Source: Iphione sp. A-MEVVRFRX5 (taxonomy: Eukaryota). Taken from it: DNA of 64,000 nt. Both the position numbers and the translations under genes were made by a program. Location: NCBI GenBank assembly GCA_976226885.1, contig OZ320316.1:36084001-36148000 (forward strand), read 5' to 3'. Below, piece after piece: positions 1-64,000 of this stretch. Position 1 is the first letter of the stretch, and every line of letters starts with the position of its first letter. The notes below the pieces were generated by a model. The model did not search any database, was not told the origin of the DNA, and worked only from the letters and a program-made list of their open reading frames with translations.

Positions 1-228
1 TATGTTCTGGCAGAATATTGACGCCAATGTCTATTACAAATTTACTGTTGAACAATAAATAGGTTCTCCTCCTTGCAAAGATAGGATGACTGGTATTCAC
101 AGTTAATACCCCATCTTGGTAGACTCGGTACTGTGACCGAACCGCAAGATTAGCCGGTAGTTGCTATGAGGCCCAAATGATCCATGTAGTACAAAGGATT
201 AAATGATTCTTGAATATAGGGTACTTAC

Positions 229-309
229 CCAGTGATCCTCCCACACGCCTTTGACGATGGCCGGGCCGAAGGAGCGAGCAGAGTTGAAACTGCCTCCAGT
301 GTACGGGAT
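229..309 (-). CDS. Aquaporin (MIP family), second coding exon, containing the second NPA-type box
   Basis: Minus strand reads ctctctag|ATCCCGTACACTGGAGGC...GATCACTGG|gtaagt = [27 protein letters not shown]. The exon is 81 bp, phase 0-0, and joins exon 1 (...GAELFA) in frame. Later exons lie beyond the window start. Confidence 0.93.
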
Positions 310-1949
310 CTAGAGAGGGAGTAATACAGAGAAAAAGATCTCTAGTTTATACGACATGCAGGTGCTAAAATAAATCATATTCTCTTATATAATTGATCAA
401 TTTGTGTATCTAGGGAAAACTGTACGCAGCTTCACTGCACAAAGGCTTCAATCGCCGAATTCAATACAATGATTCAAAATCAGACATTACTAGTACAAAG
501 TAGCATTCGATGCTAGGTCTAAAGTGCCACTTATATTGTTATAAGTTCGAAACTCATACTAATCTTATTAGACGTGAAGAGAAAGCCTCGTTATGTTATC
601 AACCCCCACATAATCGAACAAGGCCATTTCATCGTCAATGGACTTTCAAACTACCCACTGAAATAATCGTTGAAAAGATAACAGGCAGACTAGCTCAGGC
701 AATCTCAAACTTCTTTAAGTCCACTCAGGACTTCTCGTCGCATCAAATGGAATTATCACATCATTCACAGATTCTTGTTTTTTCATTTACAGATTCTGTC
801 AACTGCGCCACAACAAATTAATCCGGCATCGAATGTTGCATAATACATTTTCGTGATAAAATATTCGTTATCCCTCATTTTGTATTTGTGAATTGTCACT
901 CTCATTATACAAGTACCTGAGCAGAAATGGCCAAGATTAAGTTTACTTTTTAGAGGTACCTTGACAAGACGTGTATTGAAATTGAAGTTGAACTTGAGGG
1001 AAACAAAAAGTGATGCGAAACAAGTATTTTACAGTAAAGTACTTCTTCTTCACCAGCCTTCTTCAACCTTCTATTCACCAAAACATGGACTAATTATCAC
1101 GACCATTGTTTCCATTACCTACAAAAATGTCTTTCCTAAACCATTTCTATTAAGGCACATTCAAGCTGAGCTTTGCTTACACTCTAACATCCAAGTAATG
1201 ACATTTCAGTATGAACTCTTTTTATTCGTGCATAGATGCACGACGCCTGATGCCAAGTGAAGTACTAGACTAGCCGATTGTAATTTGCCTGGTTCATTAT
1301 GCTCTAAATGGAGCCCTTGGGACGTTCAGAAATTGCCCTTCGCAGCTACTGATTGGCTGTAAAAGCATTGTCAAACAGCTCATTTCGTGAATTTTAGAGT
1401 GATTTAATAGCATCAACGTGTAAGTAGGGAATGGGAAATGATGAAGGCTATGCAGAGTGTCGTACGAACAGTGTCCACGGTTTGTAATTACAGGCTTCAT
1501 ACGTGCTGAGTGAAAGTTACTCCATCTGTTTCGTTTCCTGCACGCCACCCACGACATATCCTATATATTTTACTTATTCCTTCATCAAATGCTGAGGTTT
1601 TCCATTTTCCGGAATAATATGCTTAGAACGGATTCATTGACCCTTGCCATGGTTTTGAAAGTAATGTTTATTCGTCTTCCTTTCTGCAAATCTCACCCAC
1701 AAGAAAATAAACAACGGTAGGAAGGAATATTGTCTTCATGCGGAACAATAAAATGTCTTATTACAGTGGTATGCATGAGGAATTATGCACAATACAATAA
1801 GAATAGGAAAGCCAAATAAGTCAGACTGCCACAAATGGATGGGCTAATTCCACATTTGTTATATCCCTCAAGTAGCACTGGTCGCACGGTTTATCGTTCT
1901 CTTTGAGGCAGTAGACACTCATCAACGTCAGCCTTGCCGCTTGTTAGGC

Positions 1950-3300
1950 ATTTTCTATGGGTCGTTCGGTACACACACGTCAACCTTGAGTACTGAGGGG
2001 AGGGGGTCCTGGAAAAATGTATTCTTGGTGGGGAAGGTAAAGTCAGGGGCGGCACCTCCTAGTACGTAATTAGCCTTGCCATGGACCATCATCTTTAACA
2101 CCTAATGTCGACGGTGAGTAGGTAAAAAGGGTACTCTAGACTTATGCCGCACCGAAAACGTCTTGGTGTTTTTTGTGTCTTTTTTTTTGCATACAGGCCA
2201 AGACCCGGGTGCCCATGACGGAGCAAAAAACACTTTCTTCAGATCAGGATAATGTGAACTGATGATGGAAGGAATTTTTTTCACCAGCGTGGAACAGTTC
2301 ACGTGGTCGCTACCCGGGGTTCTTTCTTTGACTAGCCTCGTCAACATCACCGATGATTTTAAAGAGGCAAAATTCGGTTGATGGGTATCATGTCTTTCCT
2401 GATGTTATATAAGGATTTGCATGCAAGAAATACTATGCTCGGTTTGTGCTTGGAGATGCATAGGAATAGCAACTTTAAAAGACGCCTGGTGTAGTCAGGG
2501 TTGTTGCACGGAATAGATGCCAGGGTTATTCACCTTGAAAGGAAGATCTGCATGCAGTCAATGTGCGGGCATTTTTTCAGGTGTGCATGGAGGCTGATTG
2601 CCAAAGAAGTCCATCATTAAAGGGAGAACTCTAATCGTTCATAAACCCGCATACACTGCTGTAAACTGTATACTTGAAGAGGACAATTATAAATCGGAAG
2701 GTGATACCTGCGGACTGGAAGATTCTGTTGAACAGCATAAAACTAAATACGGCAGACACATCGCGATCGTTCTTCTATAAATCTTGTTTTGTCTCGTCGG
2801 GATGAATAGTAATTTTAAGCTTATACTAGCGAAATGGCACCGCAATGGTGATTTTTATGACATTACAGATATAGACAGTGTGTGGACCATGGTTATCGAT
2901 TGTTCCCAGGGGCGGAAAGCTCATCTGAAATGTATGTTATGCTCAGGCAATGGTAAGATTCCCATCGCAAGATTACTTCACCACCACTTTCTTCCCTAGC
3001 ATTTTATTATCCAGCGAACTCCTCCGGAATGATCATTACAATTAGAACACAAGTTCGTGCCCTGGATTTTCCTAAAACAGGAAATTGGAAGGCGAAAAGA
3101 TGGGCAATAAGTATGCCAGCATTCGTATTTCAACTTTGATATGAGGTCATGGCCTGTGATTTGGCCTCTGATGGTCACCCCTATACTCTGCAGTATCCTG
3201 GGGTCGACGTGAATCCGACAAGAATTTGGCAGTTAATAGGTGCGGGCCATGATACATTAAACTGCAAGTGTGTCTGGCGAGACCTGTTTCCCATGTTGGA
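1950..3300 (-). mobile_element. Highly decayed Penelope-like retroelement RT fragment
   Basis: Frameshifted minus-strand pieces resemble Penelope RT motifs: ARTY*LP (cf. FYxLPKIHK), FASISLKLLFIP (cf. SxDVxSLYTNIP), SPFNDGLLWQ...KNARTL (cf. FxFNxxxYxQ...KxAPTL) and ISSHYPDLKKVFFAP (cf. LQSDPDLKKVFP). Boundaries approximate. Confidence 0.5.
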
Positions 3301-5088
3301 GACGCTATCAGCTTCAGTAAACGGACGACACCCCATCCAGCCAGAATTCACAGCCAAGCAACACTATTGTAACGTGACTAGCGTAGAGAGAAATGAGAAG
3401 TCAACGGACTGAGTAAAAATAATCTTGAGAAAAAGTAGAATATAAGTTTCACTCCAATATACACTAAATCGTTGTGCATGGAATGGTCTCTCGTGTGTGC
3501 AAAGAGAAAGGGTCTGTTTATTCCAAAACATGGGTTTATATATGACAGTGTTACATAAGAGTGACTAAAAATAGGATGTCTAGACACCTGCTTATGCGCA
3601 GCAAATAAACAATCCGCGCAGTACCCCTACTACACAGCATCACAATCCGTGAGGTACCTCTACTACGCAGTAACTCTACTGGTCTGGAAGTCGTCACGGA
3701 TCGCACCCCATCCCGGATCACGGATTCCGTTACGGACCGTTCTCACGGACCAACCATCCTTCTAACGCTATACGCTCCTATGACATGCATACACTACACT
3801 ATTCATTATACAAATTTAGGAAGCAATGCACCACGAATTAATGAAGCATAATCACGTTATTAATCCACAAGAAATTCTTTACAGTAACGATACATTCGTT
3901 TTAATCGTATACATCGTATCAACGTGTGCCGCATACGCAATATGGCCGTAAGGAGAAAGTCTGGCAGGGATTCAACGACGGGTAAGGGTGCTACCCTGAA
4001 GTGCAAATTTATCCACAGCTTTAAACCTTCAGTTGTTAAGACCTTAATCTATAATCGACGGGATTGGATTAGCATTCTTGGAACTTGGTGAAAGCGGAAG
4101 ATGAACTAAAAGGCAATCAATATAGTGCTGTGGGTTGTTGAGATAGCCAGGCTTCTCGGGAATATTCTCCTCCGTTTTGAAGCTTGATTATTATCCTTTA
4201 TGTGAACATATACTACGCATTTAGCGATGCCTTTCCCCCTGGGAGCAGGTGGTCTCCTAGGAAACATTAAACTGTGAAATCATGTATGAGAATCAGAAGA
4301 TTTAAACATTGCACATCACTGCCTGTGACAGAAAAGCAACAGAGTTGTGTTGTTTAGCTGGAAGCGAACCAATTATTTTTTGGTTCCGTGACAGCTAAAA
4401 CATCCGTAACTGTTGCCATGTGGTGAGGTTAATGCGGGGACCGATGGTTGCCAAGTAAATGCACCACAACTGTGTATATACAAAAGTGTTAGATTACAAA
4501 CAGAGGTCCCATTTAAGTCGATCTAAGGCTCAGCAGACCTATGGCTAATGCACATTATGCCGCCATTAATTGATGTGCACGGTCTTTGTGAGCTTGGATG
4601 TGATACATGTGTTACTGTTGTGATGTGCGTAGATGGCACGTTGAGGAGACTGGTTTCATGCGTTTTGGGAAATAAGTAAAGCTTGTTTAGTATTTTTGCG
4701 AACATCTTTTCAGCAGCCCTGAAGGAAAACTAAAATAAATAAATATTGAAATCTTACAAGACATGTTCAGAGCAGTACTTGAGACTGCTGCCAAGAAGCG
4801 TGCTTGTCTATTCAATATATAATATAACATTATTACACTGGTGTTTGAGTGTTTGTGCTTATCAGTCTAGTCATTATCAGAAAAAAAAGAACTGTCTATG
4901 ATGTTGTAGATTTATAACGTGTAGAGGCGAATATTCGCTTCTAGTACATCTGCTCTGTGACCTTTCTTTATACAAAGTGGCAGATTTGCTGCTAGCGTGC
5001 CCGATCGCTGTCGATGTTTGTTTAACTAGGGCTGGAATTCCTCACGCAAGAAAAAGAGGCATGCTGGTCGAAGGTGGCACTAATCTGG

Positions 5089-5146
5089 ATTAATCACGTG
5101 GTCAGTGACGTCATCCAAGGGATGAGCTGTGCGCAATCTAGCCATT
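5089..5146 (+). repeat. DIRS left inverted terminal repeat
   Basis: 5089-5125 is the exact reverse complement of 11457-11493; 5116-5146 is the exact reverse complement of 11659-11689. Confidence 0.93.
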
Positions 5147-6727
5147 CTGTGCTTGTTGCTTGGAGCGTGCGGACGTGTCCTAACGCTCCTCGTGACCTAG
5201 TCTGTCCTCTCCTCTCTTAGCGGATGCTGAGAGAGGGGGGACACCTCGAGTATGTAAGGGTTGTACGAGGCCCCCCATCTGGCCAAATACAATCCTGGCA
5301 TATTCACTCTTGCCTAGGGGTACGCTCTCTATGAGAATAACCCCTTATTCCGACACACCCTGGCCTTCCTGGGGAGTGTCGAAGCTGAACATGGTAACAT
5401 GCTGGTAACATCACTAACCTTGTTTCAGAAGTCTCCTTGAGGCATCCTGTATGAACCCAGGAGTAATCCCTCGGAGCCTCCAGAGGCACCCTGTAAATTA
5501 CAGGCATAATCCCTCGGAGTTTTCATTCCCAGTAGGTTTCCCGCACAAAAACGGGAATAAATCCTCGGGAACAGGTCGGGCCCCGGCCCGCACCGAAGTT
5601 CTGCACCGATCCGGGTCCTACGGGCAACTTCTGCCCGAAAATCCGAAGTCGCTGCAGAACGCTGAAACTAGATGGGCACATTGCGGGCCAGACCCGCAAA
5701 GCACCCACGAAGTTTCGGAAAGATCCGACGAACTCGGGTTCTCGGATTTTTTCCTGGCCATACGGAGCTGAAACTCGGTAAGCACGTTACGGGCCTGGCC
5801 CGCAGTGCTCCGGGAACGCTCCGGGAACATTCCGGATAAGTTCGGAATGAAAATCCAAAATGGCCGCAGCCCGCCAAAACTTTGGGAAAAGTACACACAA
5901 CGTACATGCTTTGTTCCCACAAAGGCGCAGCCTCGCACTGACGCGCAGGCGGGTACAAAGGCCACCCCTGCTACGGGGTCCCCCACGGGCGCCCGCGTCC
6001 TGTGACGTCACGGGAGCGCGGACGTGGGTGGAAGCGGTCAAAAATGTTTGTACCGTCCCCCCGGAGGCGTAGCCGAAAGCGCGGCGTGGACCCGCGAGTA
6101 GACTCCCTCCGGGACTACGGCCACTTCGTTATGGTCCCCCGACCATAAGTCTGGCCGAAATGCTCCGATTCCTCTGAGAATTGGCACGTACATCCGTCCC
6201 ACTCGGGGCTACGTGCATTCCAAAAATGGAGTTGATACGACAATTCCCGGCAAAGTTATGCCCGAAACAGTGGTTACGTTTTCGCCGAGTTCGGGTGCGG
6301 GAGACACCATGTCGGGAGACCTCGGGTCTCAGAGACCTAAGTCCTCAGAAACTTGCGCATGGGTCTCAGGAGTGCACACAAAAAATTTCGCGCGCATAGG
6401 ACCAACGGTTCAAAAGTTATCGCGAAAACACTGCCCCTACCTATAGTTTGGCATTGATGGCCAAGATGGCCAGAGATGGCAAAAGGGGGGGGACAGTCCA
6501 AACGAGAGCATGGGGACAGTCCAAACGAGGGTGGGGGACGGTCCAAACATGGACCCCCATCCCTTATCGTTTGTTCAGTGATAAGGGCGAGAGAGTGGAC
6601 CTGGGTGTAAGCACCCAGGAGGGGTTCATAAGGGACCCCTGGAGAGGATTCCAGACATCTGCTGACCACTTGCTGATCAGTAAAGAAGTCCAGTGGAACT
6701 CCAGAAAATCTTCACCACCATCTCACC

Positions 6728-8287
6728 ATGGCAGAACAGCACTCCGAAATCGAAGTGGAGAAGTTCAGCTCAGGGCCTGACTCTGAAGCTGAAGTTACCT
6801 TCCCCACCCTTCAGTGTGGCCAGATTGACCCTCAGGAAAATCTGGATGACACCCAACCCGATCCGGCCTTGGATCTGGGTAAGGGTTCAGCGACCGGGCC
6901 GGTTCTGGCCCTGGGTGGTCCCAGTTCGGGGACCCCTAGGATTCCGGTCGTCCACAAAGGGTCGAAGGGCGGCGTCACAAAGCAGACCCCCAAAGGAGCA
7001 GCCACCCCCAAACCGGGACACGGCAAGCCATCGGGTTCGAAGCTGGCCTCGGAGGCCATCCCCGACAGGGGCAGGTCCGAGAGGTCGGACCGGAAGCGAC
7101 GACGCATTCGGTCTAGGTCAGGGTCCGGTTCGGGATCCCGGTCTAGGTCCCGGTCGTCATCAAGACGCCTGTCCGGGGGCTCGGCTGACTGGGGCAGAGC
7201 TTTTGGAAGTGAGCAAATGCTCATGGCGATGCGCTGTATGGCGGAGGCCTGTGCGGACCGCATGGGACTAGGCCGCGGCGAGTCCCCCCGGTACAGGGGG
7301 CACAAAAGACGGAGACACCAGATCTCCAGCTCGGAGTATTCCAGCAGCGAGGAGGAGCCATGGGAGGAGGACAGCGTTCTGTCAGTCCCCGTGGTCCCCG
7401 CCCCAACGGACGTGGGACAAGCGCCGACGGACCCGCCGAGCGCCCCCGTACCTGTGCCAGCCCCGACCGGGGATGACACGGCGACACAGGCCCCAGCTCA
7501 GAACAGTCGCCTGGAGGAGTTCCAGGGAGAGCGTCCCCCGGTGGAGGACAAGGTGACGGCGGCTGCCTCGGAAGCAGTAGAGAGGCTCGTCACTACATAT
7601 TGGAACTTCCCCTTGACCAGGGCGAAGGCCAAGGAGCTTACTGACACCCTGGAAAGGCCGGAAAACCTCAAAGTCCTGAAAAGGACTAGGCTGAACCCGG
7701 AGCTCACGCTCAAGGACTCTGACATCAGCCGAGACAAGCAGGTGGCGGAAATCCTCCACCTGAACCAGTTTGCCGCCCTGCCCCTCCTCGAGATGGTCAG
7801 CGCGTACGATGCAGGGCAACCGCTGGACCCCAAGGAGGTGGTCGCACGGGTGACTACATCCATGAAACTGATGGGCAGAGAGTCCCACCTCCTCAACCAC
7901 CAGAGGAGGGACATCATCCGGTTCCGGCTACCGCCCGCTTACCGCAGACTTTGCGTAACCGGGCCCCAGGAGGACTGGGAGCTCTTGCTGGGTGAGAACA
8001 TTCCGGACCGGGTCAGAGAATGTTCAGAGGCCCGGAAGCTGGAGCAGACGCTGACGACGCGCCGACCCCCAGCGAAGCCGGCCCAACCGACGACGAGACC
8101 CCAGGCCCCCCAGGGCAGATCCGGGTACGGTGGCTCCCATTACGGGCGCCAAGGCGGCAGCAGCCAGCAGAGTCGCTCCAGCCACAGCAGCGGAGGCGGC
8201 GGCCATCGCCAGCAGCCAAAAAACGGCCAGCGCCGGCAGACCAAGAGGTCTGCCACCCACAAGAGCCAGAAGCCGAAGAAGAAGTAG
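6728..8287 (+). CDS. DIRS ORF1, gag-like protein (519 aa)
   Basis: Long ORF directly upstream of pol within the element. Contains an RS-rich and basic tract, a helical central region and a basic, low-complexity C-terminus. Assignment is positional. Confidence 0.85.
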   Translation: MAEQHSEIEVEKFSSGPDSEAEVTFPTLQCGQIDPQENLDDTQPDPALDLGKGSATGPVLALGGPSSGTPRIPVVHKGSKGGVTKQTPKGAATPKPGHGKPSGSKLASEAIPDRGRSERSDRKRRRIRSRSGSGSGSRSRSRSSSRRLSGGSADWGRAFGSEQMLMAMRCMAEACADRMGLGRGESPRYRGHKRRRHQISSSEYSSSEEEPWEEDSVLSVPVVPAPTDVGQAPTDPPSAPVPVPAPTGDDTATQAPAQNSRLEEFQGERPPVEDKVTAAASEAVERLVTTYWNFPLTRAKAKELTDTLERPENLKVLKRTRLNPELTLKDSDISRDKQVAEILHLNQFAALPLLEMVSAYDAGQPLDPKEVVARVTTSMKLMGRESHLLNHQRRDIIRFRLPPAYRRLCVTGPQEDWELLLGENIPDRVRECSEARKLEQTLTTRRPPAKPAQPTTRPQAPQGRSGYGGSHYGRQGGSSQQSRSSHSSGGGGHRQQPKNGQRRQTKRSATHKSQKPKKK

Positions 8288-10229
8288 AGGTGGGTACCAG
8301 TTTACCTACTTCCCCAGTTGATGGTCTTGTTTCATGTTCGCTCACCCCAGGTCCCTTCAAAGCAGGGAGAGTGGCAGACAGGGCAGACAGCTGGGACCGC
8401 CTGACGGGGAACTCCTACATCCGCGGACTAGCGCGGGAGTCACCCTAGACCTCTCCGGTTTCCCGACCCAGGAGACCACACCGTCAGTGCCGGAATCGCA
8501 CAAGGATTTTGACGTATTCCGCCGACTGGTGGACGACATGTTGGAGGAGGGAGTTGTGGAGAAGGCAGGCCCTTCGGACCGTGCATTGGTATCCACCATC
8601 TTCCTCCGGCCCAAGAAGGACGGGACCCACAGAGTGATCCTGAACTTAAAAAAGTTCAACGAGTGGGTCCCCCACCAACATTTCAAGATGGACAATCTAT
8701 CGGCCGTCCTCCCTCTGTTGGGGAGGAACTTTTACTTTACGTCGGTAGACATTGTCCACGCATACTTCTCAGTTGCGGTTCGGGAAAGAGACAGGGACTT
8801 TCTCCAGTTCATACTGGGGAAAGACAGGTACCGCTTCACCTGCCTCCCAAACGGGCTGGCATCCGCGCCGCGGATGTTTACTCAGATGATGCGGGCAGTT
8901 CTGGGCGAGGTCAGGCAGCGCACCGATGCCATCATCTCGGCCTACCTCGATGACATTCTGGTCTGCCACAGAGACGCCGGGATAGTGTCTCAGGGCACCA
9001 AGGTCCTGGTCGAGACCCTGCAGGATTTGGGGTTTCTTATCCATCCAGACAAGTCGGTGCTGACGCCCACACAGCGAGTAGAACACCTGGGCTTCGTGAT
9101 TGACTCACCCTCGCTCACTGTCCGCCTGCCCGCAGGGAAGGTGGCGGACATAAAGAAAGCTTGCACGGAGTACCTGCGTAAGGACTCCGCCTCGGTCAGG
9201 CAGCTGGCCTGCCTGGCTGGCAAGCTACAGGCCACCTCCCAGGCTATACCACTGGCTCATCTCTACACTATGAACCTGGTACTGGATAAGAACCAGGGTC
9301 TCCTAGCCTCTCGGGGAGACTATGAGGCCACCACCACTATCTCGGAGAGGTCCAAGCGGGACCTGCAATGGTGGATACGGCACGTTGGCAGTGATGTCAG
9401 GGCCATAAAAGACCCCCCAGTCCAAGTAGAAATCTACACGGACGCGTCGAAGACGGGATGGGGCATGTATGTGGAATCCACAGATTGGTCGTACGGAGAG
9501 GCCTGGACGACACGCACTGCCCGCAGACACATCAACGAGCTGGAGCTCTGGGCAGTGAAGGCAGCCCTGATCCAAGCAGAGTACTTGTGCGTGGGGAAAC
9601 ACGTCCGCATACATACGGACAACACCACCACGCTGCTGACCATCCAGAACAAGGGGTCGGCCAGATCGCCCCCCTGCAACGATCTGGCAAGGGAGATCTT
9701 AGTGTTCTGCGAGAAAAGGAACATCACCCTGACGATGGCCTTCTGCCCGGGGGTGGACAACGTCATGGCGGACGAGGCCAGCCGGCAATACAAAGACTGC
9801 GGGGAGTGGGCCCTCAACCCTGCCGTGTTTGCCACTCTCCTAGAAGAGGAAAGGGGGGGGCACACCCGTATTGACATTGATTTGTTTGCCTCCAACCATA
9901 ACCATAAATGTGACCGTTATGTCTCTTGGGGCTATGACCCAGAGGCCTTCGCCTGTGATGCTTTCTCCCTTGACTGGACAGGTCTGCATGCGCTCATCTT
10001 TCCCCCGTTCTCTGTTATCCCCAGGGTTCTACAGAAGATCAGACGGGAGAGACCGCGGGGGCTGTTGATCCTCCCACACTGGAGGACACAGCCCTGGTTC
10101 AATGCGGCCAGGACACTGACCTTCAGAGCGGAGAGACGGCTGCCGGTGGAGACAGACACGCTGACACGGGGCCTCCAAGAACACCACCCGTGCGCAGGGA
10201 GGATGCACCTCTGGATCCTGACCCTATGA
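8020..10229 (+). CDS. DIRS pol (RT, RNase H, adenine-methyltransferase-like domain), with a 1-nt frameshift near 8435
   Basis: YLDD at 8943-8954; LPNGLASAPRMF; RNase H motifs YTDASKTGWG, HINELEL, HTDN, NVMADEAS; MT-like IDLFAS and IFPPF. The N-terminal AGRV...WDRLT block lies in the 8020-8448 frame; the remainder lies in the 8334-10229 frame. Confidence 0.93.
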
Positions 10230-11206
10230 CGGCCAAGCTCATGGGGGTCGGGCTTCCGGGGCCGATCGCCCGCCGCATGGCCCAGGGATGGGCCGTGTCC
10301 TCCAAGAAGCAGTATCTGTCCCTACTGACCCGCTTCGAGGCCTTCTGCTCGGCCAACGGAGTGGACTCGAAGGCACCGGGGCTCCTACATGCCCTGGAGT
10401 TCTTGGAAGGGCTCGTGGAGGAGGACCTGTCCTACTCCACCATCAACGCGGCCCGCAGCCTGCTCTCCAGCTTTGTGCTATTGGAGGGCAACCTCACCTT
10501 CGGCTCGCACCCGCATGTCACGAGGTTCATGCGGGGAGTCAGGCGAGCGAAACCCTTTGTGGCCAAGCACAAAGACGTCTGGGACGTCGGCCCAGTGCTG
10601 AGGAAACTGGCCACTTGGGGCGAGGCGCACACCCTCAACCTGGAGAGGCTCACCAAGAAGACGGTGACCCTATGCCTACTGGCCTCCGGGCAGAGGGTGC
10701 AGACCCTCCAAGTAGCAAAACGAGAGGACGTCCGCTTCGACCACGATGCCTGCACAATCAGGATATCGGGACGTCTGAAGCACTCGAGACAGAATTTCGA
10801 GAACCCCACCTTGACTTTCCATCCCTTCGAGGACAAGACGTTGTGCGTCTATGACCACCTTGCAACGTATATCGCTGCAACAGACGCGTTTCAACACAAG
10901 GGTGCGCTGTTCGTGGGCTATTCCCACAAGGTCCCTGTGACGGGGTCAACTCTGGCCAAGTACACCAAGGACACGCTGAAGTCCTGTGGCCTAGATACGG
11001 ACACCTTCACGGCCCACAGCACGAGATCGGCCTCCACCAGTAAAGGCCTGCAAATGGGCCTGCCGCTGGACACTATCCTGAAGGCGGGAGGCTGGTCAGA
11101 CGAGTCAACGTTCACGCGGTTCTACAAACGACCGATTCGGCGGCCAGGAGATTTCTGCCGCACGATTCTAGAAAGCGCGAACACGGCCACGGACTCAGGT
11201 GTTTAA
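10226..11206 (+). CDS. DIRS tyrosine recombinase (about 326 aa from ATG 10226; the frame is open from 10190)
   Basis: Catalytic set is recognisable: SGQRVQTL (R), LKHSR (K), AHSTR (HxxR), GWS (W) and RFY (Y). The N-terminal SSKKQY...YSTINAARSLLS block resembles the core-binding domain. Confidence 0.95.
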   Translation: MTAKLMGVGLPGPIARRMAQGWAVSSKKQYLSLLTRFEAFCSANGVDSKAPGLLHALEFLEGLVEEDLSYSTINAARSLLSSFVLLEGNLTFGSHPHVTRFMRGVRRAKPFVAKHKDVWDVGPVLRKLATWGEAHTLNLERLTKKTVTLCLLASGQRVQTLQVAKREDVRFDHDACTIRISGRLKHSRQNFENPTLTFHPFEDKTLCVYDHLATYIAATDAFQHKGALFVGYSHKVPVTGSTLAKYTKDTLKSCGLDTDTFTAHSTRSASTSKGLQMGLPLDTILKAGGWSDESTFTRFYKRPIRRPGDFCRTILESANTATDSGV

Positions 11207-11456
11207 TAATTGTGCTGTCTCACAATAAGTATACCTTTGTCACCTCGTCGTTACCTTCCATGTGTCCTCAGAAATAAAGGCTTTGTGGCCAAGTTTTTTC
11301 TTAACTCGGCCTTGGAGTGGCTTTTATTAGGGACAAGGGACTGGTTCCCGAAATCCCTACTCGTTGCGGACCACTCACAGGCCTCGGTGGGGGTGTTCTT
11401 CCCCCCCCCGAGGACCAGTGAGGTCCAGGTGCAGGGATACTGGCGCGGTAGACAAA

Positions 11457-11564
11457 TCATCCCTTGGATGACGTCACTGACCACGTGATTAATACTCTAA
11501 TTAAACGAGTTTACGACGTTTGATTAGGATTAATCTAGTGGGAATAGTGACGTCATATCAAGGG
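11457..11564 (+). repeat. DIRS internal complementary region (ICR)
   Basis: 11457-11493 pairs with the left end (37/37). 11490-11564 pairs with 11684-11758 (75/75). The two halves overlap on TAAT. Confidence 0.95.
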
Positions 11565-11658
11565 CCCGCCCTGGAGAACCTTGAGGCCTTACTTGCGTAG
11601 GCACCGGTTCCCTTCCTCACCCAGGATATCCAGTATCCCAGCACCATAATTGGCAAAT

Positions 11659-11758
11659 AATGGCTAGATTGCGCACAGCTCATCCCTTGATATGACGTCA
11701 CTATTCCCACTAGATTAATCCTAATCAAACGTCGTAAACTCGTTTAATTAGAGTATTA
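11659..11758 (+). repeat. DIRS right inverted terminal repeat, with a 3' extension
   Basis: Inverted match to the left ITR followed by a right-end-specific extension that is complementary to the ICR. Confidence 0.93.
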
Positions 11759-14244
11759 GACCCTATGTAATGGACTGGATAATTAATGGTTTTGAGAGTG
11801 TGTTAACTAAAGCCGTTGAATCCTGTGTGATTATAATAAATCACTGAATAAATCACTACCTGATGCCAATCATTCTAGACAAGAAATGAGAGGGCTGTTC
11901 AGCGACTCTTCTGCTCTTCATCATTCCAAACGCTCTTCGTTCTCCCAATCGTTCTTGCTGATCTTCTTTTCTCTTCATAACCAAGGAGATGCTCTCTCCC
12001 CCTGACATTCCTTCAGCGCACTGCACTCTTTCTCTACCCCCCCCCCACAAAAAAAAAGGTTCATCCTAGGGCTCCTACTTCTCTACCCATTTGCCTCTAT
12101 TGCGCTGCTTACTTGCCATCAATCTAAGCATTCTATTCAAGAGATACCTTGGAGCACAGGCCCAGTACCGCCCCCTCCCTCGTCTCGATTAGAAGGCACC
12201 TCATTGCAACCTAACATTCTAATTTACTCTTTTAATCTTCTCAGCATTGAGATAACATTGCTCCACTCCCACGCGTCAGTGACAAAACGTATCTTCTCTA
12301 TGCTGTATTAGAAACTCTGTTGTCGCTTGTTTCTTTGGCCGCTAACATTAAACAGCTTTTCAGAGCTGATACGTGTATTTGGGAGATGGAAAATATTCAG
12401 TTGTAACAGTCAAAACCCCTGTCAACGGGCTAAGCTGTGCTTTCGTCAACTACCTTCGCGCTCAATTAGCTGAGGATTAATCAAATCTTGTGACAATTTA
12501 ATTACATTCTCCAGCGCCTTTCTTAATAGGCCCCTGCACCCTCCCCCTGCTGATTAGGCCGAGATTAGAGCTCCCAATTCATTAGGTTTAATTACCACCG
12601 CGGTCTGGTGGCCTCTCGTCCTTTTAGTGGGCTGTCTCTGGGGGAAGGCAGGATCAGACAGGCCAGGGTTACAGCTAACAATGATGGTGAAAGTTATACT
12701 GGTATTGGCAGTGTTTGCATCGGCAGCAATTGTAAATGGACCATCAACATATCATTCTGGACCTGTTCCAGCCTCTAAATTCGTATGCAATGTTCCTGGT
12801 GAAAGGAGCAGAGTGTATTCATCTTTCTAATGCAGAAGTCTGTAGTACCGTGAGAAGCAATCCAAAGGCAGTCGGATCTGATGCCAATACGATTTAAACT
12901 GACACAGTTGTCCAGTTCTTTACGCAAAAACAGGTGAACCACTATGGAATAAAACAGCCCGCAGGTTGAGCATAAATAGATGGGTAGTCAGCCTTGTTAA
13001 AAACCAATGAAAATTGATCCCTTCTCAATAGCTTTGACTAGGAAGAAAGGTAGTCGTTCGATATACTATCACCATATGCTTAGCTTTCAATGTGTATCAA
13101 TGACAGCAAGGTTCTCCACATGAAGTACTGCAATAGGCATTGTTAGTATGTGCTGGAATCGGTCAACAAAGGTTTGCTCGAGAGGAATGGCTTTAATGTT
13201 GTGGTAGCCGAAGACACTTTAATCAAATGCACTTACATTATGGCTTCCAAACAGAGCGACCTTTTAAAATGCACTGAATAGCCAGCATACTCTTTCAAGC
13301 TTTGTAGTAGGCACATCCAAGCTGTACACACTTTTATTATTCACGAGTCAGTCTTAGGGCTGTCAGACCATCAAAGAGTCTGCTCTAAAAGGGCATTTTG
13401 TTGGCAGGTACCTGCTGAGAGTAAGCTCGTCTAAAACAGCCTTGAACCATGTTTCGTTTAAAAAAATAAAACCAACACTGTCGATCGACGTATCTGTTGC
13501 CAATCAGAAAATAGTATGTAAGAGAGCATCTAAGTGTGCCGCGTAGGAAATGAATAATAGAAGGCTTTTGCCCTAGAGTGATTGGTTCATTGAAGCGACA
13601 CACTAGATAGTACCACTCCCCATGATTAAATATAAATGCTTATGTTAGTGGCTGATTGCAGGGAACGTCAATTATTTCAGGTTTGTATGCATTATTCGAC
13701 GTGCGTGTGATACAGATGTAAATGTAAATGTGCATGAATACAGTGCGTTCCGTGTATGTACATGTCTACCAAAACATTACTCGCTAACCTAAACGTAAAT
13801 CATGAGCTGTAGAATTTTCTAAGGTGTCTAATAGTGGGGAAAAAACATGCATAATATGCGGCTATGCAAATGTGTGTGTCATCTGTTGTCGCACGTTGTC
13901 GTACCACCGCCTTTTCAACAGTGTCCAAAAAGGAAGTGATCCTTTATGTAAATTTTTAGTACATAGGCAATGGCGCTATTTCAACTGTTCACTTGCTGGG
14001 CAGAATAACTCCTTCTGCAGAATAATCGCACTACACTGACGCAGATGCACAATCATACACATGGGCATTTGGCTTAAAATGATACCAGGAACGTGTAACA
14101 GGAAATGCTCGTTTTGATACAATTTGCATACCCCTTCCTCTACGCTTTCAAACCAAGGCAGTTGACCCCTAGATATGTGTCAATTACTTAGAACGTGACG
14201 GACATACAGTCAGGGCCTCGACGTCCCGGTCTTCTGACTCTACC

Positions 14245-14273
14245 CTCTCTCTTTTTCTCTCTCCATCCTCTCG

Positions 14274-14345
<72 letters not shown>
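14245..14345. repeat. (TC)n(AC)n compound microsatellite
   Basis: Directly visible dinucleotide runs. Confidence 0.95.
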
Positions 14346-14418
14346 TAGGTACATATATACACCCACCAGTACTCACAAATACAAGAATCTGAAATAGCTA
14401 AGGACGTGACAGACTTAC

Positions 14419-15192
14419 AGCGAAGAGTTCAGCGCCCAACATGACAAGACCGATGACGAAGGGCGCAGCTGCCCTGAGGCCCTCGCGTGGCTTGTCACGA
14501 GCAGCCAGCGCCGTGAAGGTGACTGCAAACGTGGCGAACAGCTCGACGGCGAAGCCCTTTTCGGCCGACACCCGTAGCATGCTGGCGCCGAGGTTCACCT
14601 GGAACTCGTATGGCGTCAGGCCCAACAGCAGGGCGGCGCCCAGGACGGCACCAAGCACCTGCGCCAGGACGTAGGCGGCGGCACGACCGATGCTCATGCG
14701 ACGCGCGGCCAGCCAGGCCAGCGTGACGGACGGGTTGAGGTGACCGCCACTCACCGGCCGCACGGCGTACACCAGCCCGGCGTAGGCGGCGGCGAAGGTA
14801 GCGGCGATGCGCACCACATCTGGGTCGCGGTCCGGGTGTAGCGTAAGCCACGAGCCGCAGCCGAGGAGAACCAGCAGCAGCGTGCCCAGGCACTCGGCGC
14901 TGAAGGCCTGCAGGAAGCGCGCCGGTGTACCGATACTTCCGCCAACCGTCGACGTACTACTGATGGAACGCGACCGCTCGTTGCGTTCGGTACTCGACGA
15001 GTCGGTGTTCCGGTCTCCGCCGCCACCTCGGGCGCTCTCCGAAGCCGAGGCGGCCATTTTCCCGCAGAAGTCGGTCAGTCTGCCGCACAATGCCCTCACC
15101 TGTTCGAGGCAGTGCGCGCAGCGCTCCCTGGCCCCTCCGCCGCCACTGCCGCCGCCTCTCGACGACGAACCGCCGTTGTCTGAGCGACACAT
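14419..15192 (-). CDS. Aquaporin (MIP family, AQP4/AQP1-like), first coding exon (N-terminus to TM5)
   Basis: Translation includes FLQAFSAECLGTLLLVLLGCGS (TM1), VSGGHLNPSVTLA (first NPA-type box) and GFAVELFATF (TM4). Ends at ...TTCGCT|gtaagt (intron starts 14418). In-frame ATGs at 15192 and 15057. Confidence 0.93.
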
Positions 15193-16759
15193 CCGGTCGC
15201 TGGTCCCGACTGGCTCCCAGGTACAGCTTCGTCACCACCACTACCCGCAGGTGGGAGGGGGGCCTTCCTTCTCCCACTCGTAACAAATGCTGACGTCACG
15301 ATGCCAACTACCAATCGACGCCAAGCGCAGGTCCCCACGAGGGCTTAAGCTAATAACTTATATTGCCACCAGGCGGTCTGAGTGAAGTCACCTAAGTGTG
15401 TAGGTAGTGGGTGTGGCAGCTTTTGTGGGACAGAAACTGGGGAGCAGCTCACAGAGTAATACCCCTCACGAATTCCTCCTGAGTAACTCAATATGGCAGC
15501 GAGCCGTTCGAGGGTCCCTGTCCGCAGAGCGAGGTGTTGTCTTGGAAGTCTCCAGGGGAAGCCACCAAGTCGAAGGCCGCGGGAAAGTGATAGCTGCTGG
15601 CACAAAAAGGGTTACCAGCAGCAATAGCGTTCAGAGGTCCGGGTGTTATTGGAAGGGTGGTCTCTAGTAATTGGGGTTATAGCGCCGTGTCTTTGATGCC
15701 GCCTAATATGGGATATCTTCAACCCTTTTGATTGATGAGGGCTTGCGTTGTTTCAAGTTCAAAAGTGAATAAATCCCAACTATCAAAAAGGAGTCGAAGG
15801 TTTTGAGACTGAAGCAGTTGTGATGAAAGGGGAACGCGAACAGTACTCGTGGACTTGATTAGACAGCTGTGGATTTCTTACAATGTATGCTGTTTCCCGT
15901 GGTGAATAGTTGCAGTGGGTGGTCGTTACTTGATTTAACTACATCTCTGACCTCAACCACGAGTTCAACTTCTATATTCACCACACGATCTGCGTTCACC
16001 TTGGAGCGCCACCCTAAACCCAAATTACTTCTCAGTGAGGAGGAGCCAAACCGGCGGGGGCAGGTTTTGTGGGTGATCTAGCTGGGGCTTCAGCTTGGTC
16101 GTCACTCTCAACGGTAAGTAATGCAACTAGACCAACGCGCTCGTACCGTTTGTCAACGCTAGCCTGAGCAGCTCGCTGAAGCGTTAGTGATAGATGCTCC
16201 TTGGTCGACGCTTATGCCAACACCTTCTCCTGGTAGGCTACCCAACGAAGCGGGACGGTGATTCCCAGTTAGGGAATAGTAGGGCGCACCGACCTGTTGC
16301 CAAGGGTACCTGCTCTATTCCCAGCGCTATTGGAGGCGAGCAGAAGGTCCATGCAGTGCAGATGGACCCTCTAGGTGTCCTCACCATCTGCTTAATGTTG
16401 TTGCTTGCAGCTGCTGGTCCTCGCCCTGCTCCTGCTGCAGAAAGTGATGCTAAATCCTAAGACTCTCTTCTAGAAGGCGACCTCTGTCGTTGAATGCGTG
16501 AACTGCTGAACGTCTAGTGTTCACCTGCGCAAGCAGACGCCAATGGCGCTAAGGTTTTCAGCAGCTCAAAACCAGGGGAAAAGACTAGGTTCGCACTAGG
16601 GCGGCGCTAGTGTGCCACGCCTTGCCCTGCTTCTGCTCCCGCTCCTCCAACAGATACTGATTGTATTGATGCAAGAGTGGCGTGCTGTTGTCTCTGGTTT
16701 TGACTCGAAATAATACTGCTGACCAGGTCTTGCTCAAGTATTGCTATTACTGCCTGTGT

Positions 16760-16950
16760 TCTCCTCAAAATTACTGCTGTTGCTGGTGGTAGTGTTGCTG
16801 CTGCTGCTTCTGCCGTCGCTACTACCACTGCTGCTGCTGCTGCTGCTTCTGCTGCGAGGATCCTCGGTGGTGCCGGTGGTGCTGCCGATGGTTCTGTCAA
16901 ACCGCCCCCACCGCCACCACTAGGTTGCCACGGCTGCTGCTGCCGCTTCT
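16760..16950. repeat. CTG/CAG-rich low-complexity tract in a GC-rich island
   Basis: Interrupted (CTG)n and (GTG/GCC) runs. The overlapping ORFs are low-complexity artefacts. Confidence 0.8.
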
Positions 16951-17689
16951 ACTCCATCGACCAAACCACACTGCCTGCGATGCTTCCACGTCCCTCATGT
17001 GCCCGTCGCTGGCTACACCTGCGTCTGAAAACGTGCTGTGCACATTAGCCCATCCGCACACACAGCGACGTGCACGCCGCGCCCGCCCAAACACACTGAC
17101 AAACAGACCTAAGAATACCACCGCACAGTCCGTCCCACGCACATGCCGACAGACACCACAGTTAAAACTCGCCTCTCGGGAGGGCGGCGAAGATTGCCGA
17201 ATGTTTACGAACATTAAGGAGGCAAACAGGTCAGCATCTCCTGTGCCTTCAATTCGGTTTCATTTCGCCAGATGGCGTATGAAAGTGATTTTTGATATAT
17301 CATACGGGCTCATCTGAAAATGCTGCGCAGACTCTTTGTTGCCATTACTATTTTATTCATTTCAGTAATGTGATTTGCATAAATTTAAATAATTTAAAGG
17401 AAAACGGCAAATATGAACGCTAAAGAAAACTGACAAATACTATAATGTGAAACTATATGGTAGTACTCAGGTCCTTACCATACCTTTCATGAATCCTCTT
17501 AGGAGGCAGGTAAGTAGTGAAAAAGTGGGGTTCTGGCTCTGGATTTCCCCATAGGTTTACTATAGGACAGAGAACCCTATTTTTTCAAGGTGGGTCCCTA
17601 AGGCTGGTTGGTTGCAGACAGTGTCTCAGACTGTTCTCCGCAAGTGTTGAGAGACCTTTAGAATATATGATCCATAACAACATATGAAT

Positions 17690-18727
17690 AAAAAATCATT
17701 TTCAAGTAAAAATACCAAATTGTGTATAATTACATAAAAATCAGAAAAAACAGATGTTCAATCATCATAAAGAGTATGTAATGCCACACACCTCATCAAC
17801 ATGATGAACCTGTCTGTTGTGATGTACCTGGAGAAAACAGGCATTGCCAATTCTTCTAACTTGGACCAATAGTTATGGAGACATGGTTTTGTAACAATGC
17901 CCATGAGCATGGATAATCTGATAAAATTCTACAGATCGTTCAAAGTGAAGGAAGACCATTTTGCTCAATGTCCAGTCAGCACATCGTCCTTTTCTCTCAT
18001 GGAATGTTGGTTGATGTTCCCTAAGATCTTAGGCATGAAGTCTACAGTGAGAAACAATTGAAATATGTCAAAAGGAGTTTTCAATTTTTGTGGATCAATT
18101 TCATCATTCAGTCCCGTAACTTCCTCATCAAAAGGAACTATTGGTATTTCTCTGGGTTGTCCTAGTCTCTTGTCAAACCAACTGTTGTTTTCTCTTTCGA
18201 GTCGTTCCAACAGCTGAATGAGCGGTACATCCGATTCATTCCCATTCTGGCTGTCATTTTTTGCTTTTTCCAGGATTTCTTCATGACTTTCATCAGAATC
18301 TTTGTTATGTTCTTCATCTAGAAGCCTACGGGTGTGCCAACTTCTCCTCCCAATCGGATTCTAAATCTGAAAATTCTGGGTTGGAGGCCATTCCTGATGC
18401 TAAATACCGTCTGCTGCTTGTGGCAGATGCAGGGAGCATGAGCCAACAACAAAGTGTGCAATGTCCAATTACACAGAACATTAATCATTATGGAATGTAC
18501 CATACTGTATTCTTAACTTTTCATTATACAAAGTTAAATAATCATTTATTAATATATTTCCAAATTATCATCAAAAACAATCTATTATTTCTATCATTAA
18601 TTTTAACTTAAAAACAATTGGGGTCTGTCTGCATTAATACATTGCCCATTGTTCACCCAAGAATGTGTGAGTGTATTCACCATTGTTGCCCCGGGGATGC
18701 ATTTTTGCATCGGCCGCCTGTATAGGG
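17690..18727 (-). mobile_element. piggyBac-family DNA transposon remnant (5' end and transposase N-terminus)
   Basis: Terminus reads TTAA|CCCTATACAGG on the minus strand (TTAA at 18728-18731). ATG at 18391 leads to an acidic N-terminus, then PFDIFQLFLTVDF, MGIVTKPCLHNYWS and TTDRFIMLMRC, typical of the piggyBac transposase N-terminal region. The other end was not found. Confidence 0.75.
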
Positions 18728-18859
18728 TTAACCTCATAGTATATACATAGTATTTACAGCTATGACAATATGAATGGATATTGGATATTCATCTATGAAG
18801 TACCAGGGGTAAAATGTACCAGGGATAAAGGGACAACATTACAGGAGTATGTTGGAAAC

Positions 18860-19013
18860 CAGGCCCGTAGCCAGGAAGTTTACTGGGGGGGGGGGTATCA
18901 GACGATACCCGCCATACCTGAGAGGTGGAACTAATTTTGTTTATTCCTACCAAGCCTATAGTCAGAAATGTCTATGGGGGGTATTACACAGTACCCCCTT
19001 GGCTACGGGCCTG
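18860..19013. mobile_element. 154-bp MITE
   Basis: 14-bp TIR caggcccgtagcca / tggctacgggcctg; GAAAC flanks both sides. Confidence 0.8.
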
Positions 19014-19559
19014 GAAACCTAACAAGGTAGTTCTTTTATCCACTAGTTGTCTGTGCCTTCATTGCATATGGGGTATACATCTATGACTATAATGGCTCAT
19101 AGGCACATGGCACTATTGCATAGACTTTTTCCAACACATTAGCCTATGGATGAGAACCAAGAATGATGATGACAAGTGAAAATCAATCACAGCTTTCTAT
19201 TGCAATCAGTACCCACCTTAGTTTCCAAGAATTAATGAGCTACGTAAAAATGGTTTGTGGCTAAATTAATAGCTCATCAGGGAACAGGGTGATGATGACA
19301 GTTGACAAATGATCTCAGCTTGCTACTGTGATATTTAAGCCTAGTAAAAAATTGGTGTTTTTAGGAATCCGACCAAACCTACATTAGAGACAATTGCAAT
19401 TTTTTATTTTTATTGTTTTGTAAATATCTTCATAACAATACATCATTGTGATATATATAATACATCATTTCGTTGCTTACATCATTAGTTTCAATTAGGA
19501 TAATAAAAACAAAGAAAAGACTTACTGACCCTACAAGTACCTTGTTACTGGAAACACAA

Positions 19560-20530
19560 ACAAATTTTTTGTACCGACCACCAACGTATTTGTGACATCT
19601 TTATACACTGGTTGAATTTGTTTGGCCAATAGAACCACTTCAAATATACCATTTTGTTTATTCTACAACTCTTTTCTTTAATAATTTTTTCTATCTTCTA
19701 TAAATCATTTTTAGCTACTTTTCATAGTTTCTCTTGGTAGAATGTTCTAGATACATGTTCATCCAGAAAATTGATCAGTCTATAGATTGGTAGACCCTTT
19801 CTCTTAGAATGTTTAGCTTAAATATTTCCTCCCACAATTTTTCATCATATTCCCAACAGAATGGATTTCTTAAATGAGTAATTTTTATATAATCCCCCTT
19901 CTGAAATATAATTTTTCCAGCTTTTTTCTTGGAAAGATATGGACAATATACTTTCCACCACATGAAGGTTTCATTTTGTGTGCTAACCTCATTAAGAGTC
20001 ATACCAATGCTTCTATGGTAGGTGTTATTTTAGCTCTCAGCCAAGTCTGGAAGAATGTTAATATATAAGTTTGATTGGTTGTAAAGTATTGATAAATTTT
20101 AAATGTTATTATTTTGATAACCCTTTCAGCATAGTTGGCTTTAACTTCAGTTTGAGTGACAAAGTAATGAACATCATACTTTTGGAATACTTTTTGAACA
20201 AATTCGGCTTTAACTTTTTGTCCCTTGTCAGTACACAAGTACAAGTATTAGCAGCTAATGCATAGACATAACCTCTATTGTATTTAGGAAGAGTCAATGA
20301 GATCAGTATTCCTTTATCATCTATATCTGCAACAACAACTTTATTATGAGTAAACTTTCTATTGGATGGTTTATGAAGAGTGTGAGGTTCTTATTTGATA
20401 ACCAGTGTATTGAAAACTGTAATTTTTATCTGTGGCATTGACTGCTTTACACAGATTTCCCAGAGAGCTGAAAGCTGCTTGATGCTTATGATCATAACAG
20501 ATGCTTGCTAGGTAATCATCCATGATGAGA
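19560..20530 (-). pseudogene. Polinton-type retroviral-like integrase remnant
   Basis: MDDYLASICYD, TDKGQK, EVKANYAERVIK, FQKGDYIKITH and a degenerate C-terminal chromodomain-like segment. Several stops and frameshifts. Confidence 0.85.
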
Positions 20531-22442
20531 CAGAATGACTGTATATCTCCCTACTCTTCCTCCTCCTCCTCTGCTGACTCATGACTAGAATTATCTTCAA
20601 ACAGATCTTGAAATTGTTCTTTATGTCTTTTCAGCTCGTTTTTAATGGCTTGGGACTCTCCTACTTTGTAGATGTATTGCTCAGCTTTGTCTAAATTATC
20701 ATTAGTTGTCTTGTCATTACTGAGATCTATAGCCTGGTCAAGATACCTTTTGTAAATTTTCACAAACTCCTTCTCCTGTGGCTCTTCTAACTCTTTGGCT
20801 TCGTCCCACATCCATTTAAAAGTTGCATTTTCTGTTATGTCTATATCAGAATCATCCTCTTCTATGTTCTCATCCTAGGACTTTTTGTTGGTGGTTCCAC
20901 CTCACATTCTCTCATGTACCTGTGAAGATTAAATAGGCTTGCATATACAAGACCACACTCATCACAAGGATAGATCTCTTTCCTCTGCATCCTACAGCCA
21001 TTAGCCTCCGTTTCAGAGATGTTTACTCTTTAGCTATCTGTATCTATCTGAGTATCTACAGTTAGTTGAGGCTTTTTATACAGTTTGCCAGCAGTCTACC
21101 CTGAGCAAGCATGTTAGGTTTGTTAATCACCACTAAATGATCATAAGGAATGGAGACTCTTCTTCATACCTTTGCAGTAGACAACCTCTGTTCCCTGGAA
21201 ACATTTGTTTTGCAATAGTATGAGCCCCCTGTCTATCAACTGCCATGTCAAAGAGTACCATGTACTAAACTTTATGCCTGATTATTTTTGGTCCCAGGCC
21301 AAAGAAACTTTGCATGATAGTTATGACAGATAGGTTTTGGTGCTGACTACCCCTGCTATATATATAACACCATACTTTTCTCTGAGAACATGGTTAAATC
21401 CCACATTGAGTAGGCTCAGCAATCAACATAATAAAAGATTGAGTAAATATCACACCTAATATTCGTGCCAGTGCTGATATTGTAGCCACTACAGCCACTG
21501 TGGCTACTGATGCAGTCTCAGCAGCTGCTGGTGCAGTCAGAGCAGCCACTGGTGCAGGCATTGGTGATGTGGGTGTTGTCGCTACTGCAACTGTGGGTGC
21601 AGCTGATGCACCCACTGTGGCTACTGCTGCGGGTATTTCCCCTGCCCGTTTTGCATTGCAGTTACTGCAGCCACTGGTGCAAGCATTGTGGCCATTTTGG
21701 CTGCTGGTGCAGGTATTGCAGCTGCTGGGGCCACTGCAGATGCTGGGAGTGTGTCCATCTCACCTGCTAGTGTTGCATTTCGTGTAGAGGTATGGTGTGG
21801 TACTGATTGTATCAGGTAGCGTATTCTGTTAGATAACAATTCCGATCATGACATCTAGTGAACCCTGTGCTACAAACCTCACAAAATGATTCTTACCCAT
21901 GTTGACAGGCTGATGTCCCAACTACAAATGGGAACTATCAATATGTTTTGTAATATCCATATAAGCAAGTGTAACACACCCATTAGATATAATGATATAA
22001 TCATTTTTCATCATAGTGGGACAAGCTACTCTTATTCAACTTGACATTGTAAAGTGGATGGTTAAGACTATGAGTTTGTGCCATGCTGTGGATTTGTGTC
22101 AACTTATCAAATGGGATGGCCATATATTCACCATGGGTGATGGTGTTTTTCACAATAGATTTTTTCATCCCTTTGGCAGTTTCCCTTTCTTTCCTGTCAT
22201 AGAACAGGCTGTGCACTTTGGAGTGTAACGCAACAGACCTAGGAGGTGGAACACTGGTATATTTATCTTTCATTTTACCCAGTACGTGTACTTTCTTGTT
22301 CTCTGTACTGTACAGAGGATGGTCTTGTGGATAATCCTAAGTATCAACAAAAACGATGTCTGTACCCATGTTGTTGTAAACGTTATCTGTTTCTATTTCA
22401 TAGCATAAATTTTGCTTTGCTATCATACCTATCTTTAATGTA

Positions 22443-22557
22443 CAAAGGGTAAATAGGGTATCAAATGTATAGAAATCAACATTTTGTTTCCCACCTCAGG
22501 TGGTCACAAATAGCGAATGGTCACAAAATGATGTGGTCACAAATAGGGTCTCAACTG
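22443..22557. mobile_element. Internally deleted TA-inserted MITE within pPolB
   Basis: Flanked by TA on both sides. Shares aaatc(a/g)acattttgtttcccacctc and the right terminus with the copy at 24265-24441. Removing it restores ...FHYTYIKDRY. Confidence 0.7.
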
Positions 22558-24264
22558 TATGTGTAATGAAAGCATACATCAATGTTTAAGATACATCTAG
22601 AATACTGAACCCCACATAGATTGGTCAGTTCAGTTTTAACTTAGCATTTTTAAGATGAATGGCTGCCAGGTCCTCATTAAATATCGTAAAAGTATAGAAG
22701 GTTGGCTTGCATGTCACCTTTTTTACCATTTTCTCAGCATTGACCAACTTCACATCTATGCACTCTCCATGGTTTCACCAAACACACTATTGTTAGTGAG
22801 TTTCAAAAAGCCCTTTTAAAAGTCATTGCCAGCTTCTTTGTATTTCTCAGTATTAAAATCAACGTAGGATTTTAACCAAGGGCTTTGTTGAAAAGCCATT
22901 ATCTGATGAACGTTTTTAACACTAAACCCAATGACAAATATTGTTTGAGGTTTCTGTAGTGAACCACATATCTAGTGTCGGTAGGAGGTTTAGCAAAAGA
23001 TTTTTCACTGAGGCCCCTCTCATGAGTATGGCAGTAAGGAAATAGCATTGTCTGATCAATGACCAGTGACTCAAAGGCCAGTGGATAGTCAATGTGGGAG
23101 TCATGAAGGTGTCTACTCTCAGGGTATAGCCTCTTTTGCATCATTGGCAATACGGGTTACATCCACTGGGTCAGTTCAGTGGATGTCATGTATGGGTTAT
23201 GATTGTGACAAGGCCCACCCATACAAATTCCTTGTATCTAAGTAGGTAATGTAAGTGGTAGGTTTTGATGGGTTTTAATCAGCCAAATAAGGATTATTAT
23301 CTTTAGAATGCCTCTTGATGATGGAAAATATTCCACCACATAAGCCTTTCTCTATGAAGAGGTGCATGTCCAGATCAGTCAGTAATTCCAACTTCCGATC
23401 CATCATTTTGAGGTAGCCCTGCTAGACAAGAGTGGGAGGAGGGGTAAAAATGAGTTGGGTATAACTCATAATAATATAGGCACAAGTTTCTCAAGTTTTC
23501 AAAGACATCAGCACGTTGAAGAATATCAGAAAGCATGTAAAGATTATGGTATTCTTTTAAAGTCTTTAAGCCACAGGCTTTCTACGCATTCCGTTCATGG
23601 TCATAGTTTTTCCCTGAAATAGACTCCCCATTGAGTGAGTTTTCAAAGGCAGGGTTTCCCTAACTTCATAGGAGAGTCCACATAATCATAGGGATACACC
23701 GCGTTTCACTGGAGAGGAGGTAACTCAACTGATGGAAAGTTCCTTGCAAGATGTTAAAAATCTTCCTTTTTGAGATTACCTACTAATTTTTCGAGAGAAG
23801 TTGCAAGAAACTGAAAAGAATCAATAAAGTGCATGAACCCCATGGAAAAGGACAAATACTTCTCCATGTCATTAGGGGTGCAGTTGATCTTTTCATCAAC
23901 CTTTCCTATAGACTTCATGATCAAATGGGCATCATAACCATATAGGTTATGGAAAATGACTAAAATTCTATTGTGCAACTTGTAGTTGACATTGCAGTTA
24001 TTATGAGCTGCTGCACAGAGCTTACCAGTAATGTGATAGCAATGTCTGACTTTATCATCACCAAGAGTTTCGTGACAGATGTGGCAGTGAGTGGCTGCAT
24101 TAGAGGCTCTCTGTCCCTCTACTGATCACATTGAGGGGTTTGGGATTCTTGTAAATAAGATCAAGTTTTTCCTAATCTTTCAAGATGTATTGCATGAATT
24201 TGTCAGTTGCTTGCTTCCCATAAAAATAAAAGGCTTTTTGGATAGCTCCCCATTTAACCAACTA

Positions 24265-24441
24265 CAGTCAAATCCCTATTTGCAACCACCATTCTGTTCC
24301 AAGCCCGAATGGCTGCATTGGCAAATTTGGTTGCAAGTAGGATATCAAGTGTAAAGAAATCGACATTTTGTTTCCCACCTCGGGTGGTTTTAAATAGAGA
24401 AAGGTTGCAAACTGTTGTGGTTACAAATAGGATTTCGAATG
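24265..24441. mobile_element. Tc1/mariner-pogo-type MITE within pPolB
   Basis: TA|CAGTCAAATCCCTATTTGCAACCAC ... GTGGTTACAAATAGGATTTCGAATG|TA: imperfect TIRs with a TA duplication. Confidence 0.75.
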
Positions 24442-25559
24442 TATTTTAATTGCAAACCCAGATGGCACGTGATGGGTGACCTCTTGGGTGTATCATCTGG
24501 ATGGGTCATGGTTACAGTTATGTATCTTAGTAGAGAAACACTCAGAGTCCACATAGATCACGTAGGGCACCTTCAACTGTTTTGTCACATCGTTGTAATA
24601 TAACCATTTTTCTTGTTCTGTTGGGGCTTAAATCTTCTGAGGACCATGAATCTGACAATATGGGATATGGCATTCCAGGAAAGATTCCTTAGTGAATCCA
24701 GGCAGACAGTATGAGCAAAAGAAAGTACAAGCCTTATGTTTGTTTTGATCTGAGAGCAGTTGGCTTAAATCTTTGATCCAAGAACAGTACTGTTTTTTCC
24801 ATCAAAAAGCATCAGTAAATTGACATGTCTGGCAAATCCCTCTAATGTGATATGAATTAGGATAACTTCCCCCTTTTCAAAACAAAACACATTGACTGAA
24901 ACCTAGTTTGGCCTCTCAAAAATGTCTACACCATCTTTTTTGTCTTTCTGGAAATGTGCTTGCATAGACAAATACTAATTCACTGCACCTTGTTTCACTT
25001 CTTTTGTAAGCCATTTTACTATCTTGTTTTTATTCTCCTTCAAAAGATGATGGGATCTTTCTTTCCCCTTGCCTGTATAGTTGCTGTTTTCAGAGACAGT
25101 CTAAAAGCTGCTTCTTCAAAGAGGTTGTCACATTCTTGGTCTACAGCCATTCATTCCCTCACTCATGGGTTGTTATATATCTTCGGGTGATTTTAGAACA
25201 TCTTTGGTAGCAAAAAGTTTGGTGCATATGGGTAATGGATATGATTCAGGAATGATGCTAATGATGACTGCCCTGGACTGGCAGTTTCCTGGTGTTGTCA
25301 ATCCTGCCTGTCAGAAGTTTAATGGGAAAATATCATGTAAACTCCTACCTTTCTTGATGAACCTCTCCTACATTGGATGGCAAAATCTATCGCATAATTC
25401 CTCACTATATGTCATGCAATCAACTCTGCCAAACAGATGGCCACAAACCCTTGTGCTTTCAAGGTGTTGTGCAATCCTACCTGTTTTCAAGTTGGCCACT
25501 TTCCTATTGATGAAAGGTTTTGAATTATGAGCATTATGAGCACTCTGAATTAGGATAGA

Positions 25560-27330
25560 GACAAATGGCTTAAATATTCGAACAGAGGAGAACCTTAGTT
25601 TTCTGCAGATACAAAATCTGTTAAAATTAGACCAGTAGAAGTGGCTTTTCTGACCACTTTATTACACCCACTCTCAAACAATTAGACATTGATTATCTGT
25701 TCACTGCTTTCTGAATGGCGACTATGCTTGCCATTTTCAGACACTTAGATTAGAGGTAGAGAGTATATCAAATGGAAGAAGAGTCTCACGGTTTTTGTAG
25801 ATATAAGGTTTATGGAAATTGAACAATAAAAACTGATATTACAAATTTCTTTGCACACCAACCCTAGAACAAAATTTGATTATCCAGTTGTTGCATTCTG
25901 ATTGGCGATTATGCTTGCCGTCTTCTGACACTTAGAGTAGAGGTAGAGATATCAAATGAAAGAAGAGCCTCTCAATTTTCTGTAGATATAGAGTTTATGG
26001 AAATCAAACCATTAGAACTAATCATACAAATTTCTTTGTAAACCCACCCTAGAACAATAGCTCCTTGAACTAAGACAAGGCAGGGCTCTAGCTCAAGAGG
26101 ACTGAGAACAAGACTGATAAAGAAGGCATTTGCAAGAAGTCTTGCCTACAGAGGTATTGTGTGCTGGAATGCACTGCCAAATGACACTAAAAGCCTACCT
26201 AGGCTACCTTGGTTGGTCTTCAATAATGTCTGACCTGGTGAGTTTAGCTGCATACTGGGGGGGTGGGTGACTGACTGAGTCAACTGTCTGACTGTTACTG
26301 TCAGTCACAACCTGTGAGAATTGTTTGAATTTGGAAACTATGGCAGCTAATAAACCAATGATGTATTGTAGTATGTTTTTACATATTGTCTGCATGCTGT
26401 TGTATTCTAGGATATCCTAAAAACTCCTGCGAATCTGTCTGCACTCACAGCTTTTCGGTGGAAACATTGCTTGCACCCTGTTCATGTCTAACTTAAAAGT
26501 AGACCTAAGCTCAGCTAGGGACCGTGCAAACACCAAACTAACATGCAGTAACTGGTACTGTGTTTAATATACTTTGGCAACATCTATTTTATAAGGATGG
26601 AACCATATTGGCAGCCACTGGTTGGCATCTGAGATTACCTATTGACTGTGATAACATAATGTGCAGCTTTTCTCTTGTTTTTGACATGCTATCACTACAT
26701 GACTCTGAGGACTGCTATGTAGACAACATTTATTTGTACATTAAGGCTGTGTGATATTGTGGAAACCATGTACTGTTGATGACTCCACTCTCACCACCTA
26801 TGTTGGATGTATATGCTATCCTACATTATGCCAAACAATTGTCTTGTAAACTTAGTACTGACACACATGCAATTCAACTTTTGATCACTGTATTGACACT
26901 TTTCACCGAGTGCCTCTGCCACTTTGAGCATGCATAATGACTGATGTGATAACCTTGACAACCACAGCATCACTACTTGAATGCTGGTGTATGCTCTCTT
27001 ATTTTTGATGTTTTTCTTGCACCTTATCCATTATCCCTGCACAATTGTACCATGATAGCTCTGTTCAATGGAGAGGTTCAATAAACTTATTCTTATTTAA
27101 AAAAATATAGAGCAAAAAGAAAGGAATCTCTCATTTTTCTGAAGTTAATAAAGTTAATGGAAATCAGACAATCAGAACTGATCCTACACATTTCTTTGTA
27201 CACCCACCCTAGAAGAACATCAGATTATCCAGTCATCACTTTCCAATCGGCAAATCCACTCACTAATTGAGGATACTATTGTTGCTTCTACAAACTTGTA
27301 ACATACCTCAAAACAAAGAGAAAACCCTCA
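25560..27330 (+). repeat. Degenerate ~187-bp tandem repeat, split by a ~1-kb insertion
   Basis: atgcttgcc...cacttaga...tatcaaatg...ttctttg...ccctagaac recurs at 25724 and 25911; a further partial copy lies at about 27157-27250. Confidence 0.75.
26100..27110 (+). mobile_element. Possible decayed non-LTR retrotransposon 3' fragment
   Basis: Frameshifted MY-VDDSTL (YxDD-like) near 26770 and a 3' end with aataaa-cttattcttatt. Weak. Confidence 0.35.
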
Positions 27331-27893
27331 GCATTCTGTGGAACTACGAATCATTCAATTAGATTATTAGAATTGGCACAGTGGGAACATGTGTACAACT
27401 ATCTTCAAACCTCCTTCTTGGCTGAATGCTCGGACTGATATAATGTTTTTTAATGCAGATATCTACCTACCTGTGCTACTGGCCAAAGGGCAGCTCATGC
27501 TTTGGTCAAAGAGCAACTCGCACCATCTTATTTCACCCTCTCTAGTAACAGGGGACCCACCTTGTGTGCTACTTTCGACCCTTTTATCCATCGACAGTGT
27601 AACCTTTGTTTCCGGACACCCACACATACTGCATCATCCAAACTACAGACATAAAGACCCCAGGACAGGACAAAAACCCAAATTCATGTTTGATGTTCCC
27701 TGGTCATTACGGACACTCACCTATTCTGGACACCTTACGGACACTCACCTATTCTGGACAGCCTACTCTAGACACACATTTTTCAGTCCCAAACGAGGAA
27801 ATTCTAAGCCTGCAGACCTGCAACTACTGAGACTGTCCTTCTGCTACTGAGCCCCAGACGTTGGAAGCTAGGGTAAATCTTGAGTTTTACATC

Positions 27894-28100
27894 GTGAATT
27901 TGAGGAGTAAAACCCTGAGCTGTAGTGAATGTTAGAGGTAAAAATCTGATTTGTGGTGAGTTTAAGGAGAAAATCTTGAGTCACAGTTAATTTGAGGAGT
28001 ACAAACCTGTGTTGTAATGAATTTGAGGAGTAGAAATCCATTTTGCTGTGAATTTAAGGAAGGAATCCTCAGTCACCGCTAATTCGAGGAGTAAAAACTC
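27894..28100 (+). repeat. ~31-bp degenerate minisatellite, about 7 copies
   Basis: The unit gaatttgaggagtaaaa... recurs about every 31 bp; no ORF. Confidence 0.8.
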
Positions 28101-30879
28101 ATTTCATATTTTCTCAGTAGTTATAAACCTGGTTATGGAAAAGATGTACACATTTCCTAACATTCGCTAAAAGATCCACCCATTTACTAACAGATTTTGG
28201 CTCTTTTGCACACGCCTCACTCTGGACAGAATTTGATAAGTCCATATGATGTCTGGAAAAGTGAATTTCACCGTACAGTAGAACCCCATGACTGGGGAAA
28301 CCCTTGGTTCATGGGGAAAATGTCTCCATTTAGGGGATATCCCCAGTTTTGAATTCAACTGCATACCAAGGACAGGGAGATCCAGTAAAGGTATTGATTC
28401 TTATTACACAACTTCCCATACTGCATGAGTCCTTATGTAAGATGTTGTGGGAATAATTGTGGCATCCATTCCAGTGGTCAGCTTGACTACTGATAAAACA
28501 GTAAAACCTGTTTAAAACGTCCATACGTTAAGGAAATATATATATATATTTGTCTCAAGTTTGAAGTTTCATGTAGATAAGAATTATATATTATTTTACA
28601 AGATGAATATCAAAATAAAATTAGGCGGCAACATCTCAACAAACAAAGCACGTGCAGTTAATTTAAATTCTTCATCTCTAGAAGAAGCCAAAAATCATCA
28701 TCCATAAATATATCAGTGATACAGCACCGAACATCACATTGTGAACCATATGTTGGTTAATTGTGCATCCCTTTGTAATGGTTCGTGTTCTCGGAATCAT
28801 TGTCTGCAGGACAACGGAGATTGAAGAAAAAAAATAATGGTGTCATGAGCCATAATAAGATAAGGCCTGAGTCCCTGCCTATAGGATTTTGATGCAAAAT
28901 GAATGTACTGTCATCGCTGTCTTTATATTTCTCTCGGGGACGTTTCAGCTACTTCCAAATAGCTAATATATATGCTATATAAATAGTATATTTATATTAA
29001 TATATATTCTGTTGATTACTATGGATAATTGTTATAGCGCCCAGTTGCTATGATATATTGTTATGACGTATCCATTCCATCTCAACCGTATACGTTGTTA
29101 AAATTTTTAATTTATGTATTAAAGAGATTCATATATATCACTCCATTCCTGTGTTGTGTATCTATTCTAGTATATATAATAGCTAATATATAATAGCAAA
29201 ATAGCTAATAGCAAACTCTGTTTATTTCTGACATTTAGATTGCTGGCATTTACATGTTATTTGGAAAATATGTATGATTGGTAATCCGAATTACATGTGA
29301 AATAACCTCAAAATAGTTCACTGGTACATGTATTTATAAACACGAAATCCTTCAACTTCTCAACAGATCATGATCATAAATCATTAAATATAACAACATG
29401 TCCCTATTATGTAGTTATATAACACTAAACTGTATTCTTTTGAAGGACCCTCCTCCTAAACGTCCTTTTCTCAGAATCCTATGCACCGACAAAGAATAAA
29501 TTTTAAAGGCCGCCAGAGTGAGAATTTGATATGCAGGTGATCGTATGATATGGAATGGCTGATGGCCTCGAATTGAGTAAGTAAGTGAGCAGACGAGGTG
29601 CCCACTGAGCTGTGCTTTATTTAGCTGCCTTGAAATGGCAACCCTTTACATAGCGGCATCATGCACAATACTCTCTGAATTCACCATAATGTTTCCTTGG
29701 CAAAATGACATACTCTAAGAATATGTTATCTGGGAGAACAGTTATTCATCGGAACAATTCAATTAAGAACCCTTTACTATAGCAAATTTCCTCATAATTA
29801 CGAACGGAATGGGGTTTTCAGCTGGTAATTAAGTCTCTGTCAACACAGGTTGGATAAAGAAATATTTTATACGCTCAACCACGAAGGGTAATATTCTTGT
29901 AGAGATGACTACAGCCAAGTAATATTCACGTATTATTATGATTGCAATATTTCAGCAATTTGACCAAATAATCTGTATTAATAAATGCATCCATGCTGGA
30001 AGCTCCTCTCCAGACTGCGAAATGGCTGACGTTCTGTAGCAGCTGTCCGCAAATCCTATCTGGAGGGCTTGGGCAGCTGCCAGCGGAGTGTTAAAAACTG
30101 CCCGGTAGTTTTATCCTAACCTCGCCGGCTTGAGGTCCGACGGTAGCAGGTATAGTATGTCGTATGACATTGTTCTGGAATTCGTTATACTTAAAATAAC
30201 CGCATGTCTCGCCTACGTTATTCCTCATGACAAACAATGCTCATAGAAAATTGTCCAAAATATACCTAAGATTTGTCTGTTTCTTTTTATAAGAGCACCG
30301 TAGTAAGAAACCACATAGAAAACTATTTATCAGGAAAGTTGCTCATAATGACAGTTTTTGCACCCAGTCACAACAGTGCAAAAACTATCTTGCACTAACC
30401 CTACTATATTTGATAATAAATGTGCAAATTACTCCTTTTTTGTCATTTCACTTGATAAATGTTCTTTTATCTCTAGGACAAACTCTCTTTTAACCTTCGA
30501 TACATGGAACACTTGTACAACTCACACAAGAGTAAACACCTGGATTTGTGTAACATTTTCACATCAGTTAAGTATGTTTCACAAGGTCGTCAAAATTATT
30601 TACCTTAAAGTGTAATGAAATTTCATCGTACAAATTGCGTAATACCTGTACATCATATTCGCGTTATAGATTCTCCCTCTAAATGTTTTTCTTGTGCTAT
30701 ATTTTCGAGAGAGCACGCAATAGAATTTGTGATACCTGGGTGGAGGAGAATCGATTTCTCGCGTGACCCTCCAGTTAAGTGATAGATACTTTATACGAGC
30801 AATTATAGATATCTACGCTATCGGTAAAGTTTCCTATGGGAAAATCGTGCATAAGATTTCATACAGTGATCAAAGGGAG

Positions 30880-30887
30880 TATATAAG
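30880..30887 (+). promoter_or_regulatory. Probable TATA box of the astacin gene
   Basis: TATATAAG starts 56 bp upstream of the signal-peptide ATG. Confidence 0.55.
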
Positions 30888-30935
30888 GAGAAATACAACC
30901 AGGTGTATGGTACTTAGGGCGAGCGTGCTTCCAGT

Positions 30936-30965
30936 ATGATTCGTATAGCGGCCCTTTTTCTTCTG
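30936..30965 (+). CDS. Astacin exon 1 (MIRIAALFLL, signal peptide)
   Basis: ATG...CTG|gtgagt; hydrophobic and in frame with exon 2. Confidence 0.75.
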
Positions 30966-33900
30966 GTGAGTAGATTCACATCTCTTCACTGACATTTTTC
31001 CTAAGTAAACCTTCGTTTTTTTCAGTCACTAACGTGCGTTTGCTTCATCCAAAATGAACTTCCGCTAAGGCGACTACTCTGGAATGGGTATAACACTGGG
31101 GGCGGGGTACACTTTTCCGGACAAATTAAATATACTATTTAAGAAAGCCATGCAGGTCTGAGATCAATCCCTCAATGAGGGGGGAAATGGCTGGTCCCCC
31201 CTCGCTTATATTTGAAGGTTGTATGTCATTAAAATGGGCTAATTCCATATCTATTAGTGTGATTAAAAAATAGTTACTGGCACGTTGCATTGAAACTTTT
31301 GTCACAGGTGTCTGTCATATTACAGGTACATATAAAGTTTAAGCCAATTACAATTTTAAAAACCACGCTCTATCGTTTTATATTTGAGAGAGTGCAGACC
31401 AGACGTTAGAAAAGCTCCGTTCTGTATTGCAATATTCTATTGCATAGTTGTGTTTTACTGGGTGTTTTTCTTCTGACCTGGTCAGGTCCTAGCCCCGAAT
31501 GTGATTCCAGAGTACGTCGGTCCACCTAAAACAATAGATGAGACGATTCTAAAGACAGCCCTGAAAGGTAACGTCTGTTGACTAGACCTAGTACGTGTAC
31601 ATTTTATAAAACAATAGAATGCAAATATGAGAGGTCTTAACCCACAAAACGTAGCATTATCTTCACTTGGTACATCAGTTCAACATGGATGGCGTATGGA
31701 AATTATTTACATTTTCCGTGAAATATATGTCAGAAATTGTATCCTGCTTATCCTTTTCCAAACTCAGATGAAACTGCCGGAGTTAGAAGGACCTTTACTG
31801 ATGATGTGACCATCATAGAAGGTGACATCGTTGTAACCAAGGAGCAGTATAATGAATCACTAAGTGGGTGAGTTGGCGAACCAGGAGCTTCCTCATTTAG
31901 ACAATAGGAAGTGATCGTTTCTCCTTTAAAGACCACTAGCATTACCCAAAACCACATAGTTACTTTTGTAGCGTTCTCAGCAATTGCCAATTTTCAACCA
32001 GGTGACAATTCAAATCGTAAGTTTTGTTAAGAGTTTCTTTTTCACTAACAGTTGTGTCAAATTGTATATCTCTCATCCTGTCTCACTCATTCCCTCTTTC
32101 CCATGTTCCCCATCGTGTTATCCTGTTCTCCTCCTTTGTCTGCCTAATCTTCTTCTCTATCCCTTTTTTGAGGGGCGGAATAATTGGTTAACTAGAAAAA
32201 AATTCGCATGTAATCAGAAGCAAACCTGTTCTCGTTATTGCAGACACTTTATCACAACACTGCTCAATATTACTGGGACTATGCTTATCATATTATCACA
32301 CTGTAGGTACTACGTCATGACCCGAAATTTATCAAGCGATAAGTAAACGCAATATTCGTCTAATTGAGATCTCATTCTAAATAGTCGATTATCATTTTGT
32401 ATTCCCCTTCAATTAATAAATTTCAAGTAAAAAAGGACAGGACGTGAAATGCAGCTGTAACGTTTAGCATTACTTTAGAACGAAATGAGTAGTAATCCTC
32501 ATGTACTGATGTTGTCAATGTTTAATGTGTGATATCTCATTAAGTCATTATTGCATGCAGGGATGTTTTGATTTCTTCTTTCTCCAGAATTAGCCAACAT
32601 AAAGGACTGAGAAACGAGTACTATCGATGGACCGATAAGACCATTCCATACTACATTAACAACCATTTTAGTAAGAAAATTCACTACATGCATAACAGTA
32701 ACCGCCGTGAATGACATAGGCCTCACTATCAAATCTTTCGTAAACACTATAAGCGTTGTGGTGACGCATATCTCGATTGCTCTATATCAGTCACTATGAA
32801 CTTTCAAACATGTGTATAGTTAAGGCATTCCGGTTCTCATTTTACTGCTACTATACCTGTATCACTAAGCCATGTTGAGAGCAATGTCAAATGTTCCACA
32901 TGCCTCATGTTACCCAAGTTGATGATAGGGGCCACAATACAGGTATTAATGCAACATTGGTGCCCCGTATCGTCAACAGCAAGCAGTGAGAAGCAGGCCA
33001 TAATGAGAGGGATTGCCGAATGGGAGAAGTACACATGTATCCGTTTCACACCTTGGAATAACCACCGGAATTATGTCAACGTTGTCGATGGGGGAGGGTG
33101 AGTATTGGACAGCCATGAAAGATTGAAAGCGTAGCATTAACACGTTGTCAAAGCCATATTCATTCCATGATGCTGCGCAAAGTACACAGTAAAACATTTC
33201 CAAAAGGCAACTCTACTCTTGCTCTATGGAAGACCTGCCGTCAAAGAAGACAAAATTACACTCATGATGACACATCAAGAAAATGGAACTTACAAAGAAT
33301 GCAGGGAGAGAAACGTTCTTGGTGTGTCATAGAGAGTGATTGATTGATTGAAATAGATTTCTATTGAGCAAACATTGTCACAACTCAACTGTGTTTTTCA
33401 AGATGTCACTCAACCACTGCTACTAACTCCTTTATTATTAGTGGCTGATGACATTATAGCAATTGTTTTAGCTGCATCTTTATCTTATTTCTTGAATCCT
33501 CCTCACTTATCATCAATAGTAACGAGTTCCACAGCTTGGCACCTATATAGATAAAGCTAGATTGATAAACTTTCCTCCTTTGTCTCATCAGCTGCAATTG
33601 AATCCTGCCTCCTATCCTGGTGGATGTCCTCCTCCTAGTAGAAATGAACGATAACATGTACATATCAGTAATCAGCAAACAAGTTGAGTATTTGATTCTA
33701 TACTCAACGTCCTTAATAGCATTTCTTTCAAGCCATACCTTTACTTCTTCACCACTCCACCAGCCTATTAATAAGCAGTTGCGTACCGCATTATACCAGG
33801 CCCTGTACAGCTTATCCTTATCTCTAACTGATATTGTGTCTAGCAAGCACAATGCATAGTCAACGTGTGGGGCTAAAAAAGACAAGAACATTCTTTTTTG

Positions 33901-36900
33901 CATTTTCTGCCCATACAAGCTCCTACTGCGCCTCAGTAAAATACTAATCGAACTCATTTTCTTTATCTTACTATCAATAAATTGAGAAAACGACAGCCTG
34001 TTATCCAACAGCACTCCCAAGTATTTAAACGACGATACTTCTTCTAGCATTTTGCCCTTAATTGACAATCCTAACCTGATATTCCTACCTTTGCCAAACA
34101 TCATTGTCTTTGACTTCTCTACACTCAATACTAATCCATTAGTATCACACCAGGCTGTCACACTATTTAGGGTGTGCTGAAGTTTTTTATGTAACCCCCA
34201 CGCACTAACTCCAGCTCCTACAATAGTGATGTCATCTGCATATGCTATGATTGAACAAGGATAGGCTAATTCAAATATATCATTTACCATTAACAGGAAC
34301 ATCCACGGTCCCAAAAGGGACACCTGCAGGACCCCAGCAGATATTAATTTAGGAACAGAAACTACATTGTTACAACAAACTACTTGGGACCTAATACTCA
34401 AATAAGAATTAAACCAATCCCAGACCCTACCCTCAAAGCCATAACTCCTTAACTTGTTTAACATTAACACCCAGTCAATTACATCAAAGGCTTTGGTCAT
34501 ATCCAAAAAATAGGTTCCCACGTATTTGTCCTCATTGATATTCTCGTAAATTTTATTTAATAATACTCCACAAGCAGTCATTATCCCTTTCCCTGGCCTA
34601 AAACCAAATTGATTTTGATTATGCAACCTTTCCCTGACCATATAACCATCTACCTGGGACAAAACAACCTTCTCCAATATTTTTGACACAACTGGTAACA
34701 ATGAGACTGGTCGATAGTTTGAGGGTGCAAATGGGCTATACTTCTTATAGATGGGTACTACTACAGCACGTTTCCAGGCGGCTGGGACTACACCGTCCCT
34801 CAATGACCTATTAATTATTTCAGTAAAATAATATAGTGTTGAGATCAACGCATCCTTCACAAAACGAGTCTTAATTTGCTGCAAACCAGACGGCTTGGAT
34901 AAATTTAATTTTTGGACTAATCGTGCTATGTCTCCATACCCTACCATCTCAAACTCCATCATCTTAGCACTATGACTCATTGTTACCTCATAATTAGGGT
35001 TCATCTGACTCTTCAGCTGAGCAACACTATCAATAAAAAAGGAATTAAATATCACCATTAATAGTGCCTTTACTCTCTACTTCAGTGTTATTTTGAATCA
35101 CTGCACAAAGTGAAGAAATCTATTTCTACTCATTAAACTTTGCCAACCGCATATAAATACACTAAGTTCAACTTTCCAGCCAAAGTTGAATGGTACTTCA
35201 ATACCCTGTATTGTTGCTTAGACGCCTTGATGTCTTAACTAGCTTAAAGTAAACGTTGGACCTGAAACAAATGAGTGTCCTCGAAATTGAACGCAGGATT
35301 TCCTTCAAGGAAAGAATATTTTAATTATATAAACTGATAATTATATAAATACATGTTTTCCAGCTGTTCTTCCTGGGTTGGTATGATAAGAGGGCGACAG
35401 GACCTGACATTGAGCCGAAGAGGTTGCATCTGGGTAAGCAGTTTGTTTGACGTGAGGCGAGCATTAATGAGAATCTAGAAATCTAGCATATCTGTTGTAA
35501 AGAGATGGGGTTATGTATTATAGTGCCTTTACTCTCTACTTCACAGCATCATACAATTGTTCATGAGTTTGGCCATGCTGTTGGCTTCCACCACGAACAA
35601 AAACGACCAGATAGAGATGAGTTCATCACAGTCCATCTCGACAATGTGTCCGCGGGGATGAGGTTTAACTATAAGAAGAACACTTGGAGCGAGATAAACG
35701 ACCAAGGGGTCCCGTACGATTACCGCAGCGTCATGCACTACGGTCAATATGTAAGTTTGACCGTGATGGCTTTCCTTTCACATCTAGCTATATGTAGCAC
35801 CTTTGTAATGTCTGTTTCTGGTAACATCAGTCATCCTGTATATAGCTTGTACCGGTTTCAGGAGTAAAGGGAACTTTCGTGAGGCTTTAAATTAGTAACA
35901 AGGAGATAGCCTCAAAAGAATATTCTTCACAGTGACTAGCATAGGAATAGTATTGCTCCAAATACAGCATTTCCATGACGAATAGCTAGTGACTGGTCAT
36001 GCTGAGTGTGGCGTTATCCCCATATTTGTGGAACAACCTTTATTGTGGAGATTGTCCACTATTATAGGTAGCACAAGTTCAGACAGAACATTCGAGAACA
36101 TCAATTTAGTTTTTGTCGAATCTGTATCACTCGTATCTTATAAATTCCTTGTAATACCTCTTATTCTTCTGTTTTCTACGTAAACAACTTGGGCGACAGG
36201 GATAGCCATTGTTGTACATTTAAAAAGTGACCCAAAATTATCTCGTCGTTAGCTGTTGTGGTAGCTTGCTATCATGAAGGATTGTTGGCTGCACATCTAC
36301 AAAACTTGTGCTGAATGGACGACGGCGGTTGTTTGTAAGATGAATAAGTTTCGATACTGTTACTCTAGGCATTCAGCATGAATCGTAGGAGGACGATGAC
36401 TACCAAGAATGCCTACTACCAGAACATCATTGGTACAGCACCAGGACTAAGCTACAGCGACATAAAGATGGCAAACCGAATGTACAAATGTGCAAGTTAG
36501 TAAGGATTCTTACGGAAGTAATCATAAAACATCTATATTTCGTCTATGAACAGAAAAGATGTGATAAAGAGATTGAACTAACATCAACTGGCTTTGGGTG
36601 CTGCAAAATAGGATATGTTGGCAATTACGCAAATGGCATGATGAATTTTCCTATCAACTGCTCAATTAATTTCCCACCAGACCTTGCCGAATCGGTGTAT
36701 TATAAATTTGAACATTTCTCGGGGTAGGGGTCCAGACCTCCAACCCCACTCTCCACCCCAACCCCCTTATAGCCATAGTTAAGTGATGTTCAGTCAGTTT
36801 AGTTACACACATGTGTAGTCCATCAATTCTCCATTGGTCCAGTCCAGTTTTGTAATAACATTCCTGGTATATTGACAATTTTGAACGAGCTAACAATCCT

Positions 36901-37173
36901 TCGTTGGTTTTTCCTATCGCTGAAAGGTCACTGCAATATCGAATGTCCGAAGGGGGCTATCGTCAACAAGGATTGTAAGTGTTGGTGCGCTACAAACAAC
37001 CCGAAATACCCTGTGGAAGAGTGCGATGGAACAGTCGGTAGTGGAGGCGGCGGTGAAGGAAGTGGCGATCCTGGTGGTATGTAGTAAAACCGCTGCTTTA
37101 GTTCGTTATAATTACGGTAGGTTTCTTAAGCTCTGCCACAGAAGAGAAAATAATATGCAAATGGGTATGTCCA

Positions 37174-37209
<36 letters not shown>

Positions 37210-40200
37210 AGAACATGAAAGCTGATTCATCCATGAGGTTATTTGAAATATAAGTGCTTATGTCAACGGTTTTGCTATAGGATCAGGGCTTTCGTAGTTT
37301 TAGTCTCAAATCCGCTGATGTTGGTGACATTGGTGACTATGCACCATGAATTCCTATGCACCATGAGTTTGTACATAAATTCACTAAACTCAATTGAAGG
37401 GAAATGACAAAATAGNNNNNNNNNNNNNNNNNNNNNNNNNNNNNNNNNNNNNNNNNNNNNNNNNNNNNNNNNNNNNNNNNNNNNNNNNNNNNNNNNNNNN
37501 NNNNNNNNNNNNNNNNNNNNNNNNNNNNNNNNNNNNNNNNNNNNNNNNNNNNNNNNNNNNTCAACACGACACGCTATGAAACGGGGGGAGGGGGAAGTCA
37601 GGACTCTCTGTCTTCGACAGGAATTTCCCTGCTGGTGATGCTTCATCGAAAAAAGGAAACTAGCAGATAACACTTATCCAAGAATTAATTCTTGGTAGCA
37701 CGACATCCGTAATTATCGAGTAGTGTAATTCAGAAGGCAAATAACAGTTCACAGCGAATTAAAATATCCAAAGACTCTTTACCAAAATAGTTGTCCCCCC
37801 TGTAATTTTTTTCGATGTTTTCCATGTGTAGGTGAATGCACCAACGATCACGAAAGATGCCAGGAATGGGCGGATCGTGGAGAATGTACAAACAATCCAA
37901 ACTACATGCTGTGGAACTGTGCCAAATCTTGCAAAATTTGCGGAGACGGTAAAGGATACTCTTTAACTTAACACTAACGTTAAAACAGCATGCTCCACAT
38001 TATACATCTTCATGTGCCATTGATCGAGGTGGATACCAAGGTGGATATATAGAGTAGTGTCAGTAACTCTGCTAGAGAGCTATCTTTGCCATGAGCTATC
38101 ATAGTTCAAATTGCAGTGATCACTATACATGTGGTCACAACTCATATGTCTGTGGAGAATAACCCGTCAGCGAGTAAATTATGAGCAATACTATTGACAC
38201 CGGCAACGTTTCATGTTTTCTGTGTTCTTCATGAGAGCAGATGCTGGCTGCGACAACTACAACAGTCAGTGTGAACAGTGGGCGTTGGAGGGATACTGCA
38301 TAGACCCAGACTACCAGGAATATATGAAACGATTCTGTCGACCTGCCTGTCGCGTCTGCGAAGGGGACGACGGTGGTGATGGCGGCGAAGACCCAAGTAA
38401 GATATGCATGTACAATCAGATAGCTGTCAACTGTAATGTTGAAAGTTACGAGAATTGTGCAAAAAAATGCGAAAGGTTTGTGTGACCCTTAACTATGAAA
38501 GGGTCTCTGCTTTTGCACTAAAGGAACGGGTGGGGGGGATATATAGTCTGGGGCTGGCGGTACAACTACATTAAAAGATACCCAAAAACATCAACCCAGA
38601 AATTTTCATCCCAGCAACATCTGCTGGTCTCTGGTAATGATTAGATAGAGCTATAGCAAATGCAATGAAGTATATTTTCTCATATGGCTATCAGCATATA
38701 ATGAATGTTGATGGATTCTGGGCCAACAACAACAAGCAAAACCTGAGTCAAAGACAGTATTTCACATTCTTGTAGATTAATGATATGTGATTGGTAGGTC
38801 TCTGTAGTGATGCCTCAATGGGTGGAATTCACCTGCAGATGTTTACTGACTCAGCTTGAGGTAGAAAATCCATGCTCTGGCATGTTTTCTGATTCCCTAT
38901 GATACAGGGGACAATGTCATTAGACCAATTTGCCTCCCAAGGTAAAACATGCTGATAAGAAATGTATTGTAAAATCAACAGTGTGAATGAGTTACTGCTA
39001 GCTAGGGATTAGATAGGCCTAGATGTGGCAAGGATCCATCCATCAACATATACATGTACTTGTGACGTGCAGTGTAAAGGCTTAATTTTGTTTGCTTGCT
39101 AGGGATTATACTGGTGTGATGAGGATCCACTCATTCATCTACTAGAGACATCCATTGTAATGATCTTCTACTACACTTTTATTAATAATAGCTATGCTGA
39201 AACTTCGAGGATGCTTTTTCATGTGTAATGCTGTAACGTCAACACTACAGATGTTACTTCTAGTTGGTGAATAGATATGTATTGATGTACTGGGGACATA
39301 TATATGCAATGTTATGGTCTAATGATGTTCTAATTCAGCTTGTATTGCTTTTACTTATAACGGGGAATTTTTGAACTTTTTTGTCTCCTGCATCATACTG
39401 GAGATGATGGTGATTTGCCTCATTTAGTAAAACATGCTGATAAGAAATACACTGTAAAATACACCAGTCGGCTATTCCTAATTATTGATCATGTGGGTGT
39501 GGTGAAGGTCCATGCATTGACATACTGGGGACGTACAATGTAAGATACATCAGCTCGTATTGTAGTTAGTTAGACTTGTTGATACTGTTGTTCATGTGAT
39601 CTTGGTCTGTTTCATAATGTTGAAGGTAGTACATTTATGTTATTTGTATTTTCTGCACTTTTGTGGTAAATATTAATTATGAAAAACAACGACTATACTA
39701 TACAGCCATGGAAATCAAATCTTCAAGATAGTGGGACTCAATGAACTTCAATCAAACAGAGCAAGCGCCTTTCGTACCGGCACTAGGAGGTTTTGTCAGA
39801 GAGAGAGACACACACACATATACATGAGGGGAAGATGGAAGACATAGATGTACAGAGAGAGAAACGAGAGAGAAGCAGAGAGTGACAGACAGACAAACGG
39901 AACACATTTACACCAGGACTGTCTTAGATACTCATCTTCAAACGTCCGTCAATACATGTACATATAATATATTCTAGTGTGGGACGTTTACACGGTCAAT
40001 GTTTACTAAAAATAATGTCGTGACAGAGATTCTGTTCATCTCTTTCCAAAATGTATGTTTCCTCCACTGTCGAGCTACGTCGTCCCAGTCTGTTCTTATT
40101 CAGGTAAAGAGTGTAAATTGCTAGCCCCACTGAAACCCTTGCTAATTTCCTTGCTGCATGCAAGTTTGTAGTTAGAAAATGTTTGAGAGGCACTAGCAGC

Positions 40201-41049
40201 GAAAGACAAGTGAAACTGGACAAAGTCCAAGTCTCCCATCGACAGGTCAACTTGAGCTGAAACTTTACCTTGGTATCCATTTATATTTAGTCAATTAGAA
40301 GATAATCAATAGGTATATGATTACAGGATTCATGTCATTATCATTTGATTTTGCCATAGATACAGTTAATCGTGTGATATTTATGACTGGGACAAAGAGC
40401 AAACAGCTATATGCAAAACTCCAACAGTACCTTCACCAAGTTCCAGAATTTACACTTGTCAAGTTTTGCTGAGGAAATTTGAATATTCTTAAGACTTCAT
40501 GCATAACAAAATACATGTATGTGAATGAAGAGCTCAGCTTAGAGAGCCATGTAAATATGTTGTACGCACAAGAGGAAATGTAAGTTCTTGATTCCCACAG
40601 ATTGTCAAAATCATCATTCGAGGTGCGACGAGTGGGCCAATCGAGGGGAATGTCGTATCAATCCTAACTACATGCTATGGAACTGTCCTAAATCTTGTAA
40701 ACTTTGTGGAAAAGGTGAGGTGCTTCAGGCATTCTGTTCTAATGAGTGAGTCAATGTTTTGTTAGTGTACCACCAAATTGAAATGATATTACCATGATGT
40801 AATGTGAGAATTTAACTAATCCTACTGAAATTTATAGAGAACACTGTGCGAAATACATCTCTGTAAGAAACCAATGAACCAGTTCATTACATGGATGATA
40901 TAAGGGTAGCTTTCTTCCACTGTGCAGATGCTGGCTGTGAGGACTATGATGACGACTGCCCGAGATGGAGTACCGAGGGTTACTGTAAGGACCCTGACTA
41001 CGTCGAGTTTATGAAGAGGTTCTGTCGCAAGTCCTGTTCCCTTTGTTAG
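30936..41049 (+). CDS. Secreted astacin-family (M12A) zinc metalloprotease with a Cys-rich linker and four ShK domains; 13 exons, 490 aa
   Basis: Exons 30936-30965, 31486-31567, 31768-31867, 32588-32670, 32980-33097, 35364-35433, 35547-35750, 36369-36495, 36927-37076, 37832-37948, 38241-38396, 40601-40714, 40928-41049. All introns are GT-AG, phases are compatible, and the total is 1473 nt with one terminal TAG. Motifs: EGDI prodomain, HEFGHAVGFHHEQKRPDRD, SVMHY. Confidence 0.92.
31486..31567 (+). CDS. Astacin exon 2 (VLAPNVIPEYVGPPKTIDETILKTALK)
   Basis: gtcag| ... |gtaacg; KTIDE-type prodomain start. Confidence 0.8.
31768..31867 (+). CDS. Astacin exon 3 (prodomain, IIEGDIVV)
   Basis: ctcag| ... 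|gtgagt; EGDI Asp-switch motif. Confidence 0.9.
32588..32670 (+). CDS. Astacin exon 4 (ISQHKGLRNEYYRWTDKTIPYYINNHF)
   Basis: tctccag| ... |gtaaga; RW-x3-IPY marks the catalytic-domain start. Confidence 0.9.
32980..33097 (+). CDS. Astacin exon 5 (AIMRGIAEWEKYTCIRF)
   Basis: caacag| ... |gtgagt; WExxTCIRF motif. Confidence 0.93.
33338..35060 (-). mobile_element. 5'-truncated CR1/L2-group LINE with an open 534-aa RT ORF (33454-35058), in astacin intron 5
   Basis: NYRPVSLLPVVSKILEK, QFGFRPG, DMTKAFD, GVLQVSLLGP (degenerate GVPQG), YADD, KYLG. No endonuclease domain. (CAAT)3 tail at 33338-33350. Confidence 0.92.
35364..35433 (+). CDS. Astacin exon 6 (CSSWVGMIRGRQDLTLSRRGCIW)
   Basis: ttccag| ... 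|gtaagc; CxSxVG...GC motif. Confidence 0.93.
35547..35750 (+). CDS. Astacin exon 7 (zinc-binding motif and Met-turn)
   Basis: HEFGHAVGFHHEQKRPDRD ... YDYRSVMHYG; tcacag| ... |gtaagt. Confidence 0.97.
36369..36495 (+). CDS. Astacin exon 8 (end of catalytic domain)
   Basis: AFSMN...IIGTAPGLSYSDIKMANRMYKC; ctag| ... |gttagt. Confidence 0.93.
36927..37076 (+). CDS. Astacin exon 9 (Cys-rich module and Gly linker)
   Basis: HCNIECPKGAIVNKDCKCWC...EECDG; phase 1-1. Confidence 0.85.
37416..37560. other. Assembly gap (145 N)
   Basis: N run in astacin intron 9. Confidence 1.
37832..37948 (+). CDS. Astacin exon 10, ShK domain 1
   Basis: CTNDHERCQEWADRGECTNNPNYMLWNCAKSCKIC; six-Cys ShK pattern. Confidence 0.95.
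38241..38396 (+). CDS. Astacin exon 11, ShK domain 2
   Basis: CDNYNSQCEQWALEGYCIDPDYQEYMKRFCRPACRVC. Confidence 0.95.
40601..40714 (+). CDS. Astacin exon 12, ShK domain 3
   Basis: CQNHHSRCDEWANRGECRINPNYMLWNCPKSCKLC; cccacag| ... |gtgagg. Confidence 0.95.
40928..41049 (+). CDS. Astacin exon 13, ShK domain 4 and stop
   Basis: CEDYDDDCPRWSTEGYCKDPDYVEFMKRFCRKSCSLC*. Confidence 0.95.
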
Positions 41050-41333
41050 AATACTTCTACTGCCCAAAGCTACTCAAAGCAGAAACAACAGCCAAGATGT
41101 TGATCTTATTCCGAATCCTTACTACAATAACTTAAACGAGGTATAGCAGATTAAAAATAATTGGTAAAGGTCATGTTTTCCAAAGGTCACGTGAAAGGTT
41201 TCCTCTGCTTCAACCTATAGTTTGTAGCGTGTTACCTCGAGTGCGAGGGCAGTTCGGATACACAGGTATAGGTTACCTCTCACAGGGAGGCATATATAAA
41301 CCAAATGACATGTTTATTTAGCTGCATGCACTT

Positions 41334-41352
41334 AATAAAGGTATCTAATAAA
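41334..41352 (+). terminator. Candidate polyadenylation signals of the astacin gene
   Basis: AATAAA at 41334 and 41347, about 285 nt after the stop codon. Confidence 0.55.
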
Positions 41353-44300
41353 AACGTTTAGCCTTTTATCTCAGAAACGTTTACAATCTGATGACAAATG
41401 TACTAATCATGGCCTGCATTCCCTATGCGCAATGACTGAGAATTTTCATTGAGGTACAAGTACGTGTATAGAGTTTGCCGCTATGATTATGTCATTTGAC
41501 AAGATTTTTAAACACCTGTTTTAGATGTTTTCCATTATCTAAGTCGGTATTGGTTAGAGAAATTTTCGCCCATAGCTTGTTTTTATTCATGAAGTTATAT
41601 TCCTGGTCCTGTTCCCTCATACAACCGAAGTGGAATATATAAAATCACATACGAGCATTGTGATATACATTTCTTTATGAAAATACCTACAGTATTCAGT
41701 AGGAACCCTCTATATCCAATAGAGGAACCAGTTGAATCTCCCCTTAAAGGGCAATTGCCCTTAACAGAGGTTTTTTCTCACATATTATATACTGTGGGGA
41801 CTGGCAAAGCTTGTCCTATATTCTGCGTTACACACTAGCTGAGGTGTCTGAAGCCTAAAATTAATAGTAATAGGAGCTAGGATACACATGACGTTTAATA
41901 ACTTACCTCTGATGTACTACCAAAGACTTTTATTTCAAAGAAATGTTTAGAAAACAGTTTCAATGGGCTTTGGGAGAAAAAAAAGTCACACAGGGGGCAC
42001 GTGCATGTGTATGTTTATCAGGTCAGTTGACAAGTGCGAACTGGAACGCCGCAGCCTGTGAGTAAATTTAAGTGACCTCTCGTGCACTTGGTCTATTAAC
42101 ATAAGACCTGCATAACTAAACGTCTGAAGGTATTTGTTTATAAAGAACACGTTTTGTCGGTGTATCGAAGTGCGATGGCATTGCTTATTCTCCTCGAAGG
42201 GTACCTAATATATTCGTCAGAGTTTTTCAACTGAATATTCGTTGACCACCATATCATAGGGTTGACTCTATTAGGCAGTTATTTGCATATTATGAATAAT
42301 AATTTCCCCTGAAGCTTTTTGTTATTTAGTTCAGGTAATAAGTTGGTTAATGATATTGGCTCGCGAGAAAGTATTACGAAATTTGCTAAACTATATTTTT
42401 TTGAAAGATAGTTTTTTACAGAATCCCGGGAACATAGAAAACAATGGGGTTACTCTACTTATTTTTTATTTATGCATTAAGGTCTATCCACCATTGTTAC
42501 CTTAGAGAAATTGGAGGAAAACCACCTAAAAATTGCTATGGAAAACGTGCTGCACAAACCTTTCACTATTGTAGAGGATGGTTGAGTGATTCTGCATCAA
42601 ATCAAAATCGGGAAATACTATGCATAATAATTTATGACAAGCCTTTAGCCGAGTGGTAGCTCTTCTGAGTGATACAAGTTAGCGATTCAGAGCCATTGAA
42701 GTTCAATATGCTCATTTGCTAGCCATGAATTTCCTACAAGCTGAAAGGGATAATAAATTTAGTTTTATTAGTATAAGGTAAATATGATAACCCTAACGTG
42801 ACGGGCGAACGTTTGGTCATAATGTTTTCTAGGAAAACATCTAAATTATACACAATATGCAAGATATGGATCACTAACAAATGGGGTTGGGTAATATGAT
42901 GGTTAGAGTTTTAGAGCAATTTATCAGGTACCTATACACTTCGAGGGATATCATTGGCAGGTTAGCTTGGAACGAAGGGTGACTGTATAGGGCTGTATAC
43001 TATACCATTGTCAAAGTGTCCCATCCTTAGTGTTTTCGAAAGGTGACGTTATTCGTGATTGTGTATGATCACAGGTGGCAGCACTCGAGAGGAGCTTCCG
43101 GCGATGCTGGTAAGTTTCTTTTGATTGGGGTTGTAGCATCTTTCAGCATCTAAATCACTCCGCCCCCTAGATTGTAAAATCAAGATTTTACCGTCCGATT
43201 TAAATCCGGTCCTTACAATATGATATATAATTTCCTTTCAGCCTCTGTCAGCCTGCCATTTACTTACTGTACCCGGTATACCCTATAGGTTAGTCAAGCC
43301 TAACTCTATGTCTCACTGTTAATGTAGTATATGTCCCCTGCTTCCACCCTATTAAAATGTACTTTGACCAAAAGACACGAATGCATAGTATCAAAGAGTC
43401 CTTTTCAGTGCATCCCCTGAGAAAGGAGGCACCTTCAAAACGTCACTGAAAGGTGGTACCTCCTCTTCTGACGTGCGCGCGCGTGCGTGTGTGCGTGTGT
43501 GTGTGTGTCTCTCTCTCTCTCTCTCTCTCGCGCCGTGATGTAGATTTGCGCAGTGAAACTGTGCCACCCAATTGTCTCTTAACAGGTTGATAAGGAATTT
43601 AAACGGTTATTATACTAAATGAAGCAAGAAAAGTGACAAGATTTGAGACTCTTGAAGACTGTATGTGACCAGGAAGTGTTCACACAAATTTTATAACCGT
43701 ATGAGACAGACCAAGGAACCATCGAGTAATTTCTGCCATAGAGATTATGCTGATCACATACAGCTATACAATAAAAGGTAAATCCTATAAAAATTACGAC
43801 AGGAACTAAACTTAGGATCGTTGACCTCCGCTAGGATATCCAACTCTCCTGACTTCCAGCATGGCGAAGCCACCTGGTGTTAGGTAGGGGATATGCAGCA
43901 TTGCCTTGTCAATGCCATGTTTAATAAAGTTTAAATGATTTATTTACAATTTACGGCAAAGACGCATTTTCTACAATGCATAATTGCGTAGCTGTTTTTT
44001 GGCAGCATGTTCTACAACCAATGCTCAATGCAGTTTACCCATAAGCATGCGTACTGCTCAATCTACTAAAATGTGGATGGAGGTAGCGTTTGACATCACT
44101 TTTTCAATCTAGATCATCCTAGTGAATGTAGGTATAGACATGAAACGTGAGAATTTGTTAAAAAGCTGCTGGCCTATCATATCATCAAAAGTTATTTCAC
44201 TTTAGAAGTTTGTCGGCTGACTCTATTGGCTTTGCAATACGATGCAACAAAATCAATTAAGAAAGCTAGGCTCAACGAGGGGCTCAGACCAAGTGCATTC

Positions 44301-44499
44301 ATAGTGACAAATACTAAAACGGCTTCACACTTAGCCTCTGCGCCTAACCCGTAATTGTCGCCCGGATGTGTTTTATGTTAGCCTGTTTTGTTCCCAGACA
44401 TTTTGGTTATGGGGTATGTTTGGTTCCAAACTGCAAGGCTGCCACGTCTTAGTTACTGCTAATGTTGATGACTCTGCGGGGATTTCATTTTGGGAATCC

Positions 44500-45300
44500 T
44501 ATCATTAAATTAGATGGAGGTTTTAGAACAAACAAGCAGCTTCACCACACAATCAACGAACCGTTCTATCAACGGAATCGGTAGAATATTTTGGTCTCTC
44601 AGTTCTCAATAATAGATAGTAGTATGCTACACCAGGAGGATATATGGAAGAGCCCTGTACTGATGATAGGTGAATATATTCCTGGTTAAAGATACAATGA
44701 AAATGAAATGAAAACTGTACGCCCTGTAGTATTTGCTTGTGTGCTCCACATATAAAGGGACCTACATAATCTGTATGTGGATTGATGAAAGCATCCACTG
44801 ATGGATATCGGCTTATTTCAGCAACAACTAAATGACCTTACCGATCGAATGTACAGAATATGTGGCTTTCATTTTTACATGTGCTATTGATTCTGTCCAG
44901 GACATAATTCATCAATTAGATAGCATAATATTTTTAACTTTCTTTGCTTGTGGCCATTTAAGGTGGCCTTGCAATATAGGTCCTAATGTAACCCTCCTTG
45001 TACCAATTCCTACATATGTCGAATTTTCAACATTTAGGCATAGTTCATATTCTGTACACCATCTATTCATTTGTGTTATGAATTCTGTCACCAAAATGTT
45101 TAGTATCAGCTCTGTGTCACCATGTACAACTATGCTCTGATAATCCGCATACATAGTCGTTTTCTCATATCATCTATTTTATCAATTTTATTTGTATCGT
45201 ACTGGGCTTCTTACGAGCCTGAAATTCTTAAATCGTAGCATTAGGAGAATATACAAAGATTTACCACCTGCCAATAACACCGGAAGGTTATCATTCATGA
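44500..45300 (-). mobile_element. Decayed non-LTR RT fragment
   Basis: MYADYQSIVV...RWCTEYELCLNVENS (YADD and WxxxNxLxLN-like), followed by FINPHTDY. Confidence 0.6.
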
Positions 45301-46189
45301 TCATATCAGTACAAATACATCTTGTAATTTGTTTAAATAATGTTGTGAACTAACAATGTGATCATTACAGTGTAACACTAATTTTTTAAACACTTTCTTT
45401 CCTACGAACAACTGCAAACTTTGAGGGTAGTTTCTCAGAAACCGTTCATTATATCTATCAAATATTTTAAAATTATTTCAAAAGTATTCTACATAATTTT
45501 TCTAAAAACAAGTAAGATGTTATCATTTAGAAGACCATTTATGGAATCCTGATTCGTGATAGGCTAGTTTCACTGCTTTGAGTGCTGGCTTCCCAACAGG
45601 GGTTTGAACCAACTTTCTCCATGCACTGAGCTGTCTGAAACTTTTAGTAGGGCAGGTTCAAGCATGCATGATATTTACTGTTCAATATCAGCAAATTACA
45701 GATTTGTCATAATGTATTCTAATTGTGCCACAATATTATAATCTAATGTTGTCAGAGTTTTGTTGCCTAACGATATCATAGTATTGCTTCATAGCATCGT
45801 TCTTATAATAATGCTTTACCATTATTTTTACTGGTACTAAAATCCAATACATGTACTGCCGCCATGTTATGGGAATTTTATTGGTAACCAGGACAGTTCT
45901 CACTCATCTTTGCCACTAGCTAATTGTACTAAGATGTCAAGTAGCACACGGATAACAAATATCAGAGATAATACTACTATTTGGCTTACACCTTGACCAA
46001 AAGAATCAATTATCAAATTGAAAGTGGTTCCCTCTGGATCACTATGAAACACGAATAAACGACGGGTCATAGACCAAGAATGTTTGGTGTCAATGACTCT
46101 GGTCAAGGTAGGTGGGAATCCCGAACTCTGGTGTCCAAGGATGGTGATTCAATAATCATACATAGTTGGCACATCAACCTTAAATGTAT

Positions 46190-46310
46190 TTATTTGCACT
46201 ATTCTGGGTTGTGTTGTTGTCCTGAACTCCCCTGAAGAAATGTGTTAGGGCAGCTTGGTGGGGATTCGAACCTGGTTCTCCAACCTGACAGCTTTATCCC
46301 TACATGGCCT
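46190..46310 (-). mobile_element. Possible tRNA-derived SINE fragment
   Basis: B-box-like GGTTCGAATCCC on the minus strand at 46261-46272; no tRNA cloverleaf. Confidence 0.35.
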
Positions 46311-47344
46311 ATGTAAAGGCTGGCGCTGCTATCCACTGCACCACAGAAGCTGAACAAAGGTTAAACCATTATTGTTTTATTCATTGCAGGGTGAAGGATG
46401 AAGTATGGTTAGACATTTCTCAATTCATTATAAGGTACTTTCATAAATTTGTTGATGGGGGGAGACCCTCCCCCCACATCCCCCCTTTTCTTTCTAATAT
46501 TTTCATGAATTAAATGCAGAAACTGGGACGTAGGTGTCTAGAGTATAGAAGGCCAGAGCACTGTGCGCCTACCCTACATTCAGGAGGGCCACAAGCAGAG
46601 GGATGCCAAGGGTGAGTTAGCAGTAAGGGGCACACAGAGAGTTGGTGGCATGACAGTGGGACAGGCAGCTGAGCCTGCGACTGCATTCTCACCCCAGACA
46701 CACCCTTTCCAGGTGGATAGGATGGCAAGCCTGCCTATTGTCTGACATGTAGTTGAAAAGAGGGGCCCTCATGTCCCCCATCGCATCTTGAACAAGGGGG
46801 ACCAACAGGCTGAGCAGTTGAACACACGATGGCATATGACCAATGCCGAGCTGCAGCAACACATGCATTGCATTCTGCAGTCCTACCACGAGGGAAAAGT
46901 AATGTGTAAAATGGCATGTTTCTTATGGTACATCAGCATGAGATGGGGGGTGGAACAAGCTGGTGCCACCTGAGCTTTGCCAGCTGGAGAGACCAGGAGA
47001 ACAACATTCAGGATCTGTGCCCAAACAACCCAAACGGACACTAAGAAGCTGAAAGGTGAGAAAGGGACTCGAATTTTGTTGCCAGACCATAACTGGGAAA
47101 TCTAGAGGGTGCGACCCATTAAACCTGTACCTTAATGCTACCTGGCCACTTCCCCTAGTATGAGTGCCTTAGATATGGAACCTAGGACCCTTGAGTTCCT
47201 GATCACCATGGTTGTATTACTTGCTGCATTCCTAGCTGTGATGGTTTACTTACAGTATAAAGTCACTGCACACTGTGTGAATGTGCAAGTGATTTCAATG
47301 ATGGATGTCACAAGCCCTTCATGTAGTATAGGTGGGGTCGCCTC

Positions 47345-50300
47345 ATGGCTAATGCTGATAATCCAGGCCAGCCAGAATCTCTGCCAATGTAGATATACAA
47401 AATCCTAATTGGCAAAAATGCGTTCAAGGAATTGATCAACATCTTGCAAGGTAACAGAGAATTTGTCAATACAAGGGGCTCAAACAGGGAGTTCCTACTT
47501 TTGATGGTAAGCCCAAGCATTTTAAGACATGGATGAAGGCTACTGAACATGCCACTATTGGGTATGTTGCCAACCTGATTGGTGCAGTGCGGTTCAAACA
47601 AAAATTAGCTCAGTTATCTGTTGAGGGACCTGTAGCCCAATTACATTATCCACTACATACAAGAACAGGATGAATGGCTAAGGGACCCCTAGCACCCATT
47701 CTCACACCCAGTAAATGGAAGCATTTTTGCTCTCAGCTACCATGACAGTTTGGTCTACACTAAGGGCTTGTTGAGGAAGTGTAGGCAGAAATCCAATGAG
47801 ACTATGTACATGTATTCTGAACAATTGTTAGACTTAGCTCATGACACATTCGATGAGGATGAGATGTAACAAGCAGCTGTCCGGCAACAGTTGGTCAAAT
47901 TCTTTTCTGATGGGTTGAAGAATTCCAAGGTTGCTCTGCTAGTGATTAGAGAGGCATCTGAAGATTACATGGAAGCCATACAGTATGCCAGAGGAGAAAC
48001 AGAAGTTCTCCAACACTTCACCTTGCAGGGACATGACAAGCATACCCCTATGGAGGTGGATGCCATCAAAGCTGCCAAGTGACAGTTCCAAGGGAAATAT
48101 TGTTGTGGTAAGAAGGGGCATGCAGCTAAAAACTGCTTTGCTGCAAAGGCAAAGTTGAGGGATCAAAAGGAGGGAGGCTGTCAACCAAAACTAAAGAATG
48201 TTATGGTTGTAAGAAATGCACGCACTTCCAGTCACAGTGCCCAAATAAGACTTCAGCTTCAAAGGGAAATTGGGTTTGTCTCCTCACTAGCACAGAATGT
48301 CAGACAGGGATCAACCAACTATGAGAAGTAAGGTTGGGCCTTTTAGGTATCATGCTCTGTTAGATACAGAAGTGAATGTTTCCTTAATTAAGGAGGATAT
48401 TTACAAAATTTTGAGACAGAGGGTTAGTCACTGATGTGGACACCCCACAGACCATTTTACAAGGGGTTGATATCAATGAGCTGGAACAATAAGGGGCTGT
48501 CTTTGTCAAATATTCCATTTAGGGAGAGTCGTTTGAGATATAGTTCCGGGTATTGATGCATACCAGACATACTTTTATACTTGGCTGGGATTGGCTGAGC
48601 CAATACCCTATGCAGCTCTTGCCAAAACAAAACCTTATTTGATGTGGCATCCTCTTGATGTCTATGATAGGGGAACAACGCATTAGGTGAATGTGCAAGA
48701 GGCTGCTGATGCAGTGCTCCCATGAGCCACCACTGTGGTTATTAAAGGGAAGTGCCATGTATCAATGATCACACCACATTCATCACAGCCAATTAAGGAT
48801 AAGCCATTCATCATTAAGTGGAGTAAACAGAGCTCTTTAGTAGAGGAGCCTACTGTTTTGGTGGATAATTGCCTTGTTTACCCCATGGGAGAAGTGATAC
48901 CTGTGATCCTTGTAAACACCACTACTCAAATGTTGATGCTGAACAGAGACAATGTGATTGGAAAAGTGGAATTGGTAGAGGGTAGGTTTGTGGAGATGGG
49001 ATTGATACAAACATCGCCCTAACCAGCTCAAAGCATAATTCCTGAAGTGGTCAGCACTCTTGAAGAGTTGCTCCAACACAACAAGGATCTGTTCACTGCT
49101 TTTGACATGCAACTGGGCCATACCCACTTGGTCACAATGGAGATTGATACAGGACAGCATGAGCCTATCGCTCAGGAGCCCTACCATACTTCGCTTTCCC
49201 TACAGTCAGTGGTGGAAGAAAAGATCCAGGGAATATTGGATGCAGGTATCATTCATTCTAGCCAGAGCCCCTGGGCATCCCCAATTGTATTGGTTGAGAA
49301 GAAGGATGGGTCTATGCGGTTTTGTGTTGACTACTGTAAGGTCAATGATATCACTGTTAAATTCAATTGGCCTATCCTGCATATTGATTATATCCTTGCA
49401 TGGTTGTGAGGAAGTATGTGATTCTCCATGCTGACCTGCATAGTGGTTATCAGCAAGTACCAATGGAGGAAATGTCTCAATCCAAAATGGCATTTGCATG
49501 TCATGCTGGTCTGTTAGAGTTCAATGTAATGCCTTTCAGGTTGTGTAATGCCCCTAGTGTGTTTTATGAACTGATGGCCAAGGTGCTGGATGGCCTAAAT
49601 GGCACCTTCACAACCACATATATCAATGATATATTAGTGTGGTCACCAGATGAACAAACACAGCTATGCCACCTACAAATGGTATTTGAGCGCTTGTGCA
49701 GTGTGGGGCTTAAGCTGAAGCAAAGTAAGTGTGATTTCTTTTGCCCACAATCGCAGTATTTGGGGCATGTGATCACCCATAAGAGAGTCCAACCAGATAA
49801 GATTAAGATAAACAGGATCAGGGAACTGGAACCACCTGAAGATGTGAAGGGAGTTTGTTCCTTCATTGGAATGGGGAGTTTCTACTGGCAATATTCCCAT
49901 GTTTGCTCAGATAGTCGAACCATTGATTGCTATGACACAGAAGTATGCTGAGTTTGAATGGATGCCAGAATGCCAATGTGCATATGAAACACTCAAGGAG
50001 AAATTAATTAATCCTTCTATTTTGGCTTTCCCTAGATTCAATCAAATCTGCATTCTATACACCGAGGTTAGTGACGCTTGACCTATTCAGTATATGTCGC
50101 ACTACTATAGTGAGACTCAGCAGAGATGGCCTGTTATTGAAAAGGAGGGCTTTGCTATTGTTTCAGCAATCTGGGAGTTCTAAATTTATCTATATTATCA
50201 TAAATTCATTAATTGCACTGACCATAAGCCATTGAAGCTCCTATATAAGTTGGAACAAAAGAATGCAAAGGTCCAATGATGGGCTATGCAGCTTTCTGAA

Positions 50301-53300
50301 TATGACTGAGATTCAGTATATTCCCAGCAGAGAAAATATCCCTGCCGATGTTTTGAGCAGACTCTGGTTGACTCAAACAGACCCTATCTGTGATGCCTTG
50401 GAATCAGAAGCCAAAATAGCACTGGTTGAGGAGACTACCATAGATGCAGAGAAAGGGGCCTTGATGACTCTTCCTCCATGAAGAGCAGAACCAGCACAAA
50501 CTTCCAATACTGACTCAGAGAAAGTCAGCATGCTTCAAACACAGGAACTGGAGCTCCCAGGTGATATTGAAGAAGCTGAAAGCCATGATGCAGAGTATTA
50601 GCAGCTCAGCAAAGGGCTGGAATTCTTGTAGATAAAATAGCTAGGGTACTATGTCAGTCAGCATCCAGAAGCTCAACTGTGGTTGGTAGTACCTAAAATA
50701 CTCTGTAGTAGAGTGCTTGATCAGCAACACAATCAAATAGGGTACATGGGATTGATAAAACGTATGACCAAATACAGGGCCTGTATTGGATGAATTTACA
50801 CATGGATGTCATCACATATGTATGAGCATATTTTCCTGGAGTCCTTGAGAAATGGAGAGTATTGTGTTTCCATTTAAGAAATTGGCACATGTGATACACA
50901 TGGACTATGTCCTGAATACAAAGTGGGATACAAGTAAGTACCTTGATAGATGTCTATTCCAGGTGGCTTGAGTTGTTTCCCCTAAAGAATAAGCAGGCCT
51001 CAATGGTTGCACAGGTCTTTCTTTATGAAGTAATTCCCAGGCACAGATATCTCATTGTACTGTTATCTGACAATGGGACTGAGTTTATCAATGAAATGAT
51101 AAGTGGGATCTGCAATACACTTGTTATAGCATGCATCACCACAAGTCCATACCACCCAGTGGCTTATGGTAAGGTTGAACATATGCACCAGATGTTGAAT
51201 GACATCTTAGCACAGCTGACACATGGAGATATGGATCACTGGCAGAGACTGATACCCTTTGCCTTGATTGTTCTTCATATGAGCACCAGCAAATCCACAA
51301 GATACACTCCTTTTAACCTCCTGGACATAAGAGACCCAGTGTTACCCATGGAAACTTTGTTCCAACCCAACAGGAAATATTATGGGGATGAGCATCATGA
51401 GCTTGCTACCCAGCACCATCATCAAGCTATGACTGTGGTCTGTTAGAATGTTGCAAAGGTGAGGTCTCATATGAAGAAGTACCATGACCACTGAGCCACT
51501 GACATGACCTTTAAAATCGGGGATCCTGTATATGTTCAGAACCCCCTGCACAGGCATAAGGTTGATGTTAAGTAGCAACCTTCTTGCCAAATAGTTGAAA
51601 AGTTGACACTGGTCAACTTAATTGTCAGGGATCATATAATGAGGAAATTAAAGAAAATCCACAGTGATCATCTCCAACTGGCTAACTTAGACTGGAAGGT
51701 AAAAGATGGAGAGGGTGGACAACCATGCCGGCATGCTGCATAGCTGGAGATGGCATGTCTTTTGATTTGGATGGAGATGAGCAAGGGTCATCAGACAGCT
51801 CTGGTTAGTTCTCTTCCAAGGATGATATCCTGCTTGCCCAACTGTTTGGATGAGAACGGCAGCATGAGATTCATGATCTGCAGATAAACAACCACAAGCT
51901 CCAGGGAGAAGGATGGGTTGGGGTGGATTACCCTGTTGCTGACATAAATCCAGTGGATCAGGTGCACAGACCTAATAATAATTTAGGACCAAATCCTGTG
52001 GCCAGGGACCAGGAAGAAGGGTTACATGCATTGCATAACCAGCAGGTTACCTGTGTAGACCAGCGACATGAGGCAGGAGCTGAGACCATGGTTCCAGTCA
52101 ACTCACCAGATAGCCAAGAAGTAGGGAGGAACCCTAATGTGAACATGAACAACCTATTATGAGGAATGCACCGCTTGGTGGGGCACGAGCTCTCTCCCAT
52201 GAGAGGTCCACTGATATGGACATGCCTTAAGATGGGGCTCCTCCAGTTCCACAGTATCAAACAAAGGCTGTTGTGAAAAGGGAGCAGGCAATGGGGATGG
52301 AATTGCATCCCATGCCGAAAAGGTCGTGACAAGAATGGACAATGGGCCACTACTTAAAACGTGGTAGGACTGAACCAGGTACCAAGTCTGTAACTAAGCA
52401 ACTTAAATTTATTTCTAAACAATTGCAAATTAAAAGTGAGGTCCAAAATCTTGCCAATACTTTGACTAATTTAGTTTATTAGCACATACCTTGCACAAAT
52501 TGTCTGCAATAGAGAAGAATGAGCATTAGTTAATGTGTCCCTCTTTCTCTGTTCCAGAACTTGCCATGGCCTTTATAGTCTTATCATTCATGAAACTGGC
52601 TGTTGGAGGCCACTTGAAAATGTGATCTTCAAGAAACGACTTAATGTTTGGTTTATGTTCTCTTTGTTGTGCCTTGACCTTATATCGGAGTACAACCAGT
52701 ACAAGCAAGTAGGTCATTGGTTGTCTTATGAGCTTAATGCTATGTGTCACAGGATCCTGTAGACTATGTATGAACATATCCTCACTCACCAAGTGACCAG
52801 CAATTGACCCAATGCCAAACCAGTAGTCCAATGTTTGATGAGGTCACAGCTTGAGCGGCTTGACACTCTTTAGGCCAGGACTCAGTGAGATGTCAGCGAC
52901 TCAGAACTGCTGAACATGCCCAACAGTTTCAAGATGAGCAAATGGAACTGTTTAGATTAGGGAATCATAATCAACACCAATGAAGCCTGAGGATAGGACT
53001 GGCTGCCTGGGAGGATTTATCCTCATGGCTGGTACTGCAGCGGGATTTGGCATAGTTGGGAATGAAATTCATATCATCACACAATGTTTGACTGAACTGG
53101 AGCAACAACTGTTGGAAATCATCACCATAGTGGTGGACATGATGACAGTAATCAATCAAACATGTGTCAATACTAAATGAAATTGTATCCATGTTAATGA
53201 CCTTGTTGTCTCAATACAAGCTCTCAAACAAGATCTCTGGACTGCCTTGTATACCATCAGCAATGTCACCACTCAAGAGATCTGGCACATTCATGTTATT

Positions 53301-53640
53301 TTGAATGCAGAACAGTACTTCTCACATTTTGATTATCAGCTGGATGCATGGGAATGGTCCGTTGGTAGATTCAAGGCACACATTGACCATCTGTTAGGTG
53401 GACATATGATGCCGGGAGTCATCCCTGCCATGGAACTGCAGAGTTTGCTGTCCATGGTTGAGAGACAGCTACCCACTGACTTGAGGTTGTCTTATTTGAC
53501 CAAGGATGTGTGGAGCTATTATAATATCCTAGAAGCTAACACTGTTATTTTTTAGGGGTGCATCATTCCATCTATTGTGGTACCCTTTATTGATGTGGTA
53601 GCCTTATATACTATTTTCGAAGCTACAGTAAAGTGGACCA
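47345..53640 (+). mobile_element. Decayed Ty3/Gypsy retrotransposon with gag, pol and an env-like third ORF; LTRs not identified
   Basis: gag: VPTFDGKPK, FFSDGL, PMEVDAIK, CCGKKGHAAKNC knuckle. Protease: ALLDT. RT: WASPIVLVEKKDGSMRFCVDY, DLHSGY, FNVMPFRLCNAP, YINDIL. Integrase: IDVYSRWLELFPLK, SDNGTEF, SPYHP. Order is PR-RT-RH-IN. Confidence 0.92.
52566..53640 (+). pseudogene. Env-like (class I fusion-type) ORF remnant of the Gypsy element
   Basis: Signal-like MAFIVLSFMKLAVGG, then ENVIFK, a Gly-rich hydrophobic LGGFILMAGTAAGFGIVG followed by a heptad-like stretch, and HMMPGVIPAMELQSLL...LPTDLRL...WSYY. Contains stops and frameshifts; no TM anchor seen. Confidence 0.7.
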
Positions 53641-55058
53641 ATAAAGTTGCTGTGAACACCAAGGCTGCTAGTTCCAAACTGTTTTATTTCCTTCCAAAAT
53701 GGTGTTTTTATAGCCTTTCCAAGCATTAATCAACCAATTAGAGGCCTAGCCTCACTATCTGACCAATCAGAACACAGTTCCATCAGTTGCAATAATGTAT
53801 CATGTTAAAAGAATGTTTTCAGCTAATGAATACCTTTCCTCTAGTAAAAGATACAAAGTAACAAGTCATACTTTTTTATATATTGAGATTCTGTGATTTG
53901 TGGGATGAGAGCCATGTCTGGCACCAAAGCTTTAGGTTGATACAATGTTGCCAAGCAATGCAAGCTGAGTGGTTAAGAACATTCTATCTGACTAGAAGGT
54001 TGCAACTTATTAGCTAAAACATTCCATGCCTAATTCTGATTGGATACGCCTGCATTGAGTCACATGGTCAGTACTGCCTAAAAATATAAGCCTGGCGTGG
54101 CATTGAAACAGACTTGAAAGTGGGACTGGTTGGGGAACTCGTCTACATGTATTTATGCACCCACAAAACTACAATGTATATGTAAATATCAATAGTGTAT
54201 ATTTGAAACCATCTTATAAAATGCATCTTATTGAATTCAAACCTACTGACAGAAAATGTTGATAACTTGTATATATACTTGTATATGTAATCCGGGCAAT
54301 TACATAGTTCTAAAAAAAATATAGACAATAAGGGTTACTTTTTTCACATGAGACAGGATACTACAAAACAAGTTATTACAAGCTTATGCTAGGTGCTGAT
54401 TCCAAGAATCCAAGAATGCATAGTTAAGTACATCGTACAAGGCTTTACTTAGTAACATATAACTGTACACTTTACATTACACAAGTACTTTGAGAACATA
54501 ATAGTAATGACACATTCTCTATCATAATAAGTACTGTGTTACTAGCAGGCAGGATGGTATTAGCTGTTCCTTCTTTCATGTTTGCAACAAAAGAAGTGTA
54601 TTGGGGGGGTGCCCCTTAGTAATTGCTTTCATATTCGATTTGATCAGCTCTGCAAAGGTCTTAGCTAGCTATTCCCTGGTTAATGTGTGTGACAAACAAC
54701 TGTTTGGGAAGAGGTCCCTAGGTAATTGCTTTTATATTCCCTTGGTTATTTCTGCAGAGCAAAATTTTGATCTCTTAGCTGGTTTGGTCTCTTCAGTGTG
54801 TTGGTCAACTGCATGGGTCTTTTACATATACATGTACAGGCGAACCTTGCCAACCAGAGACTCAACAACCAGATATCCTCCCTAACCGTAACCATATCGA
54901 ATAACCAAGTGTTTCTCTGTATAAAATGTACTATTTAACCAGATTTTGGTATCTGTAACCAGACTAGATTTGACCACATTATTAGATGCTATACTATAGG
55001 AAATAGACACACCTACCTGTACACAAGGGAGAACAAAGGAAGTGTCAGTGACTAACAT

Positions 55059-55335
55059 AGGTTAAAAGTAAAATACAGATGTGAGAAATGATTACATAAG
55101 AGCAAAAAGCAGGCCAGACCCTCAGAAACATAGAAACAACAGAGCGCAGAGCAACTATCAGAGGTTAAAAGTAAAATACAGATGTGCGAAAGGATTACAT
55201 AAGAGTGAAAAAGCAGGCCAGACCCTCCTAAACATAGAGACAACACAGTGCAGAGCAACTAACGGAGGTTCAAAGTATAATACAGGCATGCAAAACTATT
55301 ACATAAGAGTGACATGCTGGCAGTGACCTCCTAAA
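55059..55335 (+). repeat. 103-104-bp tandem repeat, about 2.7 copies
   Basis: aggtt(a/c)aaagta... units start at 55059, 55162 and 55266. Confidence 0.9.
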
Positions 55336-55899
55336 GTAAGATAACAAAGAATGACAAACAAGAGTTTATTCACACTTTTTCCCTGAAATTTGCCATTTTC
55401 AGCACTTTCTCCTTAAAATTTGCGTTTTTTTGGCACTTTCTCCATGGCATTTGTCTCAATCTCCATGAAATAACCATTTTTGTCACTTCCTACATGGAAT
55501 TTGCCTCAGTTTCCATGAAATGCCATTTTTCCCACCAAGATACCCATGGGTAGTGATTTTGGCAACTATATATTTCATCAACCATACAAAAATCCACTAT
55601 CCGCAGGCCCTTCAGTTAACGAGGTTTCTCTGTACATGTAGTACATGTAATGGAAATTGGTTGGGGCTGCACAAATTTGGTCCCTTTCCCAGTTTAGCTT
55701 CCACTGCTGGTTGGTTGTTAACTGAATCTAAACTGTATTATTATTCTTCTGTATTGATTCTTTCCAGAATCTGTGATGTTCAGTATAGTTGGTCATTTTA
55801 AATCTGAGATTCCACTGTACAATGTTTACAGAACAAGTGCCTTCGGCGCTTGCACTCATAGTTCATACAGACACATTACACCTAAACCTTTCATATCTC

Positions 55900-55918
55900 A
55901 CTCTCTCTCCCTCTCTCC

Positions 55919-55958
<40 letters not shown>

Positions 55959-55982
55959 CTTGCCCCCCCCTCTCTCTCTCTG
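55900..55982. repeat. (CT)n microsatellite
   Basis: Directly visible. Confidence 0.9.
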
Positions 55983-56149
55983 TGTATGAGTCAGACAGTG
56001 GCGGCGGCGGCTGGGGTGTAACCTGAACCCTAGTACACAGCCATGCTCTCTTTGTAAACGCCTCCCTGACTGGCTAGTTCTCCCTCAAGCATGCGCAGAT
56101 ACTAGCAGGCATGGAGCTCACTTCCGGCAGCCGTTTTATAAGTATAGTG

Positions 56150-56600
56150 TAAAAATATAACAACTCATAAACCATGGAGTGTACCATTTCAAGAAAATCT
56201 GTACTTTCAAATCCCCATAATTGACACCCATACAACACATTTACATAACAGTCATACACGTTTAGCATCATGTGAGTGGGTAAGCTTAATCTTCTTCCAT
56301 TTTGGATGAGAGAGAACACAGATTTAGAGTCTTTTTGTATAAAAGTACTTGGCTTTATTGAAGGAGCCATTCCAGTTGAAACAGATTCCTTAGTATATTT
56401 ATTCCTCTACAGTTTTACATATCTCCAAAGCTGAATTTAGACAATTTTCATAGTCTGCTATTTGATTTATTGAATATCATAAATTTTGTTTTGTCAGTAT
56501 TTATGGTTAGCTTATTTTCATCACAGTACTGCCAGAGGGATTAAAATTTCTCTGCATACTATGTTCATTCTAAGCCAGCAAGAGATCTGACACACTTTCA
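56150..56600 (-). mobile_element. Non-LTR retrotransposon C-terminal fragment
   Basis: YDCYVNVLYGCQLWGFESTDFLEMVH resembles the LxYGCExWG...LExxH motif at the C-terminus of LINE ORF2. Confidence 0.6.
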
Positions 56601-56900
56601 ACAGGCCTGTTACAATTTTTGCTTAACTCATCAGTGTATTTCAATGTATTCCACTTTATTACAACTATATATATTTAGTTCTCTAAGTCACTGAGGTATA
56701 GGGCAAATAAAAAGGTGATAGATTTTCACTTTGTCTCACACCAATAAATAGTTTAAGGTGTTCAGATCACGATTTGGAGAAGAATAGAGGGTGTCCGTAA
56801 TCAGGACATTGCACTGTAATGCATTTTAAGGCAAGGATATCATCTGCTGTTGAATACCATTTACCAAAACCAGCTCGAACTTCACTAAAAATATTGTATA

Positions 56901-58227
56901 GGGGAAGGGTGGGTAATTTGGACCCCCTAAGAACAACATGCTCTAAAATTAAAATGTCTAAGCCACTGTACAAAAACTTTGCTTATTTTGAAGCATTAGG
57001 GTCTGCAGCATATTTTAACAAACTGAGGGAATTTTAGTTCGATTAGTCTTTAAGCAAAATGCAATTGAAAATTTTTTATGACTGGTACAGTTTACCGAAC
57101 AGGGAGGGTAAATTGGACCAGGTGCCAAATTCTGAACAGTCTGGTGTAAAATGAATCTAGGTCCTAGATTTGTAAGTCCCATGAACAACAGCATGGCTTA
57201 GAAGGGTTTTGGTCACTATTAGTTATTATGCCAATTGACTTTGTGACTTCTACCATCAAAATATGTACAACAGAATGGGACCTGCATTCGTGGGGTATTA
57301 GATTCCTTTCATTCCTGTTGCTGCAACTTTATAGACTGTGTGTACATGCATATTTACAATGTTTCACCAAACATTTTAAAAACTAGAAAATTCCTTTGAC
57401 AAGATAACATTTCAGGCCTAAAAAGCTCCTTGCACTAGTGACAGGAGCTTTGTTGATGACCTTCTTGAATACCCGGACAAATTACCACACATCTATACCA
57501 GTTATCTTGTCATTAAAAGTCCAAAATATGTTAAAACCAAAAGTAAATAAATAAAAACCAATAAATGATTCTCTATTTATTTTCTTAAATGATGTCTTTC
57601 ATTTCAATGAAAAAATACTTACAGTAGAAAAGGGTACATCATGGAGTTCAATAAATTTGCACTACATTTACTGTCTTAGTTCAAAATAGATTGTCTTCAT
57701 ATGATAGCTCAATGTTAAGACCAAATACAGATACCACAAGATTTCTCCAAAGCCTGCTTAACAGATGAAAGAAAAGGTAATGGTTGTGTAGGTAGATTGG
57801 ACTGAGTCAGGTAGTTTGACCAGTGGTCCAATTTACCCTCCCTATGGTGGTCCAATTTACCCACACACCAATCCCCAGGAAAAATATTTTCTGCTCATTT
57901 TTGTGTAAATGACAGAGACTAAACTTGATGTTAGTATTGCTTCTGAGTGAGACAGTATTGATATAAAGTTATGATAGGGGTCTATGTACTTTCTGCTTGT
58001 AACTACATTGCCAAATATATTTGGTAAAATTAGATCAGTGAGACATAAAACCAATAATGTGTCTCAACTTGGCACATGTTTTTTGATGCCACCATTTTTT
58101 AGTTCTGAGACATTGTGTAGTTATATTACTTGTTGTTGGCTGGTGCTCATATTCCTTCCTTGCCTGAAAATGAGATATCTTGATGTGGTCCAATTTACCC
58201 ACTGGTCCAAATTACCCACCTTTCCCC
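56901..58227. mobile_element. 1.33-kb non-autonomous TIR DNA transposon
   Basis: 24-bp TIRs (ggggaa[g/a]ggtgggtaatttggacc, 1 mismatch); TATA on both flanks; an inner perfect 20-bp inverted pair at 57101-57120 / 57824-57843. Confidence 0.88.
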
Positions 58228-58339
58228 TATATTTGCAAACAAAATGTAAATATTCCGTTACACAAGAAATCTTCTCTTACTAAAACTTCAAAACAATATT
58301 ATCTTTAATCAACCTTTTTAGAAATTGGGAAGAAATAAA

Positions 58340-60100
58340 TTATAAATGGCCACAGTGTGCTGATGAGAAGTTATACTTGTTTCTAATCGATTCTTTATGG
58401 AATTCGACCGTTGACCTCATTGAATAATGAAATCGATCAGAGATGCATACAAGGAAACGGTTTTGGCCGCCATCGTGCATGACCCTTTCTAACCAGGTGG
58501 GTAGTTTTTTCCCTTGGATGTTGCTTTCCTCTGCCATTTATTTCATTATTATTCAAAGCTCGCTGGCACCCATATGTAGCCTTGAGTAACAAATTGTAGA
58601 GTCGGAGTACTCACATAACAGATATATGGGGCATCGGTTGGGATGTGCTAATTGTATTGGTCCAGAGTTTGGGATTGAAGGGTCTCTGATGACTATCATC
58701 TCCTTGTCGAATTTTTGTGAGGCATTCAGTAAATTTGACATACGTATTTCTAGCTGAATCTGTCTGGATAGCGAAATCACCCCACTTGAGCTGCTGGCTC
58801 TCCTGTCATCCACAGAATCCAAACCATTTTGTTCATGTGTACCAGAGGGCATTACATAACCCTTTGGGCGTATCTGCTGCAATTGTACCTTTCTCCCATA
58901 AAATATTCTCCTCCTCTATGCTTAAAGATTCTGCCTGCAATATAATTCTTCTAGTTTTTTTTTTCATATACATGTATTATTCATTTGGGGTTATGTACTG
59001 ATCCATTATGGGAAGCAATTTGCTTATTATAGTCATCTGCTATATTGTGTACGTCACAAATAAATAACGTAAAAATTGCTTACCTTGTTTATTTTGTTGC
59101 ATAGACCTTGGGACTTCAGCTGTTTTCTTCTCTCTCCAAGACTTTTCTGCACGTGTTGAATTCGGCATTGGTTGTTACTGACTTCCCTATATTTCTTATC
59201 TTCCAGATAGCACTTGAAGCTACCAAACATGGAGGTGAGTGAGTTTGGTTCACAGTCGGCATTGTCAACTTATTTTATGTGCAGGAAAAATTGTTCCTAA
59301 TATGGGTGGCAGTGACGCTCCTATTCTTTCAATTCCCCAGTGATTATTTCAGCCCCAGCACTGGCCTACTTCGTTTTTATTGGCGAAACAGAAGGCATTA
59401 ACATTTAGGCCTACTGGATTTCTTGAAAATCAAAATGGCAAATGGATATCGACTCAACTTTTTAAGGTTGAACTATGGAGATAATAGATTGTTTTCAGTG
59501 AAACCAAGATAAAAATCAATCGCATTTCATAGAAATATGCCTTTCTGATGTGTGTAGAAGGTATTACGACTGATATTTTGATTTATATGTAGACTTTTAG
59601 TTCACGGCGTCATGATCGGCACAAACTGGAAGTAAGAAAATGCGGCCAAGGTGTATGCTCAGTAGGATATTTATTGAGTCAGACCTGCACAGATCAATAA
59701 CTGAGAATGGCACATTTGGTCAACATGATGAATGTGAGTTGAAATGAAATAATAATGGACCTTCTGCGCCCTGCAAAAGGTATATTTCTATGCATTCTCT
59801 CAGAAAACCATATCAGAATTGTGATTAATGACTTTATCTCATGCTGGGTGGAGATTCTAAATGCCTCCAGCATGTCAACACTTAGAATCTCTGACCCAGC
59901 CCGATGCCATCCGTAACAACTTAGTCCTAGATGTATTGGGTATATTGAGGCCTTCAGGTTCAATTTCTTCGATATTTCTGCCTTCTCCAACACATCTTAG
60001 ATGTTCATTTATGCTCCAGACATCTCTTCTGTTTTTTCACAATTTCTGGATTTTGCCTGCTGTCTATGAATGTATGTAATTCGGCCACATCTAGCCTCAG
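58340..60100 (-). mobile_element. Decayed Crypton-type tyrosine recombinase (DUF3504-like) containing an intron
   Basis: FIDSRQNP, GEGRNIEEIEPEGLN, CEPNSLTSMFGSFKCYL, RRKQLKSQGLCNKINK | AESLSIEEENILWEKG, PKGLCNALWY, QESQQLKWGD, ECLTKIRQG, RPFNPKLW, KTTHLVRK. GT-AG intron at 59083-58935. Confidence 0.82.
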
Positions 60101-62246
60101 TCATGTATCTCCATCAAACAGTTCCTTTGAAACGTCCTGCAAATGGACTCTTTTCACTTTCTTGGAGGGTTTTGGTCGCTTCTTATGTTGTTTCCCCTTT
60201 GAAAACGATTTCTGGGGCGTTAGGCCAGGTTTCTGTGTGTCAAGTCTTTTTTCTCCGAACTCGAGGTGCATGGGCCTGGAAAAAATGACCATATAACATT
60301 CTATAGGCATGCTGTAACGTTAGTCCTGGTTTCAGATTCCAGGATCCGTAGAGGTCTGTGGATGGAAACAGACAATGTCCATAAATTTACACATTTTCCA
60401 AAATCCGTGCATACCGACTGCTTAGTAGCATGAGACTGGTGATTTTTTTCTGGTCACAGCTAAGGGAAACTGGCTAAGATATGTTAGATGATGTGAAATA
60501 TTTGGTAATTTGCATATGATTTGACAGGAATTCAGTGAGATCTCCACACAAAACATGCAATTTACACAGATTTGTCAGGTGTTCAGTAAGATCTGCACAA
60601 AACCTTGGTAGACATCCACCAGAGGCACAATAGACCCTTCACTTTTTTACACTATGAGCAAAACTACGACATCATTCTAACATGAAATTAACTTTTCAAA
60701 CTTCTGAAATAAGCTACCCAAGTGTTACTTCTCTGCTTTCTGTGATCAAATGAATATAATTGACAATTGAATTATCAAATATCTTTGGGACTTCTTATAT
60801 AGAATGTAAAAGATATGTTGTAGTTTATGATGTTTTTTCTGCTGAAATACACCAAAGTCAATGTTATCCGATGGGTCAATTGGTCGCTGGTCCATACGGT
60901 TCAACATAACGCTCTGGCACAGATTTCTTGGAACCAATCAGCCAGCACCTTACTTTTCAGCAGTGATTCAGCAAGTCTTTTACAAACAACCTGCTGTTAT
61001 AAACAATCTCCTACACATACATGTACCAAATTTTCAAGAAATATCACTAATGTACACATATCCAGTGTAGATATCAACGTGAAAGGGTTAAGGTAACTTA
61101 TAATTATTACAGAAAAAGGTTAGAGTTTAGGTTGGGGTTAGTGTTTATTTTTTGCTAAAATCCACCTTCATTGGCTCTCAACAAATAGATCTGCGCTTGA
61201 TGGCCCTCTCAAGATGTGTTGTGCACGGGTGTGTACAAACTCGGTATGCCCGATTAGTATATTGTATCAGCATAGGTATGTAATAAAAGTATGTACTCTG
61301 TGAAATTAGTTGTGTATAGTTTCAAAGCAGACCACAATTCAATGGTTGCTTATTTTGACTGACAGTTGAGGACAGCCAATCACCGCACATCCTACAAAAC
61401 ATTGGAGTCAATGGAAGGGTTGAAATTCACTGTTAAGATTAAAGATAGAACTTTTGCTTTTAACAGTATAAAGTACTTATATGTACAATGTTTCACAGAA
61501 AATTTATATTTTTTGGTCCAATAGTTTGTAAGTTACAAGAGCTCAAAGATGAGTCTTTTACCATTGGAAAGGCCTAGGAAGCAAGCGGCTTGTCTATGCC
61601 AGATGCATGTGTCAGGAACGCTTCTGGGTGGGAGGAGGTATCTGCCAAAAAGCAATCGGTCAATATTTAACAAGGATATGCAAGGGAGAACTCACCAGAG
61701 TCTTCCAGTTCATTCTGGCTGTTTTTACATTGGTGGAAGAGCGACTAGTCCTGCCACCTAACGAAGAAAAAATAAACTATAAACGTCCATTGACAGCAGA
61801 CCCGTCTTTAGCTTTAGGAAAAAAATTTAGCAGTCAATCTAAGGCATGCCGTTCATAATAATCACGTATAGGACTTGAGAGAAATCGGCCCTAAATTTCT
61901 ATTGCGAAAATTCGAACGAGAATTTCTTGAAACTTCATTCATTCCACATGTAGATATTCTGATACCTAGTAGTTAGTCTTTCGTTATCCGGTGCCGCTTG
62001 CGGATGCTGAAGGATAAGAAAGCATTGGTAATTTGACCATTTGTAACTAAAAAATACTCTGAAGGCAAATTATAAGTTGTAAATCGAAACACATAATGGA
62101 TTTTTACAGAAGGTACGAGATTAACATCACTTATTTCAAAACAGACATTTCTTGGGGTGGCATTTATAGCAGCCGACATCCACATTGCCATCGTCTGCTT
62201 TGGTGAGAACGAGGCGGCAGTGGAGAGGACAGTTTTAGAAACAAAG

Positions 62247-62335
62247 ATGGCGACGTCGGCTGTACTTACTGTCGTCTTGCTGCAACTATTTTCATCCTTG
62301 CAGCCAACGTGCGGAACACTACCGGATCTAGGGGT
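62247..62335 (+). CDS. Probable first coding exon (signal peptide) of an unidentified secreted or membrane protein
   Basis: aagATGGCG start context; MATSAVLTVVLLQLFSSLQPTCG is signal-like; donor GT|gtaagt at 62336. No downstream exon found in the window. Confidence 0.6.
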
Positions 62336-64000
62336 GTAAGTACTCTAAGACTTTTCATAAGTGACTCGTTATGTAGCTTGAAATTCATGATTTGGCTTCT
62401 TTTACCCCGTAAACAGCTTGCACTTAGTTAGGGATACGCCGACAGCGATGGTGTTCTCGCTGTGCAGCTGTTCCCGAGTGACAGCTCCCTTCTCCCCACA
62501 AACCTAGATGCAGCATGTGTATTCTTATCCATACATCAGCTGGACATTTCCCTTGCTAGGATGTGTGACTGAATCGTAAAATCATGGCTGTGCCATCTTG
62601 CATGTATCAGTGTAAAGCTTGGTTTCGAACTTCCCCTGCGTATGTTATATTCAAGTCGTGATCGTAAACTCAGGCACTCATTTCGAATCCACCTCTCGAC
62701 GCTTAACTTTCAAGCCGCAGGGTGCCATATCCCCCTGTAAGTCTCACCTGTGTGTAATGAACGAAAATCTAGACTCGACAAGGGTATGTGTTGATGTTTA
62801 CCTAGGGAATTTACCAATGGAAAGAATATCTAGCTGAAAATCCAGTCCCTTAGCTGAACATTTAGTTCTTGGTTAAATATATAATGAAAATAAAAAGGAG
62901 CACCATGCACAGACATAATGGCTTGGGTTTTATATGGATAAGTTTAGGTGTACATATTTGCAAACAGCGACTCGCCGAATCTCAAGTTAATACCTTTCAA
63001 ATGTGTGTACTGCCTTCGGTCATGTTACAGGCCGTTACATATACGTGTACACAGCTACCCGCATATATCGCCCTCCCGACTCCCCCCCCCCCCGCAACCA
63101 CCCACACCTACACACACACCCCTTGAGGATTTTGTTTCGACTGCACAGCTAAATTAAAGCGAGTAAACCGAAAGTCTACTATTATTAAATTATAGATTCT
63201 TTGACAGGACAAATTGTATACATGGTACGTATAGTCTATGTAAATGTCGGTATTTATGTCAAAAGTAGAATTCCGTAAGGTTGCATGTATTATGTAATAT
63301 AAAATATTTATCCGTGATTCATATTTTATCACCATTAGCTCTCTCTCGTGTCTTTTCGTGTCTCCCCTCGTACTACTCGTTCATATCTGTGCCGGTCAGC
63401 TGTACTCTTCGACCGTACCTGTTTATACCCCCACCAACAGCAGTAACTACACTACATGTGCGACTATGTACACTGTGATCACAGTATGGTCACCCCGGCC
63501 CACTACCCTGCTGCAAAGAGGCAGCCGTAGTACACCGTCCGGGTAGTCATAAAAATAATCCTTCGCCCATCAAGTCCGGCTCGGTGTCGGGAGACACCCA
63601 GTGAGCCCCCGCCCTTTGCGTGGGCCCGTTTATTTTCATTCCTCTTACATTTTTGATGGCGAAAAAATATAGAGAGCCAAGAGCAGAAACCATTGATTTG
63701 TGGATGCGGTGCGACGTTTAGGGCTGGGATGTGGCGTGCAGATCCCGAGGCGAGACATATCAGTATTGATCAAGATCGTTGTGAATGTATTGACGTCTTC
63801 CCTGTGGTCGGCGAGATATTTGGTACAAGTGACAGTCAAAAATTGCGGTCCATTTTTACAGGCTCTTTCTTTGGAGCCGCTCGGACTCCCTTTGTGTCTT
63901 GCGTGTGCTGTATCGTTCCCTTCGTTTGATGGCCCTTGTCTCTATATCCCAGCATCTTCACGGCCCTCCACTATCTCCACATATTTATTGATGGACGTGC

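Follow-up and report, generated by a model that had tools for sequence, protein, structure and literature searches.

Background

In classical aquaporins, the histidine at the TM5 position of the ar/R filter is the residue most closely tied to water selectivity, and the filter arginine is a main barrier to cations and protons. Variant NPA boxes occur in accepted members of the MIP family, e.g. AQP7, AQP11 and AQP12. The loop E exon of vertebrate classical aquaporin genes has a length of 81 bp.

Among the closest described systems is AsucAQPa of Alitta succinea, for which a survey of annelid aquaporins (Mucciolo et al. 2021, Cells; PMC8700629) printed the filter Phe-Glu-Gly-Arg. The protein was placed in an annelid-only clade and modelled as a normal AQP4-like fold, and the authors considered such substitutions to be not infrequent. 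An engineered counterpart is the H201E mutant of human AQP4, reported in PMC9490802, citing Kitchen and Conner 2015, to lower water flux, potentially via a salt bridge with R216; this mutant was also constructed in PMC6937295. In the AQP4-like Eglp channels of insects the loss of the TM5 His alters selectivity (summarised in PMC8700629), and Aqp14, occurring in vertebrates only, is characterised by five non-aromatic constriction residues, a first exon of 3–7 codons, 5–6 exons in total and a position adjoining aqp0 (PMC6906440).

Gene structure and family assignment

The stretch of DNA analysed here (64,000 nucleotides of contig OZ320316.1 from Iphione sp., hereafter the window) carries on its minus strand an aquaporin (MIP) gene, represented by exon 1 (15192–14419) and an 81-bp loop E exon (309–229) with clean GT-AG sites. 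Its features are as follows:

14419–15192, minus strand: coding part of exon 1, starting with the ATG at 15192, an open frame of 258 codons that encodes a Cys-rich N-terminus, a Ser-rich stretch and TM1 to TM5
15055–15057, minus strand: Met46 (KMAAS), a second conserved in-frame Met and possible alternative start, kept in four of four orthologues
14413–14418, minus strand: splice donor of intron 1, GTAAGT
310–14418, minus strand: intron 1, 14.1 kb, containing an antisense DIRS-like retroelement
229–309, minus strand: exon 2, the loop E half-helix, 81 bp, 27 codons
223–228, minus strand: splice donor of intron 2, GTAAGT

The frame and splice sites, which an earlier note made from the sequence had described as intact, are so: exon 1 is open throughout its 258 codons, exon 2 comes after a pyrimidine tract and AG and runs into GTAAGT, none of the four splice signals is disrupted, and both exon junctions, supported by comparison with relatives, are in phase 0. 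Gene calls on the genomic contigs of relatives run through the corresponding ...LFA/...LYA boundary into V-S or V-G. The N-terminus is conserved from MCRS onwards in three orthologues (P0001–P0003). The DIRS-like element in intron 1 comprises RT, RNase H and tyrosine-recombinase ORFs, all on the plus strand. The window stops 228 bases past exon 2, with the TM6/C-terminal exon beyond its edge, and tblastn with eight relatives as queries detected no further MIP-like exon in the window, including any that would restore His or NPA. A run of N is present in the window at 37416–37560.

The Pfam MIP model (PF00230) matched exon 1 with 125 bits (E 4e-36, model positions 6–172) and exon 2 with 32.5 bits (E 1e-7, model positions 179–205); as the model positions are contiguous over the two exons, joining them preserves the register of the family model. 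The top solved-structure matches of exon 1 were AQP4 and AQP5 (HMMER; E 1e-22 to 1e-23), and the PDB matches to aquaglyceroporins (GLPs) were far weaker. The marks of classical AQP1/AQP4-like channels are present in the form of Phe133, Arg270 and VSGGH (xSGGH motif). The His that classical water channels have at the TM5 ar/R position is replaced by Glu255, and the two Asn-Pro-Ala boxes of the MIP superfamily are altered from Ala to Ser in the first and from Pro to Ser in the second, with both Asn retained.

Filter Phe and Arg, both Asn and a Cys-bearing N-terminal extension before the second Met are shared with vertebrate AQP4, AQP1 and AQP5, and the loop E exon has the same length as in the vertebrate genes. 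Compared with AQP4, however, the identity is only about 35%, TM1 to TM5 are encoded in a single exon, and His201 is exchanged for Glu, Ala210 for Gly, the TM4 Gln for Ala and the NPA boxes for NPS/NSA.

Two other identities were considered and rejected. A glycerol channel of the aquaglyceroporin or Eglp type would have a small uncharged TM5 residue and, for GLPs, also an aromatic residue in loop E, where this protein has Glu and Gly, respectively; in Eglp and in the annelid neighbours (Ser, Thr, Val, Leu, Met) the TM5 residue is uncharged and small or hydrophobic, whereas here it is acidic. Vertebrate Aqp14 is likewise AQP4-related, with an unusual filter and, in some members, NPS in the first box, but the window gene keeps the Phe and has a first exon of 258 codons, and the upstream neighbour of the gene in a relative is GPKOW-like and not aqp0.

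Selectivity filter and NPA boxes

The peptides GGHLNPSVT and FNSARSFGP, previously obtained by joining the two exons, are both encoded on the minus strand (14748–14722 and 288–262, respectively) in the register of the family model. The residues of the filter and of the boxes are located as follows:

14794–14796, minus strand: Phe133, TM2 ar/R position, aligned to AQP4 Phe77
14728–14736, minus strand: first NPA box, NPS (AAC CCG TCC)
14428–14430, minus strand: Glu255 (GAA), TM5 ar/R position, occupied by His in water aquaporins, aligned by HMMER to AQP4 His201
283–285, 280–282 and 277–279, minus strand: the three codons of the second box, NSA, in exon 2
274–276, minus strand: Arg270, directly after NSA, in exon 2

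The loop E filter position, three residues ahead of Asn267, is held by Gly264 of exon 2, and the complete ar/R filter is F133/E255/G264/R270. The HMMER alignment with AQP4, gap-free around TM5, together with the codon coordinates thus confirmed the by-eye reading of an F/E/G/R filter with NPS/NSA boxes, and the claimed exchange of the TM4 TFQL glutamine was recovered as Ala223. Among approximately 190 aligned MIPs, Glu is the sole acidic residue in the TM5 column, and in the annelid clades adjoining the Glu group this column is variable (H, M, S, T, V, L). Other natural acidic residues at the TM5 filter site were also sought in the literature, with no useful result.

Phe-Glu-Gly-Arg has already been printed for AsucAQPa (PMC8700629) and the find is therefore not new in kind. 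The window protein and AsucAQPa both have an AQP1-like fold, Phe-Glu-Gly-Arg, V/ISGGH and a 'MAP/MAA' Met before TM1 and, going by named sequences, occur in annelids only, and the published AsucAQPa row starts at the MAP... Met that matches Met46. They differ in the boxes, NPA/NPA in AsucAQPa and NPS/NSA in the window gene, and in the TM5 string, ...VELYA in the former and ...AELFA in the latter. AELFA is absent from the 401-sequence annelid data set of PMC8700629, in which seven rows read ...ELYA.

Relatives, conservation and selection

An exhaustive protein search and cluster look-up yielded named relatives from the annelids Helobdella and Dimorphilus; a protein atlas look-up and word-index searches yielded no close relatives with a name. 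In the channel-coding portion of exon 1, orthologue P0001 is 85% identical to the window gene; P0002 and P0003 are 72 and 73% identical, and all three read GAELFA. The tree, built without AsucAQPa itself, places the four closest sequences in one clade (SH-aLRT 99), which is joined at 86 to P0055 and to a sister group (P0056, P0202 and P0057) reading AELYA. The two subgroups are about 50% identical, and P0056/P0202 of the sister group are the sequences nearest to AsucAQPa, by eye only.

The TM5 Glu is retained in six relatives, encoded by GAA or GAG. The NPA boxes are distributed differently: the first box is NPS in P0001 and P0002 and NPA in P0003, and the orthologous 81-bp exon 2, with AG and GT flanks, encodes NSA in one relative (L005:19342–19422) and NPA in another (L003:13361–13441). 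The question raised earlier, whether F/E/G/R and NPS/NSA are common to orthologues, has a positive answer for the Glu, found in all of them, and a negative one for the boxes, one orthologue combining Glu with NPA/NPA. As the closest relative shares NPS/NSA and the more distant one has NPA/NPA with Glu, the Glu is, on this distribution of residues, ancient and the NPS/NSA boxes are younger and confined to part of the clade; the earlier treatment of both changes as a single package does not stand. For the sister group, a search over 10 kb did not recover exon 2.

The core dN/dS against relatives was 0.04–0.12, with dS above 1 and synonymous sites saturated. A combination of canonical residues in orthologues with elevated dN/dS in this copy, raised in the earlier note as the alternative pattern, is not what we observe: the orthologues carry Glu and dN/dS is low. 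With Glu kept by orthologues under synonymous turnover, low core dN/dS and shared splice sites, the suggestion that the gene is a functional variant and not a product of decay holds, and the Glu is, as judged from these sequence comparisons, maintained by purifying selection.

Evolution has been faster in the window lineage than in its sister (17 against 3 unique amino-acid changes; chi-square 9.8). This rate and the alteration of both NPA boxes, with the TM6 exon lying outside the window and perhaps damaged, are compatible with a decaying copy in early loss of function. We regard this as very improbable: there is no lesion in the frame or in any of the four splice signals, dN/dS is about 0.1 against each relative, and the closest relative, at dS above 1, has NPS/NSA as well, the Ser codon of NSA being TCT in the window gene and TCG in that relative. 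Furthermore, the changes unique to this lineage are for the most part conservative replacements (I to V, T to A), exon GC3 is 0.79 and CpG is not depleted. In the closest relative, the 19 kb downstream of exon 2 yielded no TM6 exon; in another relative it was located by contig walking 20.5 kb beyond exon 2 (L008:15394–15669), and this complete last exon ends in ...TDV, which is PDZ-ligand-like.

Possible consequences for permeation

We consider it likely that the two exons make up the 5' two thirds of a gene, itself intact, for an annelid AQP1/AQP4-like aquaporin from an annelid-only group with an ancient TM5 His-to-Glu exchange and a Phe/Glu/Gly/Arg constriction, in which Glu-Arg pairing would limit water permeability. 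By homology and by analogy with one human AQP4 mutant, the Glu carboxylate may lie opposite the filter Arg and pair with it, which would neutralise the constriction's positive charge and tend to keep the Arg in the pore. With the charge neutralised and the Arg held in this way, low or conditional water permeability would be expected, e.g. opening upon protonation of the Glu, and water passage through the channel is thus probably low or gated. The electrostatic barrier to cations at the filter ring would be weaker; retention of both NPA-box Asn should preserve the central barrier. Space for the Glu-Arg pair is probably provided by the small loop E Gly and the TM4 Ala. As a separate consideration, the pore might be widened by these two substitutions to an extent that offsets the effect of the pair. 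The N-terminus rich in Cys, the Ser-rich stretch and, in a relative, the C-terminal ...TDV would suit a membrane protein that is regulated and anchored to a scaffold, as AQP4 is.

The salt bridge, proposed earlier, is a reasonable idea that has an experimental precedent in AQP4 H201E (PMC9490802). That mutant has the identical His-to-Glu change at the identical filter position, opposite the same Arg; it is, however, a laboratory point mutant with the rest of the protein unchanged, whereas the natural protein adds the nearby Gly and Ala and altered NPA boxes.

A channel in which the Glu is protonated or turned aside, with AQP1-like permeability and the odd residues as lineage noise, seems to us rather unlikely. 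Such an ordinary water channel would agree with the retention of both Asn, Phe and Arg and with PMC8700629, where this kind of substitution counts as not infrequent and AsucAQPa is given an AQP4-like model, but the Glu is invariant at only about 50% identity, with synonymous codon turnover, while adjoining clades vary freely in the TM5 column, and the H201E exchange is reported to cut the water flux of AQP4 (PMC9490802).

The long N-terminus, rich in Cys and Ser, the PDZ-ligand-like tail of a relative and the reduced flux reported for H201E (PMC9490802) would also suit a non-conducting or barely conducting aquaporin that serves in adhesion, scaffolding or trafficking, with the pore permanently plugged by Glu-Arg, comparable to proposals for lens AQP0 junctions and fly Big Brain. 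This is doubtful, however, given the strong constraint on pore-lining and NPA Asn residues and the small Gly and Ala around the Glu, which suggest an open path.

Returning to a conducting channel limited by Glu-Arg pairing, a more speculative extension, to which we assign a low probability, is that the Glu-Arg ring acts as a titratable gate or cation site, with pH-dependent opening or selectivity, or with conduction of ammonium, other cations or protons, which are kept out by ordinary aquaporins. If true, evolution would have produced in these annelids a charged-filter channel with no counterpart among characterised animal aquaporins, and a physiological role of the channel in, e.g., ammonia excretion or acid-base handling could be envisaged. 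An acidic residue opposite the filter Arg has been kept across deep divergence in these worm channels, the sole experimental hint of its effect being AQP4 H201E. The clade itself offers natural controls, with Glu in combination with either NPA/NPA or NPS/NSA, and with His, Met, Ser, Thr, Val or Leu taking its place in the neighbouring clades.

Gene structure and filter residues

Both peptides quoted in the earlier note were located on the minus strand (GGHLNPSVT, 14748-14722; FNSARSFGP, 288-262), in two exons whose junctions lie between codons. The Pfam profile of the aquaporin superfamily (MIP) matched exon 1 with E 4e-36 (profile positions 6-172) and exon 2 with E 1e-7 (profile positions 179-205), and the exons therefore join in register with the family.

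15192-14419, minus: exon 1, ATG start, open frame of 258 codons, then GTAAGT
309-229, minus: exon 2, 81 bp, 27 codons; pyrimidine tract and AG before, GTAAGT after
14428-14430, minus: Glu255 (GAA), opposite AQP4 His201 in the HMMER alignment
Phe133: aligned to AQP4 Phe77 (HMMER)
Ala223: aligned to the Gln of AQP4 TFQL (HMMER)
Gly264, exon 2: three residues ahead of Asn267
Arg270, exon 2: directly after NSA

The top solved-structure matches were AQP4 and AQP5 (HMMER alignments, E about 1e-23). The gap-free alignment to AQP4 across the fifth transmembrane helix (TM5), together with the reading of exon 2, confirmed the aromatic/arginine (ar/R) filter Phe/Glu/Gly/Arg and the boxes NPS/NSA claimed previously, and the replacement of the TM4 glutamine by Ala and the intact frame and splice sites were likewise borne out. 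Splicing that would restore His or NPA had been named as an alternative; no further MIP-like segments were detected elsewhere in the window, which thus holds no alternative exon able to restore either. The TM6 exon is absent from the window, the edge of which lies 228 bases past exon 2.

Distribution of the filter among relatives

Phe/Glu/Gly/Arg appears to be a filter of long standing, maintained by selection in a group of aquaporins that is probably confined to annelids. A word-index search recovered three close relatives, P0001, P0002 and P0003 (85, 72 and 73% identity across the channel-coding stretch of exon 1), each of them an exon-1 gene call from a genomic contig and each with GAELFA at TM5. 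The 81-bp exon follows 18 kb downstream in the species of P0001 (L005:19342-19422, box 2 NSA) and 2.6 kb downstream of exon 1 in that of P0003 (L003:13361-13441, box 2 NPA), where a complete last exon, encoding VFWFGPVIGG... and ending ...TDV, was found 20.5 kb past exon 2 (L008:15394-15669). As box 1, P0001 and P0002 carry NPS, and P0003 carries NPA. The relatives thus share Glu and the Gly of loop E but differ in the boxes, and NPS/NSA is a younger state in part of the group; the question of sharing by orthologues is answered positively for these two filter residues and only in part for the boxes. The combination of NPS/NSA with this filter is new yet younger, and such box changes are common in MIPs.

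When 1.84 billion representatives were searched exhaustively with HMMER, only the cluster of P0001 exceeded 50% identity, the next matches standing at 44-52%. Among about 190 aligned MIPs, Glu at the TM5 site was limited to the window gene, P0001-P0003, and P0056/P0202 and P0057, the latter three carrying ...AELYA. Maximum-likelihood analysis was applied to TM1-TM5; in the resulting tree the window gene grouped with P0001-P0003 (SH-aLRT 99) and P0056/P0202/P0057 with one another (97), and both clades united with P0055, which has Met at this site, at 86. Surrounding clades have His, Ser, Thr, Val or Leu there, and several have odd boxes (NPS/NTA in P0037; VSS for the first NPA and NPS as second box in P0074). 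The family members that bear a species name, P0074 (Helobdella robusta) and P0076 (Dimorphilus gyrociliatus), are both from annelids.

Annelid AQP4-like paralogues (P0037, P0058, P0061-P0063, P0074, P0087) are broadly variable at the TM5 site (Ser, Thr, Val, Leu, Met, His), which recalls the His loss behind insect glycerol channels, and several neighbours have degenerate boxes (NPS/NTA, NTA, VSS for the first NPA).

Selection and evolutionary rate

Pairwise comparison of the channel core gave a dN/dS of 0.04-0.12 at dS above 1, a level at which synonymous sites are saturated. The Glu codon switches between GAA and GAG among relatives, the Ser codon of NSA is TCT in the window gene and TCG in its closest relative, and splice signals are kept. 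A decaying copy is unlikely in view of these selection data; core dN/dS, Glu codon turnover and conserved splice signals uphold the previous reading of a functional variant, and, judged from its sequence, the gene is almost certainly functional. A search for RNA sequencing runs matching exon 1 returned none. Exon 1 of the window lineage did accumulate 17 unique amino-acid substitutions versus 3 in its sister L001 (chi-square 9.8; outgroup, the species of P0003). These are mainly I to V, T to A and K to R, and exon 1 has a GC3 of 0.79 with CpG not depleted; the pattern and GC3 suggest GC-biased substitution, and we read the faster rate as compositional drift, not decay.

Relation to published annelid aquaporins

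The 401 annelid aquaporins in the catalogue of Mucciolo et al. 2021 (PMC8700629) include AsucAQPa of Alitta succinea, printed with the same filter and placed in an annelid-only clade. Its aligned row reads ...VAVELYAVPISGGGINPARSLGP..., then VYWFGPILGG, and the protein is therefore NPA/NPA and full length; the untrimmed row begins MAPSSDGIRTPRFW, closely like P0202. In that alignment, ...ELYA occurs at the TM5 place in 7 rows and AELFA in 0, and the data thus lack the window subgroup and probably contain its sister. AsucAQPa is outside the RT-PCR-confirmed transcripts of a study without functional tests. The filter, which the earlier note allowed might prove to be already described, is indeed in print, though never explained or assayed. 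Identity with Aqp14 was rejected: that family belongs to vertebrates, lies beside aqp0, starts with an exon of 3-7 codons and has a constriction of five residues that are all non-aromatic.

Possible consequences for the pore

In AQP1 and AQP4, the His of TM5 faces the Arg of loop E at the narrowest ring. By analogy, Glu at the TM5 site should be able to reach the guanidinium of the filter Arg. The proposal is that this Glu-Arg pair lowers or gates water flow and leaves the ring without its net positive charge; the Gly and Ala substitutions may leave space for the pair, and retention of both box Asn residues would keep the central barrier. Rival readings, besides the decaying copy, are an ordinary water channel and a plugged, non-conducting scaffold protein. 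The same His-to-Glu change has already been engineered in human AQP4 (H201E), where it reportedly lowers water flux, potentially by a salt bridge with R216 (PMC9490802, citing Kitchen and Conner 2015). The consulted passages of PMC6937295 also list this mutant and report no result for it. With the annelid Glu-filter aquaporins, nature has already set up an experiment on how charges pair in the filter of these channels.

Additional observations

A Cys-rich N-terminal extension, MCRS...RC..C...C...FCGK (15192-15055, minus), is conserved in P0001-P0003, P0057 and P0202, and just past it stands a second Met, likewise conserved (MAAS or MAP). The two are reminiscent of the long and short forms of vertebrate AQP4 (M1/M23), of which the long form bears palmitoylated cysteines. 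The published AsucAQPa row begins at the second Met (PMC8700629). The last exon in the species of P0003 ends ...ITDV and P0055 ends ...ISDV, both resembling a PDZ-binding tail of class I. Vertebrate AQP4 has such a C-terminus (...SSV).

Upstream of the aquaporin and on the same strand, the species of P0003 has a gene matching the GPKOW C-terminal domain (L003:3503-4173), and tblastx detected no matching exon upstream in the window. An N run of 145 at 37416-37560 marks an assembly gap or masked stretch. Dinucleotide microsatellites (about 14190-14400, minus; translation CVCVCV... and RERERE...) follow soon after the exon 1 donor in intron 1, which also holds a DIRS-like retroelement antisense to the aquaporin gene, with a GC of about 0.6 versus about 0.4 in its surroundings.

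6693-11206, plus: DIRS-like retroelement
6728-8287, plus: ORF, 519 aa, no Pfam match
8334-10229, plus: ORF, 631 aa, reverse transcriptase, RNase H and a weak Dam-methylase-like match
10190-11206, plus: tyrosine recombinase ORF, 338 aa
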